From an uncultured Methanoregulaceae archaeon (lineage in GTDB: Archaea; Halobacteriota; Methanomicrobia; Methanomicrobiales; Methanospirillaceae), in assembly GCA_963717525.1 (NCBI GenBank), contig OY970343.1, positions 2,176,001 to 2,240,000 on the forward strand: a DNA stretch of 64,000 nt, written 5' to 3'. Within the stretch, counting starts at the first letter, position 1, and each line of letters begins with the position of its first letter. Position numbers and translations under genes: made by a program. This document shows, piece after piece, positions 1 to 64,000 of the stretch. The notes under the pieces were generated by a model that had not been told where the DNA came from, ran no database searches, and saw only the letters and a program-made list of their open reading frames with translations.

Positions 1-45
1 AGATCCAAAGGATTTGCTGAGATTATCCGCTTCGATAATGTCCAT
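1..45 (-). CDS. 5' end of probable ABC transporter ATP-binding protein (runs off window)
   Basis: Reading from ATG at 45 gives MDIIEADNLSKSFGS, a typical ABC ATPase N-terminus; only 15 codons are visible. Confidence 0.6.
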   Translation of the reverse strand, partial: MDIIEADNLSKSFGS

Positions 46-223
46 GTATGGTTTCCTATACATCGTTACCGGCTACGACCATATGAGGGTATCCTTTTTT
101 TTATCAGGATACGGTAAGGTATGAAAAGAGTCCGTGTTGTTTTTGTCAATATTCTGATCCACACATGAAATATTTTTTTCACTTAACGACGGCATTATCC
201 CATGATAATTTTAAAAAAGCAGT

Positions 224-811
224 ATGCAAACCGTACAGGGTGTATGCAGCGTTGGCGGAGCCAGCCCCGCGGGGCTTGTCACCGGGATTATTCTCACCTT
301 TTGTCTGGTGGCCGGGTTTACGTTCCTCTTTGCCCTTCTTACGAGCCGCACCCGGGATCGGAAAAAACAACTGACGTTTATCGGCGTCCTGGTCGCACTT
401 ATCTTCGCTCTTAACAGCGTTGCGGTTATATTCACGGGACTCTTTGCGGTTTTGCCCATGCATCTCCCTGCATTGACATTCCTCCTCCTGGTTCCGCTTG
501 CGATTGTCCTTGCCGGGTTGCTCTGGGCCTGGCCTAAAAATCATGCCGGGATAACAACCGATGCGGTGCTGTGCTCCCTGATCGTCACCATCGCCGGGTT
601 TGTGCTCTTAGCCCTTTTATCGATCTCCGGTCTTATGGCCCTGCTTGTTCACCCTGCAAACGCTCCTTCCGGCCAGGCTGCAGCCCTCCCGGGGGATTGC
701 ACGACGCTGGTCATGGCCATCATCGTATTTGTGCTCACTCTTGTCCTTGCCACTGGCGGTTACAAGCTCCTCGCACTGGTCAGGAGTCAGAAAGGCCAAA
801 AATCTTCATAA
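224..811 (+). CDS. hypothetical multi-pass membrane protein
   Basis: 195-aa ORF with about 5 hydrophobic segments; no recognised motif. Confidence 0.7.
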   Translation: MQTVQGVCSVGGASPAGLVTGIILTFCLVAGFTFLFALLTSRTRDRKKQLTFIGVLVALIFALNSVAVIFTGLFAVLPMHLPALTFLLLVPLAIVLAGLLWAWPKNHAGITTDAVLCSLIVTIAGFVLLALLSISGLMALLVHPANAPSGQAAALPGDCTTLVMAIIVFVLTLVLATGGYKLLALVRSQKGQKSS

Positions 812-884
812 CGTTTCCCGATGCGGGCCCGGATTGAATAGCAGGGAGAGACGATCATGCGGGTGGTTCCTGCCCATGACGGAA

Positions 885-1136
885 GGAGGGGGTCGGGCGG
901 TGTACTTGAGGGTGATATCCCACGCCTTTTCATTTGTCCCGATCCAGCAGATTTACGAGAAAGATATACCTGACCCGATGCTCTGGATTGCAGTACTCAT
1001 GCGGCCGCATCGCATCAAAAAAGTGGTCCGACCCCCTCCCTGATAATTTTGTAAAAGGGCAAAATTTTGGATTTTTACGAGAGAGATACTCTATGTTTAT
1101 ACATGGAGGTGGTGGAGGGGGTCGGATGGTGTACTT
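885..1136. repeat. Locus A: three 23-bp GGAGGGGGTCGG-core motifs (+,-,+)
   Basis: 885-907 GGAGGGGGTCGGGCGGTGTACTT (+); 1017-1039 revcomp GGAGGGGGTCGGACCACTTTTTT (-); 1114-1136 GGAGGGGGTCGGATGGTGTACTT (+). Confidence 0.95.
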
Positions 1137-1660
1137 TGGAGATTTCGGCGTTCCGGGACAGATCGCTGTAATGGCCCTATAATGTCTGATCCCAGAGTCC
1201 AGTGAGTGCCCGGAAGCCCCCCGTACAGAACACCGCTAAAGGGGAAAAATAAGTCTATTTTACTGTGTTATTTTTGGATTTCACCCGAAAACTGGAAACT
1301 TTTTTCCTGCGGTGGACAAACAGATGCCAACAGGATGTTCACCAGCCATTATGGGGGGTAAACGGAGCTCGGATAGGGCCCGGATTGGGAGGGGGTGAGG
1401 GACGATTCCGGGCGGGACAAGGAATATGCGATCAGTATGAGGTTGCCCACCCCCTGATGGGGGTCGCTCGGCCGCCTCGTCGGGGCCTCGCTGGGCGAGG
1501 GAGGTTTCTGATTATGGCTTGCTAATTATGGTTCTGTCAAGTCTGCAGGAGTTAGAACCTTGTGCAGTCTCTGTCAAAAGTCGGGAGGTAAAATAACGAT
1601 TTTGCAATTCAAATAAATACTAATCTATATATGGATAGCAACCTCACGGGACATTTATTA

Positions 1661-1996
1661 ATGGTCATCACTTGGGAAGAAGTAAAAAAATACCTCAAAG
1701 AAAAATGCCTTATTACCGTTGCCTTTTTCGTTGAGGTTGTTTTCGAATTAATACGTGTAACTATCGTATTAGTTGGTTTATGGATATTTTTACTCATAGC
1801 CAACTGGTTGGGCTTTGAAAATAATTTTTACATTGAAATGCTTCATCAATTTTCATTTATCGGATTTTCTATAATTTATTTGATCGTACTAGTTTATGGA
1901 ATCATAGACTTCTACAGAATCTTTAATAAGCATCATGAACACGATTCTGTACAGTTAAATCTGGATGAAGTAGGAAGTGGCAAAAATGGGGTTTGA
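1661..1996 (+). CDS. hypothetical membrane protein (AT-rich islet)
   Basis: ORF (upstream ATG at 1631 also possible) with 2-3 hydrophobic segments, AT-rich codons. Confidence 0.65.
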   Translation: MVITWEEVKKYLKEKCLITVAFFVEVVFELIRVTIVLVGLWIFLLIANWLGFENNFYIEMLHQFSFIGFSIIYLIVLVYGIIDFYRIFNKHHEHDSVQLNLDEVGSGKNGV

Positions 1997-2396
1997 TTGT
2001 TATCCTATAGATCATCCCGAATTAAAAAAACGCCTTGAGGCATACAAAAAGATAGGTTTCAAGAGAAACTTTGCGTTGTCGATTCTGTACATGGCAGCCG
2101 TTTTCATTAATGGGTTCCTTGTCTTGGCAATAATCAACGCAATCCACCCATTGGGTTTGGCCTCCACTTCCGCGACATTGTTAGCTGTTGCTGTTTATCT
2201 AACGGTAACGATTGTTGACTTCATTTTGTTATACCACAACAAAATCACACCAGCAATATTAACTTTGATTGTCATATTTGCATGGATTTTACTCCCATAC
2301 CAGTTTATTTCAGGGAAAACCATATTGGATAAAACAAAAACCCCGATGGAAATTAGAAAAAGTATTTTCCACAAGGTATACCAAAATACGGGCTAA
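1986..2396 (+). CDS. hypothetical membrane protein (AT-rich islet)
   Basis: ORF overlapping previous stop, 3 hydrophobic segments, AT-rich codons. Confidence 0.65.
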
Positions 2397-2656
2397 ATTT
2401 ATTTCGCTTGTGCCGCATTCTGGATCAGGCCCCCCACGCATTCTCCCCCGTTAACCACAATCCCGCATGCCTCGGCCGGTGTCTTTCCGTCAAGCCCTTC
2501 GTGCGGCTTGATGAAATTGTGATAGATTCGCATCCCCTTGCTATTCCTCATCCCGTGCTCCCCCTCATCCCACGATCACCTTTATTTCCCCTCACGTCAA
2601 ATGTAACAGACCCAAGCTCGGAACCCGTTTATACGGGACGGCATGGTGCAAAGACT

Positions 2657-3133
2657 ATGGCAGAAGTGGTCGAGGTTTTAGTATCCGGCGGGAAGGCAAC
2701 CGCGGGTCCGCCATTAGGACCCTCGCTCGGACCACTCGGTATCAACGTGAAGGCAGTAGTCGATGAGATCAACAAGAAGACCGCCACATTCAACGGAATG
2801 CAGGTCCCGGTCAAGATCGAAGTCGACGCAAAGAAGAACTTCACGATCTCGGTGGGTATCCCCCCGACGACGGCACTCATCAAGAAAGAGGCCAATATCG
2901 AGAAAGGATCCGCAGAGCCCAACGTCAAAGTGGCAGGCAACCTGCCATTCGAGGCCGCAGTCAGAATTGCCAACATGAAACTCGAAGGCATGCTCTCCTA
3001 CGAGCTCAAGACCGCAGTAAGAGAGGTCGTGGGCACGTGTGTGAGCATGGGAGTCACCGTTGACGGCAAGCGCGCGAAAGAAGTGCTCGCCGACATCGCA
3101 GCTGGCAAGTACGACAGCGTCCTTGTGAAATAG
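2657..3133 (+). CDS. rpl11: 50S ribosomal protein L11
   Basis: [22 protein letters not shown]...GTCVSMG L11 signature; start placed at ATG 2657. Confidence 0.98.
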
Positions 3134-3145
3134 ATCCGAAGAACA

Positions 3146-3184
3146 CCATAGGAGATCGAAGGGTTCGGTCGCGAACTATGGAGG
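3146..3184 (+). promoter_or_regulatory. L1-binding translational operator hairpin
   Basis: CCAUAG/CUAUGG stem, GA/GCGAA asymmetric internal loop, GAUCGAA/UUCGGUC upper stem; 3' arm overlaps rpl1 SD GGAGG. Confidence 0.75.
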
Positions 3185-3190
3185 AATCTG

Positions 3191-3835
3191 ATGGTTGATA
3201 GGGCCAAAATTCTGGACGCCGTAAAAACGGCGATTGAAAAGGCGCCAAAGAGAAAATTCTCTGAGAGCATCGATATTACCATCAATCTCAAGAATATCGA
3301 TATGGCGCAGCCGAAAAATCGTATCGACGAGACGATTCTTCTCCCGAACGGGACCGGGGAAAAGACCGGTATCTGTGTCATCGGGAAAGGGGACATCGTC
3401 ACGCAGGCAAAGGATGCCAAGGTTGATCTGATCATCGGCCCTGAAGAGGTAGAACGGCTCGGAGGCGCACCCCGCGAAGCACGCAGGGTCGCCAGTACCT
3501 ACAAGTACTTCCTTGCCGAGACCGCGGTCATGCCGCAGGTCGGTCGTTTCTTAGGTCCCCGGCTTGGTCCGAGGGGCAGGATGCCGATGCCGATCACCGG
3601 GCAGACCGATATCCGCCCGATTGTCGAACGTCTCCGGAACTCGGTGAAGATCCGTACCAAGGATAAGACGGTCTTCTCGACAAAGGTAGGATCGACGGCA
3701 ATGACACCGGAGCAGGTCTCCGAGAACATCGATGCTGTTGTCAAACGTATCGAATCAGTCCTTGAACAGGGTCACTTAAACGTCCGCTCGATTTACGTGA
3801 AGACCACGATGGGTCCGTCCGTGAGGCTGGTATAA
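3191..3835 (+). CDS. rpl1: 50S ribosomal protein L1
   Basis: KRKFSESIDITINLKNID, LGPRGRMP, KTTMGP motifs. Confidence 0.98.
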   Translation: MVDRAKILDAVKTAIEKAPKRKFSESIDITINLKNIDMAQPKNRIDETILLPNGTGEKTGICVIGKGDIVTQAKDAKVDLIIGPEEVERLGGAPREARRVASTYKYFLAETAVMPQVGRFLGPRLGPRGRMPMPITGQTDIRPIVERLRNSVKIRTKDKTVFSTKVGSTAMTPEQVSENIDAVVKRIESVLEQGHLNVRSIYVKTTMGPSVRLV

Positions 3836-4684
3836 TGGCAGTCTATACCCACCACCTGCCCGCATGGAAAAAGGACGAGGTCGCGGCGATCAAGAAGCAC
3901 GCAAAGGAGTACACGCTGATCGGGCTTGTCGACATGTACGGCATCCCCGCGCAGCAGGTGCAGCAGATCCGGCGAAACCTCCGGGGCAAAGCAGTCATCA
4001 AGGTAACGCGGAACACCTTGATCGAGCACGCGCTCGGCGAGATTGGCGGGGACACAAAAGGTCTCACAAAATTCATCTCCGGCCATTCCGCGGTGATCTT
4101 CTCCAACGACAACCCGTTCAAGCTGTATCAAGCAGCTCGAGAAGACCAAGACCAAGATGGCCGCAAAAGCCGGCGAGACCGCACCCGAGGACATCGTTAT
4201 CGAGAAGGGCCCCACGAGCTTCAAGCCCGGCCCGATTGTCGGCGAGCTCCAGCAGGCCGGCATTCCCGCGGCGATTGAAGGCGGCAAGGTCAAGATCAGG
4301 GAGACGAAGACCGTCGTCAAGAAAGGCGCGGTCATCTCGGCGAAACTTGCCGATGTGCTTGTCAAGCTTGACATCAAGCCCATGGACGTGGGGCTCGCCC
4401 TCCAGGCAGCCTTCCACGACGGCACCATCTACGAGCCGTCCGTCCTCTCCGTAGACGAGACAAAGCTCCTCGCCCAGCTCCAGCTTGCCGGTATGCAGGC
4501 GTTCAACCTGTCGGTGAACGCAGCAATCCCGACCAGGGAGACCATGGTGCCGATCCTGACGAAGGCCGTCAGGGATGCACGCGGTCTTGCGATCGAGGCA
4601 GCAATCTACGAGAAAGACGTTGTCGATGCGATTATTGGTAAAGCCCAGAGAGAAAGCCAGGTGTTGAAGACCCTGGTAAAATAA
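3835..4684 (+). CDS. rplP0: 50S ribosomal protein P0/L10, split by +1 frameshift at ~4129
   Basis: N-part PAWKKDEV..NPFKLY; C-part GPTSFKPGPIVGELQQAGIP in another frame; removing one base at 4128-4129 restores KLYKQLEKTKTKMAAK. Confidence 0.95.
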
Positions 4685-4707
4685 ACAGTATTTGAGGTGA
4701 ATTTGAG

Positions 4708-5022
4708 ATGGAGTATATCTATGCAGCACTTCTCCTGCACAAGGCAGGCAAGAAGGTTGATGAGCACGGCGTCAAGGCAGTACTGACCGCCGCAGGTGTA
4801 GCAGCAGACGAGTCACGGATCAAGGCGCTCATTGCAGCCCTCGACGGCGTGAACATTGAAGAGGCAATCAGCAAGGCAGCCGCAGCGCCGGTCGCCGTTG
4901 CAGCAGCCGCACCCGCAGCAGGCCACGCAGCCGCAGCACCAGCAAAGGAAGAGCACAAGGAAGAGGATAAGAAGGCAGAAGAAGAGAGCGGCATGGCAGG
5001 GCTTGGTGCCCTGTTCGGCTGA
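4708..5022 (+). CDS. rpl12: 50S ribosomal protein P1/L12
   Basis: [11 protein letters not shown]...Ala hinge, acidic tail, GLGALFG. Confidence 0.98.
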
Positions 5023-5023
5023 A

Positions 5024-5070
5024 TCTTTTTTCCTTCTTCGTTTCCGATCGTACGAGATCGATCTTCTTTT
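5024..5070 (+). terminator. oligo-T archaeal terminator candidate
   Basis: T-rich tract TCTTTTTTCCTTCTTCGTTT directly after the rpl12 stop. Confidence 0.5.
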
Positions 5071-5149
5071 CTGGAATAATCCAAAAGAGCGGATGCGCCG
5101 GCATATCCGGCCAGTGTCCTTTTCCTGTCCCGGGCTGGCACGCCTTCTT

Positions 5150-6149
5150 CTAGACTGGCACGCCCACGTAGATGTTATTCTTCGAGGCGACGATCTTTAC
5201 CCGGACCTGCCCCGACGTTTTGTCGCAGCCAAAGACCGATACCACCCGGTTCCGTGCGACACCCAGCTGTTCGCCATGGATCCAGCCCGGGGCCCGGATC
5301 TCGACCGTTGCCTTCTCTCCTTTTTTGAAGACCTGCGGGAGCGAAGGGCGCCGGACCGTCCTGAAGTCCCGTCCCGGGTCGAGGCGAAGGGGAATGCCCG
5401 ATGCTTTTTCCCACTCTTTGATGCTCCGGTTGAAGAACTGCCACCAGCTCTGGACCTTTATCCCCTTTGGTGTACGGCCGTACCGGTAGCGTTCGAACTT
5501 CTGGATGCCCAGAGGCGGGAACCGTTTTCCCGCACCGCACTCGCGTGCAAAGGCGATCAGCTTCGGGATCTCGGGGTCGTTGATGCCCGGCATATAAACC
5601 GGCGCGATGAGGAGGTCCATGGAACTTTGTGCGACCGCCCGTGCTGCACCGGTCACCGTGTCGATATCGTACCAGTCCACCCCGGCAAGCTCCCGGGCAA
5701 GCGCCGGGTCGAGCGCGTGGAGCGAGAGGTTGATCCGGTCGAGCCCTGCATCCGCGAGCGCTGCGATCTTCTTGTCGTCAAGGAGCGTGCCGTTGGTCTG
5801 GAGCGAGACGACCGAGACGGCATCGATCGCCTTGAGCGCCGCGACCAAGATCGGGGAGCCGGGAGTACATGAGCGGCTCGCCCGGGGAATCGATGTGGCA
5901 CTCGACACCGGTGCCCTTGAAGGGGGCGATCTCCTCAACAGCAGACAGGAGGTACTCCAGTTCAACCTCGTAACTGGTGGCCCGGGTCTTCGACGACGGC
6001 CCGGCATCGACCGAGCAGAACGGGCAGTTCAGGTTGCAGCCGCAGCTCGGGCGCACCTGTAAGAGGCTGGTGCCCCGGTCGATGATACCAAAATAGAGCG
6101 AGCCGACGAGGGGAATGTCGGAGTCGGCTGTTATGCGGACATGTGCCAT
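5150..6149 (-). CDS. radical SAM Fe-S protein with TRAM-like C-terminus (COG2100-like), frameshift at ~5847
   Basis: CNLNCPFC cluster motif, GEP, QTNG, RINLS; two frames joined by removing one base. Confidence 0.85.
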
Positions 6150-6179
6150 AACTTCATGCACGCCCGGCACAGCTGCCGG

Positions 6180-6592
6180 TTACCGGAACCTGCATCCCTG
6201 CCATTTTCCCCGGAAGACCACCGGGCGGGGGTCGTCCATCTGCGGGAGAAGGGTACTCGAATGCATCCTTGTCCACCGGCTTTTTCCCGTTCTTCCTGCA
6301 GAACTGGGCGAAGGTGTCGTACATGATGTCGAGCGGGATGGAACCCGAAGGGTCGCCCACGAGCATCTTCTGGTGGAAGTCCCAGATCCCTTCGAACTCT
6401 GCATCCTCTTCCTTAAGGGGCCTGACGATCCCGAAATTGAGCCTCGGCAGTTACACTCTTTTCATCTGCCGCGGCCCTGATCTCGAGGAAGTAGTCGTGC
6501 ACGGCAGCAAGCCCCTGCCGGAGCTCGGTGAGCTCCTTTTCCAGGCTCTGGATCCTCTTTTCCTGTTCCTGAATGATGTCGAGCGGATACAT
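6180..6592 (-). CDS. hypothetical coiled-coil + winged-helix-like protein, two frameshifts (~6451, ~6252)
   Basis: Reconstructed MYPLDIIQEQEKRIQSLEKEL...LPRLNFGIVRPLKEED...YDTFAQFCRKNGKKPVDKDAFEYLLPQM...GKWQGCRFR; start may be 6667. Confidence 0.6.
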
Positions 6593-6667
6593 CGCAAGCC
6601 TGATCTCATCTTTGTACTTCCGCCAAGATAAAATGCTTGTTTTTGTGGATTTGCCGATGGCTGGCAC

Positions 6668-8903
6668 TCATTTCCACTCTTTAAGAAGCGTGCCGGCCCA
6701 GACGCACTGGCCAAAGGAGACGCACCCGTCCCCCGGGGGATATTCATCGTTGATGAGAAGGGTGAGGCCGGCGCGGGTGATCTCCTCGCGGATGGTCTCC
6801 CGGATAGCCCGGTTGGCGACAACGCCCCCGCTCAGGGCCACGAGGGAAATGCCGTCGCGTTCTGCCGCGTGGATGGCAAGGGTTGCGATCCCCCGGGCAA
6901 GGTTGGTACTGGATGGATGCCGCGATGTTACGGACAGCGTTTCTCTCGCCCTCTTGTGCGTGAGATAACCGGGAGTGGGCAGTCCTGAGGATCGCCCGCG
7001 TGGAGAGCACTTCACACCCGTTGGCCCGGGAGAAGACCGGCTCCCATGTCTCTGCCGTACCCCCGGCAGCCGCTGCCTCGAGTTTCATCGCAGGCTCCCC
7101 GTCATAGGTGCGTTCCCGGCAGATCCCAAGGAGGGCCGCTGCCGCGTCGAGTACCCGGCCGGTGCTGCTGGTCATCGTGACGTTGAACTGTGTTGCGACC
7201 TGTTTCCTGAGCACGCCGAGTTCAACCTCCGACCAGCCGCGGTGGCGGAGGATGTCGAGGCACGCCTCTTCGGGCAGGATACCGTAGAGCATCCGCTCCG
7301 GGAACCGGGTGGCAAGGTCGCCGCCCGGCATCGCCACCGGTTCGAGGTTGGCGACCCGGGTAAGGTCCGGTACCTGCCCGGCAAAAACCTCGCCGCCCCA
7401 GACCGTGCCATCGTCCCCGTAGCCAACACCATCGATGGCGATCCCGACGCAGGGCTCGGTCGTGGTCGCCGCGATGTGCGCACGGTGGTGCTGGACCGGC
7501 ACGAGCCCAATCCCCCGCTCTTCTGCGATCTCCTTTGCAAACCGGGTGGAGAGGAACTGCGGGTGGAGGTCGTGGGCGACCACATCGTATTCGGCCCCCA
7601 GCAGCCGCTGGAGCTTTGCGACGGTCTCCTGCAGGTACGCGAGCGTCGCCGGGTTCCGGACGTTTCCCACGTGGGGGGAGGTGATGGCAAACCCCCCTTT
7701 GTAGATTGTCGCGTTCGCGTTCAGCTCAGGGCCGACGCCAAGGATGCAGTGCGGGCCGAGATCGATAGCCGTCCGTTTTGGGGCAATCCCCCGGGAGAAG
7801 CGCAGGATGTACCCGTCGCGGACGACCGAGTCGTCCACCCGGTTCTGTATGATCCGGTTGTGGACGAGGAAATAGTCCGCATCTTTTGCGAGTTTTGTAA
7901 GCGCGACTTCCGTGTCCGTGATCATCGGGTAGCCGGGCATGTTCGCGCTCGTCATGATCAGGAGCGGGTGCACAAGGTGCGAGAAGAGGAGGTGGTGGAG
8001 CCCGGTATAGGGCAGCATGCAGCCGATGGTGTGCAGGTTGCTGATGGTGGAATGCGAGGCGTGATCGCGCTTTTCGAGCACTACGATCGGGTGGACAGGG
8101 CTTTCCAGCAGCTCCCGCTCCTCTCGTGAGACAAGGGCGATCTGATCGACAAAACCCGGGCGCACCATCACCGCGAACGGCTGCTCGATCCGGCCGAGGC
8201 GGGACTTGAGTTCCCCTGAGGATTCCTCGATGCAGCCAAGATGGAAACCCCCGACACCACGGATCGCAAGGATCTTCCCGGCATCAAGGAGGGCCGCCGC
8301 CTCCCGAACCGGGTCGACACCGGGAATATCGTTCCCAACCCGGTCCATGAGCCGGAGCCCGGGACCGCAGGTGCGGCAGGCAATCGTCTGTGCATGGTGG
8401 CGCCGGGAATGCGGGTCGCCGTACTCTCCCGCACAGGCCGGGCACGGGGGGAATTCGTCCATGCTTGTCCGCTCCCGGTCGTAGGGGATTTCCCGTATGA
8501 TGCTGTACCGGGGCCCGCAGTTCACGCAGGAGGTTGCCCAGTAACTCTCGTATCTCCCGCCGGGGGTAAAAATATCCGCGATACAGTCGTCGCAGATCGC
8601 AATATCCGGGGGGATCATGCCGGAGAAGGAGCCGGTCCCGCTTTTGAGGATAACAAAACCATCCGGGATCCCGGCATCGGTTTTTGTCACGTTGACAGAA
8701 TCGATCCGGGACATCGGCGGGCCCCGGGAGACTGCTGCAAGAAAATCGGCGAACCGCTCGCCCCGGGCATAGATCTCCACCTCGCTCCCGAGGTTCTTTA
8801 CCGAGCCGGATATCCCGAACTCACAGGCCCGGGCATAGACAAAAGGGCGGAATCCGACACCCTGGACGATGCCGCGAACCGAAATCCTGCCCTTTTTTTG
8901 CAT
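6668..8903 (-). CDS. hypF: hydrogenase maturation carbamoyltransferase HypF, frameshift at ~6905
   Basis: GIVQGVGFRPFVY acylphosphatase domain, CxxC zinc fingers, HDLHP, QHHRAH, SGGV..N, PPGDG. Confidence 0.97.
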
Positions 8904-8960
8904 GATGGTGCCGCATAAATTTATTGATTTATACCGCGATATAATTATAGGGTTTTTACT

Positions 8961-9473
8961 GTGCCGGGTCACATCCGAATTGTCAACGATCCTGTCGAAC
9001 TTGTTCCGCTACTCATGACGTTCAACAGTCCTGCCTTCAAGAAGGTGTACGAACTGCTGAGCAAATCGTGGATGACCGAGGAAGAACTTCAGGCGCAGGT
9101 AAACGATGAATCTGTCCCGGTCTGCCTCCAGATCTTGAAGAAAGGCAACCTTGTGGAGGAACAGTGGCGGATGCCAAAGCCCGGCGAGAAGCCGCTGAAG
9201 GAGTTCCGGGGAACCTACAACAAGTTCCGGGCAAATTTCCAGTGCAACCTCCAGGATCTCTCGGACATCCTCTACATCTCGCTTTCAAACGACGAGAACC
9301 TCCGGGACGTTGTCGGGCGGATCGAGTCGGAACTGGGAAACGGCAACACGTCCATCAGCGATCTTTCACGGAAATTCGGTGTCAGCCCGGTGTTCATCAG
9401 GGGTCTTGCAAAGCGGATACCTCATCTTGACGTGAAGGGACAGGGACTGGTGCTGCTTGACACAGGACGCTAA
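8961..9473 (+). CDS. ArsR-like archaeal transcriptional regulator (COG4860-like)
   Basis: IVNDPVELVPLL..., WRMPKPGEKP pattern; divergent from hypF. Confidence 0.75.
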   Translation: MPGHIRIVNDPVELVPLLMTFNSPAFKKVYELLSKSWMTEEELQAQVNDESVPVCLQILKKGNLVEEQWRMPKPGEKPLKEFRGTYNKFRANFQCNLQDLSDILYISLSNDENLRDVVGRIESELGNGNTSISDLSRKFGVSPVFIRGLAKRIPHLDVKGQGLVLLDTGR

Positions 9474-10266
9474 GGATCCTCTCTATTCTATCCTGCGCAG
9501 CAAACGCGAAGTCTCCCGGTTACAGATCCTGGTCGAGATTGCCGAGCACCAGCCGGCGGTGCGCCAGCAGGAGATCGCGACAAAACTCGGGGTTACACCG
9601 CAGGCGATCTCCGAGTACATCCGCGAGCTCACTGACGAGGGCATGGTCTCGGCAAGCGGCCGCGGGAACTATGAGGTCACCAAGGCTGGCATCGAGTGGG
9701 TGCTCGCCAATGCCGAGTCGCTGGAGTCCTATGCCCGGCACATCCGGCGCGACATCATCCAGCAGGTCTCGATCTGGACAGCGATTGCGGCAGAGAACCT
9801 CAAGGCAGGGGACGAGGTCGGGGTCTTCATGAAGGGCGGCTTTTTGTACGCTGCAAAAAAGTCGCAGCCGGCGACCGGGTCGGTTGTTGCGGATGCAAAA
9901 AAAGATGAGGACGTAGGGGTTGCCCGGCTCAACGGCATCATCGAGCACCATGAAGGGGCGATCACCATCTGCAAGGTGCCCCGCATTCAGCACGGGGGCT
10001 CACGCAGGGTTCAACTGGAACAGTTAAAGGAGATCGTCCGCCCGGCCGGCTTGGTGGCAGCGGTCGGGCTCGAGGCTTACATCGCCCTCAAATCTGCAGG
10101 GCAGAAGCCTGACCTGTTCTTCGGTGCCCGGGAAGGTGTCATCGAGGCGGCGTTCCATGGGATCGACTGCGTGATCGTGATTGTTGACGAGGAGTTCACG
10201 GATTTCTTAAAACGGCTTGAGGGTGTCGGGCTCTCGTATGTCATCGTCGATCTGATCGCCCCATGA
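9457..10266 (+). CDS. winged-helix transcriptional regulator (COG1497-like)
   Basis: QQEIATKLGVTPQAISEYIREL HTH at N-terminus. Confidence 0.8.
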   Translation: MTQDAKDPLYSILRSKREVSRLQILVEIAEHQPAVRQQEIATKLGVTPQAISEYIRELTDEGMVSASGRGNYEVTKAGIEWVLANAESLESYARHIRRDIIQQVSIWTAIAAENLKAGDEVGVFMKGGFLYAAKKSQPATGSVVADAKKDEDVGVARLNGIIEHHEGAITICKVPRIQHGGSRRVQLEQLKEIVRPAGLVAAVGLEAYIALKSAGQKPDLFFGAREGVIEAAFHGIDCVIVIVDEEFTDFLKRLEGVGLSYVIVDLIAP

Positions 10267-12341
10267 AGATCCTCGTCCAGCCGGTCAAAGGCAGCTACAA
10301 ACTTCTTTTTTACGATGGGAAGCACGTGCTGGGCGTCGGTATAACGGAAATGACCGACACCCCCAAGGGGCCCCGTCCGGTCAGGTACCGGCTCCGCTGG
10401 GGGTCGCACAAGGAGTACCGGGTCACCCCGTCCAAGGACCTGATCGCCCAGCTCCGCGAAGGCGACGTCCGGATGATCAGGCACGACCCGCTTTTCGAGG
10501 AGTTCCTGCACTCATTCCAGATCCGGGCCGGCACCGTCAACGCCTGCCGGATATGCCTGCTCGATGACCGGTACACGCCGATCAATGACGACAACTTCGT
10601 AATCTTCGGCAAAAACGAGAAGATCTGCCTCGACTGCGGGCGCCGGGAGCTCCGGCGCGAGCTTGCGCCGATCGGGCACATGGGCCGGGACACGCTGCGG
10701 CATTTCGAGGAACTTCTCGTTACTACCCGGAACCTTGACCGGGTGCTCGCGCTTGTCCAGCCGGAAAAACTCTCGATGAAGTCCGCCCTCTTCGATCGGA
10801 TCGAGGCACACCCGGTGCTTACGACTGCAAAAATTTCTGAGCTCCCGCTCCCGCACGAGTTCGTCGTAGCCTCACGGATCGAATGCCTCATGCCGGCACA
10901 GCAGCTTGCGGTGGACGCCGGCCTGTTGTACGGAAAAGATCTCCTTGTTGTTGCCGCAACCGCAAGCGGCAAGACGTTCATCGGCGAAATGGCCGGGATG
11001 AAGAATTACCTTGCCGGTCGGGGCCGGATGCTCTTTCTGGTACCTCTCGTCGCCCTCGCGAACCAGAAGTACGAACGGTTCACCGAGCGGTACAGCGCAT
11101 TTGCTAAGACCGGTCTTTTGACCGGTGTCTCGCGCCTCAACCTTCCCGAGACCCGGAAAGTCGGGGACCGGAACCCGCAGGCCCCGATCGTTGTCGGTAC
11201 CTACGAAGGGGTGGACAACATGATCCGGTGCGGTCAGAGGATGCAGAACATCGCGACAGTTGTCATCGACGAGGTGCAGATGCTCGAGGACCCGGACCGG
11301 GGCCACCGTCTCGACGGGCTTGTCGCCCGGCTCAAGTATCTCGCCCCGCAGGCACAGTTCCTGTACCTCTCCGCCACCATCGGATCACCAAAGACGCTCG
11401 CGAAAAAACTCAACTGCCAGCTCGTCCGGTATGACGACCGGCCGGTCGCGCTCGAACGCTATCTCCTTTTCACGGAGCGCAAGCAGAAGATCCCGACGAT
11501 CAAGAAGCTGACTACCGAGGAATACACGAACACGTCCTCGAAAGGGTTCCGGGGCCAGACGATCATCTTCACCAACGCCCGCGCCCGGTGCCACACGATC
11601 GCCGATGCGCTCGGGATGCGTGCGGCGGCCTACCATGCCGGGCTCTCCAGCCAGGAGCGCCGCGATGTCGAGACCAGGTTCCTGGGCGGCAAGCTGATGG
11701 CGGTCGTGACCACGGCAGCGCTCGGGGCCGGGGTCGATTTCCCCGCGTCGCAGGTGATCTTCGATGCCCTCGCGATGGGCCGGGACTGGCTCTCCGTTCA
11801 GGAGTTCAACCAGATGGCAGGCCGGGCCGGGCGGCCTGACTTCCACGATCTCGGGAAAGTCGTGCTCCTTGCAGAACCCGGCGGGAGCTACTCGCGCGAG
11901 AACCCGTATACCGAGGAGGAGGTTGCGATGCGCCTCTTAAAGGGCGAGATGGAGGAGGTTTCACCCGTTCACGACCTCGAACAGAGTTCGGAGGAATACG
12001 TGGCAAATGCGGTTGCCTGCGGGGGCGATGAGGCGGATCTTGCCCGGATCAACACGATGATGGTGGGGAGCCTTGAGCCGGTGCTCCCGGAGCTTGTCGC
12101 CCACCGGCTCGTGCAGAAGAAGGGCACGAAGATCGAGCTCTCCCCCCTTGCCCGGGTGATGTCCGAGCATTTCATCGGGATCGAACGGTTGCTCGAGATC
12201 ATGCGTCTGGTGGGGGAAATGGATAACCCCCTCGATATCATCGCGGAGCTGGAGAGCGAAGGGATGGAAAAGGAGGAGACGCAGAAAAAAGAGAAGGGCC
12301 AAAAACTGCATGGGCATAAGAAGGGACGCGGGAGACGGTAA
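10263..12341 (+). CDS. archaeal superfamily II DEAD/DEAH helicase (COG1202-like)
   Basis: ATASGKT, DEVQ, SAT, YHAGL, QMAGRAGRP motifs; N-terminal CxxC pairs. Confidence 0.93.
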   Translation: MKILVQPVKGSYKLLFYDGKHVLGVGITEMTDTPKGPRPVRYRLRWGSHKEYRVTPSKDLIAQLREGDVRMIRHDPLFEEFLHSFQIRAGTVNACRICLLDDRYTPINDDNFVIFGKNEKICLDCGRRELRRELAPIGHMGRDTLRHFEELLVTTRNLDRVLALVQPEKLSMKSALFDRIEAHPVLTTAKISELPLPHEFVVASRIECLMPAQQLAVDAGLLYGKDLLVVAATASGKTFIGEMAGMKNYLAGRGRMLFLVPLVALANQKYERFTERYSAFAKTGLLTGVSRLNLPETRKVGDRNPQAPIVVGTYEGVDNMIRCGQRMQNIATVVIDEVQMLEDPDRGHRLDGLVARLKYLAPQAQFLYLSATIGSPKTLAKKLNCQLVRYDDRPVALERYLLFTERKQKIPTIKKLTTEEYTNTSSKGFRGQTIIFTNARARCHTIADALGMRAAAYHAGLSSQERRDVETRFLGGKLMAVVTTAALGAGVDFPASQVIFDALAMGRDWLSVQEFNQMAGRAGRPDFHDLGKVVLLAEPGGSYSRENPYTEEEVAMRLLKGEMEEVSPVHDLEQSSEEYVANAVACGGDEADLARINTMMVGSLEPVLPELVAHRLVQKKGTKIELSPLARVMSEHFIGIERLLEIMRLVGEMDNPLDIIAELESEGMEKEETQKKEKGQKLHGHKKGRGRR

Positions 12342-12511
12342 GTGGGCAAAACAGCGCCGGATGCTCGCCCGCGGGCCTCAAAACCGGGATTTTTTTCAGC
12401 CACCCCCGCGGCACCGATGGCAATAAAATCTGCGATCCTAAATCCGGAGCCTCTTTTCCTTTGACAGGATATCCTTTCCCGCATTTCAGGAACTGCGGCC
12501 AGCGGGTATCT

Positions 12512-14983
12512 TTACTTCTCGTTCCCGGTCGTCACGAACCGCCAGTACCCTGCCGGGATCCGGATCTCGAAACGGGCACCTTTCCCGTAAATCCCGTTCT
12601 CTTCTATGGATATTCCGGTAATTGCAAGAATCTCCGCCGTCAGGAACAGTCCCATGCCCGTATTCTTACCCACACCGCGTTTAAAGATCTCGCGTTTTTG
12701 CCCGGGTTCAACCCCGATACCATCGTCCTCAAAAACCAGCGAGAACCCCTTGTCGGAAATATTTGAATATATTGCGATGGTCGCGATTTTTTCCCCGTAC
12801 CTGACGGCATTATCCACGATGTTATAAAACACTTTTTCGAGCAGGGGATCCGCATAGACCTCTGTATATTTAAACTCTGACTGGAACGTGATGCCGGATT
12901 TTGCAAAATTCTGCACTACTTTGGTGATAAGATCATTGACATTCTGCCATTGCGGCAGATGAACCCCGACTTCCTGGTACTCCTTGGTAAACGCGATCTG
13001 GCGCTGTATAACCCGGGTCAGCTCCCTGATATCATCGAGCAGATGCCCTTTTTCTTCAGGAGAGGTTGTGGCTTTTGCCATGTCTATGCATCCGAGCATT
13101 CCGGTAATGGTGTTGATAATATCATGCCGGGTGATCTGGTTCATCAGGTTCAGTTTTTTATTGGCTATTTCAATGGCGTCTTCAGCCTTCTTTCGTTCCG
13201 TGATATCGCGCAGGATACCGTAAATCCCGACAGGTTTTCCTGATGTATCCAGCCGCAGGGTACTTTTTTCCTCAAACCAGTAGGTAGTGCCCCCTTTGTC
13301 CAGGAGCCTGAACCGGGAAACAAACTGCGCATTCTCTTTTAATTCACGGGAAAGGTTGCGTTCTGCCTCATCGATATCTGCGGGATGGATGAAAATACGA
13401 AATGGTTTCCCTGTCACCTCCTCCTCAAGAAATCCGAATTTATTGACCTGCGGTGAGACATACGTAATAATCCCGTTCATATCTGCAGAGAAGAGTATGT
13501 CAGGTGTATTTTCCGTGAGTGCCCGGTATTTTTCCTCGCTCTCCCTGAGTTCCTCTTCCAGCTTCACCCGTTCGGTGATATCGATCACGCTGCCGCGGAA
13601 CCCGGATACTGTCCCGTACCGCGTGATAGGCCCGGTATAAATGATGGCGCTCATCAATGTCCCGTCAAGCTTTTTTAAGTGATAGACTTCCCCGGAGGAC
13701 TTTGAACCGGATAAGACATGCGCCAGTCCCCTCTGCATGCGCCCGATATCCTCCGGGATGAGGTATTCGCGGACGCTGACCCTGTTCTGGATTTTTTCCG
13801 GGGTAATCCCGAATACCTCTTGGCCGGCGCGGTTCACATAGGTGAGAGATCCCTGCACATCTATCTCAAAAATCGTCTGGGGGAGAAGTTCGGCAAGGTC
13901 GCGGAACCGTGACTCGCTCCGTGCCAGACCGTCATGGAATTTTTCAATGGTCTCGAGCATATGGTTGATCACGGTGGACAGATCAGAGAACTCGTCGCTG
14001 CCGCTGCTGTCCAGCCTCCGGGAGAGTACGGCATCCCGGTCGATATCATGCACCTGCCGGCTGAGGTGACTGATCCGGGAGAGAACGAACCTGTCGACCA
14101 TAAAGAGGATGACCAGACCAAAGAGCAGCCCGGACCCGAGGACGATGAATACATACTGGAAGGTTGTTGTAATTCCCTGCTGGTAAATTTCCCGGGATTC
14201 CAGGACCTGAAGAGCCAGCACTCCTCTTCCATTCACATCCCTGATGAGCGCATATCCCGCGATATCACTGCTGTTAAGAGGAATGGCGATCTCCTCGCTG
14301 CGATCCTGGCCGGGCGCGAGAGCCGGGAGGAATTCGAGGGGAAAGGACGGGTCGCCAACGGGAATAAAATGGAGGTTTGGCTTTGTCAGTGTCGCAAGGT
14401 AGGCCACTTCGTTCGTGCCAAGGTATCTCCCTATGATGACGACTCCCGTGGGCGTCCCGGAATAATCTGAATGGACGATAGGGTGGGACGCGACAACATA
14501 GGGTTTTCCATCGAGCATCAGGATACCGGTGGTCGTCACGGAGGAATTAGCCATGGAAAGCAATGGGTTTGAAGGTGTCAGCACCGTGCTGAGGCTCTCC
14601 GGTACTGCAAGCATGGTCTGGTTACTGAGATCGTAAAGCCCGGCATAGACAATCTGACCGTGCGCGTCCGTCATGATAACGAGGTTGACCCGCAGGTTGT
14701 TGTAGGCAACCGGCAACAGATTTGTGGATACATAATCCGGTTTTTGCCCGTTGACAAAGGCATAGGTATCGTCCCAGGCAGCCCAGTCGACAACAATCGA
14801 TGTTAATGATGTATACTCGTCATTCAGCCTGTTAACGGTCTGGTTTACATCCTGCATCACGTAACGCTGTTCCAGGGCATTGTAGCTGGTCATCGAAACA
14901 AACGAGACGAAAATACTGATCGATGCAAGGATGATAATCAGGAGGATCAGAATGATAAGGATCGTCTTTTCTCGGAGTTTCAT
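12512..14983 (-). CDS. membrane sensor histidine kinase (CHASE4-HAMP-PAS-PAS-HATPase)
   Basis: TM, DWAAWDDTY CHASE4 signature, HAMP DEFSDL, two PAS/PAC, RHD H-box, NAVRYG, DDGIG, GMGL. Confidence 0.93.
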   Translation of the reverse strand: MKLREKTILIILILLIIILASISIFVSFVSMTSYNALEQRYVMQDVNQTVNRLNDEYTSLTSIVVDWAAWDDTYAFVNGQKPDYVSTNLLPVAYNNLRVNLVIMTDAHGQIVYAGLYDLSNQTMLAVPESLSTVLTPSNPLLSMANSSVTTTGILMLDGKPYVVASHPIVHSDYSGTPTGVVIIGRYLGTNEVAYLATLTKPNLHFIPVGDPSFPLEFLPALAPGQDRSEEIAIPLNSSDIAGYALIRDVNGRGVLALQVLESREIYQQGITTTFQYVFIVLGSGLLFGLVILFMVDRFVLSRISHLSRQVHDIDRDAVLSRRLDSSGSDEFSDLSTVINHMLETIEKFHDGLARSESRFRDLAELLPQTIFEIDVQGSLTYVNRAGQEVFGITPEKIQNRVSVREYLIPEDIGRMQRGLAHVLSGSKSSGEVYHLKKLDGTLMSAIIYTGPITRYGTVSGFRGSVIDITERVKLEEELRESEEKYRALTENTPDILFSADMNGIITYVSPQVNKFGFLEEEVTGKPFRIFIHPADIDEAERNLSRELKENAQFVSRFRLLDKGGTTYWFEEKSTLRLDTSGKPVGIYGILRDITERKKAEDAIEIANKKLNLMNQITRHDIINTITGMLGCIDMAKATTSPEEKGHLLDDIRELTRVIQRQIAFTKEYQEVGVHLPQWQNVNDLITKVVQNFAKSGITFQSEFKYTEVYADPLLEKVFYNIVDNAVRYGEKIATIAIYSNISDKGFSLVFEDDGIGVEPGQKREIFKRGVGKNTGMGLFLTAEILAITGISIEENGIYGKGARFEIRIPAGYWRFVTTGNEK

Positions 14984-15127
14984 GAGAATCGCTGGCTATC
15001 TTCCCGATTACGGTTGATTCGATATATATCATTCCATAATGTCCCGGATCGTTACCTGCACTATACCGAAAGCAGAGCATCGCTTGTGCAAAAACTGACA
15101 AAATGAATTTTAGATAAAGAGTATTTT

Positions 15128-15946
15128 TCAGGCCTTCCGCACCACGCAGACCCAGTGGTCGTAGAACGCGTCACAGGGATTTTCCCGTATCTCGACAGAA
15201 CGCCCGGCCTCGTTGCCCCATTCCCGGATCCGGAACGCTTCCGGTTCCGTGCCCACCGTGATCAGCGTCTCACCGGTGACGGAAAAGAGCCCGGCCGCAA
15301 TCTGGTGCCACATGTCTTCTGAGAAGGAATTGATCTCGCCCATCATGATCCCGATTCCCTTGGCAACCGGCTGCGTGTATGCCGAGACCTGCGTGGCGTC
15401 GATGCACATCGTCTCTTCCGGGAGCAGGCGGCCCTTTTGGATGCCGAGCGTGAGAAGCGATGCGTCGTTGTCGTACGAGAGCGGGGAATACCCGAGCTCG
15501 CGGAGCACAAGGGAACCGACGCCCGAACCGCAGCCGCAGTCAATGCACGTCTCGCCCGATCCCTTCCCCCAGACTCCTGCGATCACGTCAGCGAGGATGC
15601 CTTTACGTGCCGGGTTGAGGTCCTCCATGGCCGCCGAAATCTCTGCAGCAAGCCGGAGGGAGAAATATTCCCGGACTGCTGCCGCCCAGACCGCCCGGTC
15701 TTCCTGGTAGATCTCGCCGTTCACCTGCTCGAACGCATCGATCAGGGCAACGTTCGGGTGCCGGTAGAGAAACGAGCCTGCGATCCATCCGGCGCTCTCG
15801 TGGAAGGCGACCGCGACCGGGTCGCTGTTCTCGTCCACGAGCATCCGTCCCTGATCTGCGTTGTCGCGTGCCAGCAGGTCCGTGTACAGCGGGTCGGTGA
15901 GCGCGGCAAACGATGGTTCAATGAACGTAACCTCGTCCAGCTTCAA
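15128..15946 (-). CDS. SAM-dependent methyltransferase-like protein
   Basis: IDCGCGSG motif I. Confidence 0.7.
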   Translation of the reverse strand: MKLDEVTFIEPSFAALTDPLYTDLLARDNADQGRMLVDENSDPVAVAFHESAGWIAGSFLYRHPNVALIDAFEQVNGEIYQEDRAVWAAAVREYFSLRLAAEISAAMEDLNPARKGILADVIAGVWGKGSGETCIDCGCGSGVGSLVLRELGYSPLSYDNDASLLTLGIQKGRLLPEETMCIDATQVSAYTQPVAKGIGIMMGEINSFSEDMWHQIAAGLFSVTGETLITVGTEPEAFRIREWGNEAGRSVEIRENPCDAFYDHWVCVVRKA

Positions 15947-15966
15947 GGATTCCTGCAGCTTTCAGT

Positions 15967-16812
15967 TCACTCCCCCCATCCGATATGCATCCCGTGCGGG
16001 GCCTCGATGATCCCATCGATTTTAGCGTCTTCGTGCAGGAAGATCTCCTTCGCGATCACGTCGCCGAGAATGTGGGCGCCCTTCTTCACGTACACTTTCC
16101 CACTGCTCTCAACATTCCCGTGGACGGTGACGCCGCCCGCTACGCTGACCGTGCCCCGCGACCGGAGGCTGCCGAAAATGACCGTGCCTTCAAGGACATC
16201 GATGGAACCGGCCCGGATATTGCCGTGCAACCTGCATTTCCGACCGATCTTCATCGAGGACGGGACGGAAAAGACCTTCATGTTGAGCCGGGACCGGGCC
16301 GGGATCATGAGCGGCACCTCCACCTTTGCATCGTCCTCGGAGAAGAGGTTGTCAAGGATCCGGTCGAGTTCCCGCTCGTTCTCGATCTGCAGCATCGTCA
16401 TGAGATAGATGAGGATGAAGAGGAGCACGGGCATCGGGTTCCGGACCGCAATTTCGCCGGTTGCCTCAAATCCCTGAGCGATCTCCACCTTCTCGCCGAT
16501 ATCGAGCGCCCCGCTCACCACGAGTTTGCCGGCGATCTTAACGCCCTCGCCGATGTACGCGTCCTGTTTTGCGACGACATCGCTCCCGATTTCGCAGAGG
16601 TTGCCGATACGGGCGTCGCCATTTGCCCAGACGTACTCGCGGATCTTTGTCGACTCGCCCACGTACACGTCTGCGCCCCGCAGCCCGTAATCGATCTGGC
16701 AGAATTCGCCGACCACGATATCCCGGTCGGTCTTGAGGCTGTGCTCCTGGAGTTCCGTCCCGTCGGGGAGGAGGCAGTGCCTGTGCCAGTTCTTCACCGA
16801 TTCCCCGCTCAT
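15967..16812 (-). CDS. beta-helix / polymer-forming (bactofilin-like, COG4801) protein
   Basis: Repeated xIGxxxxIxGxV units on both sides of a hydrophobic segment. Confidence 0.75.
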   Translation of the reverse strand: MSGESVKNWHRHCLLPDGTELQEHSLKTDRDIVVGEFCQIDYGLRGADVYVGESTKIREYVWANGDARIGNLCEIGSDVVAKQDAYIGEGVKIAGKLVVSGALDIGEKVEIAQGFEATGEIAVRNPMPVLLFILIYLMTMLQIENERELDRILDNLFSEDDAKVEVPLMIPARSRLNMKVFSVPSSMKIGRKCRLHGNIRAGSIDVLEGTVIFGSLRSRGTVSVAGGVTVHGNVESSGKVYVKKGAHILGDVIAKEIFLHEDAKIDGIIEAPHGMHIGWGE

Positions 16813-16842
16813 CTGTCCCCCGCAGGTTCCCGTTTCATCCTG

Positions 16843-18078
16843 TCATGCCCCGTATTTGTGTGCCTGGTTTACCAGATCGAGCGCGGTCGGCAGCAGTCCT
16901 GCCCCCGTGATCCGGCAGAGACCGCCCCGTGCGCAGGAGCGTTCCCCGAATTCTGTTACCTCGTCCACCCGGACCCCGTCCCCGTAGATCAGCACCGGCA
17001 CCGGGTCGGCGCTGTGGTCCTTGATCGAGCAGGGCGTGGAATGGTCGGCACAGACGACGATTATGCAATCCCTGAGATCGGGGAGCGGTTCGAGCACGGC
17101 ATCGACCTTCTCGATGAAGGCCTTTTTCTGGTGTGCGAGGCCGTCATGGCCCGACTCGTCGGCCCCCTTGATGTTGACGAGCACGAAATCCTTTCTTTCC
17201 AGTTCGCGGACTGCCGCCGCGATCTTTCCTTGGATATTGCTGTCCTGCGAGCCGGTGATCCCTTCCACCGCAACCCGGGTAAGCCCGACGGCAGTTCCGA
17301 TGCCGGAGATCAGGCTTGCGGCGGCAATAACGCTTCCGGACATCCCGTACTTCTTCTCGAACGGCTCGAAATTCCCCATCTCGCCGGCCCCCCTCATCAG
17401 AACTATATTTGCCGGGTTCTGGCCCTGCCGGATCCGCTCCCGGTTCACCGGGTGTTCCGCAAGGATCTCCTGCGACTGACGTACGAAATCGTTACAGACC
17501 TCCGCGGTCTTTTTGTCCTGTGCCCGGTCCCTGACCGGGGTGATGGTGAGCGGCGCGACGTGATCTTTTTTCGGGTCGTTCGAGGAGACGCAATGGCCGA
17601 GTCCCTCTCCTTTGAGGGCAAGGGCCGCCCGGTGCCCGGCCCCGGACCGGAACACGAACTCCACGCCGGACTTCGAGAGATCTACACCCTCCTGCACTGC
17701 CTGCGAGAGTGCTTGTGTGTCATGGATCCGCCCTGCCCGCCGGTCGGTCACAAAGCCTTGCGGTGACAGCGTCGCATAGTTGCACCGGAAACCGATCATG
17801 CCCGGCTCCATGCGGATACCTGAACCCACGCATTCGAGCGGGCCCCGGCCGGTGTAGTACGTGCGGGGGTCGTAACCGAGAAGCGCGAGGTGTGCCGTAT
17901 CGGAACCGGGCCGGATGCCGGCAGCGATGGTGTCCATGATCCCGCAGACCCCTCCGGCAGCGAGCTGGTTGAGCACCGGGTGGTGCGCCGCCTCAAGAGG
18001 GGTCAGATCGCCCAGTTCCGGGCAGGGCCGGTCAGATAACCCGTCAATGATGAGGAACAGGATCTTGCGGGCGGTCAT
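16843..18078 (-). CDS. apgM: 2,3-bisphosphoglycerate-independent phosphoglycerate mutase
   Basis: IIDGLSD, PGSDTAH, DESGHDG, ADHSTP, HSADPVP. Confidence 0.96.
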   Translation of the reverse strand: MTARKILFLIIDGLSDRPCPELGDLTPLEAAHHPVLNQLAAGGVCGIMDTIAAGIRPGSDTAHLALLGYDPRTYYTGRGPLECVGSGIRMEPGMIGFRCNYATLSPQGFVTDRRAGRIHDTQALSQAVQEGVDLSKSGVEFVFRSGAGHRAALALKGEGLGHCVSSNDPKKDHVAPLTITPVRDRAQDKKTAEVCNDFVRQSQEILAEHPVNRERIRQGQNPANIVLMRGAGEMGNFEPFEKKYGMSGSVIAAASLISGIGTAVGLTRVAVEGITGSQDSNIQGKIAAAVRELERKDFVLVNIKGADESGHDGLAHQKKAFIEKVDAVLEPLPDLRDCIIVVCADHSTPCSIKDHSADPVPVLIYGDGVRVDEVTEFGERSCARGGLCRITGAGLLPTALDLVNQAHKYGA

Positions 18079-18220
18079 TCTTGAGGAATGGTTGGACGCG
18101 CGGATTAATTATGTTTCCCGGTTTTACCGCACGCGTAAAACAGGGCAGCCCTGCCAGAATACACCGCCATGCATGACTGGCGGGAAAGGGGACCACGAAA
18201 AAAAGGAACGTTAAAGGAAT

Positions 18221-18826
18221 TTACTTGGTCGAGACCGGTGCTGCGACCTGCTCGACCTTGGACTTGATGATCTCGACCCGGCGGGTGGGGTAGAGGGTCT
18301 TTACGACCTTGAAGAGGTCGCGGGAGATCTCGCCGGAAACGATCCCGTTCACGAGCGTCGTTAAGTCCCATGCCTGTGCCTGCGTGGCGAGGCTTGCCAT
18401 GATCGCGTTCCTGAGCGCGTGCTCCTGGGCGATGTTTGCGCGTGCAAAGGTGTAGCAGCTGATCGTGAGCCTGACCTTCTTGTTGTCCTTGGTGACAACC
18501 AGCACGTGGCAGTCCACGCGGGAGCTGCGGCGCTTGACAAGAGACCGCAGGTAGTCGCGGGTCACTTCGTGGCCGACAAACTCGGTATATGCGGCGTCAC
18601 CGGTAACCTCGGCGATCTTAAAACTCATCTTGATATGCTGCTTGGCGTAGTCGTTGGTGATCTCGCCGAGGGTCGACTGCATGATCCTGCCCCTGACGGT
18701 CTCCATATCGTTTGCAATGGTGTCTCCGATATACGCCTTGCCGAGGTTGTCGGGGGTGTATACCTTGAACCAGCTCTTGGCTTTCCAGCCTTCAACTCTT
18801 CTTCCAACCTGTTTTTTCTTTGCCAT
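18221..18826 (-). CDS. rps3ae: 30S ribosomal protein S3Ae
   Basis: WKAKSWFKVYTP, DYLRSLVKRR, YPTRRVEIIKSKV. Confidence 0.97.
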   Translation of the reverse strand: MAKKKQVGRRVEGWKAKSWFKVYTPDNLGKAYIGDTIANDMETVRGRIMQSTLGEITNDYAKQHIKMSFKIAEVTGDAAYTEFVGHEVTRDYLRSLVKRRSSRVDCHVLVVTKDNKKVRLTISCYTFARANIAQEHALRNAIMASLATQAQAWDLTTLVNGIVSGEISRDLFKVVKTLYPTRRVEIIKSKVEQVAAPVSTK

Positions 18827-18847
18827 GGTATCAACTCACTAATTTTC

Positions 18848-19099
18848 TTATTCCCTCTGTTCGTTTCTTCCCTGTTTGTGGTGCGGGAGCGCTGTTGTCT
18901 CGTCCGCAATTGCCAGATTCATCAGGTAGTCATCCACGGATGCGATGACCGACCGGACCTGCGTGCCTTCGATCACGGTGGTGACCCGGTTGCCGTCCGC
19001 GGTAGTGGTCATGCCCCTGAGATTGTCGGGTGCAAGGGATGCCGCCACGCCGGGCGCGTCCTCGTGAGTGGTGGCGATAAGGCCGCGTACCTGCATCAT
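18848..19099 (-). CDS. pcc1: KEOPS complex subunit Pcc1
   Basis: VAASLAPDN...RSVIASVDDYLMNLAIA; conserved position between DHH gene and rps3ae; ATGA overlap. Confidence 0.85.
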   Translation of the reverse strand: MMQVRGLIATTHEDAPGVAASLAPDNLRGMTTTADGNRVTTVIEGTQVRSVIASVDDYLMNLAIADETTALPHHKQGRNEQRE

Positions 19100-20319
19100 G
19101 CAGCAAAGCCCTCCTGCCATCCTTTCACGAACGCCCCGAGCCGGTCGCAGGGGATTGTTGCCCCTGCGCGGGTGTGATGACCCCCGCCGTTCCCGCCGCA
19201 TGCTGCGGCGAGGTCCCGGACGAGCAGCCCGAGATCGGCGGTGACACCCGTGGGAAGGCGTGCCGAGATCCGGCAGTCCTCCCCCGAGCGTGCGTACACG
19301 AGCACCGGTGCCTTGTGCACCCGGTCCCGGGCGAGTACGTCGGCGATGTCGCTCGCAAGCGTAGCATCCTCGCATTCGTAGACCGCGTTGCCTTCCTGTG
19401 CGGGGTGCACCGTTTTGATCGCACCGATCACCGCAAGGTGGTGCCGCCGGGTGGCCTCCCATGCCTGTTCGATCTCCGCGGATGAGCGAAGACAGAGCGC
19501 AACCGCTAGGTCGCCGTGGCCGGATTTGCCGCAGGCATCAATGACCGCGGTGAGCGCGTGGGCGTCCTCGATCACCTCACGCTGGAGGTGGACGGTGTCG
19601 CCGTAGAGCATGCCAAGGCCCTCCGCGGATGCCTGTGGCGCAGACGTGAGCACTGCAAGGCTCAGCAGGACGTCAGTTTTGAGGCCCGCCTCTCCCTGTG
19701 ACGCAGCGAGCAGGTCAGCGACAGCGGAATCGTCGCCACTGATCCTGTCGAGGTACGGGCGGGTGGCAAGCAGCCACTTCTCGGCCATGTCACGGCCGGC
19801 AAGGGTCATGCCCCGGTCCGGGACGATGATCCCGTTTGCCACGCCCTCGTTGAAGATCTCGAGATTTTTGCCGGCAAATTCCTGGCAATCGCCAATGATG
19901 CCGGGGATCACGAGGCCGGCAAGGTCGCGGTTGTCCCCCATCTCCTGGGCGACGATATAGGCCATGCCGGCAGCGGAGAGTTCCCGGTCACCATCGATCT
20001 TCTCAAGCCGGGGGTTCGCATGGAACTGCCCCGCAAAGAGCGGCAGGTGGTGGTCCACCACCATCGTTTCCGGGGGGAGGTCTTCCCTGCCAGACCCGAG
20101 ATCGCACAGGAGCGAGGCAGCGTCGCGGGAGAGACCGGCGGAGGTGATCTCCGCGCAGATCCGGAGCCGGAACCGTATGCCCGTCCGGAGCATCGCGTGG
20201 CAGAGGATGGCCCCTGCTGCGATGCCATCGGCGTCGTGGTGTGCGTACACCTCGACGTACTGCTGGCGGCGGATCTGGTCCGCGACGGTTTTTGCGGCTT
20301 CTTCAAGCGACATGGGCAC
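19096..20319 (-). CDS. DHH/DHHA1 family phosphoesterase (RecJ-like)
   Basis: HHDADG, CDLG, VDHH, GGGH motifs. Confidence 0.9.
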   Translation of the reverse strand: MPMSLEEAAKTVADQIRRQQYVEVYAHHDADGIAAGAILCHAMLRTGIRFRLRICAEITSAGLSRDAASLLCDLGSGREDLPPETMVVDHHLPLFAGQFHANPRLEKIDGDRELSAAGMAYIVAQEMGDNRDLAGLVIPGIIGDCQEFAGKNLEIFNEGVANGIIVPDRGMTLAGRDMAEKWLLATRPYLDRISGDDSAVADLLAASQGEAGLKTDVLLSLAVLTSAPQASAEGLGMLYGDTVHLQREVIEDAHALTAVIDACGKSGHGDLAVALCLRSSAEIEQAWEATRRHHLAVIGAIKTVHPAQEGNAVYECEDATLASDIADVLARDRVHKAPVLVYARSGEDCRISARLPTGVTADLGLLVRDLAAACGGNGGGHHTRAGATIPCDRLGAFVKGWQEGFAA

Positions 20320-20339
20320 CCTGGGACAACAAATCTGCC

Positions 20340-20798
20340 TTATCTGGACAACAGGATCTCAGCGTTCTCCGGCTTGTAGGTGAAGCCTGCAGGCAGCTTT
20401 TTCGTGCCGGTATAGTACTTCACGAGACGGCGGATCTTGGCCTCGACGAGGTGGAGCTGCCTCTTGTTGTGCAGGTCTTTTGCGTTCTCGCCCAGGTGCT
20501 TGCGTAGCCCGAGCGCCTTGACCATGAGGTCGCGGAGGTCCTCGGGGATCTCGGAGCTGACCTTGTTCTCTTTTAAGATGTCGCCGATACGCTTGCCGGT
20601 GACCATCTTGACATCGGGAACGCCGTAGCGGTCCCGCAGGATGAGGCCAATCATACTGCCCGATGTGCCTTCCTTGCGGAGATCGACGATAAGTTTCTCG
20701 ATCGCTGCCTTGTCCGTGTTGGACCAGGCAGGCGCTTCTTTGCGCGCTGGCCGCACTGAGCTTGATTTTCCTCTTCTTCTGGCGTGCATTCGTGCCAT
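20340..20798 (-). CDS. rps15: 30S ribosomal protein S15 (uS15)
   Basis: MARMHARRRGKS..., ILRDRYGVPDV, PEDLRDL. Confidence 0.98.
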   Translation of the reverse strand: MARMHARRRGKSSSVRPARKEAPAWSNTDKAAIEKLIVDLRKEGTSGSMIGLILRDRYGVPDVKMVTGKRIGDILKENKVSSEIPEDLRDLMVKALGLRKHLGENAKDLHNKRQLHLVEAKIRRLVKYYTGTKKLPAGFTYKPENAEILLSR

Positions 20799-20814
20799 AG
20801 TTATACCTCCGGTT

Positions 20815-20946
20815 ACGGTTGTGTAAGTCCAGAAAAGTGCAGTATGCTTACTGACTCTCTGTAATCCCAAAGCCTAAGTTTTGAGGCCGTGCCAAAAACG
20901 GCACGTCGGACTTACATCTGTCAGCACCCTGTTAAAAAGTGCTGTC
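20815..20946 (-). ncRNA. structured 5' leader of rps15 (probable S15-Methanomicrobia-type r-leader)
   Basis: Several helices upstream of rps15: GUGCCG-UUUU-UGGCAC hairpin, UGUAAGUCC/GGGAUUACA, CUGAC/GUCAG. Confidence 0.65.
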
Positions 20947-21073
20947 CTACTATTGACTCCTGCAAATATTAAGGGTATCTGTAACCGGGCCGCATTTATG
21001 GCCGTGTGCCCGGGATAACCTGACCCCTCATGCCCTATCTTTTTACCGTACGAAACAGAAACGGGATGGTACG

Positions 21074-21811
21074 ATGGACGAAATAAACCGGGAGGTGCCC
21101 GATGAGGGGATCGTCATCCGGTTCCGGGACTGTTTCTCTGTGCGATATCTCCAGTCCGCCGCCCTCTTCTGCCGGCTGGGGTTCGGGCTGGAGCAGGAAT
21201 ACGCTCGCACCGGCACACTTTCAGCGGAACAGTGTCTCCGGCATGAAGCATTCGTCCTCAACGCACTTTTCTCTACAGTTGCGTTCCTTGAGTCCACCAT
21301 AAACGAGCTCTGGTCCGATGCGGCCGACAACGCGTACTTCTTCTCTGATGAGACAACCGAGGCCCTGCTCCGGGCAGTCGGGGAGAAATGGAAGAACGAG
21401 AACTATTTTGACCGGACGCCGCTCCCGGCAAAATACCAGAAGATCCTCGAAATAGGCGAAAAACCGCTGTTTGCCGAAGATGACCCGGGCTTTTCCGGCA
21501 TAAAGGATCTGATCGGGATCCGCAACTACCTGATGCATTACCGGCGGGAATGGGTTGAGATCCGGGCTGGCGGGGCTGCCGGTGCCCATAGCGAGACGCA
21601 CGCGGAGAAATTCGAACAGCTGTTAAAAGACCGGTTTGCCGAGAACCCACTTGCGGGAAAAAACCTGCCCTTCTTCCCGGACCGGTGCCTCGGCCACGGA
21701 TGTGCCGAATGGGCAGTCACCACCAGCCTCTCGTTCACCGACCGGTTCTTCCGGGATCTCGGCCTTCCTGCACCCTACGAAGGGATCCGGGATGACCTCG
21801 CGACCCGGTGA
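21074..21811 (+). CDS. hypothetical protein with HEPN-like RxxxxH motif
   Basis: 245-aa ORF, likely helical, with AFLESTINE and IRNYLMHY. Confidence 0.75.
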   Translation: MDEINREVPDEGIVIRFRDCFSVRYLQSAALFCRLGFGLEQEYARTGTLSAEQCLRHEAFVLNALFSTVAFLESTINELWSDAADNAYFFSDETTEALLRAVGEKWKNENYFDRTPLPAKYQKILEIGEKPLFAEDDPGFSGIKDLIGIRNYLMHYRREWVEIRAGGAAGAHSETHAEKFEQLLKDRFAENPLAGKNLPFFPDRCLGHGCAEWAVTTSLSFTDRFFRDLGLPAPYEGIRDDLATR

Positions 21812-21961
21812 CTGCGGAATACTGGAGTACTGTCTGAAAAATTCAATGGTGAGAGTCCTGCCTCAGACCAGCTGTCAACCTTCCATCACGTAACGAAAAA
21901 ACGATGTGAAGACCGATCAAAAACAGTAAAAAAGTTTTCTGGCTGCCGAAAGGGGAATAAC

Positions 21962-22375
21962 TTACCGCTTCTTTGCTCTCTTCTTCTTTGGCACGTCTTT
22001 TGCCATGGACATGAGATCGATGATGTAACTGCCTTCTTCGTCGCCAACGCTCACGATCCGCTCGTCGCTCTTTGCCATCTTGTCGATATTGAGCTCGTAG
22101 GAGCCCGGCCCCACGATCCGGATCGTCTCGACACGGTCGAACATCTCGACCTCTTTTTTCGCCTTGCCCTTGATCTTGGGTTCGACAACTTCGAGGACTT
22201 CTTCTTTTGATTCGCCTGCGATCTCCTCGATCGTCTTCTCCTCAAACACGTCCTTGTTGATCTCGGACTCCTTAACGTAGAGGAACTTCTTGCCGCCGCA
22301 GCTTGCGCATCCCTTGAGGATCTCGGTAGACCCGTCCTTGTATTCCCTGCCGCATTTGGTGCACTTGTGTGGCAT
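21962..22375 (-). CDS. oapC: Zn-ribbon protein OapC/ArvC (DUF2072)
   Basis: MPHKCTKCG..ILKGCASCGGKKFLY, ETIRIVGPGSYELNI. Confidence 0.9.
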   Translation of the reverse strand: MPHKCTKCGREYKDGSTEILKGCASCGGKKFLYVKESEINKDVFEEKTIEEIAGESKEEVLEVVEPKIKGKAKKEVEMFDRVETIRIVGPGSYELNIDKMAKSDERIVSVGDEEGSYIIDLMSMAKDVPKKKRAKKR

Positions 22376-22389
22376 GATTCCTCCGGCGC

Positions 22390-23043
22390 TCAGGAGAAGC
22401 TCTTGATCATCTTCTCGTACAGCTCTTCCGTATTTCTGCCCTCAAGCCCCGAGATCGCAACGACCGGGTGCTGGGGGAATGCGCTCCGGATCCGGGCCGG
22501 TGCAGCTTCGGGCAGATCGATCTTATTCGCGACGATGATCACCGGCAGCTTCCGGCTCTCGATGATCCCCACCATCATGATATTGACCTGCATAAACGGA
22601 TCGAGTGTCGCGTCCAGCATGTAGATCACGCCGTCGATATCCTCGCGGAGCCAATGCATCGCCTCGGCGACCCCCTCGGTTGCTTCCCGGGCCCGGATGA
22701 TCGCCTCGTCTTTTTCCATCCCGAATTCGAGGAACTCGTGGTAATCGATCTTTGTCGTTACCCCGGGGGTGTCGACGATATCTATCGTTACGGTATGTCC
22801 GTTTGCCCCCGTGATCACGATATCCTCACGCTTCCGTGCCCTCCGGGTCTCGTGCGGGATCTCGCTCACCGGCCCGACCGCGTCGCCTGTCCAGTCCCGG
22901 GCGATCCGGTTTGCCAAGGTCGTTTTACCGGCGTTTGGCGGCCCGTAGATCCCGATCCGCGTCCGCTTCTTCTTGAAAAACCGCCTGAGAAATATGGATA
23001 ATCGCTTCTTTGCGCTCCCCAATGTCCTGGAAAATGTCGTCAT
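22390..23043 (-). CDS. oapA: small Era-like GTPase OapA/ArvA
   Basis: GPPNAGKT, PHETR, DTPG, NKID; REATEGVAEAMHWL. Confidence 0.9.
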   Translation of the reverse strand: MTTFSRTLGSAKKRLSIFLRRFFKKKRTRIGIYGPPNAGKTTLANRIARDWTGDAVGPVSEIPHETRRARKREDIVITGANGHTVTIDIVDTPGVTTKIDYHEFLEFGMEKDEAIIRAREATEGVAEAMHWLREDIDGVIYMLDATLDPFMQVNIMMVGIIESRKLPVIIVANKIDLPEAAPARIRSAFPQHPVVAISGLEGRNTEELYEKMIKSFS

Positions 23044-23295
23044 AGGGCCCTCTTTTTGTCTGTACGGCAGGCCGGTATCCCGGTCTGTCGTCAACCGCTT
23101 GTAGTAATGTTTGGCAAGGATTCTTTATTATGTTTCTTGTAATGCCCGTCTGGTGTCTCCTGATTTTTCCCTCCGGAACTGCATTTACTATTACCCGGCC
23201 GCATGAGCGGATGCCACTGCCACATGCTATTTATAGAAGGGGCGGAAAGGATGCTAATTGTAATCATCAGCCAGGCACTTTTTAGGAGGTGACTC

Positions 23296-23862
23296 ATGAA
23301 AAAGACAACCAACACGATCCGGTTTGAGACCCGCGTCCCGTTGAGCGAGGTGATGAAACGCAACCCGATCATGATCAGCATCGAGGCCAATGTTGCAAAA
23401 GCGGCAAAGGCCATGTGCAGTGAAGAGGTCGGGAGCGTTATTATTCTCCGAAGGAACGAGCCTATCGGCATTGTTACCGAGGAGGACATCAACTGCAAGG
23501 TGGTGGCAAAGGATCTCAAGCCAAGTACAATCCAGGTGAGTGCAATCATGAGTACGCCACTCATTACGGTGAGTGCGGACAAGACGGTAGTCGACGCAGC
23601 CCAGATGATGGTCAAGCACAAGGTCAGAAGACTCCCCGTGGTCGACAAGAGCGGCAAGGTCATCGGTATTGTGACCGTACGGGATCTCCTGACCGTCTCA
23701 AACGAACAGAACGCGCTCCTGACCGATCTCATTGAGATCAACCGCGAGGACCATATCGAGGTAGGCATGTGCAACCGCTGCAGTAAGATGTCTGATGATC
23801 TTAAGCGTGTGGACGGCGTCCTTCTCTGCCCCCGCTGCAGGGAGGAGGACACCCTTACATGA
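23296..23862 (+). CDS. CBS-pair protein with C-terminal Zn ribbon
   Basis: Two CBS repeats; CNRC...CPRC; SD AGGAGG. Confidence 0.9.
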   Translation: MKKTTNTIRFETRVPLSEVMKRNPIMISIEANVAKAAKAMCSEEVGSVIILRRNEPIGIVTEEDINCKVVAKDLKPSTIQVSAIMSTPLITVSADKTVVDAAQMMVKHKVRRLPVVDKSGKVIGIVTVRDLLTVSNEQNALLTDLIEINREDHIEVGMCNRCSKMSDDLKRVDGVLLCPRCREEDTLT

Positions 23863-24608
23863 AAACGGCACGGGATTTCATGCTTGAGATTCCTGTGCTC
23901 ACGTTTCATGACGGGATAACCAAGGCACGGCAGATCTTAAGAGACGACCGGTTCCGCGAAGCCTACGTCACCGGCGTAAAAAAAGACCTGCTCGGGTATA
24001 TCGATATCACCGATGCCCTGAGGGTGACCGCTACGAAATCGAACGTGACCGTTGAAGGATTTGTCAAGGAGGCCGCTTGCGTTGGCCCTGAGGCATCCAT
24101 TGAGAGCACTGCAAAGTTCATGCGGGAATTTGCCACGGACAGCGCTGCGATCATCGATCCCTGCCGCCATATCCTTGGCGGGGTGCTCCTCTCCGACCTG
24201 TTCCCGGTCATCATCTCGCGGAGCGAGCTTTCGGGGCGGGTGAGCTCCCGCATGTCAAAGAAGATCACCACCGCTGACCCCGCCGACTCGCTCCAGCAGG
24301 TCTACGCGAAGATTGTAGAGAGCGGGTACACGGCATTCCCGGTTATAAAAAAGCGGCGGCTGGTGGGCCTTATCTCCCGCAGGGACCTGATCCGGTCGGG
24401 GGGCGTGCGGTCGGCGATTGCCCAGAACAGCACAAAAAAGGTCGGGGATCTGATGACGACTGAGGTGGTGACGGTCCCGGGCAGTGCACTGCTGTCCGAG
24501 GCGGCCCGCCTTATGGTAGATAACGATGTAAGCCGGCTTCCCGTTGTCGACGGGGATGCCATGGTTGGGATCATCGATCGCCATGACGTCCTTACCGGGC
24601 TTATATAA
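23859..24608 (+). CDS. CBS domain protein (two pairs)
   Basis: AFPVI..GLISRRDL, RLPVV..GIIDRHDV. Confidence 0.9.
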   Translation: MKTARDFMLEIPVLTFHDGITKARQILRDDRFREAYVTGVKKDLLGYIDITDALRVTATKSNVTVEGFVKEAACVGPEASIESTAKFMREFATDSAAIIDPCRHILGGVLLSDLFPVIISRSELSGRVSSRMSKKITTADPADSLQQVYAKIVESGYTAFPVIKKRRLVGLISRRDLIRSGGVRSAIAQNSTKKVGDLMTTEVVTVPGSALLSEAARLMVDNDVSRLPVVDGDAMVGIIDRHDVLTGLI

Positions 24609-24722
24609 CACGGGCCGGCGAAGAACAGGATATGATAGGCCGGCCGGGATGTAAAGCACCCCGTCCTCATGGAGAAATGACGGGTGCAGCACAGGCCAGC
24701 AGGCAGCAACAGGAGGTTATTC

Positions 24723-25664
24723 ATGCACCGGAACGGGCAGGGCGCCAGACAGGGTGACCGGCTCCTGAAAATGCGGGGAAAACTAGACCGTGGCCCGGTC
24801 GAGTTCAAATCCCATATCGTACAGCAGGAAGGCGAGGTGATGGCGATCGCGACACGGGATGTCATATCCGTGCCGCCGACGCAGAGCATCATCAGTGCAG
24901 TGGCGACAATGACGGAATGCGGGTTCCGCCGGCTACCGGTCACCGATGCCGGGACAAAGAAGCTCCGGGGGATTGTCACGTCGGGCGACGTGATCAATTT
25001 CATGGGCGGGGGCGACAAGTACCGGCTGGTCAGGGTCCGGCATAACGGCAACCTGTGTGCGGCGGTCAACGAGAGCGTCCGCACCATTATGACCGCACAG
25101 CCCCAGACCCTCCCGCACGATGCCCATATCATCGATGCGCTCCGGATCATCGTCGGCAAAAAGATCGGGGGGCTCCCGGTTATTGCAAACGATGGTACCC
25201 TTGCCGGTATCGTGACCGAGCGGGACGTGCTACGGATGCTTGCCACAGAGCACAGTCCGCTCTTTGTTGAGGATGCGATGAGCACCTCCCTTCGGGTGAC
25301 TGCCCCGGACAGCCCGATAGCTGCAGTCACCAAAGACATGACCCGGTTCCGGTTCCGCCGGCTTCCCGTCGTCAGCGACGACGTGCTCTTTGGCATCATC
25401 ACCGCGACCGATATCATGCGGTACCTGGGGAGCAGAGAGGTCTTCTCCCGTCTTGTGACCGGTGACATCGCAGAGGTCATGAACCTCCCGGTGCGCACGC
25501 TCATGGCCGGCAGCCTTTTCACCACTACCCCCCGGACGCCCGTCAACGAGGCAGCCCGGGAGATGCTTCACAAAAACATCGGGGCGCTGCCGGTCATCGA
25601 AAACTCGCGCCTTGTCGGGCTTGTGACGGAATTCGACCTCGTGCGGGCGTTCTCCGAGGAGTAA
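24723..25664 (+). CDS. CBS domain protein (two pairs)
   Basis: FRRLPV..GIVTSGD, GGLPV..GIVTERD etc.; start after AGGAGG. Confidence 0.9.
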   Translation: MHRNGQGARQGDRLLKMRGKLDRGPVEFKSHIVQQEGEVMAIATRDVISVPPTQSIISAVATMTECGFRRLPVTDAGTKKLRGIVTSGDVINFMGGGDKYRLVRVRHNGNLCAAVNESVRTIMTAQPQTLPHDAHIIDALRIIVGKKIGGLPVIANDGTLAGIVTERDVLRMLATEHSPLFVEDAMSTSLRVTAPDSPIAAVTKDMTRFRFRRLPVVSDDVLFGIITATDIMRYLGSREVFSRLVTGDIAEVMNLPVRTLMAGSLFTTTPRTPVNEAAREMLHKNIGALPVIENSRLVGLVTEFDLVRAFSEE

Positions 25665-25669
25665 ATCCC

Positions 25670-26522
25670 ATGCCAGTCAGCTCCCTCGTCGCAGGTGATA
25701 TCATGAGCAGCCCGGTCTTTGCCGTCTCCCCCCAAGACACCCTGGCTCACGCCCGGAACCTGATGGTGCGCCATAAGATCTCCCGGGTCCTAGTCATGGA
25801 TGCGGGAACTCTTACCGGGATACTCACGAAAAAAGACATCGGGTACCGGCAGCAGCGGGGGGCAGCATGGCGAAGGCGCCCGGCCGACCAGATCACGGTG
25901 GCCGAATATGCGACGCCGCACCCGGTCTGCGTCGCGCCCGGGACGCTTGCAAAGGCTGTCGCCGGTATTTTCATGGAAAAAAACATCGGGGGTGTCCCGG
26001 TGGTGGACCACGGCACAGTCACGGGTATCGTTACAAAAAGTGATCTGATGAAGTCCGCCCTGAGTCACCGGCCTGGAAGGCACGGTGCAGGACGTGATGG
26101 AGGATGCAGAGACGGTCAACCGCTGGCACTCGCTTGCCCATGTAGTAGCGCTCATGAAGGAGCGGGACAAAAAACTGGTGGTGACCAACAACGATGGATC
26201 GGTCGCCGGCATCATCACGGAGACGAACCTTGCTTTCCATGATGAGGACCGGAGACGATCCGGGGGGATCCTTTATGAAGAACCCGGAAAAAGACATGAA
26301 CATACCGGCGCCGGGAGCGCACCGGACGCTCCCGGGAACATCCCGGTAACCGCGGGCGACATGATGACGAGCCCGGCAATAACGATCGCGCCGGTGAGCA
26401 CACTCCAACTTGCGATCGGACTGATGCACAGCGAACAGGTCAACAACCTTGTTGTCGTCGAACACAACACCCTTGTGGGGATTTTAAAACGTGATGATAT
26501 CATAAAGGAAGTGGCGAAATGA
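25670..26522 (+). CDS. CBS domain protein, frameshift at ~26063
   Basis: Two ORFs each with CBS repeats; removing one base gives KSALVTGLEGTVQDVM. Confidence 0.85.
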
Positions 26523-27295
26523 CAAAAGAACTGTTTATTAAAGATATCATGGCAAAACCAACGACCATATCCAAATCCGCAAAGATAACCGAGGCGCTCG
26601 ACAAGATGCTTGACGAGGGAATAGACCCCCTCATCGCGCTCCATAATTCGTCTGTTGTCGGCACGGTATCCCGTGAGGCCATCGCGGAGAAGCTGGGCAG
26701 CAGGCAGAACACTACGCTTGCGCCGGCTGCCATCCACGTGGCAAGTGTGGTCAAGGAGGATTTCACGAGTGTCTATCCTGACGAGACCGTGAATGTACTC
26801 ATCCCCCTGCTCCAGCAGTATAAACTGGTGGTTGTGTACGACAGCGACCACAACCTGATCGGGCAGGTGACTGCCATTGACCTGTTGAAGAAGTACCCGT
26901 ACGAAGGCACCATCACCGAAGCGATCGACCGTGCGGTCACGATCGATGCCGAGGAGCGTGTCGTCCACCTCCGGCGACGGATGCTGGACGATGCGATCTC
27001 CCGGTTTGTCGTGACCGCAAACGACAAGATGACCGGTATCGTGACCGAGACCGACGTGGCGGTGGCGATGCGGAAGTTCCGGGAGACGGTAAAAGATCAT
27101 CACCAGGATCACCAGATCCGCAACCTGCTGGTTCGGGACATCATGAGCGCCCCGCTGATCTCGGTTGAGGCCGGGGCGGGCTACCGGCAGATTGTCGACC
27201 TGATGGTGGCAAAGAATATCAGCACGGTGCCGATCACCGAGAAGGGAAAACTCACCGGCCTCGTGACCCGGCGGTCACTGGTCCGTGCCCTCTGA
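26519..27295 (+). CDS. CBS domain protein (two pairs)
   Basis: IKDIM, GIVTETDV, VRDIM, GLVTRRSL. Confidence 0.9.
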   Translation: MTKELFIKDIMAKPTTISKSAKITEALDKMLDEGIDPLIALHNSSVVGTVSREAIAEKLGSRQNTTLAPAAIHVASVVKEDFTSVYPDETVNVLIPLLQQYKLVVVYDSDHNLIGQVTAIDLLKKYPYEGTITEAIDRAVTIDAEERVVHLRRRMLDDAISRFVVTANDKMTGIVTETDVAVAMRKFRETVKDHHQDHQIRNLLVRDIMSAPLISVEAGAGYRQIVDLMVAKNISTVPITEKGKLTGLVTRRSLVRAL

Positions 27296-27355
27296 CGGTC
27301 CGGCCTGACCCCCTCCTTTTCCCTCTTTTCAGTGAAGGGACCTGTCAGAAGATCC

Positions 27356-28128
27356 TTACATGAATAACCGGATCAGGTAGTACAGCCCGACCACCGTTCC
27401 GATGGCGACAATGGTCCACCGGAGCGGCCCGGGTCGATCCTGCCGGCCACATGCCCGCCGATCGCCCCCCCGATGAGCGCCCCTGCCGCCATAATGATCG
27501 CAAGAGGCCAGATAACGAGCCCGGAGAAGAGAAAGAAGACCGCGGCGGCGACATTGGTGGCAAGCGATATGCACTGCTTGAGCGCATTGAGCCGGGTGAG
27601 GGTGTCATCGAGGAAGAGCCCGAGCACGGCAAGGTTGATCACGGAGAGTCCCGGCCCGAAATATCCGCCGTAGACTGCGGCGAGGCCGACCGGAAGGGCC
27701 GCGTTCCGGCACCCCCTTCCCTCGGTACCGTCGTGCCCGGTATGCCGGCGGATCCAGTCCCGGACCCGGTCCTGGACTGCAAGCAGAGCGGCGGCAAGGA
27801 GGATCAGGAACGGGACGAGGATGTGGAAGACCTGTGCGCTGATATACAGGAGAAGAATGCCCCCGACGAGGCCACCGATGATCCCGGCCGGGATGAGCAT
27901 CAGCAGCCGCTTTCTTTGTCCTGCGAGATCTTTTTTCTGGGCCAGCGCACCGCCGAGATACCCCGGGCAGAGAGCGACCGTGTTGGTGATGTTTGCCACG
28001 ACCTCGGGAACACCGAGCGCCACGAGCGCCGGAAACGAGATCAGGGTGCCCCCGCCGGCAAGGGCGTTTACCATGCCTGCGGCAGCAGCTGCCAGTCCTG
28101 CAAGTGCAAGTTCGGTTCCGGACAACAT
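27356..28128 (-). CDS. sulfite exporter TauE/SafE family protein, frameshift near 27430
   Basis: [31 protein letters not shown]-terminal helix LRWTIVAIG.. in another frame. Confidence 0.88.
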
Positions 28129-28169
28129 GCGTTTTTCCCGTATGATTGTACCTGTGAGGGCCGGTGGTA

Positions 28170-28736
28170 TTATCCCAGCGTCCCGATGAGTGCCTGTGCG
28201 TCCATGACACGGACGCCGATGTTTGCCATATCGCGGACGTTTGCCCGGTGGATCTCATCCGATTGTGCGCCGGTCGCATCATCCACGAGAATGACCGGGT
28301 AGTTGTACGCGATGGCATCAAAGACCGTGGTGCGGATGCAGTTGGGGGTCTGGACGCCGGTTATTACGAGCACGGTGATGCCGAGCGTGCGGAGCATGAG
28401 GTCAAGCTCGGTGCCAATAAATGCGCTCATCCGGGCCTTTTCGATAACGTACTCGCCCGGCAGCGGCCTGATTTCGTCGATCTCCTGAGCTCCTGCCGAA
28501 CCGGCAACGGCAAACGGGTGCCGGTTAAAAAGATCTTTTCGGGTAATCTCGACATCTGACCCATCGCTGCGGTGGACCCGCAGGACATGAAAGACCGGGT
28601 AGTTCTTCATCCTGAAGAACGCGAGCACGTCCCGGATCTTCGGGATGACGTTTTCTGCCTGGGCAACCCGGAGCATCGCCCCCTCACGGACAAAATCGTT
28701 CTGCATATCGATGATCAGCAGTGCGGGATGTTCCAT
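28170..28736 (-). CDS. isochorismatase-family cysteine hydrolase
   Basis: [21 protein letters not shown] catalytic triad. Confidence 0.92.
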
Positions 28737-28820
28737 GTATGATCATCTAAGACAATGGTGAGCAGGTAATAATGCTTGTGCGCTGGCCGGGGATCTGGCG
28801 AAGGGGCGGGAGACCACACA

Positions 28821-29070
28821 AAGTACACCGCCCGACCCCCTCCACTGCATAAATCCTGTTCCCGTTACCGGTTGAAGTAATTTATCGTCAGAAAAAATGC
28901 CGTTTTTCATGCCAGGGGCAGCAGGAATTCATGGAGGGTTGGAGGGGGTCGGACCACTTTTTTTGTCCGGGCGCCGGCATCAGGGACCGGAAAAAATGCG
29001 AAATAGCGACGTAAATAGTGGGATAGGGCATGGGACAGCTATCGCAGAAGTACACCATCCGACCCCCTCC
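28821..29070. repeat. Locus B: three 23-bp GGAGGGGGTCGG-core motifs (-,+,-)
   Basis: 28821-28843, 28941-28963 and 29048-29070 are exact reverse complements of 885-907, 1017-1039 and 1114-1136. Confidence 0.95.
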
Positions 29071-29429
29071 ATAAGGGGATGAGACCTGATAACGTGTATC
29101 TTATCTTGTGAAGCCGGTGGTCTATACATTAAGTACTTTGATAATCTTATCTAGAAGTCTGCAGGCCGCCTTATTCTCTTCTATCATTCCCCATATCCTG
29201 TAAGCCCCCTACGCACTTTCCCAATTATTCTATTCTCAGGAAACAAACTCATATTCACGGTCACATATTCAGAAAGGGTACGAAGCTCGGCCTCTATTGG
29301 GACAGTCCGGTTCCGGTGGCTGGTTCTTCCCACAACACTTATTACCCCACCCCTACCATAGTATAAAGCACCATTCATGGAGCAGCGGATTATCCGTTGC
29401 GAGTGTCTGAGAAGATGCGAGATTCCTCT

Positions 29430-29514
29430 GTTGAGGTAGCCAAGCCTGGTATGGCGCAGGTTTGCTAAACCTGTGTCCCCTTGGGACTCGAGGGTTCAAA
29501 TCCCTCCCTCAGCG
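29430..29514 (+). tRNA. tRNA-Ser (GCT)
   Basis: Acceptor GTTGAGG/CCTCAGC, anticodon arm CAGGT-TTGCTAA-ACCTG, long variable arm, GGTTCAAATCC T-arm, discriminator G. Confidence 0.97.
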
Positions 29515-29549
29515 CTTCAAAGAGACAATCTCAAAATCGAGGGGATTGG

Positions 29550-30011
29550 ATGGCACAGGAAGAAGAAATAAGATACTTTGTACGGATTGGCACGACCGAT
29601 CTGGACGGCACGAAGTCGGTGCGGGTAGCACTGACCGGCATCAAGGGTGTCGGCAGGCATTCCTCCACGGTCATCTCACGGATGGCCAAGGTTGACGAGT
29701 ACGCGAAGCTCGGCCTCATGGACGAGGAGTCAGTCAACCGGATCCGCGCCGCGGTTGAGAAATACTCCGGTAACATCCCGCAGTGGATGGCAAACCGGCC
29801 AAAAGACCTCTACACCGGCGAGACCAAGCACCTTATTGGTGGCGACGTTGCGCTTGCCCGCGACGAAGACATCAACATGATGCGGAAGATCCGCTGCTAC
29901 AAGGGCATCCGGCACGAGACCGGCCAGAAAGTCCGCGGGCAGCGCACCAAGTCGACCGGCAGGACCGGCATGACTGTCGGTGTCAAGAAGACCAAGGAAG
30001 GAGGCCAGTAA
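29550..30011 (+). CDS. rps13: 30S ribosomal protein S13
   Basis: [26 protein letters not shown]. Confidence 0.98.
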
Positions 30012-30014
30012 GCC

Positions 30015-30572
30015 ATGGGATACCCAGGCAAGAACCACAAGTCTTACCAGACGCCCAAGCGCCCGTGGGAGAAGACCCGGATCGAGGAAGAGACCCGGCT
30101 TGTCATCGAGTACGGCCTGCGCAACAAGCGCGAGGTCTGGAAGGCACAGAGCCACTTACGGAAGTACCGTAAGGCCGCCCGTGAACTGCTCGCCCTTATG
30201 TCCAACAGCGCTGATCCGGCGTTCTTCGATGCGAAAAAGACCGAACTTATCAGCCACATGCAGCGTATGGGCCTTCTCGGTCCCGACGCGGACATCGACA
30301 ACGTCCTCGCCCTCAAGACCCCGGCCCATCTCGAACGCCGGCTCCAGACCCTTGTCTACCGGAAGGGCCTCGCCCGCTCGCCGAAGCAGGCACGCCAGTT
30401 CGTCACGCACGGCCACATCGCGATTGCCGGCCGGCGTGTCACCATCCCGGGATACCTCGTGACCCGCGGGGAAGAGACCGGGATCTCCTATTACGGAACA
30501 TCCCCGTTCCAGGACGCTGCCCATGCAGAAAGGACCCGGATCACCAAGCCCCAGGGCGCAGGAGTGAATTAA
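30015..30572 (+). CDS. rps4: 30S ribosomal protein S4
   Basis: [27 protein letters not shown]. Confidence 0.98.
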
Positions 30573-30573
30573 G

Positions 30574-30972
30574 ATGGCGGCAAACGACAAGGAAAAGTGG
30601 GGCATCGCACATATCTTTGCCTCCTTTAACAACACGATCATCACCGTCACCGATCTTTCCGGTGCAGAAACCGTCACCAAGTCGAGCGGTGGCATGGTCG
30701 TCAAGCAGGACCGGAACGAAAGTTCCCCGTACGCGGCCATGCAGATGGCGGCAAACGTCGCCGCAGTAGCCCGCGAGAAGGGCATCGTCGGTGTCCATGT
30801 GAAAGTCCGGGCACCCGGCCAGGGCAAACAGCGCAGCCCCGGGCCCGGCGCCCAGGCAGCTATCCGTGCACTTGCCCGGGCGGGCATGCGCATCGGAAGG
30901 ATTGAAGACGTTACACCTGTCCCGCACGACTCATGCCGTCCGAAGGGTGGCAGACGGGGAAGGAGAGTGTGA
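30574..30972 (+). CDS. rps11: 30S ribosomal protein S11
   Basis: [32 protein letters not shown]. Confidence 0.98.
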
Positions 30973-31802
30973 TGGAGATCGAATTCGCGAGTCTGGACGA
31001 CACCCTTGCACGATTCACGCTCTCAGGAGCGAAGCCCGGATTTACCAATACGTTCCGCAGGGCAATGATCGGCGAGGTGCCGACCCTTGCCATCGAGGAT
31101 GTGCGCATCTACGACAACACGAGCGCGCTCTTCGACGAGATGCTGGCGCACCGCCTCGGGCTTATTCCCATCAGGACCGATCTTACCAGTTATTCGACTC
31201 AGGACACCTGTTCGTGCGGGGGGGCAGGCTGCCCGTCCTGCACGGTGACGTTCACGCTCAGCGTTGAGGGCCCCAAGCTGGTCACGTCAAGCGACCTCAT
31301 CCCGCAGGACCCCAAGGCTGCGCCCGTGAACGACAACATCCCCATCGTGAAGCTCGTAAAAGGGCAGAAACTGGTCATCGAAGCGCGTGCTGTCCTCAAC
31401 AAGGGCAAGGTGCACGCAAAATGGCAACCGACCCTCGTGTGCGGGTACAAGAATCACCCGATCATCACAATCAGCCCCACCTGCGACGCGTGCGGGATGT
31501 GCGTGGACGAATGTCCCCGCACCATCCTTGCCGTCAAAGGCAAGAAAGTCGAGGTCATCGAGGGCAAGCTTCCCGACTGCTCCATGTGCAGACTCTGTGA
31601 ACGGGCCTGCATGGCGAGCGGGATCGGGGAGGAACCCGCGATCAGGATCTCCGCCTCGCCCGACCGGTATATTTTTGCGGTCGAGGGAGACGGGTCGCTG
31701 CCCGCAAAAGAGATCATGGTTCAGGCGCTTTCCTACATAAAGGAGCAGGCAAACGAGCTGGAGAGACAGACAAGCGAGATTTCAGGGGAGGAAAAGAAAT
31801 GA
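30972..31802 (+). CDS. rpoD: RNA polymerase subunit D (Rpo3) with ferredoxin-like Fe-S domain
   Basis: EVPTLAI, DEMLAHRLGLIP, HAKWQP; CDACGMCVDECP and CSMCRLC. Confidence 0.97.
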   Translation: MEIEFASLDDTLARFTLSGAKPGFTNTFRRAMIGEVPTLAIEDVRIYDNTSALFDEMLAHRLGLIPIRTDLTSYSTQDTCSCGGAGCPSCTVTFTLSVEGPKLVTSSDLIPQDPKAAPVNDNIPIVKLVKGQKLVIEARAVLNKGKVHAKWQPTLVCGYKNHPIITISPTCDACGMCVDECPRTILAVKGKKVEVIEGKLPDCSMCRLCERACMASGIGEEPAIRISASPDRYIFAVEGDGSLPAKEIMVQALSYIKEQANELERQTSEISGEEKK

Positions 31803-32164
31803 CACGACAAGTGGAGAAGACGAACCCCCGTCTTACCAACCTCATTATGCTCTTGAAGAATTCATCACGGGAGAATGAGGCCAAGATCTGGCGCGAAATT
31901 GCAGGCAGGCTGGAGACCCCCAACCGGAACTACGCGGAGGTCAACCTGTCCAAGATTAACCGCTACGCCCACAACGGCGAGATCATCCTCGTACCCGGGA
32001 AGGTGCTGGGCAGCGGCGTGCTGGAGCAGTCCGTAAAGATTGCAGCGCTGAATTTTTCGGAATCAGCAACGAGCAAGATCAGGGACGCAAAAGGGCAGTG
32101 CATGACGATCGAGCAGCTGTTAAAGGACAACCCCAAGGGAAGCGGTGTCCGGATCCTGAGGTGA
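31799..32164 (+). CDS. rpl18e: 50S ribosomal protein L18e
   Basis: [23 protein letters not shown]. Confidence 0.97.
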
Positions 32165-32171
32165 GAGAAAC

Positions 32172-32600
32172 ATGGTTACCGTAATTAACGGGGACGGGCT
32201 CATCCTTGGAAGGCTTGCAAGCATCACCGCCCAGCGTGCCCTTGCCGGTGAAGAGATCGCGATTGTGAATGTCGAGCAGATCATCATCTCCGGCAGCCGC
32301 GCACGCGTTCTTGACAACTACTACCACAAGCGCGCACGTGGTGCCTCCGGTGACCGGTGGGGACCCTTTGTCCCGCGCCGGCCGGACCATCTCATGAAGC
32401 GGACCATACGTGGCATGCTCCCCTACAAACGCCCCCGTGGCGCTGAGGCGATGAAGCGCATCAAGTGCTACGTCGGTGTCCCGGTGGAGTTTGCAGGCGC
32501 AACGATGGAAGTCCCTGAAGAAGTTCACATGGACCGGCTCCACAACCCGCAGTTTGTCACGCTCGGAACGGTCTGCACGGCCCTCGGAGCCAAGTTCTAA
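32172..32600 (+). CDS. rpl13: 50S ribosomal protein L13
   Basis: [17 protein letters not shown]. Confidence 0.97.
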
Positions 32601-32610
32601 GGTGGTCACC

Positions 32611-33012
32611 ATGGCAAAGATCATAAACACAAGCGGAAAACGCAAAACAGCAATCGCCCGGGCGACTATAAAGGCCGGCAAAGGCATGATCAGGGTTAAC
32701 TCTGTGCCCCTCGAAAAGTACGGCACCGAGACCACCCGGATGAAGATCGCCGAGCCGCTCCTCCTCGTCCCCAACGCGGCGAACGAAATTGACGTGACCA
32801 TCGACGTCTCCGGCGGCGGGGTCATGGGGCAGGCCGAGGCAGTGCGTACAGCACTCGCCCGGGGTATCCTTGAGTGGACAAATGACCCCGCTATCAAGGA
32901 CGTCTACCTTGCCTACGACAGAACGCTTCTCGTCAACGACTCGCGGCAGAAAGAGACCAAGAAACCGCACGGCCGTGGCGCACGCAAGAAATTCCAAAAG
33001 TCTTATCGTTAA
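32611..33012 (+). CDS. rps9: 30S ribosomal protein S9
   Basis: [27 protein letters not shown]. Confidence 0.98.
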
Positions 33013-33041
33013 ACCAAAAGATATATGAGAGGTCGAAAATC

Positions 33042-33230
33042 TTGATACCCGTACGATGTTTCACCTGTGGGAAGACCATTTCCACCGCGTGGGAAGAATT
33101 TAAGGCACGGCGGGAGAAAGGCGAGGATCCCAAAAAGATCCTCGACGATCTCGGTATCACCCGATACTGCTGCCGGCGCATGCTTCTGACCCATAAAGAG
33201 ATCATTGATGAGCTCAACCCGTACCAGTAA
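33042..33230 (+). CDS. rpoN: RNA polymerase subunit N (Rpo10)
   Basis: [19 protein letters not shown]. Confidence 0.97.
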
Positions 33231-33239
33231 TATGACCGA

Positions 33240-33314
33240 GGGGTCGTGGGGTAGCCTGGACTATCCTATTGCGTTCGGGACGCAGTGACCTGAGTTCGAA
33301 TCTCAGCGACCCCA
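33240..33314 (+). tRNA. tRNA-Pro (CGG)
   Basis: Acceptor GGGGTCG/CGACCCC, anticodon loop TT-CGG-GA, T-arm CTGAG-TTCGAAT-CTCAG. Confidence 0.96.
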
Positions 33315-33354
33315 TTTTCCAGTTGTAAACATGGAACAATTTTGAGGACAAGGA

Positions 33355-33528
33355 ATGCTGGCGCAGACATATACCCGGTATGAACGGGCGAGGATTATTG
33401 GAGCAAGGGCTCTGCAGATATCAATGGGTGCACCCTTACTTATCACTACTTCCCGGATCGATCCCCTGGAGATCGCCATCGAGGAGTTCAACGCGGACAT
33501 TATCCCCATTACCGTAAAGCGAAGATGA
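33355..33528 (+). CDS. rpoK: RNA polymerase subunit K (Rpo6); below ORF-track cutoff
   Basis: Hand-translated [27 protein letters not shown]...IPITVKRR. Confidence 0.96.
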
Positions 33529-33541
33529 GAGGCAAGGCGTT

Positions 33542-34729
33542 ATGACGATCATTGAGGCAATCGAGCTGCGGATGATCCTTGACAGCCGGGGCAACCCGAC
33601 GGTCGAGGCAGAGATCTCTACCGCAGGCGGGTTTGGCCGTGCGGCCGCCCCGAGCGGTGCAAGCACCGGTGCGGCGGAAGCAAAAGTCCTGCCCCCGAGG
33701 GAGGCAATTGACCATGCCATCCAGGACCTGATCCCGGCACTCATCGGTATGGATGCGTCGGACCAGGAGAGTTTTGACGACCAGCTTCGCGATATCGACG
33801 GGACCCTGAATTTTTCCGGGATCGGATCAAATGTGGCTGTCGCCCTCTCCCTTGCAAATGCAAAGGCCGCTGCTTCGGCACTGGGGCTCCCGCTCTTCCG
33901 GTATCTCGGCGGGGCGTTTGTCCGCGAGATGCCGCTCCCGCTGGGGAACGTTATCGGCGGCGGTGCGCACGCGGCAAACGCAACCGAGATCCAAGAGTTC
34001 CTGGTGATACCGGGCGGTGCGGCGGACGCAGAAGAGGCGGTCTTTGCCAATGCCGCCGTCCACAGGACGGTCAAGGATCTTCTCAGGAACAAGGGAATTG
34101 CCGCCGGCAAGGGTGATGAGGGTGCATGGGCACCGCAGATTGACGATGCCCTCGCATTTGAGCTCATTGCCGAGGCAACCGGACGCGTGGAAGACGAGAT
34201 GAATGTCCCGGTTGACGTGGGTATCGATGTCGCAGCAAGCCAGATGTGGACCGGCTCCGGGTACAAGTACCGCGACCGCGTACGCTCGACCGAGGACCAG
34301 ATCGCGTATATCGCCGAGCTTGTCGACAAATACAACCTCGTCTATGTCGAGGATCCTCTCCATGAGGATAACTTTGACGCGTTTGCCGAGCTGAACCGCC
34401 AGGTTGGCGACCGGTGCCTGATCTGCGGCGACGATCTCTTTGTTACCCAGGTCGACCGCATCGAGAAGGGCATCGAGACCGGCTCCGCGAACTGCGTCCT
34501 CATCAAGCCAAACCAGGTCGGAACACTCTCCGACACCTTCGAGGCCGTCCGCCTCTCCCACACCCATGGTCTGGATACGGTGATGAGTCACCGGTCAGGC
34601 GAGACCACGGATACCACCATTGCACACCTCGCCACCGCGTTCTCCTGCATCTTCTTAAAATGCGGAGTGGTGGGCGGCGAACGCATTGCCAAACTAAACG
34701 AACTCATTCGCATAGAGGAACAACTATGA
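33542..34729 (+). CDS. eno: enolase
   Basis: [31 protein letters not shown]. Confidence 0.98.
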
Positions 34730-35337
34730 CCCCAGTAAACGAGATGGAAATAGAATTAAAGGAACCGCTCATCCCCGTCGAGGAGTACCTGGCAGCCGGT
34801 GTCCACATCGGCACCCAGCAGAAAAGCGAGGACATGAAGAAGTTCATCTACCGCGTCCGCGGCGATGGTCTGTATATCCTCGATATCCGCGAGACTGACT
34901 CCCGGATAAAGACCGTTGCGAAATTCTTGAACCAGTACGAGGCACCCGATATCCTCGTCGTCACCTCGCGGCAGTACGGCCAGTACCCAGCAAAGAAGTT
35001 TGCCGATACCATCGGTGCGATGTCCGCCACCGGCCGGTTTATCCCGGGCCTCTTAACCAACCCGGTCCTTGACGGTTACATCGAACCCAAGGTTATCGTT
35101 GTCACCGACCCGATTGGCGACGCACAGGTCATCAACGAGGCTGTCCAGTGCGGCATCCCGGTGGTAGCGCTCTGCGATACCAACAACATGACCAAGTTCG
35201 TCGATCTCGTGATCCCCACGAACAACAAGGGCCGCAAAGCGCTCTCAATGATCTACTTCCTCCTCACCCGGGAGATGCTGCGCCTGCGGGGGATCGCGAC
35301 CGGTCTTACGCAGGAAGATTTCGAAACCGAGATCTAA
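34726..35337 (+). CDS. rps2: 30S ribosomal protein S2
   Basis: [26 protein letters not shown]. Confidence 0.98.
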
Positions 35338-35406
35338 AAGCGGTTCCTTTCGATCCTTTTTTGGATCGATCGTTACATATAACAGAACGACCAGAGGGTT
35401 GATTCG

Positions 35407-36195
35407 ATGAAGACGCGTTCATGCGCAGTTGCGGGCATGTTCTACCCGAAGGACCCCTCCCATCTCGGGCAGCTCCTGGAAGGGTTTTTCACGCGGACCG
35501 TCCCGGGCGAAAATGCCCTGGGGATTGTCAGCCCGCACGCGGGATATATTTACTCAGGGCAGATTGCAGCCCACGCGTTTTCCCGTATCCCGCCCGGTTT
35601 TTCCGGCACGTTCGTGGTGATCGGCCCGTCGCATCACGGGTATCTTACGAGCGTTTCTGCGGTACCGTGGGAGACCCCCCTCGGGATTGTCGATACCGAC
35701 ACGGAATTTGTCGGGGCGCTGGATATCGGGATCGACGAACCCTCTCAGGAGCAAGAGCATTCGATCGAGGTGCAGATGCCGTTTATCAAGTACCGTTTCC
35801 CGCGGTCACGGGTTGTCCCCGTGATGATGGGGGAGCAGGATCCAGCCCATGCAGCGGCTGTCGCAGACAAGATCGTTGCTGCACAGCGGCTGACAAAACG
35901 GGAGATCCGGGTCGTTGCGTCCAGCGATTTCTCGCACTATGTGCCCGAGGCGCAGGCAAAGGATGGCGATCTCTACGCGATCGAAGCGCTTTCCACACTC
36001 GACGTGAAGGAATTCTACCGGAGAATCCGGGAAAAACGCGTTACGGCCTGCGGGTACGGCCCGATCAGCGTGATGGTGGCCGTGTGCCTGTGCCTGGGAG
36101 CCCGGAAAGGCCAGCTGATCCGGTACGGGACAAGCGGGGATGTGACCGGTGACCGGGACCAGGTCGTGGGGTACGCAGCCATTGCGGTGATATAG
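35407..36195 (+). CDS. MEMO1 family protein
   Basis: AGMFYP, PHAGYIYSG, EHSIEVQ, SSDFSHY, CGYGP, VGYA. Confidence 0.93.
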   Translation: MKTRSCAVAGMFYPKDPSHLGQLLEGFFTRTVPGENALGIVSPHAGYIYSGQIAAHAFSRIPPGFSGTFVVIGPSHHGYLTSVSAVPWETPLGIVDTDTEFVGALDIGIDEPSQEQEHSIEVQMPFIKYRFPRSRVVPVMMGEQDPAHAAAVADKIVAAQRLTKREIRVVASSDFSHYVPEAQAKDGDLYAIEALSTLDVKEFYRRIREKRVTACGYGPISVMVAVCLCLGARKGQLIRYGTSGDVTGDRDQVVGYAAIAVI

Positions 36196-36196
36196 G

Positions 36197-37066
36197 TTGG
36201 CAACGTGGAGTGCGCCGGGCAAGGTATTTCTGTTCGGCGAGCATGCAGTGGTATACGGAAAGCCCGGCATCGCCATGGCGATCAAGCCCCGGGTCTTTGT
36301 GACCGTGAGAAAGTCACGGCGCCCCCAAAGGGCAAAGTCCCCCTATATCGACGGGTGTTTTAACGCGATGGGCGTGGCCGGGAGCGTGTATATCAACTCC
36401 CAGATCCCCAGTTCGTCGGGCCTGGGGTCGTCTGCTGCGGTCACGGTTGCGACACTGTCGGCGATAAATGACGAGTTTGCCGTCGGCAAAAACAGGGAAG
36501 ATATTGCAAACATGGCATTCGATATCGAAAAGACCGTGCAGAAAGGGCGGGCGAGCCCCACGGATACTACGGTCTCCACGTATGGCGGGATCGTTCTCAT
36601 CAGCAGGGGATCGCGCAGGCGGCTTGCGCCCCAGAATATGTACCTGGTTATCGGAGATTCGCTGGTCTCGCACAGCACGTCAAAGATGGTGGAGCAGGTC
36701 GCTGACTTAAAAAAACAGAACCCGGAGATTGTCGACCCGATCCTTGACGCAATCGAAGGGGTGAGCCTCGCGGCAATCCACCACTTGAGCAACCCGAAGG
36801 AACTGGGCAGGTACATGAACATGAACCACGCGCTGCTTGATGCGCTCGGCGTCGGGCACCCGCAGCTCTCCCGGCTGGTGCTCGCTTCCCGCTCGGCCGG
36901 GGCGTTCGGTGCGAAGATCACCGGGGCCGGCGGCGGGGGCTGCATGGTGGCCCTCTGCGCAAAGCAGGTCAGGCACCGGGTCGCGCAGGCGATCCAGTCC
37001 TGCGACGCACGGGCGATTGTGACCGGTATCGACACCGAGGGAGTACGGAAGGAGAAGAATGTCTGA
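36197..37066 (+). CDS. mvk: mevalonate kinase
   Basis: APGKVFLFGEHAVVYG, PSSSGLGSSAA, GAKITGAGGGG. Confidence 0.96.
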   Translation: MATWSAPGKVFLFGEHAVVYGKPGIAMAIKPRVFVTVRKSRRPQRAKSPYIDGCFNAMGVAGSVYINSQIPSSSGLGSSAAVTVATLSAINDEFAVGKNREDIANMAFDIEKTVQKGRASPTDTTVSTYGGIVLISRGSRRRLAPQNMYLVIGDSLVSHSTSKMVEQVADLKKQNPEIVDPILDAIEGVSLAAIHHLSNPKELGRYMNMNHALLDALGVGHPQLSRLVLASRSAGAFGAKITGAGGGGCMVALCAKQVRHRVAQAIQSCDARAIVTGIDTEGVRKEKNV

Positions 37067-37814
37067 CCGCATCATTCTCAAGCTGGGCGGCAGCGTGATC
37101 ACGGACAAAGGCGCAGACTGCCGCGTCAACCATGCGGCATTGTCCGGCATTGCAGCCGATATTGCCGTGGTACCCGCGACCGGGATCGTCGTCGTCCATG
37201 GTGCCGGATCCTGCGGGCATCCCGAGGCACGGAAATACCGGCTTGACCAGGGCGTGGCGGCCGGGCAGACGGAAGGGATCGCGGTCACCCACCGCGCGGT
37301 CAGCGCCCTCAACGCGGAGGTCGTTGCTGCGCTCCGAAGTGCCGGTGTGCAGGCACTCGGCGTCCACCCGCTCCATGCAGGTGTCGCAGACAAAGGCCGG
37401 CTGGTCGCGTTTGAGAGCAGGCACCTCGAAAAAATGCTCGCACTGGGGATGGTTCCTGTGATCCACGGAGACGTGGTGATGGACCTTTCACGCGGAGCAT
37501 GCATTGTCTCGGGCGACCAGCTCGTGCGGTATCTTGCGGTTGCGCTGAAGTGCAACCGCGTAGGACTCGCCACCGATGTACCGGGAGTGCTGGATGGAGG
37601 GCGCGTGGTTCCGGAGATTACTCCGCAGACCATGTACACCCTCCAGATCGGCAACTCGTCATATACCGACGTAACCGGTGGAATGAAAGGGAAAATTGAC
37701 GAACTGCTCGGGCTTGCTGCGGCAGGCACCGGATCAGACATATTCGAGGTCTCGCGTCTTGGCGACTTCCTTGCCGGGAAGGACCATGGCGGGACAAAAG
37801 TGAGAGGAGGGTAA
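37059..37814 (+). CDS. ipk: isopentenyl phosphate kinase
   Basis: KLGGSVITDK, HGAGSCGH, SGDQ, DVTGGM. Confidence 0.93.
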   Translation: MSDRIILKLGGSVITDKGADCRVNHAALSGIAADIAVVPATGIVVVHGAGSCGHPEARKYRLDQGVAAGQTEGIAVTHRAVSALNAEVVAALRSAGVQALGVHPLHAGVADKGRLVAFESRHLEKMLALGMVPVIHGDVVMDLSRGACIVSGDQLVRYLAVALKCNRVGLATDVPGVLDGGRVVPEITPQTMYTLQIGNSSYTDVTGGMKGKIDELLGLAAAGTGSDIFEVSRLGDFLAGKDHGGTKVRGG

Positions 37815-37819
37815 GGGAA

Positions 37820-38917
37820 ATGGCCGATAAGAAACGGTTCACGTCGTCGCGCAAGCTCGACCACCTGCGTATCTGCGCAGAAAAAGAGGTCGAGTCCGGC
37901 GATACAGGCTTTGGTGATGTCAGGCTGGTCCACAATGCGCTGCCGGAATGCGACATGCGCTCGATCGACCTGTCCACCCGGTTTTTCGGCCACACGCTCT
38001 CGTCCCCCCTCTTCATATCGGCAATGACCGGTGGCCATCCCGGGACAAAGGAGACAAATGCCCGCCTTGCCCGGATCGCCGAACGTTTCGGCCTCGGCAT
38101 GGGCGTGGGCTCCCAGAGGGCAGCCCTTGAAAACCCGGCGCTCGCCGACACGTTTTCGGTCGTCCGTGACGAGGCACCCCATGCATTCCTGGTCGCGAAC
38201 CTCGGCGCTGTGCAGCTCCGCGACCACGGGACTGCCTGGGCAGAGGAAGCCATCGGGATGATCGGCGCCAACGCGATTGCCATCCACCTCAATTTCCTTC
38301 AGGAAGCCATCCAGCCCGAGGGGGACCATAACGCTACCGGCTGCCTTGCCGCGATCGCCGCGCTCTGTGCGGAGATAAAGACCCCGGTGATCGTCAAGGA
38401 GACCGGATGCGGGATTTCACGGGAGGTTGCCCGCCAGTGCTGGAGTGCAGGGGCGGCAGCGATCGATATCGGCGGCTGGGGCGGGACGTCCTGGGCCGCG
38501 GTCGAGAGCATCCGCGCCGATGAGAGCAGGAATGCACAGGACAGGTGCCTCAAGACCCTTGGCGAGGATTTTGCCGGCTGGGGCATACCCACGGTTGTGA
38601 GCCTTGCCGAGGTAGCAGGCACCGGAAGCCCGGTGATCGCATCCGGGGGTATCAGGAACGGTATTGATACGGCAAAATGCCTTGCCCTCGGGGCCGATCT
38701 ATGTGGCATGGCGCTCCCCCTCCTGAAGCCGGCGCTGGAAAGCGACGATGCCCTGGTGAGCACGGTCGAGACGATCCATCGTGAACTGGTGGCCTCGATG
38801 TTCCTGTGTGGCGCAGCGCGGGTGCGCGATATGCGCAGGGCACGGCTCTCTATTACGGGGAAGACCCGGCAGATGATGGATGATGGGAATCCTCTCGTGA
38901 AGCAGGACAACCCCTGA
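37820..38917 (+). CDS. fni: type 2 isopentenyl-diphosphate delta-isomerase
   Basis: RKLDH, AMTGG, HLNFLQE..QPEG, KETGCG, GGTSW. Confidence 0.96.
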   Translation: MADKKRFTSSRKLDHLRICAEKEVESGDTGFGDVRLVHNALPECDMRSIDLSTRFFGHTLSSPLFISAMTGGHPGTKETNARLARIAERFGLGMGVGSQRAALENPALADTFSVVRDEAPHAFLVANLGAVQLRDHGTAWAEEAIGMIGANAIAIHLNFLQEAIQPEGDHNATGCLAAIAALCAEIKTPVIVKETGCGISREVARQCWSAGAAAIDIGGWGGTSWAAVESIRADESRNAQDRCLKTLGEDFAGWGIPTVVSLAEVAGTGSPVIASGGIRNGIDTAKCLALGADLCGMALPLLKPALESDDALVSTVETIHRELVASMFLCGAARVRDMRRARLSITGKTRQMMDDGNPLVKQDNP

Positions 38918-39000
38918 CAGACCGGAAAAATGCAAAAAACGCTAAAGAGCAGGTTTTTGAAAAAAACTACCTGCGCGACAACAAAAACAGGAGAAAAAAC

Positions 39001-40338
39001 ATGGATATAGAAATTATTGCAGTGGGCGGTTACGACGAGGTCGGGCGGAATATGACCGCTGTCCGCTGCGGAAAAGAGATTGTCATTTTTGACATGGGGC
39101 TCCGCCTTGATCAGGTTATGATCCACGAGGATGCGGAGCTTGAGAATATGCACTCCCTGGATCTGATCAAGATCGGGGCGATACCTGACGACACCATGAT
39201 GAACTCGGTCGAGGGGACCGTAAAAGCGATTGTCTGCTCCCACGGGCATCTCGACCACATCGGGGCGATCCCGAAGCTTGCGCACCGGTACAACGCGCCG
39301 ATCATCGCCGCGCCCTACGCGACGGAACTGATACGGCAGCAGATCTCGGGCGAGCAGAAGTTCGGGGTCAACAACAAGCTCTTCGCGCTCAAGCCCGGGC
39401 AGCGGTACACGATCTCGCAGCATCTTGTGCTTGAATTCGTACGGGCCCAGCACTCGATCATCGATACTGTGACACCGGTGCTCCACACCCCGCACGGTGC
39501 GATCGTCTATGCCTGCGATTTCAAGCTCGACCGGACGCCGGTGATCGGGGAACCCCCGGATTTTGCCCGGCTCCGCCAGATTGGAAAGGAAGGCGTGCTC
39601 GCGCTTATTGTGGAGAGTACCTATATTGACCGGCCCGGCCGGTGCCCGAGCGAGCGGATCGCCCGGGATCTCGTACGGGATACCATCACCAGTTACGAGG
39701 ATGATAAGAGCTCCCTTATCGTATCGACGTTCTCGTCCCATATCGCCCGGGTCAAGACCATCGCGGAATGTGCGCACGAGATCGGGAGAAAGCCGGTCCT
39801 CCTGGGCCGCTCGATGGAGAAGTACTCGGTCACCGCGGAGCAGATGAAGATGGTCTCGTTCCCGCCGGACACCAGTGTCTTCGGGAACCGGCGGACAGTC
39901 GACCGGACCCTGCGCCGGATGATGAAGGCGGGAAAAGAGAAATTCCTCCCTATCATCACCGGCCACCAGGGAGAACCGGGGTCAATCCTGACACGGATTG
40001 CCTTGGGCGACACCCCGTACCAGATAGCAAAGGGCGACAAAGTGCTCTTCTCTGCAAACGTGATCCCCAACCCATTGAATTTCGGGCAGCGTTACATGAT
40101 CGAGGCGCACCTGAAAATGGCAGGAGCCCGGCTCTTCCAGGATCTCCATGTGAGCGGGCATGCATACCGCGAGGATCACTACGAGTTTGTCAATCTCTTA
40201 AACCCGCAGCACATCATCCCGGCCCACGGGAACATAAGGATGACCGCTTCCTATGCGGAGTTCAGCGGTGATCTCGGGTACGTGATGGGCAATGATGTGC
40301 ATGTCATGCGCAACGGCCAGCGGCTCAAACTGAACTAG
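39001..40338 (+). CDS. rnj: RNase J family beta-CASP ribonuclease
   Basis: GGYDEVGRNM, HGHLDHIG, HSI, HVSGH, PAHG. Confidence 0.95.
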   Translation: MDIEIIAVGGYDEVGRNMTAVRCGKEIVIFDMGLRLDQVMIHEDAELENMHSLDLIKIGAIPDDTMMNSVEGTVKAIVCSHGHLDHIGAIPKLAHRYNAPIIAAPYATELIRQQISGEQKFGVNNKLFALKPGQRYTISQHLVLEFVRAQHSIIDTVTPVLHTPHGAIVYACDFKLDRTPVIGEPPDFARLRQIGKEGVLALIVESTYIDRPGRCPSERIARDLVRDTITSYEDDKSSLIVSTFSSHIARVKTIAECAHEIGRKPVLLGRSMEKYSVTAEQMKMVSFPPDTSVFGNRRTVDRTLRRMMKAGKEKFLPIITGHQGEPGSILTRIALGDTPYQIAKGDKVLFSANVIPNPLNFGQRYMIEAHLKMAGARLFQDLHVSGHAYREDHYEFVNLLNPQHIIPAHGNIRMTASYAEFSGDLGYVMGNDVHVMRNGQRLKLN

Positions 40339-40352
40339 AAGGGGAATGTGAA

Positions 40353-41319
40353 ATGTCGGGACTCTCACCCTACCTGAAATCGGTTGCACAGCGGATCGAC
40401 GGCATGATCGACGAGAATTTCGCCCATGCTACCGGCGAACTCAACAAGGCCTCCGCCCACCTGCTCAGCGCTGGCGGGAAACGGCTCCGCCCTGCAGTGG
40501 TCCTGCTCTCGGCAGACGCGGTCAGGAATGGCAGTTCCACGGATATCATGCCGGCGGCACTGGCGCTTGAGCTCACCCACACGTTCACTCTTATCCATGA
40601 CGATATCATGGACGGGGACTCGCTGCGCCGCGGGGTCCCGACCGTTCACACGAAATGGGATATGCCTACCGGTATCCTCGCCGGGGATGTCCTGTACGCC
40701 CGGGCGTTTGAGTCTATCTGCCAGGCAAAAGCCGGCGAAGATGCCAAGGTCCGCGCAGTTGACCTGCTTGCCCGTGCCTGCGCCGACATCTGCGAGGGCC
40801 AGCACATGGATATGTCCTTTGAGGACCGGACTGATGTGACCGAAGAGGAATACATGGAGATGGTCGGGAAGAAGACCGGGGTGCTCTACGCGGCGGCAGC
40901 GGCGATCGGCGGCACCCTTGCGGGGGGCAACGAGGAGCATGTCCAGGCCCTGTACCAGTTCGGGCTCAATACCGGCATCGCATTCCAGATCCAGGACGAC
41001 CTCATCGATCTCCTGACCTCGGCTGAGGAGAGCGGGAAGGACCAGGGCTCTGACCTCCGGGAAGGGAAACAGACCCTGATTATGATCCTCGCGCGGAACA
41101 AGGGCGTCGATCTCCTGAAGTACCGGCGCGAGCTTTCCCCTGCGGATATTCGGGCGGCAATCAGGGAACTTACCGATGCGGGCGTTATCGATGCCGTAAA
41201 AGGCAGGGCGTTTGCGCTGGTCGCGGACAGCAACCGGTTGCTCGGCGTTCTCCCGGCCACAAAGGAGCGTCAGACTCCTCATGGATATCGGCGAATTTTT
41301 TGTGACCCGGAGCTTCTAG
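40353..41319 (+). CDS. idsA: geranylgeranyl diphosphate synthase; +1 frameshift near 41274 hides true C-terminus
   Basis: GGKRLRP, HDDIMD, QDDLID; corrected end LLMDIGEFFVTRSF* stops at 41319, just before gltX. Confidence 0.93.
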
Positions 41320-41320
41320 G

Positions 41321-43012
41321 ATGGCCGGGGACGATATCAGGGCTGCCCTCTTCCTGTGCGCACTCCAGAATGCGGTGAAGCACGGGGGCATCCCCCAGAG
41401 CGGTGCGGTTATCGGAATGGTAATGGGTGCGCATCCCGAGCTGCGCAAGCAGGCAAAGGAGGTTTCCGGCCTTGCAAAGGATGCCATCGCGGATGTGGCG
41501 GCCCTCTCCCCGGACGAGCGGACCGCAAAACTCCAGGCTCTCTCCCCGGAGATGTTTGCCGCGCTCCACGAGAAGCACGAGCACAAAAAGGTGCTTCCCG
41601 ATCTTGAAAGTGCAGAGCATGGCGTCGTCATGCGGTTTGCGCCCAACCCCTCGGGGCCGCTTCATATCGGCCACGCCCGGGCGGCAGCGCTCAACGACGC
41701 CTACGTGAAGCAGTACGGCGGCCGGTATATCCTCCGGATCGAGGACACGGACCCGAAAAGGGTCGATCCCGACGCTTACGAGATGGTAAAGGAGGATATC
41801 AGGTGGCTGGGCCTTGGGATCACCGAGACCGTCACCCAGAGCGACCGGCTTCCCCTTTACTACGATCTCTGCCAACAGCTCATCGGGCGCGGCGGGGCAT
41901 ACGTCTGTACCTGCGAGAACGAGCACTTCAAAGCACTCAAGGATGCGAAGAAGGCCTGCCCCTGCCGCGACCAGCCAGAGGAAACCGCGCTCGCCCTCTG
42001 GGAGAAGATGCTTGAGGGGGACTTCAGGGAAGGGGAGGCCTCGGTCAGGGTCAAGACCGATCTTCTTCACCCGGACCCGGCGATGCGGGATTTCCCCATC
42101 TTCCGGATCCTCGATGCCCCGAAACATCCCCGGGTCGAGGCACACATCTACCCGCTCATGAACTTCTCGGTGGTCGCTGACGACCACCTGCTTGGCGTTA
42201 CGCACGTGATCCGGGGCAAGGACCATATCGCCAACACCCGGCGCCAGCGCTACATCTACGATCACTTCGGCTGGGAGGTGCCGGTCTACCGTCACTACGG
42301 GCGGATGGGCATCGAAGGCGTCGTGCTCTCCACCTCCCAGATGCGTCTCGGGATAACCGAGGGGAAATATACCGGCTGGGACGACATCCGGCTCGGTACA
42401 CTCAGGGCGCTTGCCCGCAGGGGGATCCTTCCCGATGCGGTCAAAAACGCGATGCTTGCAATCGGTATCGGCGAGACCGATATCTCGTTCTCGTGGGACA
42501 ACCTCTATGCCGAGAACAAGAAGCTGGTCGACCCGGTGGCAAACCGGTATTTCTTTGTGCCGGACCCGGTACCAGCCACGATTGAAGATGCCCCGCGCCG
42601 GACTGCCCATGCGATGCTCCACCCGGGCGATGCATCAAAAGGAGACCGGGGGCTCTCGTTTGAAGGGTCGGTCATACTGCCCGGAGCCGAGGTTGTACCG
42701 GGTGCGGCAATGGTGCGCCTCAAGGATCTCTTCAACGTGAAGATCGCGTGGGACGGTGATGCGCCTTCGTTCTCCTACGGCGGCGACTCTCTTGCCGAAG
42801 CCCGCGCAGCAAAAGCGCACATCATCCAGTGGCTGCCGGCGCAGCAGACCCTGTCCTGCACGCTTCTCACGATGGAGGGCGAGCTCAAAGGCGTATGCGA
42901 ACCTGCCGTAGCAGGAGAGCGGGGAAAGGTTGTGCAGTTCGAGCGGATCGGGTTTGTCCGGATTGACACGGTGACCCGGGACGGTGTCCTGGCATACTTT
43001 ACCCACACCTAA
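41321..43012 (+). CDS. gltX: glutamate--tRNA ligase
   Basis: RFAPNPSGPLHIGH, RIEDTDP, LSTS, QFERIGF. Confidence 0.98.
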   Translation: MAGDDIRAALFLCALQNAVKHGGIPQSGAVIGMVMGAHPELRKQAKEVSGLAKDAIADVAALSPDERTAKLQALSPEMFAALHEKHEHKKVLPDLESAEHGVVMRFAPNPSGPLHIGHARAAALNDAYVKQYGGRYILRIEDTDPKRVDPDAYEMVKEDIRWLGLGITETVTQSDRLPLYYDLCQQLIGRGGAYVCTCENEHFKALKDAKKACPCRDQPEETALALWEKMLEGDFREGEASVRVKTDLLHPDPAMRDFPIFRILDAPKHPRVEAHIYPLMNFSVVADDHLLGVTHVIRGKDHIANTRRQRYIYDHFGWEVPVYRHYGRMGIEGVVLSTSQMRLGITEGKYTGWDDIRLGTLRALARRGILPDAVKNAMLAIGIGETDISFSWDNLYAENKKLVDPVANRYFFVPDPVPATIEDAPRRTAHAMLHPGDASKGDRGLSFEGSVILPGAEVVPGAAMVRLKDLFNVKIAWDGDAPSFSYGGDSLAEARAAKAHIIQWLPAQQTLSCTLLTMEGELKGVCEPAVAGERGKVVQFERIGFVRIDTVTRDGVLAYFTHT

Positions 43013-43147
43013 ATCATCCGGGTTCTGCGGGAGAATGGTTCAGGTTCTCTGCACATACCTGCTTTTTTCCGGTTTTTTGTCACCGGTGTGCTGCCAAGCG
43101 GCAAGCAATTCATAATATTTTAATAACAATATACCCGATAAGCTTGT

Positions 43148-43342
43148 GTGGGAGATCCAACCGGTTACTACAAGTTTACTGATGACTTTCCTAGTGTAGC
43201 CGAGATAGAGAAATGGGTTGCCGGGCACCCGAACGCCGAGCAGCTTGCACAGATCATCGCCCGGTCGTACGATTACATACAGAAGTTACCCCTCAAAGGG
43301 GTCCAGGAAAAATATTTTGATGATGATCTCTCGTTAGCCTGA
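43148..43342 (+). other. small ORF or gene fragment, AT-rich
   Basis: 64-aa ORF, protein-like composition, GTG start with an in-frame stop just upstream. Confidence 0.35.
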
Positions 43343-43446
43343 GGTCATAACGAGAAGGTTTTGCTGATCGTTCGTCTTTCCTTCCTGCCGGAACACAGGA
43401 GATATACAATTATCCAGCACACAGGTATCCTGCGGAAGCGATCCAC

Positions 43447-44686
43447 ATGACAGGCCGGTCCCGGGAAAAATCTCCTGCATTCCACATGTACCTCGCAGGA
43501 TTCCATGGCCCGTCCGGAGAGCCTCTGGGGGTGAATCAGACCCCCGGCCCGAATCACATCCGGCAGTACACCGGGGAGTTCTGGACGTCCCGCCAGCGCC
43601 AGGCCTCCTCCCTCCATGAGATCTCCTACCGTGCCTGCTTCAAGCCCCAGCTGCCCGGATTTTTTATTGGGCTGCTCACCAGGGAGGGCGATGTCGTGTA
43701 TGACCCGTTTGGCGGACGGGGGACCACTGCACTCGAGGCCGGGCTCCTCGGCCGGCGGGTGATTGCAAATGATGTAAACCCGCTCTCGAAGATCCTTACC
43801 GAACCACGGCTTTCCCCCCCTCGTGCGGAGGAAGTGGTCGGGCGACTCGAAGCCATTCCCCGGGATGGTGACCGGGCAGACCGCGATCTCTCCATGTTTT
43901 ACCACCCGGATACCGAGCGTGAGATTGTGGCACTGCGCCGGTACCTGCTCGGGCGAAGGGAGGATGGCACCGCCGATGCGGTTGATCGCTGGATCGCGAT
44001 GGTGGCGACCAACCGGCTCGACCGGGCATTCGAGCGGTTTTTTCTCGGTCTATACCCTCCCCCCCAACCAGGCGGTATCGCAGAAAAGCCAGGAGAGGAT
44101 CAACCGGAAACGACGCCAGGTGCCGGAATACCGGGATACCCACCGGCTCATCGTGCGCAAGACAAAGAGCCTTGTTTCCGGCCTGACCGCTGCCGACATC
44201 GAGAACCTTCACCGCGCCGGCGTGGATGCCCAGTTCTTTACCGGTGACGCCCGGGCGACACCGGGCATCGGCCCGGATACGGTCCGGCTCACCGTTACGT
44301 CGCCGCCGTTCCTGGATATCGTCCAGTACCGGGAAGATAACTGGCTCCGGTGCTGGTTCTGCGGGCTTGACGAAGACGCCATCGGGCGCACCGTGACGAT
44401 GGCGCGGACAATCGGTGACTGGGAAGTGGTGATGGGGGAGGTGTTCAGGGAGCTGTTCCGTATCACCATGCCCGAAGGCTATGTGGCATTCGAAGTAGGT
44501 GAAGTGCGAAAAAAGACCGTCCGCCTCGAAGAACACGTGGTTCCGCTCGGCATCGACGCCGGGTTTACCGGTGAAGGTATCATCATCAACCAGCAGTCCT
44601 TCTCGAAGACCTCCCATATCTGGGGGGTCGGGAACAACCAGTCCGGCACCAACACAAACAGGATCGTGGTCTTTTCCAAGCCGTAG
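43447..44686 (+). CDS. amino-type (N4-C/N6-A) DNA methyltransferase, frameshift at ~44020
   Basis: Motif I DPFGGRGTT precedes motif IV TSPPF; removing one base gives TNRLTGHSSGFFS. Confidence 0.88.
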
Positions 44687-44810
44687 GCACCCCGGCCTTT
44701 TTTGTCATTTCTGCCCTTATCTTTGAATGCGGCTTGGAATCTCTCCGCAGTCCTCCGGCCGGTGCGGAGAATAAGCCAGTGTTAAGTATCCCGGGTGCCA
44801 AACTGTATCC

Positions 44811-46468
44811 ATGGTCACCCGTATCCGGCGGTATGCGCAGATCATCGATATCCTGTGGAAGTACGGTTTTGGTATTGCACTGGAGAAAGCGTTCCCGGGC
44901 AAGACCCGTTTCCGCCTTCCCGGGACGGAGCAGGCGCAGCCGGACCAGTCCACGGTGTATGAACGGGTGCGTCTCGCTCTTGAAGAGCTCGGGCCCACTT
45001 TTGTGAAATTCGGGCAGATCATGAGTACGAGGACGGAGATCTTCCCCCGGAGCTCATCACCCAGCTCAAGAAACTCCAGGATCATGCAAAACCGTTGCCG
45101 TTCTCTGAAGTCATCGGCGTGATACGGCAGACCTGCCCGAACCTGGAAGACTGGTTCTGCGAGATCGACGAGGCGCCGGTAGCGTCGGCCTCGATCGGGC
45201 AGGTTCATCGCGCGGTCCTCAAAGACGGGACCGTTGTCGCTCTTAAGGTCCAGCGCCCCGGGATACCGGAAGTTATCGAGAACGACCTCGCCATCCTCCA
45301 GTCCATGGCCGAGAGGATCGAGGCAGTCTTTCCCGAAAGCCGGATGTACAACCCCGCAGGCCTCGTGCAGGACTTCGCCACCCAGATAAGAAAAGAACTA
45401 GACTTCACCCGCGATGGCAGGAATGCGGAGCGGATGGCTCGCAACTTCCGGGACGTGCCGGGGATCCACTTCCCGAAGATCTACTGGGAATATTCATCCT
45501 CCCGGCTGCTCGTCATGGAGTTTGTTAAAGGTGTAAGGATCGACAATGTCGAGGCGATCACCGCACAGGGAAGCGACCCGCACGATATTGCGGTCCGGGG
45601 CTTCAACGCGTACCTGAAGATGATCTTCGAGGACGGATTTTTCCACGGTGATCCCCATCCCGGCAACCTGCTCATTTCGGAGATGGGAGACCTAGTCTTC
45701 CTTGACTTCGGCATTGTAGGGGTATTGCGCCCGGAGAAAAAGCAGCTCTTCATCAACCTGCTCTTTGCCATGACGACCGATGACGTCGACATGATCTTAA
45801 AGACGCTCGAAGGCTTTGGGATCTTTGTCGCCGAGGAAAACCGCGAAGCGCTCCGGGACGACCTCTACCTCATGCTGCACGATTTCGGCGGTGGGGACGA
45901 GATTGCCCAGTTCAATTTCGGCCTCATGATCAACGAGCTCACCGAGGTGATGCGGCGGTACAGCCTCAAGGTTCCCATGAGCCTTATGCTCCTGTTAAAG
46001 ACGCTCGTTATGGTCTTTGATGTGGCCGTCAGGCTTGACCCCAAGTTCAGCTTTGGCGGTGAAATTACGCCATACCTGCGCAAGCTTGCTGACTCCAACG
46101 TGCTCTCTGCCGGCTACATGAAGCGGGCGTCCAATTCGCTCCTTGAAGCGGTCGATGCGGCCTTTGACCTGCCCCGCAACGTAAACCTGATGCTCAAGCG
46201 CCTCTCGACCGGGACCGTCCGGCTCGAAGTGGTCGATACTGACTTAAAGAAACTCCAGATGGCACTTGACCGGGCCAGCGACAAGATCATGATAGGTCTC
46301 GTGGTGGCCGCGCTCGTGGTCGGGTCATCACTCGTGCTCCAGGCCTCGGCCATCGCCATACCAAAGGAGGTCATATGGGTTGCCATACTCGGTTATACCG
46401 CGGCGGTGCTCTGCGGGTTTTACGCGATCTATCATGTCATATTCCTGAAACTGCGGCTTGAGCGGTGA
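44811..46468 (+). CDS. AarF/ABC1/UbiB family kinase, frameshift at ~45046
   Basis: LGPTFVKFGQ, ASASIGQVH, KVQRP, HGDPHPGN, DFG; two C-terminal TM helices. Confidence 0.93.
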
Positions 46469-46489
46469 AGCCAGGGGGTCCATCTCTTT

Positions 46490-46996
46490 TTACCGATAGC
46501 GCTGCGTGCGGATGCATGCCCAGTGCTGTGCTTTTTGTGCCAGGCTCATGCGGGCGTACGCGGGACTGGTCGACGGCAGAATGATACCGGGCAATCCCGG
46601 GTTCATCCTTTTAAAGTAACGGCCGGCGGCGTTCCCGTTGAGTGCGATGCACCGGATTGTCGGGTGCACCGCGACAAACCCCCGGATATCGTTGGGGACC
46701 GGGTTCCGGATCGCGGTGTCCGCGCTCCTTTCGCGGGTGCAGGTACGAAGGACGTCCCAGAGTGCGATCCGGCGCTCTTTGAGCAGGGAAGTGCGGACGG
46801 TATAGGACATGGTGTGGTCAATCCCCAGTCGTAGTTCCATAATCTTCCAGAACTGGTTTTGCGGGTTGCCGTAATACTCACCCTTCGCAAGCGACTGGCG
46901 GCTTGGATAACTTCCGAGAATGAGGATCTCAGGGTCCGTGCCGGCGATGGGGGCGAGGCCGGGTTTTCCTGAGGGAGCGGGTGCCGTTCTGATCAT
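46490..46996 (-). CDS. DNA-deoxyinosine glycosylase (UDG family 6)
   Basis: LILGSYPS..SL, YY.NP.NQFW, LWDV, LPSTSPA. Confidence 0.9.
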   Translation of the reverse strand: MIRTAPAPSGKPGLAPIAGTDPEILILGSYPSRQSLAKGEYYGNPQNQFWKIMELRLGIDHTMSYTVRTSLLKERRIALWDVLRTCTRERSADTAIRNPVPNDIRGFVAVHPTIRCIALNGNAAGRYFKRMNPGLPGIILPSTSPAYARMSLAQKAQHWACIRTQRYR

Positions 46997-47027
46997 ACGG
47001 AAAATGCCGGTAAAAGAGAAGGTGCTG

Positions 47028-47309
47028 TTATGGCTTTTTGTAATAGAGCAGGCAGTGGCAGTGTCCTTCTTTTGCGATCTCGTCCTTGTGATAGATGCAC
47101 GGGCATTCTATGGCACGGTCGCGTTCCTCGTCCCCGCTCCGCAGGCGGCAGGGACAGTAGGGTCTCCCGAACTTCTTTTTGTTCCGTACAAGCCCCCGGA
47201 TAACCGTACTCAGGTGGCCTTCTTCGGGGTTGAGATCCCATCCGTTCTTGCGGGCGATCCCCTGCGCCCATTTAAGCATATCAGCTTCCGACTCAGAATC
47301 TTCTGCCAT
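47028..47309 (-). CDS. ferredoxin:thioredoxin reductase catalytic subunit-like protein
   Basis: CPC...CPC...CHC motifs. Confidence 0.9.
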   Translation of the reverse strand: MAEDSESEADMLKWAQGIARKNGWDLNPEEGHLSTVIRGLVRNKKKFGRPYCPCRLRSGDEERDRAIECPCIYHKDEIAKEGHCHCLLYYKKP

Positions 47310-47356
47310 GGTAGTCCGCCTCATCCCGGTGGTTACGAGTATTTTTTTAGGATCTC

Positions 47357-48145
47357 TTATGTGTTGTGGAACTTCTGCCGGGTCCGTTTTGAGGCCTTTT
47401 TTGGTGCTGCCGCTTTCTTTTTTGGCGTGGCGTCCTTTGGTCTCTTTGTGATCCGTGCTGCAACCCGGTTGTAGGTTGCCATCACGTCACCCTTGTTGAA
47501 CCGGTACACATCCTTGTCAAGAGATTCACCGGTCTTCTTGTCCCAGAGGCGCATCGAGTCCATGCTGATCTCGTCACCGAGGTAGATGGTCTTACCCTGT
47601 CGCCCGAACTCCATCTTGAAGTCCACGAGCGTTATACCCTGTTTTGCGAGCAGGGCGGAGAGGATTGTGTTGATCTTGAGCGCAATCGCTTTTATTTTCA
47701 TGAGCTCTGCCGGCGTTGCCAGTTTGAGCGCCACGATCAGGTCATCGTTGAGCATCGGGTCGTGCCGGGAGTCATCCTTGTAATCGATCACGATCACCGG
47801 CGATTTTAGCGGCATACCCTCCCTGAACGGGTAATTTCTCACGATAGACCCAGCGGCAAGGTTCCTTACGATAACCTCCAGCGGGATCATGGAGAGTTCG
47901 CGGACTGCCATCCTGTTCCCGTCCAGCATCTCAAGAAAATGTGTCTTTACCCCGTTCTTCTCAAGGCAGGAAAAGAAGAATGCCGAGACGCCGGCATTGT
48001 AACTGCCCTTGTTTTTCAGCGTATCTTTCCTGCCACCGTCAAACGCGGTGATGTCATCGCGGAACTCGACAATCAGCGTTCCTTTCACGTCGGTGTGATA
48101 GACAGATTTGGCCTTGCCGGTATAGAGGAGTTTTTTCTGCTTCAC
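47357..48145 (-). CDS. purC: SAICAR synthetase
   Basis: LYTGKAK, EVIVRN.AAGS, VDFKMEFG, DEIS.DSMRLWD. Confidence 0.97.
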   Translation of the reverse strand: MKQKKLLYTGKAKSVYHTDVKGTLIVEFRDDITAFDGGRKDTLKNKGSYNAGVSAFFFSCLEKNGVKTHFLEMLDGNRMAVRELSMIPLEVIVRNLAAGSIVRNYPFREGMPLKSPVIVIDYKDDSRHDPMLNDDLIVALKLATPAELMKIKAIALKINTILSALLAKQGITLVDFKMEFGRQGKTIYLGDEISMDSMRLWDKKTGESLDKDVYRFNKGDVMATYNRVAARITKRPKDATPKKKAAAPKKASKRTRQKFHNT

Positions 48146-49152
48146 GGTTGGGCGCTCCCTCCTCTCATACATTGGTCGAGCCGGTTTATTAGGGGTTGCA
48201 GGCCGGGGTCGTACCAGCCCATGCGGATGAACCGGGGGTAGATGCAGAGGCGCTCTTTGAGTGTCGCATCGCCCACGATCTTTCTGAGTTCATCAAGTGC
48301 AGGCCAGGGGTGCTCCGGGTTGACATAATCGATGGTGACCGGGGATATGCCCCCCAAGTCGTCGACCCCGCACCCGATGAGCCGGGAGGCATCGATGAGG
48401 TTGGGAGCTACCTGGATAGCGATCTCTTGGGGGAGGATCCGGCGTGCCATTTTTATCGTGTCACAGATCTCCTGCGTTTCCGGAACCCGGAACGCGGCCA
48501 TTGGGGTGTCGTTCTTGGGACAGAAGTTCTGGAGGATGATCTCCTGGATGTGCCCGTACTTCCGGTGGATGTCCCGGATTGCAATAAGCGAAGCTTCGCG
48601 ATCGGCTACGGTCTCCCCGATGCCAAGGAGCAGGCCGGTGGTGAACGGAATTTTGAGTTTTCCTGCGTCCTCCATCATCGCAAGGCGCACTTCCGGTTCT
48701 TTTCCCTTCGATCCGTTGTGTGCTGGTATCCGTGCTGTGGTTTCGAGCATCAGCCCCATGCTGGCATTCACGGCCCGGAGCCGCTTCATCTCGTCATACG
48801 TGAGGATGCCGGCATTCGTATGCGGGAGGATCCCGTGCCGTATGGCGAGCCGGCACATCGCCTCGCAGTAATCGAGGATAGTGTCATACCCGGTCTTTTT
48901 CAGGTATGCATCAAACCCCGGTTCTTCCTCCGGGTGCTCGCCAAAAGTAAAGAGCGCCTCGGTACAGCCGGCCTCTCTCCCGCGCACAAGGACGCTCTCC
49001 ACCTCATCCGGCAGCATGAGGCAACCGTCCTGGACAGGAGTGCGGAATGAGCAGTACCCGCACCGGTTGCGGCAGACGCTGGTGAGCGGCAGAAAAACGT
49101 TTTTTGTAAAGGTGATCACCCGGTGCTGCATACAATACGGTTCCTTTTGCAC
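48142..49152 (-). CDS. cofG: FO synthase subunit CofG
   Basis: ITFTKNVFLPLT..CRNRCGYC, EALFTFGE, SMGLMLE, DLGGISPVT. Confidence 0.96.
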   Translation of the reverse strand: MQKEPYCMQHRVITFTKNVFLPLTSVCRNRCGYCSFRTPVQDGCLMLPDEVESVLVRGREAGCTEALFTFGEHPEEEPGFDAYLKKTGYDTILDYCEAMCRLAIRHGILPHTNAGILTYDEMKRLRAVNASMGLMLETTARIPAHNGSKGKEPEVRLAMMEDAGKLKIPFTTGLLLGIGETVADREASLIAIRDIHRKYGHIQEIILQNFCPKNDTPMAAFRVPETQEICDTIKMARRILPQEIAIQVAPNLIDASRLIGCGVDDLGGISPVTIDYVNPEHPWPALDELRKIVGDATLKERLCIYPRFIRMGWYDPGLQPLINRLDQCMRGGSAQP

Positions 49153-49273
49153 AGGTTAAAAACTGGCGGCAGAGGCAGTATACCTGCGGGCATGCGCCAC
49201 TGCCGGATGGCATTTATATGATCCCGGCGAGATAGAATGTTCATAGGATACCAGGATTATCCCGTGATACGCC

Positions 49274-50326
49274 GTGATCCCCCTCATTATCATCGATGCA
49301 AAGCTCGACCGCTGTGCAGCGCTTGGAGACTACCTTGCCCGTGCCGGTGCGTACCGCGTGATTACCTCCGCTTCACCCGAGGTGACCATCAGCCGGAGCC
49401 TCGTTGCCGCCCGGGGCGTGGTGATCGCTGTCCAGGATGAGGGAGGAAACGGCATCCTGTTTTTGAGGAATCTGCGGGAGAAAAAGATTGATCTCCCGGT
49501 AATTATCCTCGCTGCAGCGTATGATCCGGACGATTTCCGCATCGCGGTGGCAAACCGCGCAGAGTATATGGTCATGGCAGGGGCCCCGAATTCCTGGTAC
49601 CCGGTGCTCGTGCAGCTGGTTGAGAAGGTGTCATCCATCCGACGGGCACAGGACGAGGTGGCGTTCCTTAACAAAAAACTCGACCTTGTCGGGAGTGTCA
49701 CCCGTCACGACGTGATCAACCAGCTTACTGCGGTCAGCGGATATACCGAATTGCTGGAAATGGTCGTTACTGATCCGCAGATGAAATCGTACATTGAAAA
49801 AGAACGCTTCGCTCTTGATAAGATCCGGCGGCAGTTCCAGTTCGCAAAGGACTACCAGAACCTCGGGACCGAGCATCCGGTCTGGCAGCCCCTCTCATCC
49901 GTGATCCGGCGTGCCACTGATCTCGTGACCATAAAAGGTGTCACCATCACGGATACCTGCGGAAATGCGTCCGTCTTTGCCGACCCGGTCCTTGAAAAGG
50001 CCATGGCCCAGCTGCTTGATAACGCCCTTCGCCACGGTCGCACGGTCACGGAGATCCGCATATCAGTGCAGGACGTTGAGATGGGGGGGCTTCTTGTTAT
50101 CGAGGACAATGGTGCCGGTATCCCGGCTGCCGACAAGGACCGGATCTTCGAGCGCGGGTTTGGCAGGTATACCGGGTGGGGGCTTTTTCTTACCCGGGAG
50201 ATGCTTGCGCTCACCGGTATGACGATTGCCGAGACAGGGGTGCCGGGCAAGGGTGCACGGTTCGAGATCCATATCCCCCCCGAATCATACCGGAAAGAAG
50301 GCAGCGGAAAAACGGCGGCTGCGTGA
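49274..50326 (+). CDS. histidine kinase with degenerate N-terminal receiver
   Basis: TRHDVINQL H-box, NALRHG, DNGAG, GWGL. Confidence 0.9.
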   Translation: MIPLIIIDAKLDRCAALGDYLARAGAYRVITSASPEVTISRSLVAARGVVIAVQDEGGNGILFLRNLREKKIDLPVIILAAAYDPDDFRIAVANRAEYMVMAGAPNSWYPVLVQLVEKVSSIRRAQDEVAFLNKKLDLVGSVTRHDVINQLTAVSGYTELLEMVVTDPQMKSYIEKERFALDKIRRQFQFAKDYQNLGTEHPVWQPLSSVIRRATDLVTIKGVTITDTCGNASVFADPVLEKAMAQLLDNALRHGRTVTEIRISVQDVEMGGLLVIEDNGAGIPAADKDRIFERGFGRYTGWGLFLTREMLALTGMTIAETGVPGKGARFEIHIPPESYRKEGSGKTAAA

Positions 50327-50362
50327 ACGACTGGCGTTGATAGGGATCTGACAGGGATCTTT

Positions 50363-50842
50363 TCACGGATCCCGGATACCCACGTAGATATCCACCTGCG
50401 GGTTCTTTTTATCGGTTAACCGGCTGTCATACACTTCGAAGTCGTAGGTGTACGTCCGGGGCAGGTCAGTTCCCCAGATCCCGGCCCAGATGCTGACCAC
50501 AGCATCCGGCATCGGTCCCCGTGCAGGGAAATATGCATAGGTCTGGGCCGGGATGTGCCGGACGGTCAGGCCCTTGAGCGGGGCCCCGGTTTTTATGACG
50601 CCACAACCGAGAAGATAGCTGTACTCGCCGGTCCAGTCTGACGCATAGTCAGAGTACACCGCGTACATCACCGGCGGGACGATCCGGTGGGGGACGCGTG
50701 CCGCCACACGAGTTGCAAGAAATTCTTTCCAGCAGGCCGGGATATCAGAAACGCTCCTGCCATCAGCGTTGCAGGTCCGGTACTCGATCCCTACAACTGT
50801 ACGTGCAGGGAGCCTGACGGTTGTATAAGGTGGCGCTTCCAT
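50363..50842 (-). CDS. GyrI-like small-molecule-binding domain protein
   Basis: VVGI..RT.N, YAVYSDY, RTYTYDFEVY, VDIYVGI. Confidence 0.85.
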   Translation of the reverse strand: MEAPPYTTVRLPARTVVGIEYRTCNADGRSVSDIPACWKEFLATRVAARVPHRIVPPVMYAVYSDYASDWTGEYSYLLGCGVIKTGAPLKGLTVRHIPAQTYAYFPARGPMPDAVVSIWAGIWGTDLPRTYTYDFEVYDSRLTDKKNPQVDIYVGIRDP

Positions 50843-50946
50843 ATTGCACATTATTGCCGGCGGATGATGTTAAAACCTGTATCCCGGGTATGCGTACGGG
50901 AGAAATCAGCACCTTTTTTTGATCGTCCTGCATATGAGCGTATCAC

Positions 50947-51590
50947 ATGTGTCCCCATGCACTGATTCCCTTTAAGCCAGCGGGTCCCAAGAGCCGCTCT
51001 CCGGGATACTCTCACCGGAGGAGCGGGAAGCATTTGCCCGTGCGATGCTCGAGGACGTTATCGCTGCGGCAAAGGATGCGAACTGCAGCCCGGTGATCGT
51101 TGCAACCGAGCTCTACGATTCCGAGGACATCCAGGTTACCATCGCAGACAAGGACCTGAGCGGGGCGTTAAACGAGGTGCTCTCGCAGGCAGTAGGGTCG
51201 GTCCTGATCCTCATGGCCGACCTCCCTCTCGCCACCGGGCCGGCTATCCAGCGGGTAGTCACTACAAAAAGCAATATTGCGATCGTCCCCGGAAGGGGCG
51301 GGGGAACAAATGCGATCTTTGTGGCCGAACCTGCAAAATTCCACGTCGATTACTACGGGATGAGTTTTTCAAAGCACCTGCGAATCGCACAGGAAGCCGG
51401 GCTTTCCTGTGAGGTGATCGATTCGTTCCTGCTCCACACGGACATCGATGAAGAGGAAGACCTGGTAGAACTCCTGACCCATGGGACGGGTAAAAGCAGG
51501 AAATACCTTGAAGATCTCGGCTTTACCCTCTCCGCAGAGAACGGCCGGGTCAGTGTGAAGCGGAAGAATGTATCCTCTCCGCGTGCCTGA
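50947..51590 (+). CDS. cofC: 2-phospho-L-lactate/PEP guanylyltransferase CofC, frameshift at ~50997
   Basis: MCPHALIPFKP..PKSR|LSGILSPEEREAFARAML; MADLP, GGGTNA, DIDEEEDL. Confidence 0.92.
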
Positions 51591-51800
51591 TCCGTTTTTT
51601 CTGGATGACAGTTCAGGCAAACCTTTGCACCGCATACCAAAACCGTCTTCCCTTTTTTCAGGCACCACAATACCCGCTGGTACTCTATCCTAAAGTGCAT
51701 CGTGCGCAAATACATGGAGTGTCAGACAAAATTATCCGGCATATATTCCGGACCGGTGAAGACCTTGGAAACAACAGCACAACCGGAACCAGGTTCCCGC

Positions 51801-53554
51801 ATGCCTGCCGGTGAACCGGCAGCCCCTGCCCGGGAGCCGGGTACAAATGGATCGCGCTCTCGAATACCACGATCGCCATGTTCATGGCGGCGGTGAATGG
51901 GAGTATCATCCTGATCTCCCTTCCCGCGATCTTCAATGGTATCAATATTAACCCGCTCACCTCGTTCCAGTACCTGCTCTGGATCCTGATGGGCTACGGG
52001 ATTGTGACTGCCACCCTTCTCCTCAGTTTCGGGAGGCTCTCGGACATATACGGGCGTGTGAGGCTCTATAATATCGGGTTTGCCATCTTCACGGCAGGCT
52101 CCATTCTTCTTTTCCTGACCCCGGGTACGGGTGACGCCGGGGCAATCGAGCTCATCGTCTTCCGGATCATTCAGGCCATCGGAGCGGCGTTTATCTTCTC
52201 CAACAGTGCAGCGATCCTTACCGATGCATTCCCCCCTGACGAGCGGGGAAAAGCCCTCGGTCTCAACCAGGTGGCGGCACTGTCGGGACAGTTTATCGGC
52301 CTTTTGATCGGCGGGATCCTTGCGGTCTTCAACTGGCGGTACGTCTTTTTGATCAGTGTGCCATTCGGCGTTATCGGGACTATCTGGGCCTTCCTGAAAC
52401 TCAAGGAGCCGGCTTACCAGAAACGCTCCCGGAAGATCGATATCTGGGGGAATCTCTCTTTTATTGGCGGCCTGACCATTTTCCTTGTCGGCATAACCTA
52501 CGCCCTGTTGCCGTATGGCAGTGCATCGATGGGCTGGGGGAACCCATGGGTCATTACCGCGCTCGTGACCGGCGTCCTGCTCCTTGTGGCATTCCCCATC
52601 ATAGAGACCCGTGTCAGTGACCCGATGTTCTGCATGGATCTTTTTAAAATCCGGAACTTTGCCTTCGGGAATGCTGCCGGTTTTATATCAGCCCTTGCCC
52701 GGGGTGGGGTGATGGTCGTGTTGATCATCCTGCTCCAGGGGATCTGGCTGCCGCTGCACGGGTACAGCTTTGAGTCGACGCCGTTCTGGGCCGGGGTCTA
52801 TATGCTGCCGCTTACCATTGGGTTTGTGGTGATGGGCCCGCTTTCCGGTATTATATCAGATAAGTATGGAGCCCGTTGGATCAGCACCCTTGGCATGGTG
52901 CTTGTCGGCATCTCATTTCTGATCCTCGCCATACTGCCGTATAACTTCAGTTACCTCCCCTTTGCCCTGGCCCTCCTGATCATGGGCCTTGGGAACGGGA
53001 TGTTCTCCTCTCCGAACGCAGCGGCGATCATGAATTCCGTGCCCCCTCACCAGCGCGGGGTTACCTCCGGGATGATGTCGACACTCGTGAACTCCGGCTT
53101 TGTCCTCTCCATGGGGATGTTTTTCACGATTATCGTTGTAGGTCTCACGAACGCGTTTCCCCCGGCGTTATCGTCTGCACTCGCTGCTGTAAACGCAACG
53201 CAGCTGGCCCCTGCGCTCAGCGCCATACCCCCGACCGGTGCGTTGTTTGCGGCATTCCTTGGGTATAACCCGGTCCAGATGACCATGACCGCACTCTCCC
53301 CGGCTCTGCTTGCCACCGTCGCTCCGGCGACCATTGCTACCCTCACCGGTGTGGTCTGGTTTCCGGCGACACTCGCAGGGGCCTTCATGCCCTCACTGGC
53401 ACTTTCATTTTACATCGGCGCAGGGATCTCATTTGTCGCTGCGGTGCTCTGCGCGATGCGGGGCGAAAAATATGTCGAGGAGATCGATGGGACTGCCCGG
53501 ACCAATGGTTCCGGCACCGATCCGCAAGAAGTATCTGGAGTGAATGTCAAGTAG
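51801..53554 (+). CDS. MFS transporter (DHA2/EmrB-like), frameshift at ~51840; exact start uncertain
   Basis: [19 protein letters not shown] motif A, ~14 TM. Confidence 0.9.
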
Positions 53555-53590
53555 GAGTGTCTGAATTAAAAAGGGGAGGTACATCGTTCG

Positions 53591-54022
53591 ATGACTGAAG
53601 AACTGTTTGGCAGGATCCTGATCGCAACGGACGGCTCAGAGAAGAACCGGGCAGCCCTTGAAGAAGGAATAAGGGTTGCGCGTGCATGCCGGGCTTCTGT
53701 GTTTGTGGCCTACGTAATCGATACCGGCACGTTCTCAACGATGTCGGGGGATATCCCACTCGGGGATACCTACCGCGTTTTCAAGAGTGAGGCAGAGCAG
53801 GCATTTGCCCGGATTCACTCCCTGGCCGGCGATATGAATGTTGAGACTGCGATCCTTGAGGGTCGTCCTGCAACCGAGATGGTGAAGTTTGCCGCGAGAA
53901 AAAAGATCGACCTGATCGTGATCGGAACGCAGGGAAAACGGGGGCTGGAACGCCTCCTCTTGGGGAGCGTGGCAGAAGAGATCATACGCTCTGCTCCCTG
54001 CAAGGTGCTCGTGGTGAAGTGA
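53591..54022 (+). CDS. universal stress protein
   Basis: ILIATDGS, GTQG..GL..LLLGSVAE. Confidence 0.95.
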   Translation: MTEELFGRILIATDGSEKNRAALEEGIRVARACRASVFVAYVIDTGTFSTMSGDIPLGDTYRVFKSEAEQAFARIHSLAGDMNVETAILEGRPATEMVKFAARKKIDLIVIGTQGKRGLERLLLGSVAEEIIRSAPCKVLVVK

Positions 54023-54094
54023 CCTCTCCCCTTTTTGCACCGGACTTTTTTGTCATGCACACGTCTTTAAAAGCCCGGCATCCACCTGTATGTA

Positions 54095-54355
54095 ATGTTC
54101 CTTCCTGACTGGTTTACCCCCATTCTCATCGGGATTGATGTGCTGGTGGTAATCTACGGGCTCCGGGTAGCCGTCACCGGGAAAAAGGCGTATGGCTGGT
54201 TCCTTGCGCTGGCGTTCTTTTTATTTGGCCTCAAGGAAATGCTGCCCTATAACGGGGTTAACCTGCCCCCCGTCCCTGTGCTGGTCCTGTCTGTCGCCGG
54301 TCTTGCCTCTGCGCTCTTTGCGTTTTACCTGCTCGTCAAATCGCTTCCCTCGTAA
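54095..54355 (+). CDS. small hypothetical membrane protein
   Basis: 86 aa, 3 hydrophobic helices. Confidence 0.65.
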   Translation: MFLPDWFTPILIGIDVLVVIYGLRVAVTGKKAYGWFLALAFFLFGLKEMLPYNGVNLPPVPVLVLSVAGLASALFAFYLLVKSLPS

Positions 54356-54409
54356 GGGAGGAGCGCGTCTGGTTTATCCGGTAAGTCAAGGCTGTATTCT
54401 GCGCCCGGG

Positions 54410-55057
54410 TCACACCTTTTTTACAAGGTCGGGATGCGAGTTCCGGAACCGGATGAGCCCGTCACAGAACTCGCCCAGGTACTCGTCCATCGAGAGGCTC
54501 CCCTCCTGGAACCGGCACTCCTCTTCCTCGATCACCTGGTTGATCATACCTGTTGTCGGGAGGAGCAGGTCTATGGGCACTCCGGATTTTTCCGAGCCCC
54601 GTACCAGCGCCTCGCGGAAGAGGCCGATGCAATAGGCGATCCGGTACCTGTACACATGCCGGGTCTTTGCGAGGTATCCTGCCACACGGTCGGTCTCGAT
54701 CGACAGGAAGTCAGCCTTGACCTTCTCATCATTCACTTTCCCGAGCATGTACTTGTAGTGTGCATAGGGATACATCGTCTCGAGCTCGGCGGGCACGATC
54801 CCGCAGGTGCCAAAGATGACAATATGGTACTGTGCCTCATCAAACACCTGCGAGATGATCATCCGGATAAGCTGGTGGCTTGGGCTTGAACTGTAGGGTT
54901 TTCTCACCGCACAGGGCATAAAGATCGCGATATCCTTGGGCTGGACTTCGTACTCATTGATGATGTACCGGTAGGACTGCTCGAACTCCTCCAGGTAGAA
55001 CGGCGGGCCAGTGAGGATAGGCGTGTCCGGGTCGTTGCGGGGTCCGGGTCTTCCCAT
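54410..55057 (-). CDS. DUF5591 (ArcS-domain-like) protein
   Basis: MPCAVRKPYSSSPSH, GIVPAELE..YP.AHY. Confidence 0.8.
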   Translation of the reverse strand: MGRPGPRNDPDTPILTGPPFYLEEFEQSYRYIINEYEVQPKDIAIFMPCAVRKPYSSSPSHQLIRMIISQVFDEAQYHIVIFGTCGIVPAELETMYPYAHYKYMLGKVNDEKVKADFLSIETDRVAGYLAKTRHVYRYRIAYCIGLFREALVRGSEKSGVPIDLLLPTTGMINQVIEEEECRFQEGSLSMDEYLGEFCDGLIRFRNSHPDLVKKV

Positions 55058-55277
55058 GGATCTTCCTAACAAGATCAATCACGCACCAGATGAAACAACC
55101 GGTCATAACGGATCTGTGCGGGCTTTCCCCGGCTCATCCAGCCGGCTATGATCAGGCCGGGGAGTGGGGTACTCGGCGCTTCATGAACCGCAGGTTTTTA
55201 TCCCGGGATACCCTTCGTAAAACAGGATAATTGAGGCGATGGATTTTTATTATTTCCATAAATATACTGCTCTACGC

Positions 55278-55487
55278 ATGTACAATACGCTCGATCCTGA
55301 TATGAAGCACCATACGCTGTATTTTCTGGGCGGTTTCGCTGCGGTGGCTGTCGGTTTTGCCGCGCTGCTCGCAGGTTTTTTTTCTGACCAGGAAGCAATA
55401 ATGTACTCAGGTGCGGTTTTCATTTGCGGTGCAGCAGCAGTGCAGAGTGTCCTGCTCCTGTCTCAGTCCCGCCCCCGCCAGGATTAA
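55278..55487 (+). CDS. small hypothetical membrane protein (start uncertain)
   Basis: Two hydrophobic helices. Confidence 0.5.
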   Translation: MYNTLDPDMKHHTLYFLGGFAAVAVGFAALLAGFFSDQEAIMYSGAVFICGAAAVQSVLLLSQSRPRQD

Positions 55488-55493
55488 CGGTCC

Positions 55494-55862
55494 ATGTTTA
55501 CAAGAGAACCAGTATCCCCCTGTTCCGGGATCCTTTATGCAGATCACCTGGTCACTATCACCGGTGAGAGCATCACATTTGCGTACTACTCGTTTCCCTT
55601 TGCAGGGAGCAGGACGGTCGCTTTTTCTGATATCGATCATATCATGGTCATGGAGCCTTCCCTGATAAACGGCAAATGGCGGATCTGGGGTTCCGGGGAC
55701 CTGCGCACCTGGTTCCCGCTTGATATCCACCGGCCCTCGCGAGACCGGATATTTTTAATGACCCTGAAGTCCAGGCGCACGAGGATCGGATTTACTGTTG
55801 AGGATTCATCACGTGTCATCGCTCTTCTCGAAGAGCACGGGCTGCTCGGCAGTGTATCGTAA
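55494..55862 (+). CDS. hypothetical protein (possible PH-like beta fold)
   Basis: 122-aa ORF, WRIWGSGD..TWFPLD..R, IGFTVED. Confidence 0.65.
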   Translation: MFTREPVSPCSGILYADHLVTITGESITFAYYSFPFAGSRTVAFSDIDHIMVMEPSLINGKWRIWGSGDLRTWFPLDIHRPSRDRIFLMTLKSRRTRIGFTVEDSSRVIALLEEHGLLGSVS

Positions 55863-56113
55863 AAACACACCGTGTCACCTGATGGATCGCGATGACCGGG
55901 CACCACACCGGTAACTCCGCCCCCCCGGGAAAGACCCACCTTGCTATGGTATAAAGCAGACCACGGTACCAGGTGCCGGAGGGGATACCCGCAGTGTACC
56001 CTGTATCACCCTGTACAGGCACTCTGTACCACCGAACCATCTGTTTTTTCTCTCTATGCAGGCATATTCTTTTCAGAACAACATCCTGAAGAAAAACACT
56101 GGTGAGAAACGAT

Positions 56114-56494
56114 ATGCGGTGGTACATCTGGGCCCTGGTACTGGTGATCGCCTGTGCCCTGGGGGCCGGCTGCCTCTCTTCCCGGGGCCAGAATACTCAG
56201 ATTACGGTCATGAGCGAGGAACTGGACTCATTCAATCCGGTGAACGTCGGGTCGTTCGATTTCTACACTGCCGATATCCGGGTCGAAAATCCCACCAACC
56301 TGACATTTGATAACGTCGAGATCCAGGTCCATCTGATGCCAACGACCGCATACTGCCATTCCCAGTCAGCGACCTTTGATATCCCTTCGATGACGCCCTA
56401 CCAGAAATTGAAGGAGACATTCTCCTTCTCCGAGTTCGCCGATCTGGACTGCGCGTATAACTTCTCCTCATCGGTGACGTCAGATCAGCCTTAG
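56114..56494 (+). CDS. putative lipoprotein
   Basis: Signal peptide ending in lipobox-like GAGC; beta-rich body. Confidence 0.65.
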   Translation: MRWYIWALVLVIACALGAGCLSSRGQNTQITVMSEELDSFNPVNVGSFDFYTADIRVENPTNLTFDNVEIQVHLMPTTAYCHSQSATFDIPSMTPYQKLKETFSFSEFADLDCAYNFSSSVTSDQP

Positions 56495-56572
56495 ACCCCG
56501 AAAAAGCCGGCCATGGGGCCGGGAAAAAGTGAGAAGAACGGGTCGGAATATCATCGCAGGGATTGCCGGGTT

Positions 56573-57343
56573 TCAGGTCCGGTTGTTGCGGAAGACGCCC
56601 ATGAAAAGGCATTCGTCTGCAGCAATGGTATCGACGCCCACCAGATCCCCGATCGGCATCCCGAGTCCCCGGACGATCGCGGCAGGTGTGCACTCGTCTG
56701 CCTCGCCCATGACGAGTTCGGCGGCCGATGCGATATTGTCGGCAACAGCCCTTTTGGTCACTTCCAGTTTGCGGCCGAATAGGTCGCACCGCCCGCGGTC
56801 ATCAATGACGGAGGTGATGCCGGCGCAGCCGATGGCCACCCCGGAGCACCCGAGGCGCATCGCGTGCGTGCGGCTGTCAGCGATGATCACCCCGATGTTG
56901 GCATGGCACCGGTGGGCGATCTCGTCTTTTATGCGTACAGCGCTTGCATTGGGATCCACGGGCAGGGGCACGATGCACCCGGGGGGAGCGTTCGAGGCAT
57001 CTACGCCCGCGTTCGGGAGAAGTGTACCCTGCTTCATGCAGAGCAGAAAGCCCGGGATACCGCCGACTATTTCGTCACTCTCGGCTAGGACGACCTCGAC
57101 GGTGCGGGGGTCCATGTGGTAGCGTCCTGCCAGTTCCTGTGCACGCGGGGAGGGGGTGATCGTATCGAGCCTGACCACGTTTCCTTCGGCGGTAGCTACC
57201 GCGGTCTCGGCAAGGACAAGAATGTCCCCGTCCGCAAACCCGCCGCAGGCCGCGTCAGCCGCCGCGATGATCCGGTCGGTGAACGGGTCGTGGGGCCGGA
57301 TAATGCCCGTGGAGAGGCCGGTGATAGTAAACGAGGAGTTCAT
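56573..57343 (-). CDS. cofE: CofE-family gamma-glutamyl ligase
   Basis: AETAVATAEG, NAGVDASN, IADS, GRCDLFG, ELVMGEADE. Confidence 0.88.
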   Translation of the reverse strand: MNSSFTITGLSTGIIRPHDPFTDRIIAAADAACGGFADGDILVLAETAVATAEGNVVRLDTITPSPRAQELAGRYHMDPRTVEVVLAESDEIVGGIPGFLLCMKQGTLLPNAGVDASNAPPGCIVPLPVDPNASAVRIKDEIAHRCHANIGVIIADSRTHAMRLGCSGVAIGCAGITSVIDDRGRCDLFGRKLEVTKRAVADNIASAAELVMGEADECTPAAIVRGLGMPIGDLVGVDTIAADECLFMGVFRNNRT

Positions 57344-58155
57344 GCCCCTTTCACCATCTGCTCGTATACCCTCACTATATCCCGGGTGGCTGCCACGTCA
57401 TGCGTCCGGATGACCGATGCGCCCTTTTCGAGCAGCTTCATGGTTACGGCAAGCGTGCCCGGCAGCCGGTCCTCCGGCTCGCGGTTGAGGAGCATCCCGA
57501 TAAAGGTCTTCCGTGAAACGGCTGCAAGGACCGGGCGGTCGAATCGCAGGAATTCATCGAAATGCCGGCAGAGTTCCCAGTCATCCTCTACCGAACGGAA
57601 CGGGGTCCAGATGCCGACCCCGGGGTCGAGCACGTACTCATTCACCCCGGCCGTTTCGCACCGTTTGATAACTCCTTCGAGCGACGCAATCGTTGCATCG
57701 ACCCCGATTGGATCTCCCGGTACCCGGTATGTGGCCATCACAAACGCGGGGAGTCCGGCGTCCGCGACCTTTTTTGCATAGGCCGGTGAGACAAAACCGC
57801 TGATGTCGTTTGCCGCATGGATATCATGCTTCAGGCAGACATCGAGGACGCCCGGGTGCATCGTGTCGACCGAGAGGGTGATCCCGCTCCCGTCCAGTTC
57901 CTTTAAGGCGGCATCGATCCGTTCCGCCTCTTCCTTCCCGCTGATCGGCTGCGTGTTGGGGGCAGTGCTCCGTGCGCCGATATCGATCATGTCAGCGCCC
58001 TGCTCGACCATCGCTACGGCGGTCGCATGGACCTCCTCAATAGGGATATACGAATTCAGGTAGAACGACTCGCCGCTGCAGTTGATAACTCCCATAAGGC
58101 GTGGCGGGGCGCCCCCACCGATATCGAGTTTGTTGACCCGGCAGGACCTCATCAT
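57340..58155 (-). CDS. folP: dihydropteroate synthase family protein
   Basis: [38 protein letters not shown]. Confidence 0.92.
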
Positions 58156-58988
58156 GGCACCCTCATCGACGCCGCGGCAAAGGTGTTCTCCATGAGCGTT
58201 GCAATCGTCATCGGGCCCACACCGCCGGGGACCGGGGTGATGGCCGATGCGATCTTTTTAACCGCTTCAAAGTCCACGTCCCCGACCAGCTTCCCGTTGA
58301 GCTGGTTGATGCCGACATCGATTACAACCGCTTCGGGCTTGAGCATGTCGGGCGTGATGAAATGCGCCTTTCCTATCGCCGAGACAAGGATGTCTGCCTG
58401 CCTGAGTTCCGCGGGAAGATCCCGGGTCCTGCTGTGGCAGAGTGTTACGGTCGCGTCGGCATTGGTCAGGAGTGCCGCCATCGGCCTCCCGACATCGATG
58501 CTCCGCCCGGCAACAACGGCCCTGGCGCCGGCAATGGGGATCTTATACTCTGCAAGCAGGGTCATGATCCCCTTGGGGGTACAAGGAGCAAAACGGGGTT
58601 TACCGCTCATCAACAGGCCGAGGTTCGTGGGGTGAAACCCGTCGACGTCCTTCTCTGTTTTTACCGCGGCAATCACCCGGTCGGTATCGATCTGTTTTGG
58701 CAGGGGGAGCTGGACGAGGATCCCATTGATCTCCGTATCCTGGTTAAGACGGGTGATCGCCTCGATCACTTTCTCCGTGGTCGCCTCGCCGGGGATCTCG
58801 ATCCCGACAGAGCCGATGCCCACCCGTTCGCAGGCCCGGTGCTTCATACGCACGTACATCTGTGACGCCGGGTCGCTGCCTGCGATCACGGTGGCAAGCC
58901 TGGGGTAAAGCCCCGACTCACCGATCGCTTCCTTGAGGAGTTCGAGCCGCTTTTCCGAAACCGCTTTCCCGTCAAGGATGATGGCCAT
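58152..58988 (-). CDS. folD: methylene-THF dehydrogenase/cyclohydrolase
   Basis: [32 protein letters not shown]. Confidence 0.97.
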
Positions 58989-59008
58989 CGTCACACCCTC
59001 ACCCGGTA

Positions 59009-60250
59009 TCAGGTCACCGGGTAAATCGGGAACTTCTGTGCCATCCCGGTGACTTCGCCATGGATCTTCCTGATCAGCGTTTCATTCGTGATGTCCTTCA
59101 CGATCGCAGAGATCCATATCCCGATCTGGCGCATCTCTGCCTCTTTCATGCCCCGGGAGGTGACGGCAGGAGTACCTACCCGCAGCCCGCTCGTGACAAA
59201 CGGGCTCTTGGTCTCGTTCGGGATCGTGTTCTTGTTGACCGTGATGGCCGCCCTGCCGAGCGCCACTTCCGCCTCAAGGCCGGTCAGGTGCTGGCCGGTG
59301 AGATCGATGAGCATCAGGTGGTTGTCTGTGCCGCCTGAGACAAGCCGGATCCCGTTGTCCATCAGGGTTTCTGCAAGGACCTTCGCGTTCTTCACGATCT
59401 GCCTGTTGTATTCCTTAAATGAGGGCTTGAGTGCCTCCTCGAAACAGACCGCTTTTGCCGTGATCGTGTGCATCAGGGGACCGCCCTGCATGCCCGGGAA
59501 GACTGCCTTGTCGATAGCCTGTGCATATTCGTTGTTGCACATGATCGCACCGCCGCGGGGCCCGCGGAGCGTCTTGTGGGTAGTGGTGGTGGTGAAGTTC
59601 GTCACACCGACAGAGGTCGGGTGGATGCCGGCCGCGACAAGGCCGGCAATGTGGGCGATATCGGCCATGCAGTAGGCGTCGACGTCGTCAGCGATCTCCT
59701 GGAATGCCTTAAACTCGATGGTACGGGGGTACGCCGAGGCACCACAGACGATAATCTGGGGCTTTTCCTTCTTTGCCATCTCGCCGACAATGCCGTAATC
59801 GAGGGTTTCGGTCTGGGGGTCGACGCCGTACTGGGCGACCTGGTAGAACTTTCCCGTGAAGCTGACCGGCGATCCGTGCGAAAGGTGGCCACCCTGGTTG
59901 AGCTTCATGCTCAAAATCTTCTCTCCCAGCTTCATGTACGCAAAATAAACCGCCATGTTCGCCTGGGTGCCCGAGTGGGGCTGGACGTTTGCATGCTCGG
60001 CGCCGAAGAGTTTTTTCAACCGGTCCCGGGCAAGGTTCTCGGCCATATCATGGAACTCGCACCCGCCATAGTACCGCTTTCCCGGGTAGCCCTCGGCATA
60101 CTTGTTGGTCATGATTGACCCCATTGCCTCGAGCACCGCACGGCTGACAATATTCTCGGACGCGATCAGTTCGAGCCCGTTTGTCTGGCGGAGCCGTTCC
60201 TTCTCAATGATATCTGCTATTTCTGGATCAGTTTGGGAAAGATACGACAT
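59009..60250 (-). CDS. glyA: serine hydroxymethyltransferase (bacterial/THF type)
   Basis: [31 protein letters not shown]. Confidence 0.98.
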
Positions 60251-60527
60251 ATGGATACACGTTCGTCTGGATCAGGTAATACCTTTTCTTAAGAAGGAGC
60301 GCGAGGGGTGCATGGCTGGCAGGAGTGCCGTCATAAATCCGGATTTTTTATGCATGATCCCTGCCGGAAAAGGCGCGTAGCGCCCGGATCGGGCGGTTAT
60401 CCGGGGTCTGAACCCTGTTTTTTGGGTGAAAAGAAGCACAAACCTTTTTTTCTCGTCCGCAGATCACTACTATTATTAATAAGGAGTGCGCCGCACCTGT
60501 ATATATCAGAACATATACGGGTATCGC

Positions 60528-61082
60528 ATGGTGCAACCGGATGCAAAGATCAGGTATCTTGAGTTCGAACTTGATGAAAAGGAGAAAATGGTCAACATGA
60601 TGGAAAGTTCAGGAAGCGGTGCAGGTGAGGACCGCGTCGCCGCGCTCGAAAAGAAGGTCAACGAGATGGAAGCACTCGTCAAGGGGCTCACCCAGGAACT
60701 CCTTGACCTCAAGTCCATTGCGATGAAGATGTCCAAGCAGACCGAGGAACGCAGCCGCCAGGAACTCAAACGCATGCCACCGATTGTCCAGGGTGCAACT
60801 GCGTCCGGCAGTGCCGCCGCACCCCAGCAGGGTGGCAGCACGGTTGTGATCCGCAAGGGTGCCCGGGCGGATTCCGAACCCCAGACCCCTGCCGAGCCCG
60901 CGATGGACATGATCATGCAAACCGACGGGACGATGAAGCTTGAGCCCCGGCGCGGGGAGAAGGACTATATCGTCGCATCGGCAGGCTATGGCCGGAACAA
61001 GAAAGGGGTTTCGGTCAAGCCCAAGCAGAGCGATTTGATCTACGCAGTAGAAGAAGACAAGTCCGATGCAGCAAAGAAGTAA
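60528..61082 (+). CDS. hypothetical coiled-coil protein upstream of smc
   Basis: RVAALEKKVNEMEALVKGLTQELLDLK coiled coil; same strand, 21 bp before smc. Confidence 0.75.
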   Translation: MVQPDAKIRYLEFELDEKEKMVNMMESSGSGAGEDRVAALEKKVNEMEALVKGLTQELLDLKSIAMKMSKQTEERSRQELKRMPPIVQGATASGSAAAPQQGGSTVVIRKGARADSEPQTPAEPAMDMIMQTDGTMKLEPRRGEKDYIVASAGYGRNKKGVSVKPKQSDLIYAVEEDKSDAAKK

Positions 61083-61103
61083 GGACGATGGGGAGCCGGA
61101 TCT

Positions 61104-64000
61104 TTGCACATCACAGAGCTGGAGATAGATAATTTCAAGTCTTTTTCAAAAAAGACAAAAATTCCCTTTTTAGAGGGTTTCACCGTAATATCAGGCCCGA
61201 ACGGCTCCGGGAAGAGTAATATCATCGACTCAGTCCTTTTTGTCCTGGCACTTTCGAGTTCCCGCAACCTGCGTGCCGAGAAACTCACCGATCTCATCAA
61301 CCTCAACTCCGGGAAAAATACGGCTGAGGTTGCCATCGAGTTTTCCGACGGGACAAAGATCCGGCGCCGGATCAAACGGACCGGCAACGGTTATTACAGC
61401 TACAACTACCTAAACGACCGGCTCTGCAAGCAGAGCGACATTGTCGACCACCTCGCAAAGTTCGGTATCATCCCGCATGGCTACAACGTCGTGATGCAGG
61501 GCGACGTGACCCGGATCATGGAGATGAGCGATTTCGAGCGCCGGAAGATCATCGATGAGATCGCCGGCGTCTCCGAGTTCGATACAAAAAAGCAGCAGTC
61601 GCTCTCCGAGCTTGATGTAGTAAGAGAGCGCATCGAGCGCGAAGAACTCCTGCTGATCGAACTTACCAAACGGGCAAACGAGCTGAAAAAAGAGCGCGAA
61701 CACGCGCTCGAATACCAGAAGTGGCAGAAGGAGCTCGGCTTCTACCAGGGGTGCCGGTCCGCCGCCCAGCTCCGCGGCAAGGAGAAGGAGAGGGCTACGC
61801 TCCTTGCGTCTGCCGAAGAACAGAAAATTAAAATCTCCCGGATCGAGGCCGACCGGGGCATCGAGGAGAACGAACTCTCCTACCTCGGGGCCGACCTTGC
61901 AGATATCGATGAGCTCATCAACAAGAAGAGCGGGCCCGACTACCTGAAGCTGATAGCAGACCTCGAAGAGGCAAAGAGCGGGATCAAGCTCGCGGAGCAG
62001 ACCATTGCACGGCTCAAAAAGGACAAGGAGACAAACCTCGAAGGGATCAACCGGGTCTTCGCGGACACAAAACGGGCCGAGACCCGGGTCGCAGAGCTCT
62101 CTGACCAGATCCGCACGCTTTCCATCGACCGCACGAACATCGCCATCGAAGTGGCAACCTCAAAAGCGCAGCTCGAAAAGATCGAGACCGAGCTCCACCA
62201 GTACTCCTCAGACACGGAGGAGGCCCGGCAGAAACTCTTTGCCCTGATGGAGGAGGCGGAAGCAAAGAAGGGGGAGCGCTCCGCGATCCTCCACCAGCAG
62301 GACATGCTCATCGAGAAGAGCCGGATGCGCACGAGCGAACTCGAACGCCTGATCGCGCTCCAGAAGCAGCTTGACGAGGAGTATACGGCAAAGCAGGGGC
62401 AGCTTGCGGAGAACGAAGGGGCGGTGGCCGAACTTTTGGACCGGAAAAAGAGATCGACCGGAATCTCTCCGAACTGGAGAGCAGCCTCTTTGCCCAGCGT
62501 TCGTCCCTTGAACGGCTGCGCGGGGAGATGAAGGACACCGAGCAGGATGCGATCCGGCTCGAAGCCGCACAGCAGGCCCGGGGCGAGTCCGGCGGAAAGG
62601 CGATCGAGGCGGTCAAGGCCATAGAGGGCGTCCATGGCACCATTATGGAGCTGGGCTGTACACCCCCAGAGTACGCGACTGCGCTCAATATCGCTGCGGG
62701 AAACAAACTCCAGTTTGTCGTCTGCGATACCGACCAGATCGCGGCCGATGCGATCCGGTACTTAAAAGACGAGCGGCTCGGGCGGGTTACGTTCCTCCCG
62801 CTCAACAAGCTCAAACCCCCGCAGCTGCCCCCCATAAAGGAGGCCGGTATCATCGATTACGCGGTCAACCTCCTCGACTACGATCCTGTTTATGACAAGG
62901 CATTTGCCGTTGCACTTGGGGCAACGGTCGTGGTCGATACGCTCGACCGGGCCCGGAAACTGATCGGGAAGTACCGGATGGTTACTCTCGAGGGAGAACT
63001 GCTGGAGAAGAGCGGGGCGATGACCGGCGGCTCGGCAAAGAAACCGGTGAAGGGTTTCGGGGCCGCCGTTGACGATGAGATCGTCCGGATCCGGTCGCAC
63101 CTTGCCGAACTTTCCGGCGAGGCCGCAACGATCGAGGCGGGCGTCAAACGCATGACCGAAGAGGTAGATGGCAAACGGGCGCTCCGTAACGGGATTGACC
63201 AGGACATGGCCCGGGCCGGGGCACTCACCGAGGAATTTACCCGCAGGTTCGAAGCGATCACGGTCGAGAAGCAGACGATCGAGACGGCGGTCGCCCGGCA
63301 GAGAGAGGAGACGGGCACCAGCGCGGGAGAACTGTCCGCTCTCGAAGGGGAACTCGACAAGATCACCGAAGCGATCAACCTGATCACAGCCCAGATTGAC
63401 GGTATCAAGAAAAAGCTGGACGACACCAATATCCCTGCCCTCACCGACCAGATGGAGAAGAAGAAGAAGGAGATCGAGGAGGCAGAACGGCGCCTCAGGA
63501 ACAAGGAGGCGGACATGAACGATGCCTCCCGCGAGCGCCAGCACTTCACCGCCCGGACCGGGGAACTTTCGGAGGAGCGCACCCGGCTGGACGAGCGCAA
63601 CCGGCAGATCGATGCGGAGGTGGCCGGGTCAAACGGGCAGATCGATGCCCACAAGGCCGTGATCGCAGAACTCGAGGAGAAACAGAAACAGTTCTCAGGA
63701 GAACTCGAAGGCCTGCGGAAGAAACGGGCCGACGTGTCCGGCAGCATCCATGCCTCGGAAACAAAACTGATCAAGTTCGACGCGGACAAGGAGCGTTTCA
63801 CGATCCAGCTCACCGCCCTTGAGGAGCGGGCTCAGGCGCTTGCAAACGAGATCGCCGCCCTCGTGGCCATTGTCGGGGAGGTCGAGACCGACCTGACGCT
63901 CACCGAGATCGAGAGGAAGATCGCTGATGCCGAGCTTGCGCTCCACAAGATCGGCGCCGTCAACATGCTCGCCATCGAGGAGTACGAGAAGATCCAGCGG
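61104..64000 (+). CDS. smc: chromosome segregation protein SMC (partial; frameshift in A-run ~62447)
   Basis: GPNGSGKSN Walker A, Q-loop VMQGDV, hinge GVHG..GRVTFLPL..GAMTGG, VNMLAIEEY at window end. Confidence 0.97.

Follow-up and report, generated by a model that had tools for sequence, protein, structure and literature searches.

Two intergenic regions of the window, which is the 64-kb stretch of archaeal DNA analysed here, are orphan copies of a family of triple-box arrays. The family represents an undescribed cis element and is associated with a candidate cognate protein outside all tested families. The arrays share a defined geometry, their boxes are under selection, they are linked to and co-occur with a gene encoding a small basic protein, and they are biased towards the origin of the chromosome. 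Our preferred, albeit tentative, interpretation is that these helically phased arrays are likely bound by the basic protein, which is predicted to form dimers, and that they probably serve as marks of the chromosome's origin half in its organization or segregation.

In agreement with a preliminary description of this DNA, three motif cores are found at 885 (+), 1028–1039 (−) and 1114 (+), and each of the three 23-mers has a 23/23 reverse-complement match within 28821–29070. The boxes of both loci and the motifs located midway between them are as follows:

885..907, plus strand: box 3 of locus A, L type (GC variant), with the GGGGGTC core starting at 888
951..965, no strand: ATTTACGAGAAAGAT, midpoint motif in the convergent interval of locus A (score 10.2), its strong half-site toward box 2
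1017..1039, minus strand: locus A box 2 (middle), S type
1073..1087, no strand: TTTTACGAGAGAGAT, midpoint motif in the divergent interval of locus A (score 12.9), within a 65% AT spacer
1114..1136, plus strand: locus A box 1, L type, AT variant
28821..28843, minus strand: locus B box 1, L type, GC variant
28881..28895, no strand: TTTATCGTCAGAAAA, midpoint motif in the divergent interval of locus B (score 13.8)
28941..28963, plus strand: locus B box 2 (middle), S type
29002..29016, no strand: AATAGCGACGTAAAT, midpoint motif in the convergent interval of locus B (score 7.8)
29048..29070, minus strand: locus B box 3, L type, AT variant
61104..64000, plus strand: 5' part of smc (context only); the gene-linked array and its basic gene together lie 1.6–2.5 kb beyond the window end

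The spans of the two loci (252 versus 250 bp) and the lack of relatedness between their spacers were likewise reproduced. However, to call the loci exactly mirrored, as done previously, is too strong: when both are read in the same sense, their L variants (GC/AT) are swapped, and the distances between first G residues are 81/148 bp at locus A as compared to 104/123 bp at locus B (read as box 1(−), box 2(+), box 3(−)). The spans are nearly equal because each locus combines one short and one long interval class. The spacer is AT-rich, as had been noted, at locus A (0.65), but not at locus B (0.54) or in the array at 2039.6 kb (0.50). Matches to the motif with at most one mismatch number seven in the 64-kb window as compared to 0.99 expected, and none of 100 shuffled sequences reached seven. 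The sequence 885–1136 is identical in short-read contigs from three of four runs, one of which belongs to a study that was not marked as a potential source of the assembly, the fourth run representing a diverged strain; read joints with short sides resemble cross-matches between boxes and were excluded as evidence.

Several features in the surroundings of the two loci were observed in addition. The locus A spacer 1040–1113 folds far better than its own shuffles (z −7), against the family average. A GC-rich hairpin repeat adjoins locus A (window 1440–1505) and is also present beside the array at 1858 kb; about 30 related pieces exist in the genome, skewed to the terminus half. Two AT-rich ORFs for hydrophobic products between locus A and rpl11 (window 1631–2396) look acquired and had no Pfam or NCBIfam match. 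Scanning with Rfam returned nothing at locus A or locus B, and an ordinary S15-Methanomicrobia ribosomal protein leader at window 20861–20943.

The genome of this archaeon (G000), a 2.29-Mb single contig that is 87% complete, holds six intergenic triple-box arrays rather than the two loci alone, located at 224, 1858, 2040, 2177 (A), 2205 (B) and 2242 kb. Eighteen boxes score at least 27.7 with matrices built from 16 of them, and the next best site scores 20.2. Five arrays have the order L-S-L, while the 224-kb array has L boxes only, the last of the three being in direct orientation. The genes flanking the arrays are divergent, tandem and convergent in two cases each; arrays are found upstream of the rpl11 and the tRNA-Ser/rps13 operons, and for five of the six positions an array next to the same genes is also seen in other genomes. 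MITE ends or terminal inverted repeats were absent around the six arrays, and BLAST matches between arrays are almost confined to the boxes. In this genome the motif is thus neither a MITE end nor a randomly scattered singleton; it is also present in relatives and supported by reads. As a separate observation, the genome carries a 220–240-bp MITE family with GCTCTGTAGAAA-type ends at 343, 396, 433, 579, 588 and 1878 kb. Beyond what had been described, the analysis thus adds four further arrays, a midpoint motif in both intervals and a linked gene.

The phased arms around a central near-palindrome resemble att- or res-like sites, and loci A and B are mutually inverted, as might be seen if the arrays were accessory-plus-core sites for site-specific recombination. 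We consider this very improbable: none of the nine tyrosine-recombinase genes lies within ~70 kb of any array, the spacers share no overlap sequence, and the flanking genes are syntenic housekeeping genes. Hence, the recombination site that was among the initially proposed candidates finds no support, as no integrase is near and the spacers are unrelated.

A search with a 27-letter paired pattern across 185,579 species genomes yielded 60 loci, 59 of which are titled Methanoregula, Methanoregulaceae or Methanomicrobiales, the remaining one being a short contig titled Methanothrix. A strict pair pattern matches 44 of 201 genomes of the family and none of the control. The first strict pattern overlooked variant boxes (it matched 8/24 genus genomes and 36/80 genomes), and a looser pattern matches 57/80 genomes but adds chance matches (control 0–3); by the latter, genomes contain 0–25 copies. 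Among the matches listed, the typical layout occurs in Methanoregula and two sister genera. GGGGGTC is the invariant core, whereas the following 12 bases differ by lineage. In 48 pairs of related copies, identity is 0.998 for the core, 0.94 for the extension, 0.85 for the midpoint motif and 0.80 for the spacer. Cores and extensions are thus better conserved than the spacers, which indicates selection. In some lineages near-identical copies that share spacer sequence have spread recently, in one of them within inverted MITE ends; ends of the GCTCTGTAGAAA type enclose triplets in another lineage than ours (L085, L097, L114). A description of the triple-box element was not found in the literature searched, i.e. 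mostly open-access text without supplements, and repeat tables in genome papers could mention one.

The boxes alternate in orientation, and a near-palindrome, TTTTACG-N-CGTAAAA, is placed midway between neighbouring boxes. This motif emerged from a free search of the spacers and is displaced by 4 bp to one or the other side of the centre in 79 of 98 elements. Analysis of 174 triplets, which were loosely defined and include some chance cases, revealed first-interval arms of 37 or 48–49 and 45 or 56–57 bp, the first interval being bounded by the range searched, and second-interval arms of 66/78/89 and 58/70/81 bp. The paired arms shift jointly in 11–12-bp steps, and the strong half-site points toward the middle box. 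Gene-linked loci, picked by protein alone, fall into identical classes, with intervals of mostly 80–87 or 100–107 bp, and 165–179 bp. If box centres are assumed ~10 bp 3' of the first G, a value obtained by fitting, the intervals would correspond to ~10, 12 or 14 helical turns. Locus A would then comprise 10 + 12 turns and locus B 12 + 10 turns, which would account for the spans of 252 and 250 bp.

The commonest neighbour of the elements in relatives is a member of an unannotated family of ~167 aa (16 loci). The corresponding features of our genome are located beyond the window end:

genome 2,242,076–2,241,577, minus strand: basic 167-aa gene, convergent with smc-scpA
genome 2,242,192–2,242,477, no strand: gene-linked array, 116 bp from the start of the basic gene

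Frameshifts in the basic gene and in scpA are assembly errors, as an extra base is present in all four short-read runs; smc is also broken into two frames in the assembly, at window 62528. When genes were chosen by protein and a triplet was counted at no more than one core mismatch in total, a triplet was present upstream of 43 of 55 distinct genes of the basic clade, as compared to 0/3 acidic paralogs and 1/1,970 genes of our genome. The array linked to the basic gene of this genome is among the 12 misses, its box 1 being degenerate. Twenty further gene copies added nine triplets of the short/long spacing class and one atypical triplet. Among gene-linked arrays, 35 of 38 have a promoter-like ACCACCAAGGATTT after box 3, as compared to none of 94 orphan arrays. 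One array of each type is positioned just upstream of the promoter of the basic gene.

At least three box pairs were counted in 33 of the 36 genomes that carry the basic gene, versus 1 of the 13 that lack it. This table of 49 genomes was joined by hand, scoring as basic gene a best match of E ≤1e-58 or the frameshifted copy of our genome, and four genomes were dropped. Concerning box types, 25 of 38 orphans resemble the gene-linked boxes of their own genome closely enough to fall into the top quartile. The other 13 were unmatched to the sampled gene of their own genome, e.g. in G181 (five orphans) and in G071, which proved to contain an additional gene whose box type matches; several gene-box types can coexist in one genome. 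Both co-occurrence and type matching overstate the association, because box and gene are co-inherited and kin are not independent. The commonest neighbours among 68 gene loci are a DUF4013 gene (10/68) and scpA (9/68), and the commonest locus abuts smc-scpA. The basic gene is convergent to smc-scpA and not co-transcribed with it, and most copies are located elsewhere. Since the basic gene is patchy, being absent in 13 of 49 genomes, it does not belong to the essential machinery.

The preliminary reading of the motifs as a multi-site, orientation-dependent platform for protein binding, rather than a recent duplication, is supported by these data, because cores and their spacing persist in spite of spacer divergence, the arms change in helical steps and a candidate cognate gene is linked. 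Alternatively, the basic protein could be a regulated target instead of the array binder. It might also act as a transcription regulator for which the arrays serve as looped operators or roadblocks at the operons for ribosomal proteins, a PINA-like ATPase and replication factor A. We see a slim chance for this scenario. It would fit with box 3 abutting the promoter-like motif of the basic gene itself, and with the arrays preceding the rpl11 and tRNA-Ser/rps13 operons at positions that recur in relatives. Operons of the ribosomal type are often found near the origin. However, the promoter motif is lacking from all 94 orphans, and placement between convergent gene ends is at chance level: it applies to two of the six arrays here and to 10/43 overall, as compared to 141/555 expected, i.e. 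convergent placement is not depleted.

Members of the 167-aa family are encoded by 141 of the 151 genomes of the class, mostly as acidic paralogs and with up to 16 matches per genome. In our genome such paralogs are located at 1,546, 1,689 and 1,698 kb; they have no Pfam family of their own. The basic members form a single branch (support 100/100) with clade-specific K/R residues at positions 7, 18, 49, 50, 75, 107, 109, 111 and 154. The fold is predicted confidently (pLDDT 90). Modelling of two copies gave a score of 0.69 versus 0.00 for the best control, with at least 75% of contacts agreeing between runs and pLDDT values of at least 81. The mark for the dimer score is attained by 20/30 solved homodimers and 1/23 single chains, which is roughly valid for a custom alignment, and DUF1508-like dimers may be remembered by the model. 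The basic protein is thus predicted to form a homodimer. A Foldseek search with the whole protein gave no match at E ≤0.001 in the PDB and viral libraries, and nothing was retrieved from the PDB by Foldseek with the middle part folded alone (pLDDT 68). A wide fold search had a best Z of 7.5 and returned generic helix-grip, KA1 and TBP-like rows. NCBIfam had no match for the two members scanned, the best hit of a PDB sequence search had an E value of 0.49, and PHROGs gave only weak matches. A weak DUF1508 match (best E 4.5e-5) was obtained for 30 of 54 members; it covers residues ~65–101, which form the predicted dimer interface. As to other candidates for binding the arrays, the genome encodes one histone gene, and MC1 was rejected, as PF05854 had no match in this genome while the control was positive in 2/14 genomes.

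It is also conceivable that the basic gene and its array constitute an autonomous selfish or domesticated mobile system resembling REPIN-RAYT, and that the orphans are non-autonomous copies spread by the protein. Extragenic inverted doublets with fixed spacing, several gene-box types and 0–25 copies per genome are indeed reminiscent of REPINs as characterized in the accessible part of PMC3116915. Mobility is further in line with the spacer sequence shared by copies in some genomes and with the inverted MITE ends enclosing the triplet in one lineage. Nonetheless, we regard this explanation as unlikely. Y1/HUH transposase families of Pfam had no match at E ≤1 in 54 members of the protein family. 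Spacers from 132 arrays do not exceed shuffled versions in folding (mean z −0.2 and −0.3), the two boxes of a pair are frequently unlike each other, and a general hairpin model was rejected. In our genome the spacers are unrelated, the arrays have no flanking MITE ends, and five of the six positions are kept beside the same genes in other genomes. Finally, the sites are origin-biased, whereas REPINs are reported to be randomly spread, as far as the available text of PMC3116915 goes.

Positions were determined relative to cdc6-1 in eight single-contig genomes. The terminus-most third holds 6 of 95 sites, or 5 of 70 when one close relative is left out; this count is based on unfiltered matches including a few chance ones, on contigs assumed to be whole and circular and on one approximate length, with origin placement confirmed by skew in G000 alone and with G154, G168 and G171 omitted. 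The bias is weak in G052 and G088 (not significant singly), and in the two-contig genome G168 two of six matches would fall into the terminus third, against the trend. All six arrays of our genome lie in the origin half of the chromosome, whereas long intergenic regions, taken as a control, are distributed uniformly and the hairpin repeat is biased towards the terminus (17/30). The cdc6 genes are located at 2,013–2,014 kb and 1,427 kb; the nearest array is 25 kb off, and the window arrays are 162 and 190 kb away. The canonical origin is represented by three ORBs upstream of cdc6 at 2,014.5 kb, with 0 and 2 mismatches to the consensus.

The arrays might instead be replication-control modules, namely auxiliary or dormant origins or loci titrating Orc1. 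GGGGGTC would then be an ORB G-string contacted by Orc1, with the basic protein as recruiting factor, and a role like that of the Sulfolobus ucm would fall to the midpoint motif. The core resembles the GGGGT end of the Methanomicrobia ORB (PMC4164010, in the portion available), and the G-rich strands face outward as at the cdc6 origin, where three sites likewise precede a promoter. In relatives, arrays of a subtype with the extension GCAGGGG contain an ORB core in 15/16 cases (1–5 mismatches) versus 3/116 other arrays; one core abuts the midpoint motif, and the outer core is in register with the G-string of the box. There are also precedents, at least in the accessible text of the respective reports: oriC1 of Sulfolobus is a 130-bp ORB-ucm-ORB unit with a protein site midway (PMC12141716), and oriC2 of Haloarcula is negatively controlled by an ORB-rich locus (PMC3936714). 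Moreover, the raw GC skew reaches its lowest value 2.4 kb from locus A, and the gene-corrected G-C skew is flat across the arrays, with a broad minimum at 2,256 kb. However, the gene-corrected T-A skew has a single minimum, at 2,015.5 kb, i.e. at the cdc6 origin; both corrected skews peak opposite cdc6 at 847–891 kb. With 7–8 mismatches to the Methanomicrobia ORB consensus, the six arrays are at background level (control mode 8), which rules out the window boxes as ORBs and leaves the ORB origin suggested earlier for loci A and B unsupported. Exactly two cdc6 genes are present in 53/53 genus genomes regardless of arrays, and the spacers are not consistently AT-rich (0.50–0.73 across five arrays). 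Additional origins crowded by the main one would presumably add little. On balance, a role in replication control appears somewhat unlikely to us.

Two further observations concern ORB sites outside the arrays. Three lone canonical ORBs of this genome (1,293,014, 1,487,034 and 1,806,061) each run into TATAAA, a layout similar to that of the cdc6-promoter ORB (2,014,491), and may represent Orc1-controlled promoters; the ORB at 1,293,014 is 3' of a gene whose product may resemble TBP. Another genome, G020, has on contig C1 a separate ~330-bp repeat in four copies (~586, 805, 1930 and 2104 kb; L060, L061, L215, L065), which carries ORB-like cores and many G-strings.

Returning to the preferred reading, in which the basic protein binds the arrays, each dimer may bridge a pair of neighbouring boxes with opposite orientation. 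The DNA would be bent at the TTTTACG/CGTAAAA motif halfway between them, to which either the basic protein or a host protein may bind. Bridging around a midpoint bend would explain why both arms gain or lose one turn together. Box 3 would provide the basic protein with control over its own promoter, i.e. autoregulation. The looped complexes may play a parS-like role that does not involve ParB, and SMC-ScpA might be loaded or stalled there. A more elaborate version has the new dimer folding the arrays into loops that load or position SMC-ScpA within the chromosome's origin half and thus form a ParB-free centromere, with one subclade, equipped with Orc1 boxes, coupling segregation to the initiator; as a whole, we judge this version to be doubtful. 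A partition or SMC site, listed previously, fits best among the named candidates in terms of origin bias and smc-scpA linkage, although the system is not ParABS.

Archaeal chromosome segregation has been termed rudimentarily understood (10.1101/2025.02.07.637068), and the placement of archaeal SMC at particular loci is considered an open question (PMC11840125), both according to the parts of these texts at hand. As a defined cis element, a candidate protein, a geometry and natural variants are available, binding, looping, SMC positioning and origin activity are directly testable. If instead one of the rivals were true, the arrays would represent either a module for replication control or a class of mobile DNA that relies on a non-HUH protein, neither of which has been described.

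In comparison with known systems, the six arrays differ from IS elements and MITEs by having neither terminal inverted repeats nor copies alike from end to end, and from att/dif sites of tyrosine recombinases by the absence of an adjacent recombinase (nearest ~70 kb) and of a common crossover core. The weak match to DUF1508/YegP (UPF0339) is inserted in a helix-grip-like domain (generic Z ~7) and implies no function. With REPIN-RAYT and BIME elements, as far as described in the available text, the arrays share extragenic inverted repeats of fixed spacing and alternating orientation (PMC3116915, PMC2817692) as well as type-matched single genes and lineage-specific expansions (PMC3116915). Unlike REPIN-RAYT, they have non-palindromic boxes, no hairpin and no HUH transposase, and their 3–25 copies are origin-biased and often conserved in position. 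Similar to oriC1 and to haloarchaeal G-strings, inverted G-string sites are 100–130 bp apart with a motif midway (available text of PMC12141716 and PMC3936714), and, like oriC1 with UBP, three sites precede the promoter of the putative cognate gene, which encodes a small basic protein predicted to be dimeric (PMC12141716, same portion). In contrast to oriC1, the window arrays have no ORB palindrome, are not beside orc1/cdc6, and occur in many copies with strict 11-bp phasing. UBP was not among the fold matches listed for the basic protein.

Closer in kind are archaeal proteins with many chromosomal sites: SegB of Sulfolobales (10.1101/2025.02.07.637068) and TrmBL2 of Thermococcus, which provides roadblocks for Smc-ScpAB (PMC11840125), are site-specific binders that loop DNA or position SMC, according to the accessible parts of both sources. 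SegB sites differ in that they are mostly intragenic and accompanied by SegA (10.1101/2025.02.07.637068, same part), and a phased multi-box array is absent from the available descriptions of SegB and TrmBL2. The basic protein gave no family match and no clear fold match. The remaining comparison is with ParABS. PF02195 (ParB) had no match in our genome, while the control was positive in 10/14 genomes, and no ParA-like gene is among the recurrent neighbours within 0.5–1.5 kb. Unlike ParABS, the unit is an alternating triplet of asymmetric boxes with midpoint motifs instead of a single palindromic parS, and the basic protein belongs to no known family. Nevertheless, like parS sites, the arrays are multi-copy and origin-biased, with one of them placed beside the putative cognate gene; their gene has a genomic link to smc-scpA, reminiscent of ParABS with SMC loading; and, similar to parS of P1, which has a central bend introduced by IHF, they possess phased arms around a central motif.

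Follow-up and report, generated by a model that had tools for sequence, protein, structure and literature searches.

A helically phased three-site DNA array in Methanoregula, with a candidate binding protein, points to an undescribed DNA-looping system

Introduction

The parS-IHF-ParB complex of plasmid P1 reportedly has arms of polar boxes flanking a central bending site and is said to tolerate insertions of whole helical turns. The element described here, an array of G-string sites and core motifs, likewise has polar sites around a central core and arms that change in whole-turn steps, but it has three sites, two cores and several dispersed chromosomal copies, and no ParB- or IHF-type partner has been identified for it. 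Bacterial parS is a single 16-bp palindrome near oriC. With parS/ParB as loader of Smc-ScpAB, as described in the available parts of three papers (PMC5120986, PMC11840125, PMC13722703), the array shares several origin-leaning copies and a candidate gene linked to condensin, but it differs in being a 250-bp phased array spread to 0.9 of the replichore, in a binder that is not ParB and in that ScpB was not found.

Among archaeal systems, AspA of pNOB8 is a winged-helix protein that acts on a 23-bp palindrome and is encoded in an operon with parB-parA (PMC5120986, in part). Points of likeness to AspA and to Sulfolobus SegB are an archaeal dimer, a site upstream of the dimer's own gene and a higher-order DNA complex (PMC5120986, in part), whereas the protein linked to the array, X-T, is a predicted alpha/beta sheet protein and no ParA gene was found among the recurrent neighbours. 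TrmBL2 is a roadblock of Thermococcus Smc-ScpAB with AT-rich motifs at tens of loci, and the available part of that study reports the roadblock and no ParB-type loader (PMC11840125). Here the likeness lies in the proposed role, a DNA-bound protein positioning archaeal condensin, and the difference in an array that is strict, GC-rich, polar and phased and in a protein unrelated to TrmBL2. What archaeal centromeres consist of and where they lie is named as an outstanding question in the accessible text of PMC5120986. How euryarchaeal chromosomes are marked for condensin or segregation is likewise an open question, to which the present locus brings a strict DNA architecture and a named candidate protein.

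The gal loop is a GalR-HU repressosome. Like the lac and gal loops, the array has sites about 100 bp apart, phase dependence, a central position for bending and a promoter by one site (PMC1919473 for lac, available part), but most of its copies have no adjacent promoter, its three sites are polar and its candidate binder is no LacI/GalR-family protein. It also resembles archaeal oriC in its G-string and in three boxes with an inverted pair, and one array subfamily has true origin recognition boxes (ORBs), but the conserved bases of the array lie 3' of the G-string rather than 5', and it has neither an unwinding element nor an adjacent cdc6. The array did not qualify as a member of any of the families compared (ORB origin, parABS, inversion system, MC1 site, Rfam), and it would work in the manner of phased loop complexes. 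A literature search, thin on subscription journals, returned no description of the element or of the 167-aa protein family linked to it; the part of PMC13343696 that was available mentions Methanoregula for its IS content only.

Results and discussion

Locus B and its surroundings

The window is a stretch of 64,000 nt from an uncultured Methanoregulaceae archaeon (contig OY970343.1, positions 2,176,001 to 2,240,000) whose genome, G000, is one contig of 2.29 Mb and 87% complete. An initial annotation made from the letters alone had placed a motif triplet at locus B, and we found all three sites as claimed: s1, an L-type G-string site (29048-29070, minus strand), s2, of S type (28941-28963, plus), and s3, again L (28821-28843, minus). 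Read on the minus strand, the triplet repeats the L>S<L> layout of locus A, also as annotated; array A spans 885-1136 on the plus strand, with s1 at 885-907 (+), a core at 950-966, s2 at 1017-1039 (-), a second core at 1072-1088 and s3 at 1114-1136 (+). Unnoticed in the annotation was a conserved core motif in both spacers of B. Measured from the centre of the spacer 1 core (29001-29017, plus), the distances are 37 bp to s1 and 44 bp to s2, which is the commonest geometry. For the core of spacer 2 (28880-28896, minus) they are 52 bp to s2 and 44 bp to s3, both arms exceeding the shortest class by one turn, which gives B the form (37, 44)(52, 44). With up to 3 mismatches allowed, the L 23-mer matches the 2.29-Mb genome 13 times, and the same genome reversed or complemented yields no match; the locus B triplet is real and far beyond chance. 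Short-read contigs confirm the B sequence. In runs X1 and X9, one or the other of which could have yielded this DNA, a single contig reaches from 26500 to 31500, and run X11, which belongs to a different study, has a contig covering 28435-29378 with zero differences from the B region.

The gap around B, annotated as gene-free and about 690 bp long, measures 693 bp from the start of the isochorismatase gene (28736) to tRNA-Ser (29430) and holds no credible gene. On the s3 side stands the isochorismatase-family gene (28170-28736, minus), which also adjoins the array in G020, G003 and G115; on the s1 side, 360 bp from s1, stands tRNA-Ser(GCT) (29430-29515, plus), head of the rps13-rps4-rps11-rpoD operon. 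The neighbouring stretch singled out as AT-rich (about 29090-29270), which is not counted within the array, does reach 60% AT but is not distinctive: 29% of 432 intergenic gaps of 300-1500 bp reach as much in some 180-bp window, so that it must be considered ordinary.

Anatomy and helical phasing

The element is about 250 bp long and consists of three GGGGGTC-based sites of alternating orientation with one quasi-palindromic core in each spacer. Its anatomy was derived from 137 distinct elements, reduced to 98 at 62% spacer identity; in 71 of the 98 the third site is exact. Isolated pair hits from distant genera (G177, G191, G206, G269) appeared fortuitous and were excluded. The site consensus is (G)GGGGTC-G-(G/C)-R-Y followed by a variable tail, the first six bases and R-Y being imposed by the search pattern. 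The S tail is a variant of the middle site, carried by 14 of 71 middle sites and by 1 of 142 outer ones. Lineages differ in the 3' half of the site, and several site variants occur within one genome; site identity is 0.64-0.69 within one array against 0.46 between arrays. The G sites are polar, and the core, WTTTTACGACG(G/T)RAAAW (also given as TTTTACG-W-CG(G/T)RAAA), is a looser, odd-centred quasi-palindrome that scores at least 9 in 104 of 142 spacers compared with 11 of 426 shuffles.

Core-to-site arms of the 71 non-redundant triplets fall into the classes 37/49/60/71, 45/57/68, 41/52 and 33/44 bp, with steps of about 11.3 bp. All four arms are periodic (best periods 11.2-11.9 bp, phase concentration 0.82-0.89) and each moves separately, and AA/TT/AT dinucleotides oscillate around the core at 11.2-11.4 bp. 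A helical repeat near 11 bp is expected for small loops in supercoiled DNA. Divergent sites in the 98 elements are spaced 96-103, 109-113 or 117-124 bp apart, within the range of about 94-124 to which the search patterns confined them, and convergent sites mostly 103-109, 131, 141-143, 150-155, 163-167 or 177 bp. Such phased arms are the signature of a bent, protein-held double-stranded complex; oscillation of loop strength with the helical repeat is a hallmark of repression loops (PMC1919473, in part). By gene context the 98 elements comprise 39 tandem, 21 convergent, 18 divergent and 18 unclassed cases and 2 within ORFs, and the 78 classed gaps (39/21/18) are close to the genome background of 210/104/118, array placement being indifferent to promoters.

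Alternating sites could also belong to a structured RNA, or to a single-strand switch, with s2 paired to either s1 or s3, and they do allow stems of at least 14 bp, the predicted fold pairing s2 with s1. We regard this explanation as extremely improbable: the folding z-score is -1.5, with 15 of 200 shuffles equally good, the identity of s1 and s3 (0.67) equals that of s1-s2 and s2-s3 (0.64, 0.69), the S tail is uncompensated, 11-bp steps are meaningless for a hairpin, and no Rfam family matches at gathering score.

Copies in the genome and the A-B pair

G000 contains five full triplets, at 1,858, 2,040, 2,177 (A), 2,205 (B) and 2,242 kb, and three imperfect ones, at 224 kb with a flipped third site and, in degenerate form, at 1,898 and 278 kb. 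Since A and B thus belong to a set of eight dispersed copies, the idea that they form a paired unit did not hold up. In one of the degenerate arrays (G000:C1 1897526-1897830) the middle site overlaps a short G/C hairpin, and doubled sites like it are also present in G004, G115 and G073. A GC-rich palindromic repeat of about 60 bp, likewise with 8 copies in G000 (window 1440-1505, 1,858.1 kb and about six more places), occurs near two of the arrays, at 300 bp from A and at 50 bp from E. The genes spt5 and rpl11 are normally adjacent; here array A and about 11 kb of accessory genes (L038:1450 to window 2400) lie between them.

The annotation had further suggested that the segment between A and B might be invertible. 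In its general form this would make the arrays recombination sites that invert the 28-kb A-B segment or, shufflon-like, their short spacers, which we find scarcely credible, even though A and B, as inverted repeats pointing at each other, are up to 90% complementary over a 31-nt stretch. Four contig sets (contigs drop rare variants) contain no A/B hybrid junction, and synteny gives the same answer, G020 and G115 both keeping A-rpl11...B-rps13 in one arrangement. The asymmetric core geometry is not mirrored in triplets of fixable orientation, which disfavours spacer inversion; the sites are polar rather than dyads, and no recombinase was found among 30 neighbour proteins scanned or around the G000 copies.

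Relation to the replication origin

The oriC of G000 consists of three canonical ORBs upstream of cdc6 at approximately 2,014.5-2,014.9 kb. Its cdc6 genes are at 2,013 kb (main) and 1,427 kb, and the turns of the skew agree with a single origin at about 2.0-2.2 Mb and with a terminus at about 860 kb, circular closure being assumed. B, at 2,205 kb, is 190 kb from oriC, and neither its gap, searched for TCCAnnGGAA-N5-GGGG at up to 3 mismatches, nor any other G000 array has an ORB, so the proposal that A and B mark the origin was not borne out. It had drawn on the genes enclosed by the two arrays, and oapC (PF09845) and an adjacent small GTPase gene do lie there. Haloarchaeal OapA, named for its position in Haloferax, is now assigned to vesicle formation (PMC10927574, available part). 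With oriC at cdc6, no ORB at B and OapA tied to vesicles, oapA/oapC do not mark an origin here.

It is very unlikely that the arrays are auxiliary or dormant origins, or ORB-derived landing sites for Orc1/Cdc6. Array sites and ORBs do share a G-string, oriC also has three G-string boxes, and the arrays lean to the origin half; in addition, a subfamily in G061, G066, G071, G074 and G019 has a full ORB that shares the G-string of s3, together with a second, divergent ORB-like box. ORBs are nevertheless absent from B and all other G000 arrays, and an ORB-like 5' flank occurs at only 7 of 276 site positions in the 98 representatives. Array spacers have 49% GC, like other intergenic DNA, compared with 40% at oriC (triplet B has 47% AT, oriC 60%), and hence lack an AT-rich unwinding element; no cdc6 stands beside B, and the skew fits one origin. 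In the ORB subfamily (L221-L235) the two divergent ORB-like boxes lie about 30 bp apart in spacer 2, with several such arrays per genome, making them candidate mini-origins or Orc1 sinks. Far from oriC, G000 also has four lone near-perfect ORBs, each with a TATAAA-like sequence immediately after it (G000:C1 502169, 1293016, 1487036, 1806063); two lone ORBs lie in a duplicated block with a TBP-like gene. These lone ORBs are possibly Orc1-controlled promoters or integration marks.

A linked protein family

The commonest neighbour of the arrays is a 167-aa protein without a family name (family X), and usually one array per genome abuts the promoter of its gene. This family is order-specific, with members in 45 of 48 other Methanomicrobiales genomes and in none of the 202 remaining genomes sampled from the phylum. 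The family tree covers 79 members, a subset of the family hits (the 30 best genus or family hits, hits taken from ten selected genomes, some neighbours of arrays and three paralogs of G000, the G000 X-T not being in the tree), and splits 100/99 into clade T, with 46 rows, and clade N, with 33. A phased site pair lies upstream in 37 of the clade T rows and a promoter-like box in 40, compared with one weak site pair and no box in clade N. The two clades also differ in charge, T being basic (net charge +6.8, pI 9.5; 43 rows) and N acidic (-6.5, pI 5.0; 30 rows), and many clade N genes are followed by a small hydrophobic ORF. The clade T gene points away from s1, which lies about 5-25 bp from a conserved ACCACCAAGGATTTAT box that we take to be BRE plus TATA. 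In G000 the X-T gene (2,241,577-2,242,077, minus strand) is split over two frames, in an assembly with other indel errors; on its upstream side lie the promoter box and then the home array C (G000 2,242,192-2,242,476), 37 kb from B, with an rRNA operon beyond. Family X has 1-16 matches per genome across the Methanomicrobiales, and acidic clade N paralogs are located at G000:C1 1546492, 1688723 and 1697885.

Arrays and X-T largely occur together. When strong X hits (E <= 1e-65, a threshold set after seeing the data, with a profile from array-adjacent copies) were compared with array pairs over 79 genomes, G000 left out, 50 genomes had both, 22 neither, 1 arrays only and 6 the protein only, so that 72 agree, these being related genomes and not independent. 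Among discordant genomes, an array accompanies a stop-bearing T copy in G032, and G073 combines degenerate arrays with a broken copy. On an SMC tree of 30 genomes the array/X-T state requires at least four changes, and past scpA no X remnant, site pair or box was found in six of seven negative genomes and a short seventh. The system is dispensable, as 22 of the 79 genomes are without both parts. It shows natural gain and loss in one genus, and the acidic paralogs offer built-in controls.

An AlphaFold2 model of X-T is a two-lobed alpha/beta structure (pLDDT 94, pTM 0.84). Modelling supports a homodimer, with ipSAE of 0.68 against 0.13 for the best control (a level that 20 of 30 solved homodimers attained, compared with 1 of 23 monomers), 100% contact agreement between runs, pLDDT of at least 88 and a predicted interface at residues 76-107. 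No Pfam, NCBIfam, PHROGs or PDB sequence matched X-T above noise; DUF1508/YegP (PF07411) matched 1 of 11 members at E 0.0025 and 18.1 bits, below the cut-off of 22, and with an atlas score of 0.83 it is a lead. In a structure search with the whole model the best Z was 6.9 (rmsd 2.6 over 82 residues), with no Z of 8 or above, KA1 giving Z 6.5 (2.7, 78) and TBP Z 5.8 (2.7, 72). As this likeness to KA1/TBP-like and CYTH-like folds is only middling, the fold does not show DNA binding. The candidate binder of the array is probably the basic X-T clade, although X-T could instead be only the target gene of the array. MC1 was rejected as binder, PF05854 having 0 matches in G000 (87% complete).

Distribution, conservation and mobile copies

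The exact two-site pattern occurs in 72 stretches in 185,579 species, 71 of them labelled Methanoregula, Methanoregulaceae or Methanomicrobiales and the last a 1.9-kb contig labelled Methanothrix whose flanks are Methanoregula-like. A relaxed pair pattern was found in 46 of 71 other genomes of the genus (1 to 21 pairs) and in sister genera in 1 of 1 and 4 of 7 genomes, and gave only single matches in 6 of the remaining 194 genomes, with 2 of 274 in a reversed control. By these counts the element is confined to Methanoregula and two sister genera. Its range is wider than the strict site pattern indicates, owing to variation between lineages in the 3' half of the site; the strict L pattern misses G020, for example, where degenerate orthologous arrays are present.

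At the tRNA-Ser/rps13 position of B, a full triplet in the same orientation is found in 4 of 26 loci examined (G020, G003, G115, G022), while G073 retains a remnant and the triplet of G066 lies further upstream. The spacers of the four orthologous arrays are only 33-52% identical to B, and the G-string, cores and spacing class are kept. Several other array positions recur between genomes, among them the position upstream of rpl11, where arrays orthologous to A were found. Sites, cores and phasing outlast spacer similarity, as neutral decay would not leave them, and the element is under selection.

The arrays could alternatively be part of a mobile or selfish module, acting as enhancer or scaffold of a MITE or IS with X-T as accessory factor, chromosomal copies such as B then being old insertions retained through drift or incidental use. 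Five genomes (G077, G019, G034, G110, G107) do carry the array inside a 332-336-bp MITE with ends of about 14 bp. Both MITE ends were present in 10 of 14 and 7 of 9 copies tested, and the 10 two-ended copies among the 14 include 3 with perfect and 2 with near-perfect 8-bp target duplications; also in line with mobility are a copy number of 0 to 21 pairs per genome and the greater likeness of sites within an array than between arrays. In G000, however, matching MITE ends enclose unrelated cargo and none of the five full arrays has them, the home of X-T beside scpA is fixed, and the persistence of sites, cores and phasing is unlike neutral decay. Neither an exact site in 2.9 million viral contigs nor a relative of X in these contigs or in 72,556 plasmids was found, which likewise speaks against the module, and we consider it quite unlikely as a general explanation. 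A viral or plasmid origin of the element was rejected on the same null results, and B and the other four full G000 arrays were rejected as MITEs for having no terminal inverted repeats with target-site duplication. In some lineages a MITE has captured the array and spread it, and this capture and the ORB fusion look like later events on an older element. A MITE-borne array or remnant is inserted right beside the oriC ORBs in G077 (L058:4415-5150) and G019 (L066). G000 also has a MITE family of about 250 bp, with about 17 copies by blastn, that shares ends with the array-carrying MITE and has other cargo (G000:C1 343118, 433293, 579314, 587779, 1055620, 1877776).

Condensin genes and the lean to the origin

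The smc gene (61104-64000, plus) runs past the end of the window and is followed by scpA (G000 2,240,536-2,241,366). X and scpA share a contig in 44 of the 49 genomes listed with a strong X hit, and in 43 of these 44 X is convergent with scpA and within 12 kb downstream, at a median distance of 3 kb across variable cargo; in multi-copy genomes the X copy on the scpA contig was chosen, and some such copies are outside the tree. Second X-T copies elsewhere are found beside the gene for NOG1 GTPase or a tRNA methyltransferase. The X-scpA link may be plain synteny, since an rRNA operon follows the same interval in G000 and also in two genomes without X-T. ScpB was found in 0 of 31 genomes of the genus and not in G000, and ParB_N (PF02195) in 6 of 72, three of these six being without array pairs. 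Membership of parABS was rejected, there being no PF02195 in G000 (87% complete) and the G sites being polar rather than palindromic 16-bp parS. A motif scan of G000 detected three deviant Walker A proteins, none near X-T.

In nine single-contig genomes, 46 of 60 arrays are in the origin-proximal half, at a mean of 0.33 of the replichore (excluding three loci that had no scored pair, and with the sizes of three genomes rounded). This lean is only moderate: the other 14 are in the terminus half, some near the terminus, with a spread to 0.9 of the replichore, and G061 has only 4 of 8 on the origin side. G000 controls have no such lean, neither MITEs (7/17, 4/8, 3/10) nor gaps (208/432). A KOPS-like polarity was rejected, as it holds for 6 of 7 arrays in G000 but for 37 of 58 over the nine genomes, which is nearly random.

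Proposed function

The array is likely to be a phased protein platform tied to X-T. X-T binding, looping and autoregulation are what we infer from anatomy, phasing, conservation, distribution, gene linkage and charge shift, all of them observed computationally. We tentatively favour a complex in which X-T binds the array as a phased loop or wrap that is autoregulated at home and is an anchor of chromosome architecture elsewhere, perhaps via SMC-ScpA. Three polar G-string sites (+,-,+) and two cores would all lie on the same helical face, the A/T tracts that separate them being bendable and in phase, and the bound protein would close two short loops (about 90-170 bp) or wrap the DNA. The binder would be an X-T dimer that recognises the G sites or the cores, or possibly both kinds of motif, and the core may be occupied by a further factor that bends the DNA. 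At home, where the array abuts the X-T promoter, binding would cause autorepression, and orphan copies such as B would be position-independent architecture anchors in the origin-proximal half, most likely serving as stop or loading marks for SMC-ScpA condensin, or else as topological barriers. The SMC link is the weakest step of this model, and we hold it to be doubtful.

The same anatomy and the same binder might instead form a purely local repression loop of the lac/gal type with no SMC role, silencing X-T and, at each orphan, the promoter beside it, which at B would be that of the isochorismatase gene or tRNA-Ser/rps13. The abutment of s1 on the X-T promoter box is consistent with such a switch, as are the location of 3 of 8 G000 copies upstream of translation operons (rpl11 at A, tRNA-Ser/rps13 at B, rRNA at C) and the helical-repeat dependence typical of repression loops (PMC1919473, in part). 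Against this, 21 of the 78 classed copies, including G000 copy E, lie between convergent gene ends, array neighbours are functionally unrelated, the strong operon faces s3 at A and C but s1 at B, and the triplet at the rps13 position is limited to 4 of the 26 loci. We consider a purely local loop somewhat unlikely; even on this plainer reading, a phased three-operator loop served by a new protein family would be a novel type of regulatory element in archaea.

Taken further, the architectural reading would make this a centromere- or CTCF-like system of Methanoregula, in which a basic X-T paralog beside smc-scpA and its arrays load or stop a condensin that works without ParB and ScpB. It would have arisen when a paralog of an acidic protein found only in Methanomicrobiales became basic, with MITE capture re-patterning chromosomes and ORB fusion in one subfamily. 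As a whole we rate this scenario as rather unlikely, and if true it would provide the first case in a methanogen of a site that is defined by sequence, positions SMC and has a dedicated protein. The looping or insulating structure proposed in the initial annotation is retained as protein-bound looping or insulation, the best reading of the array, and its placing of the arrays near the origin survives as the lean to the origin half (46/60); the A-B unit, the origin marked by oapA/oapC and the inversion do not. On present sequence comparisons the array and X-T point to an undescribed DNA-looping system.

Other features of the window

Several genes of the window (rpl10, a CBS gene, ubiB and smc) are split over frames (3793-4684, 25670-26522, 27424, 44811-46468, 61104-64000), and all four read sets show an extra base at 27424, which reveals indel errors in the assembly. 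A run of five or six tandem genes for CBS-domain proteins (23296-27295) adjoins the oapA/oapC genes, and a ribosomal leader of known type, S15-Methanomicrobia (RF03137), is located at 20861-20943 on the minus strand.
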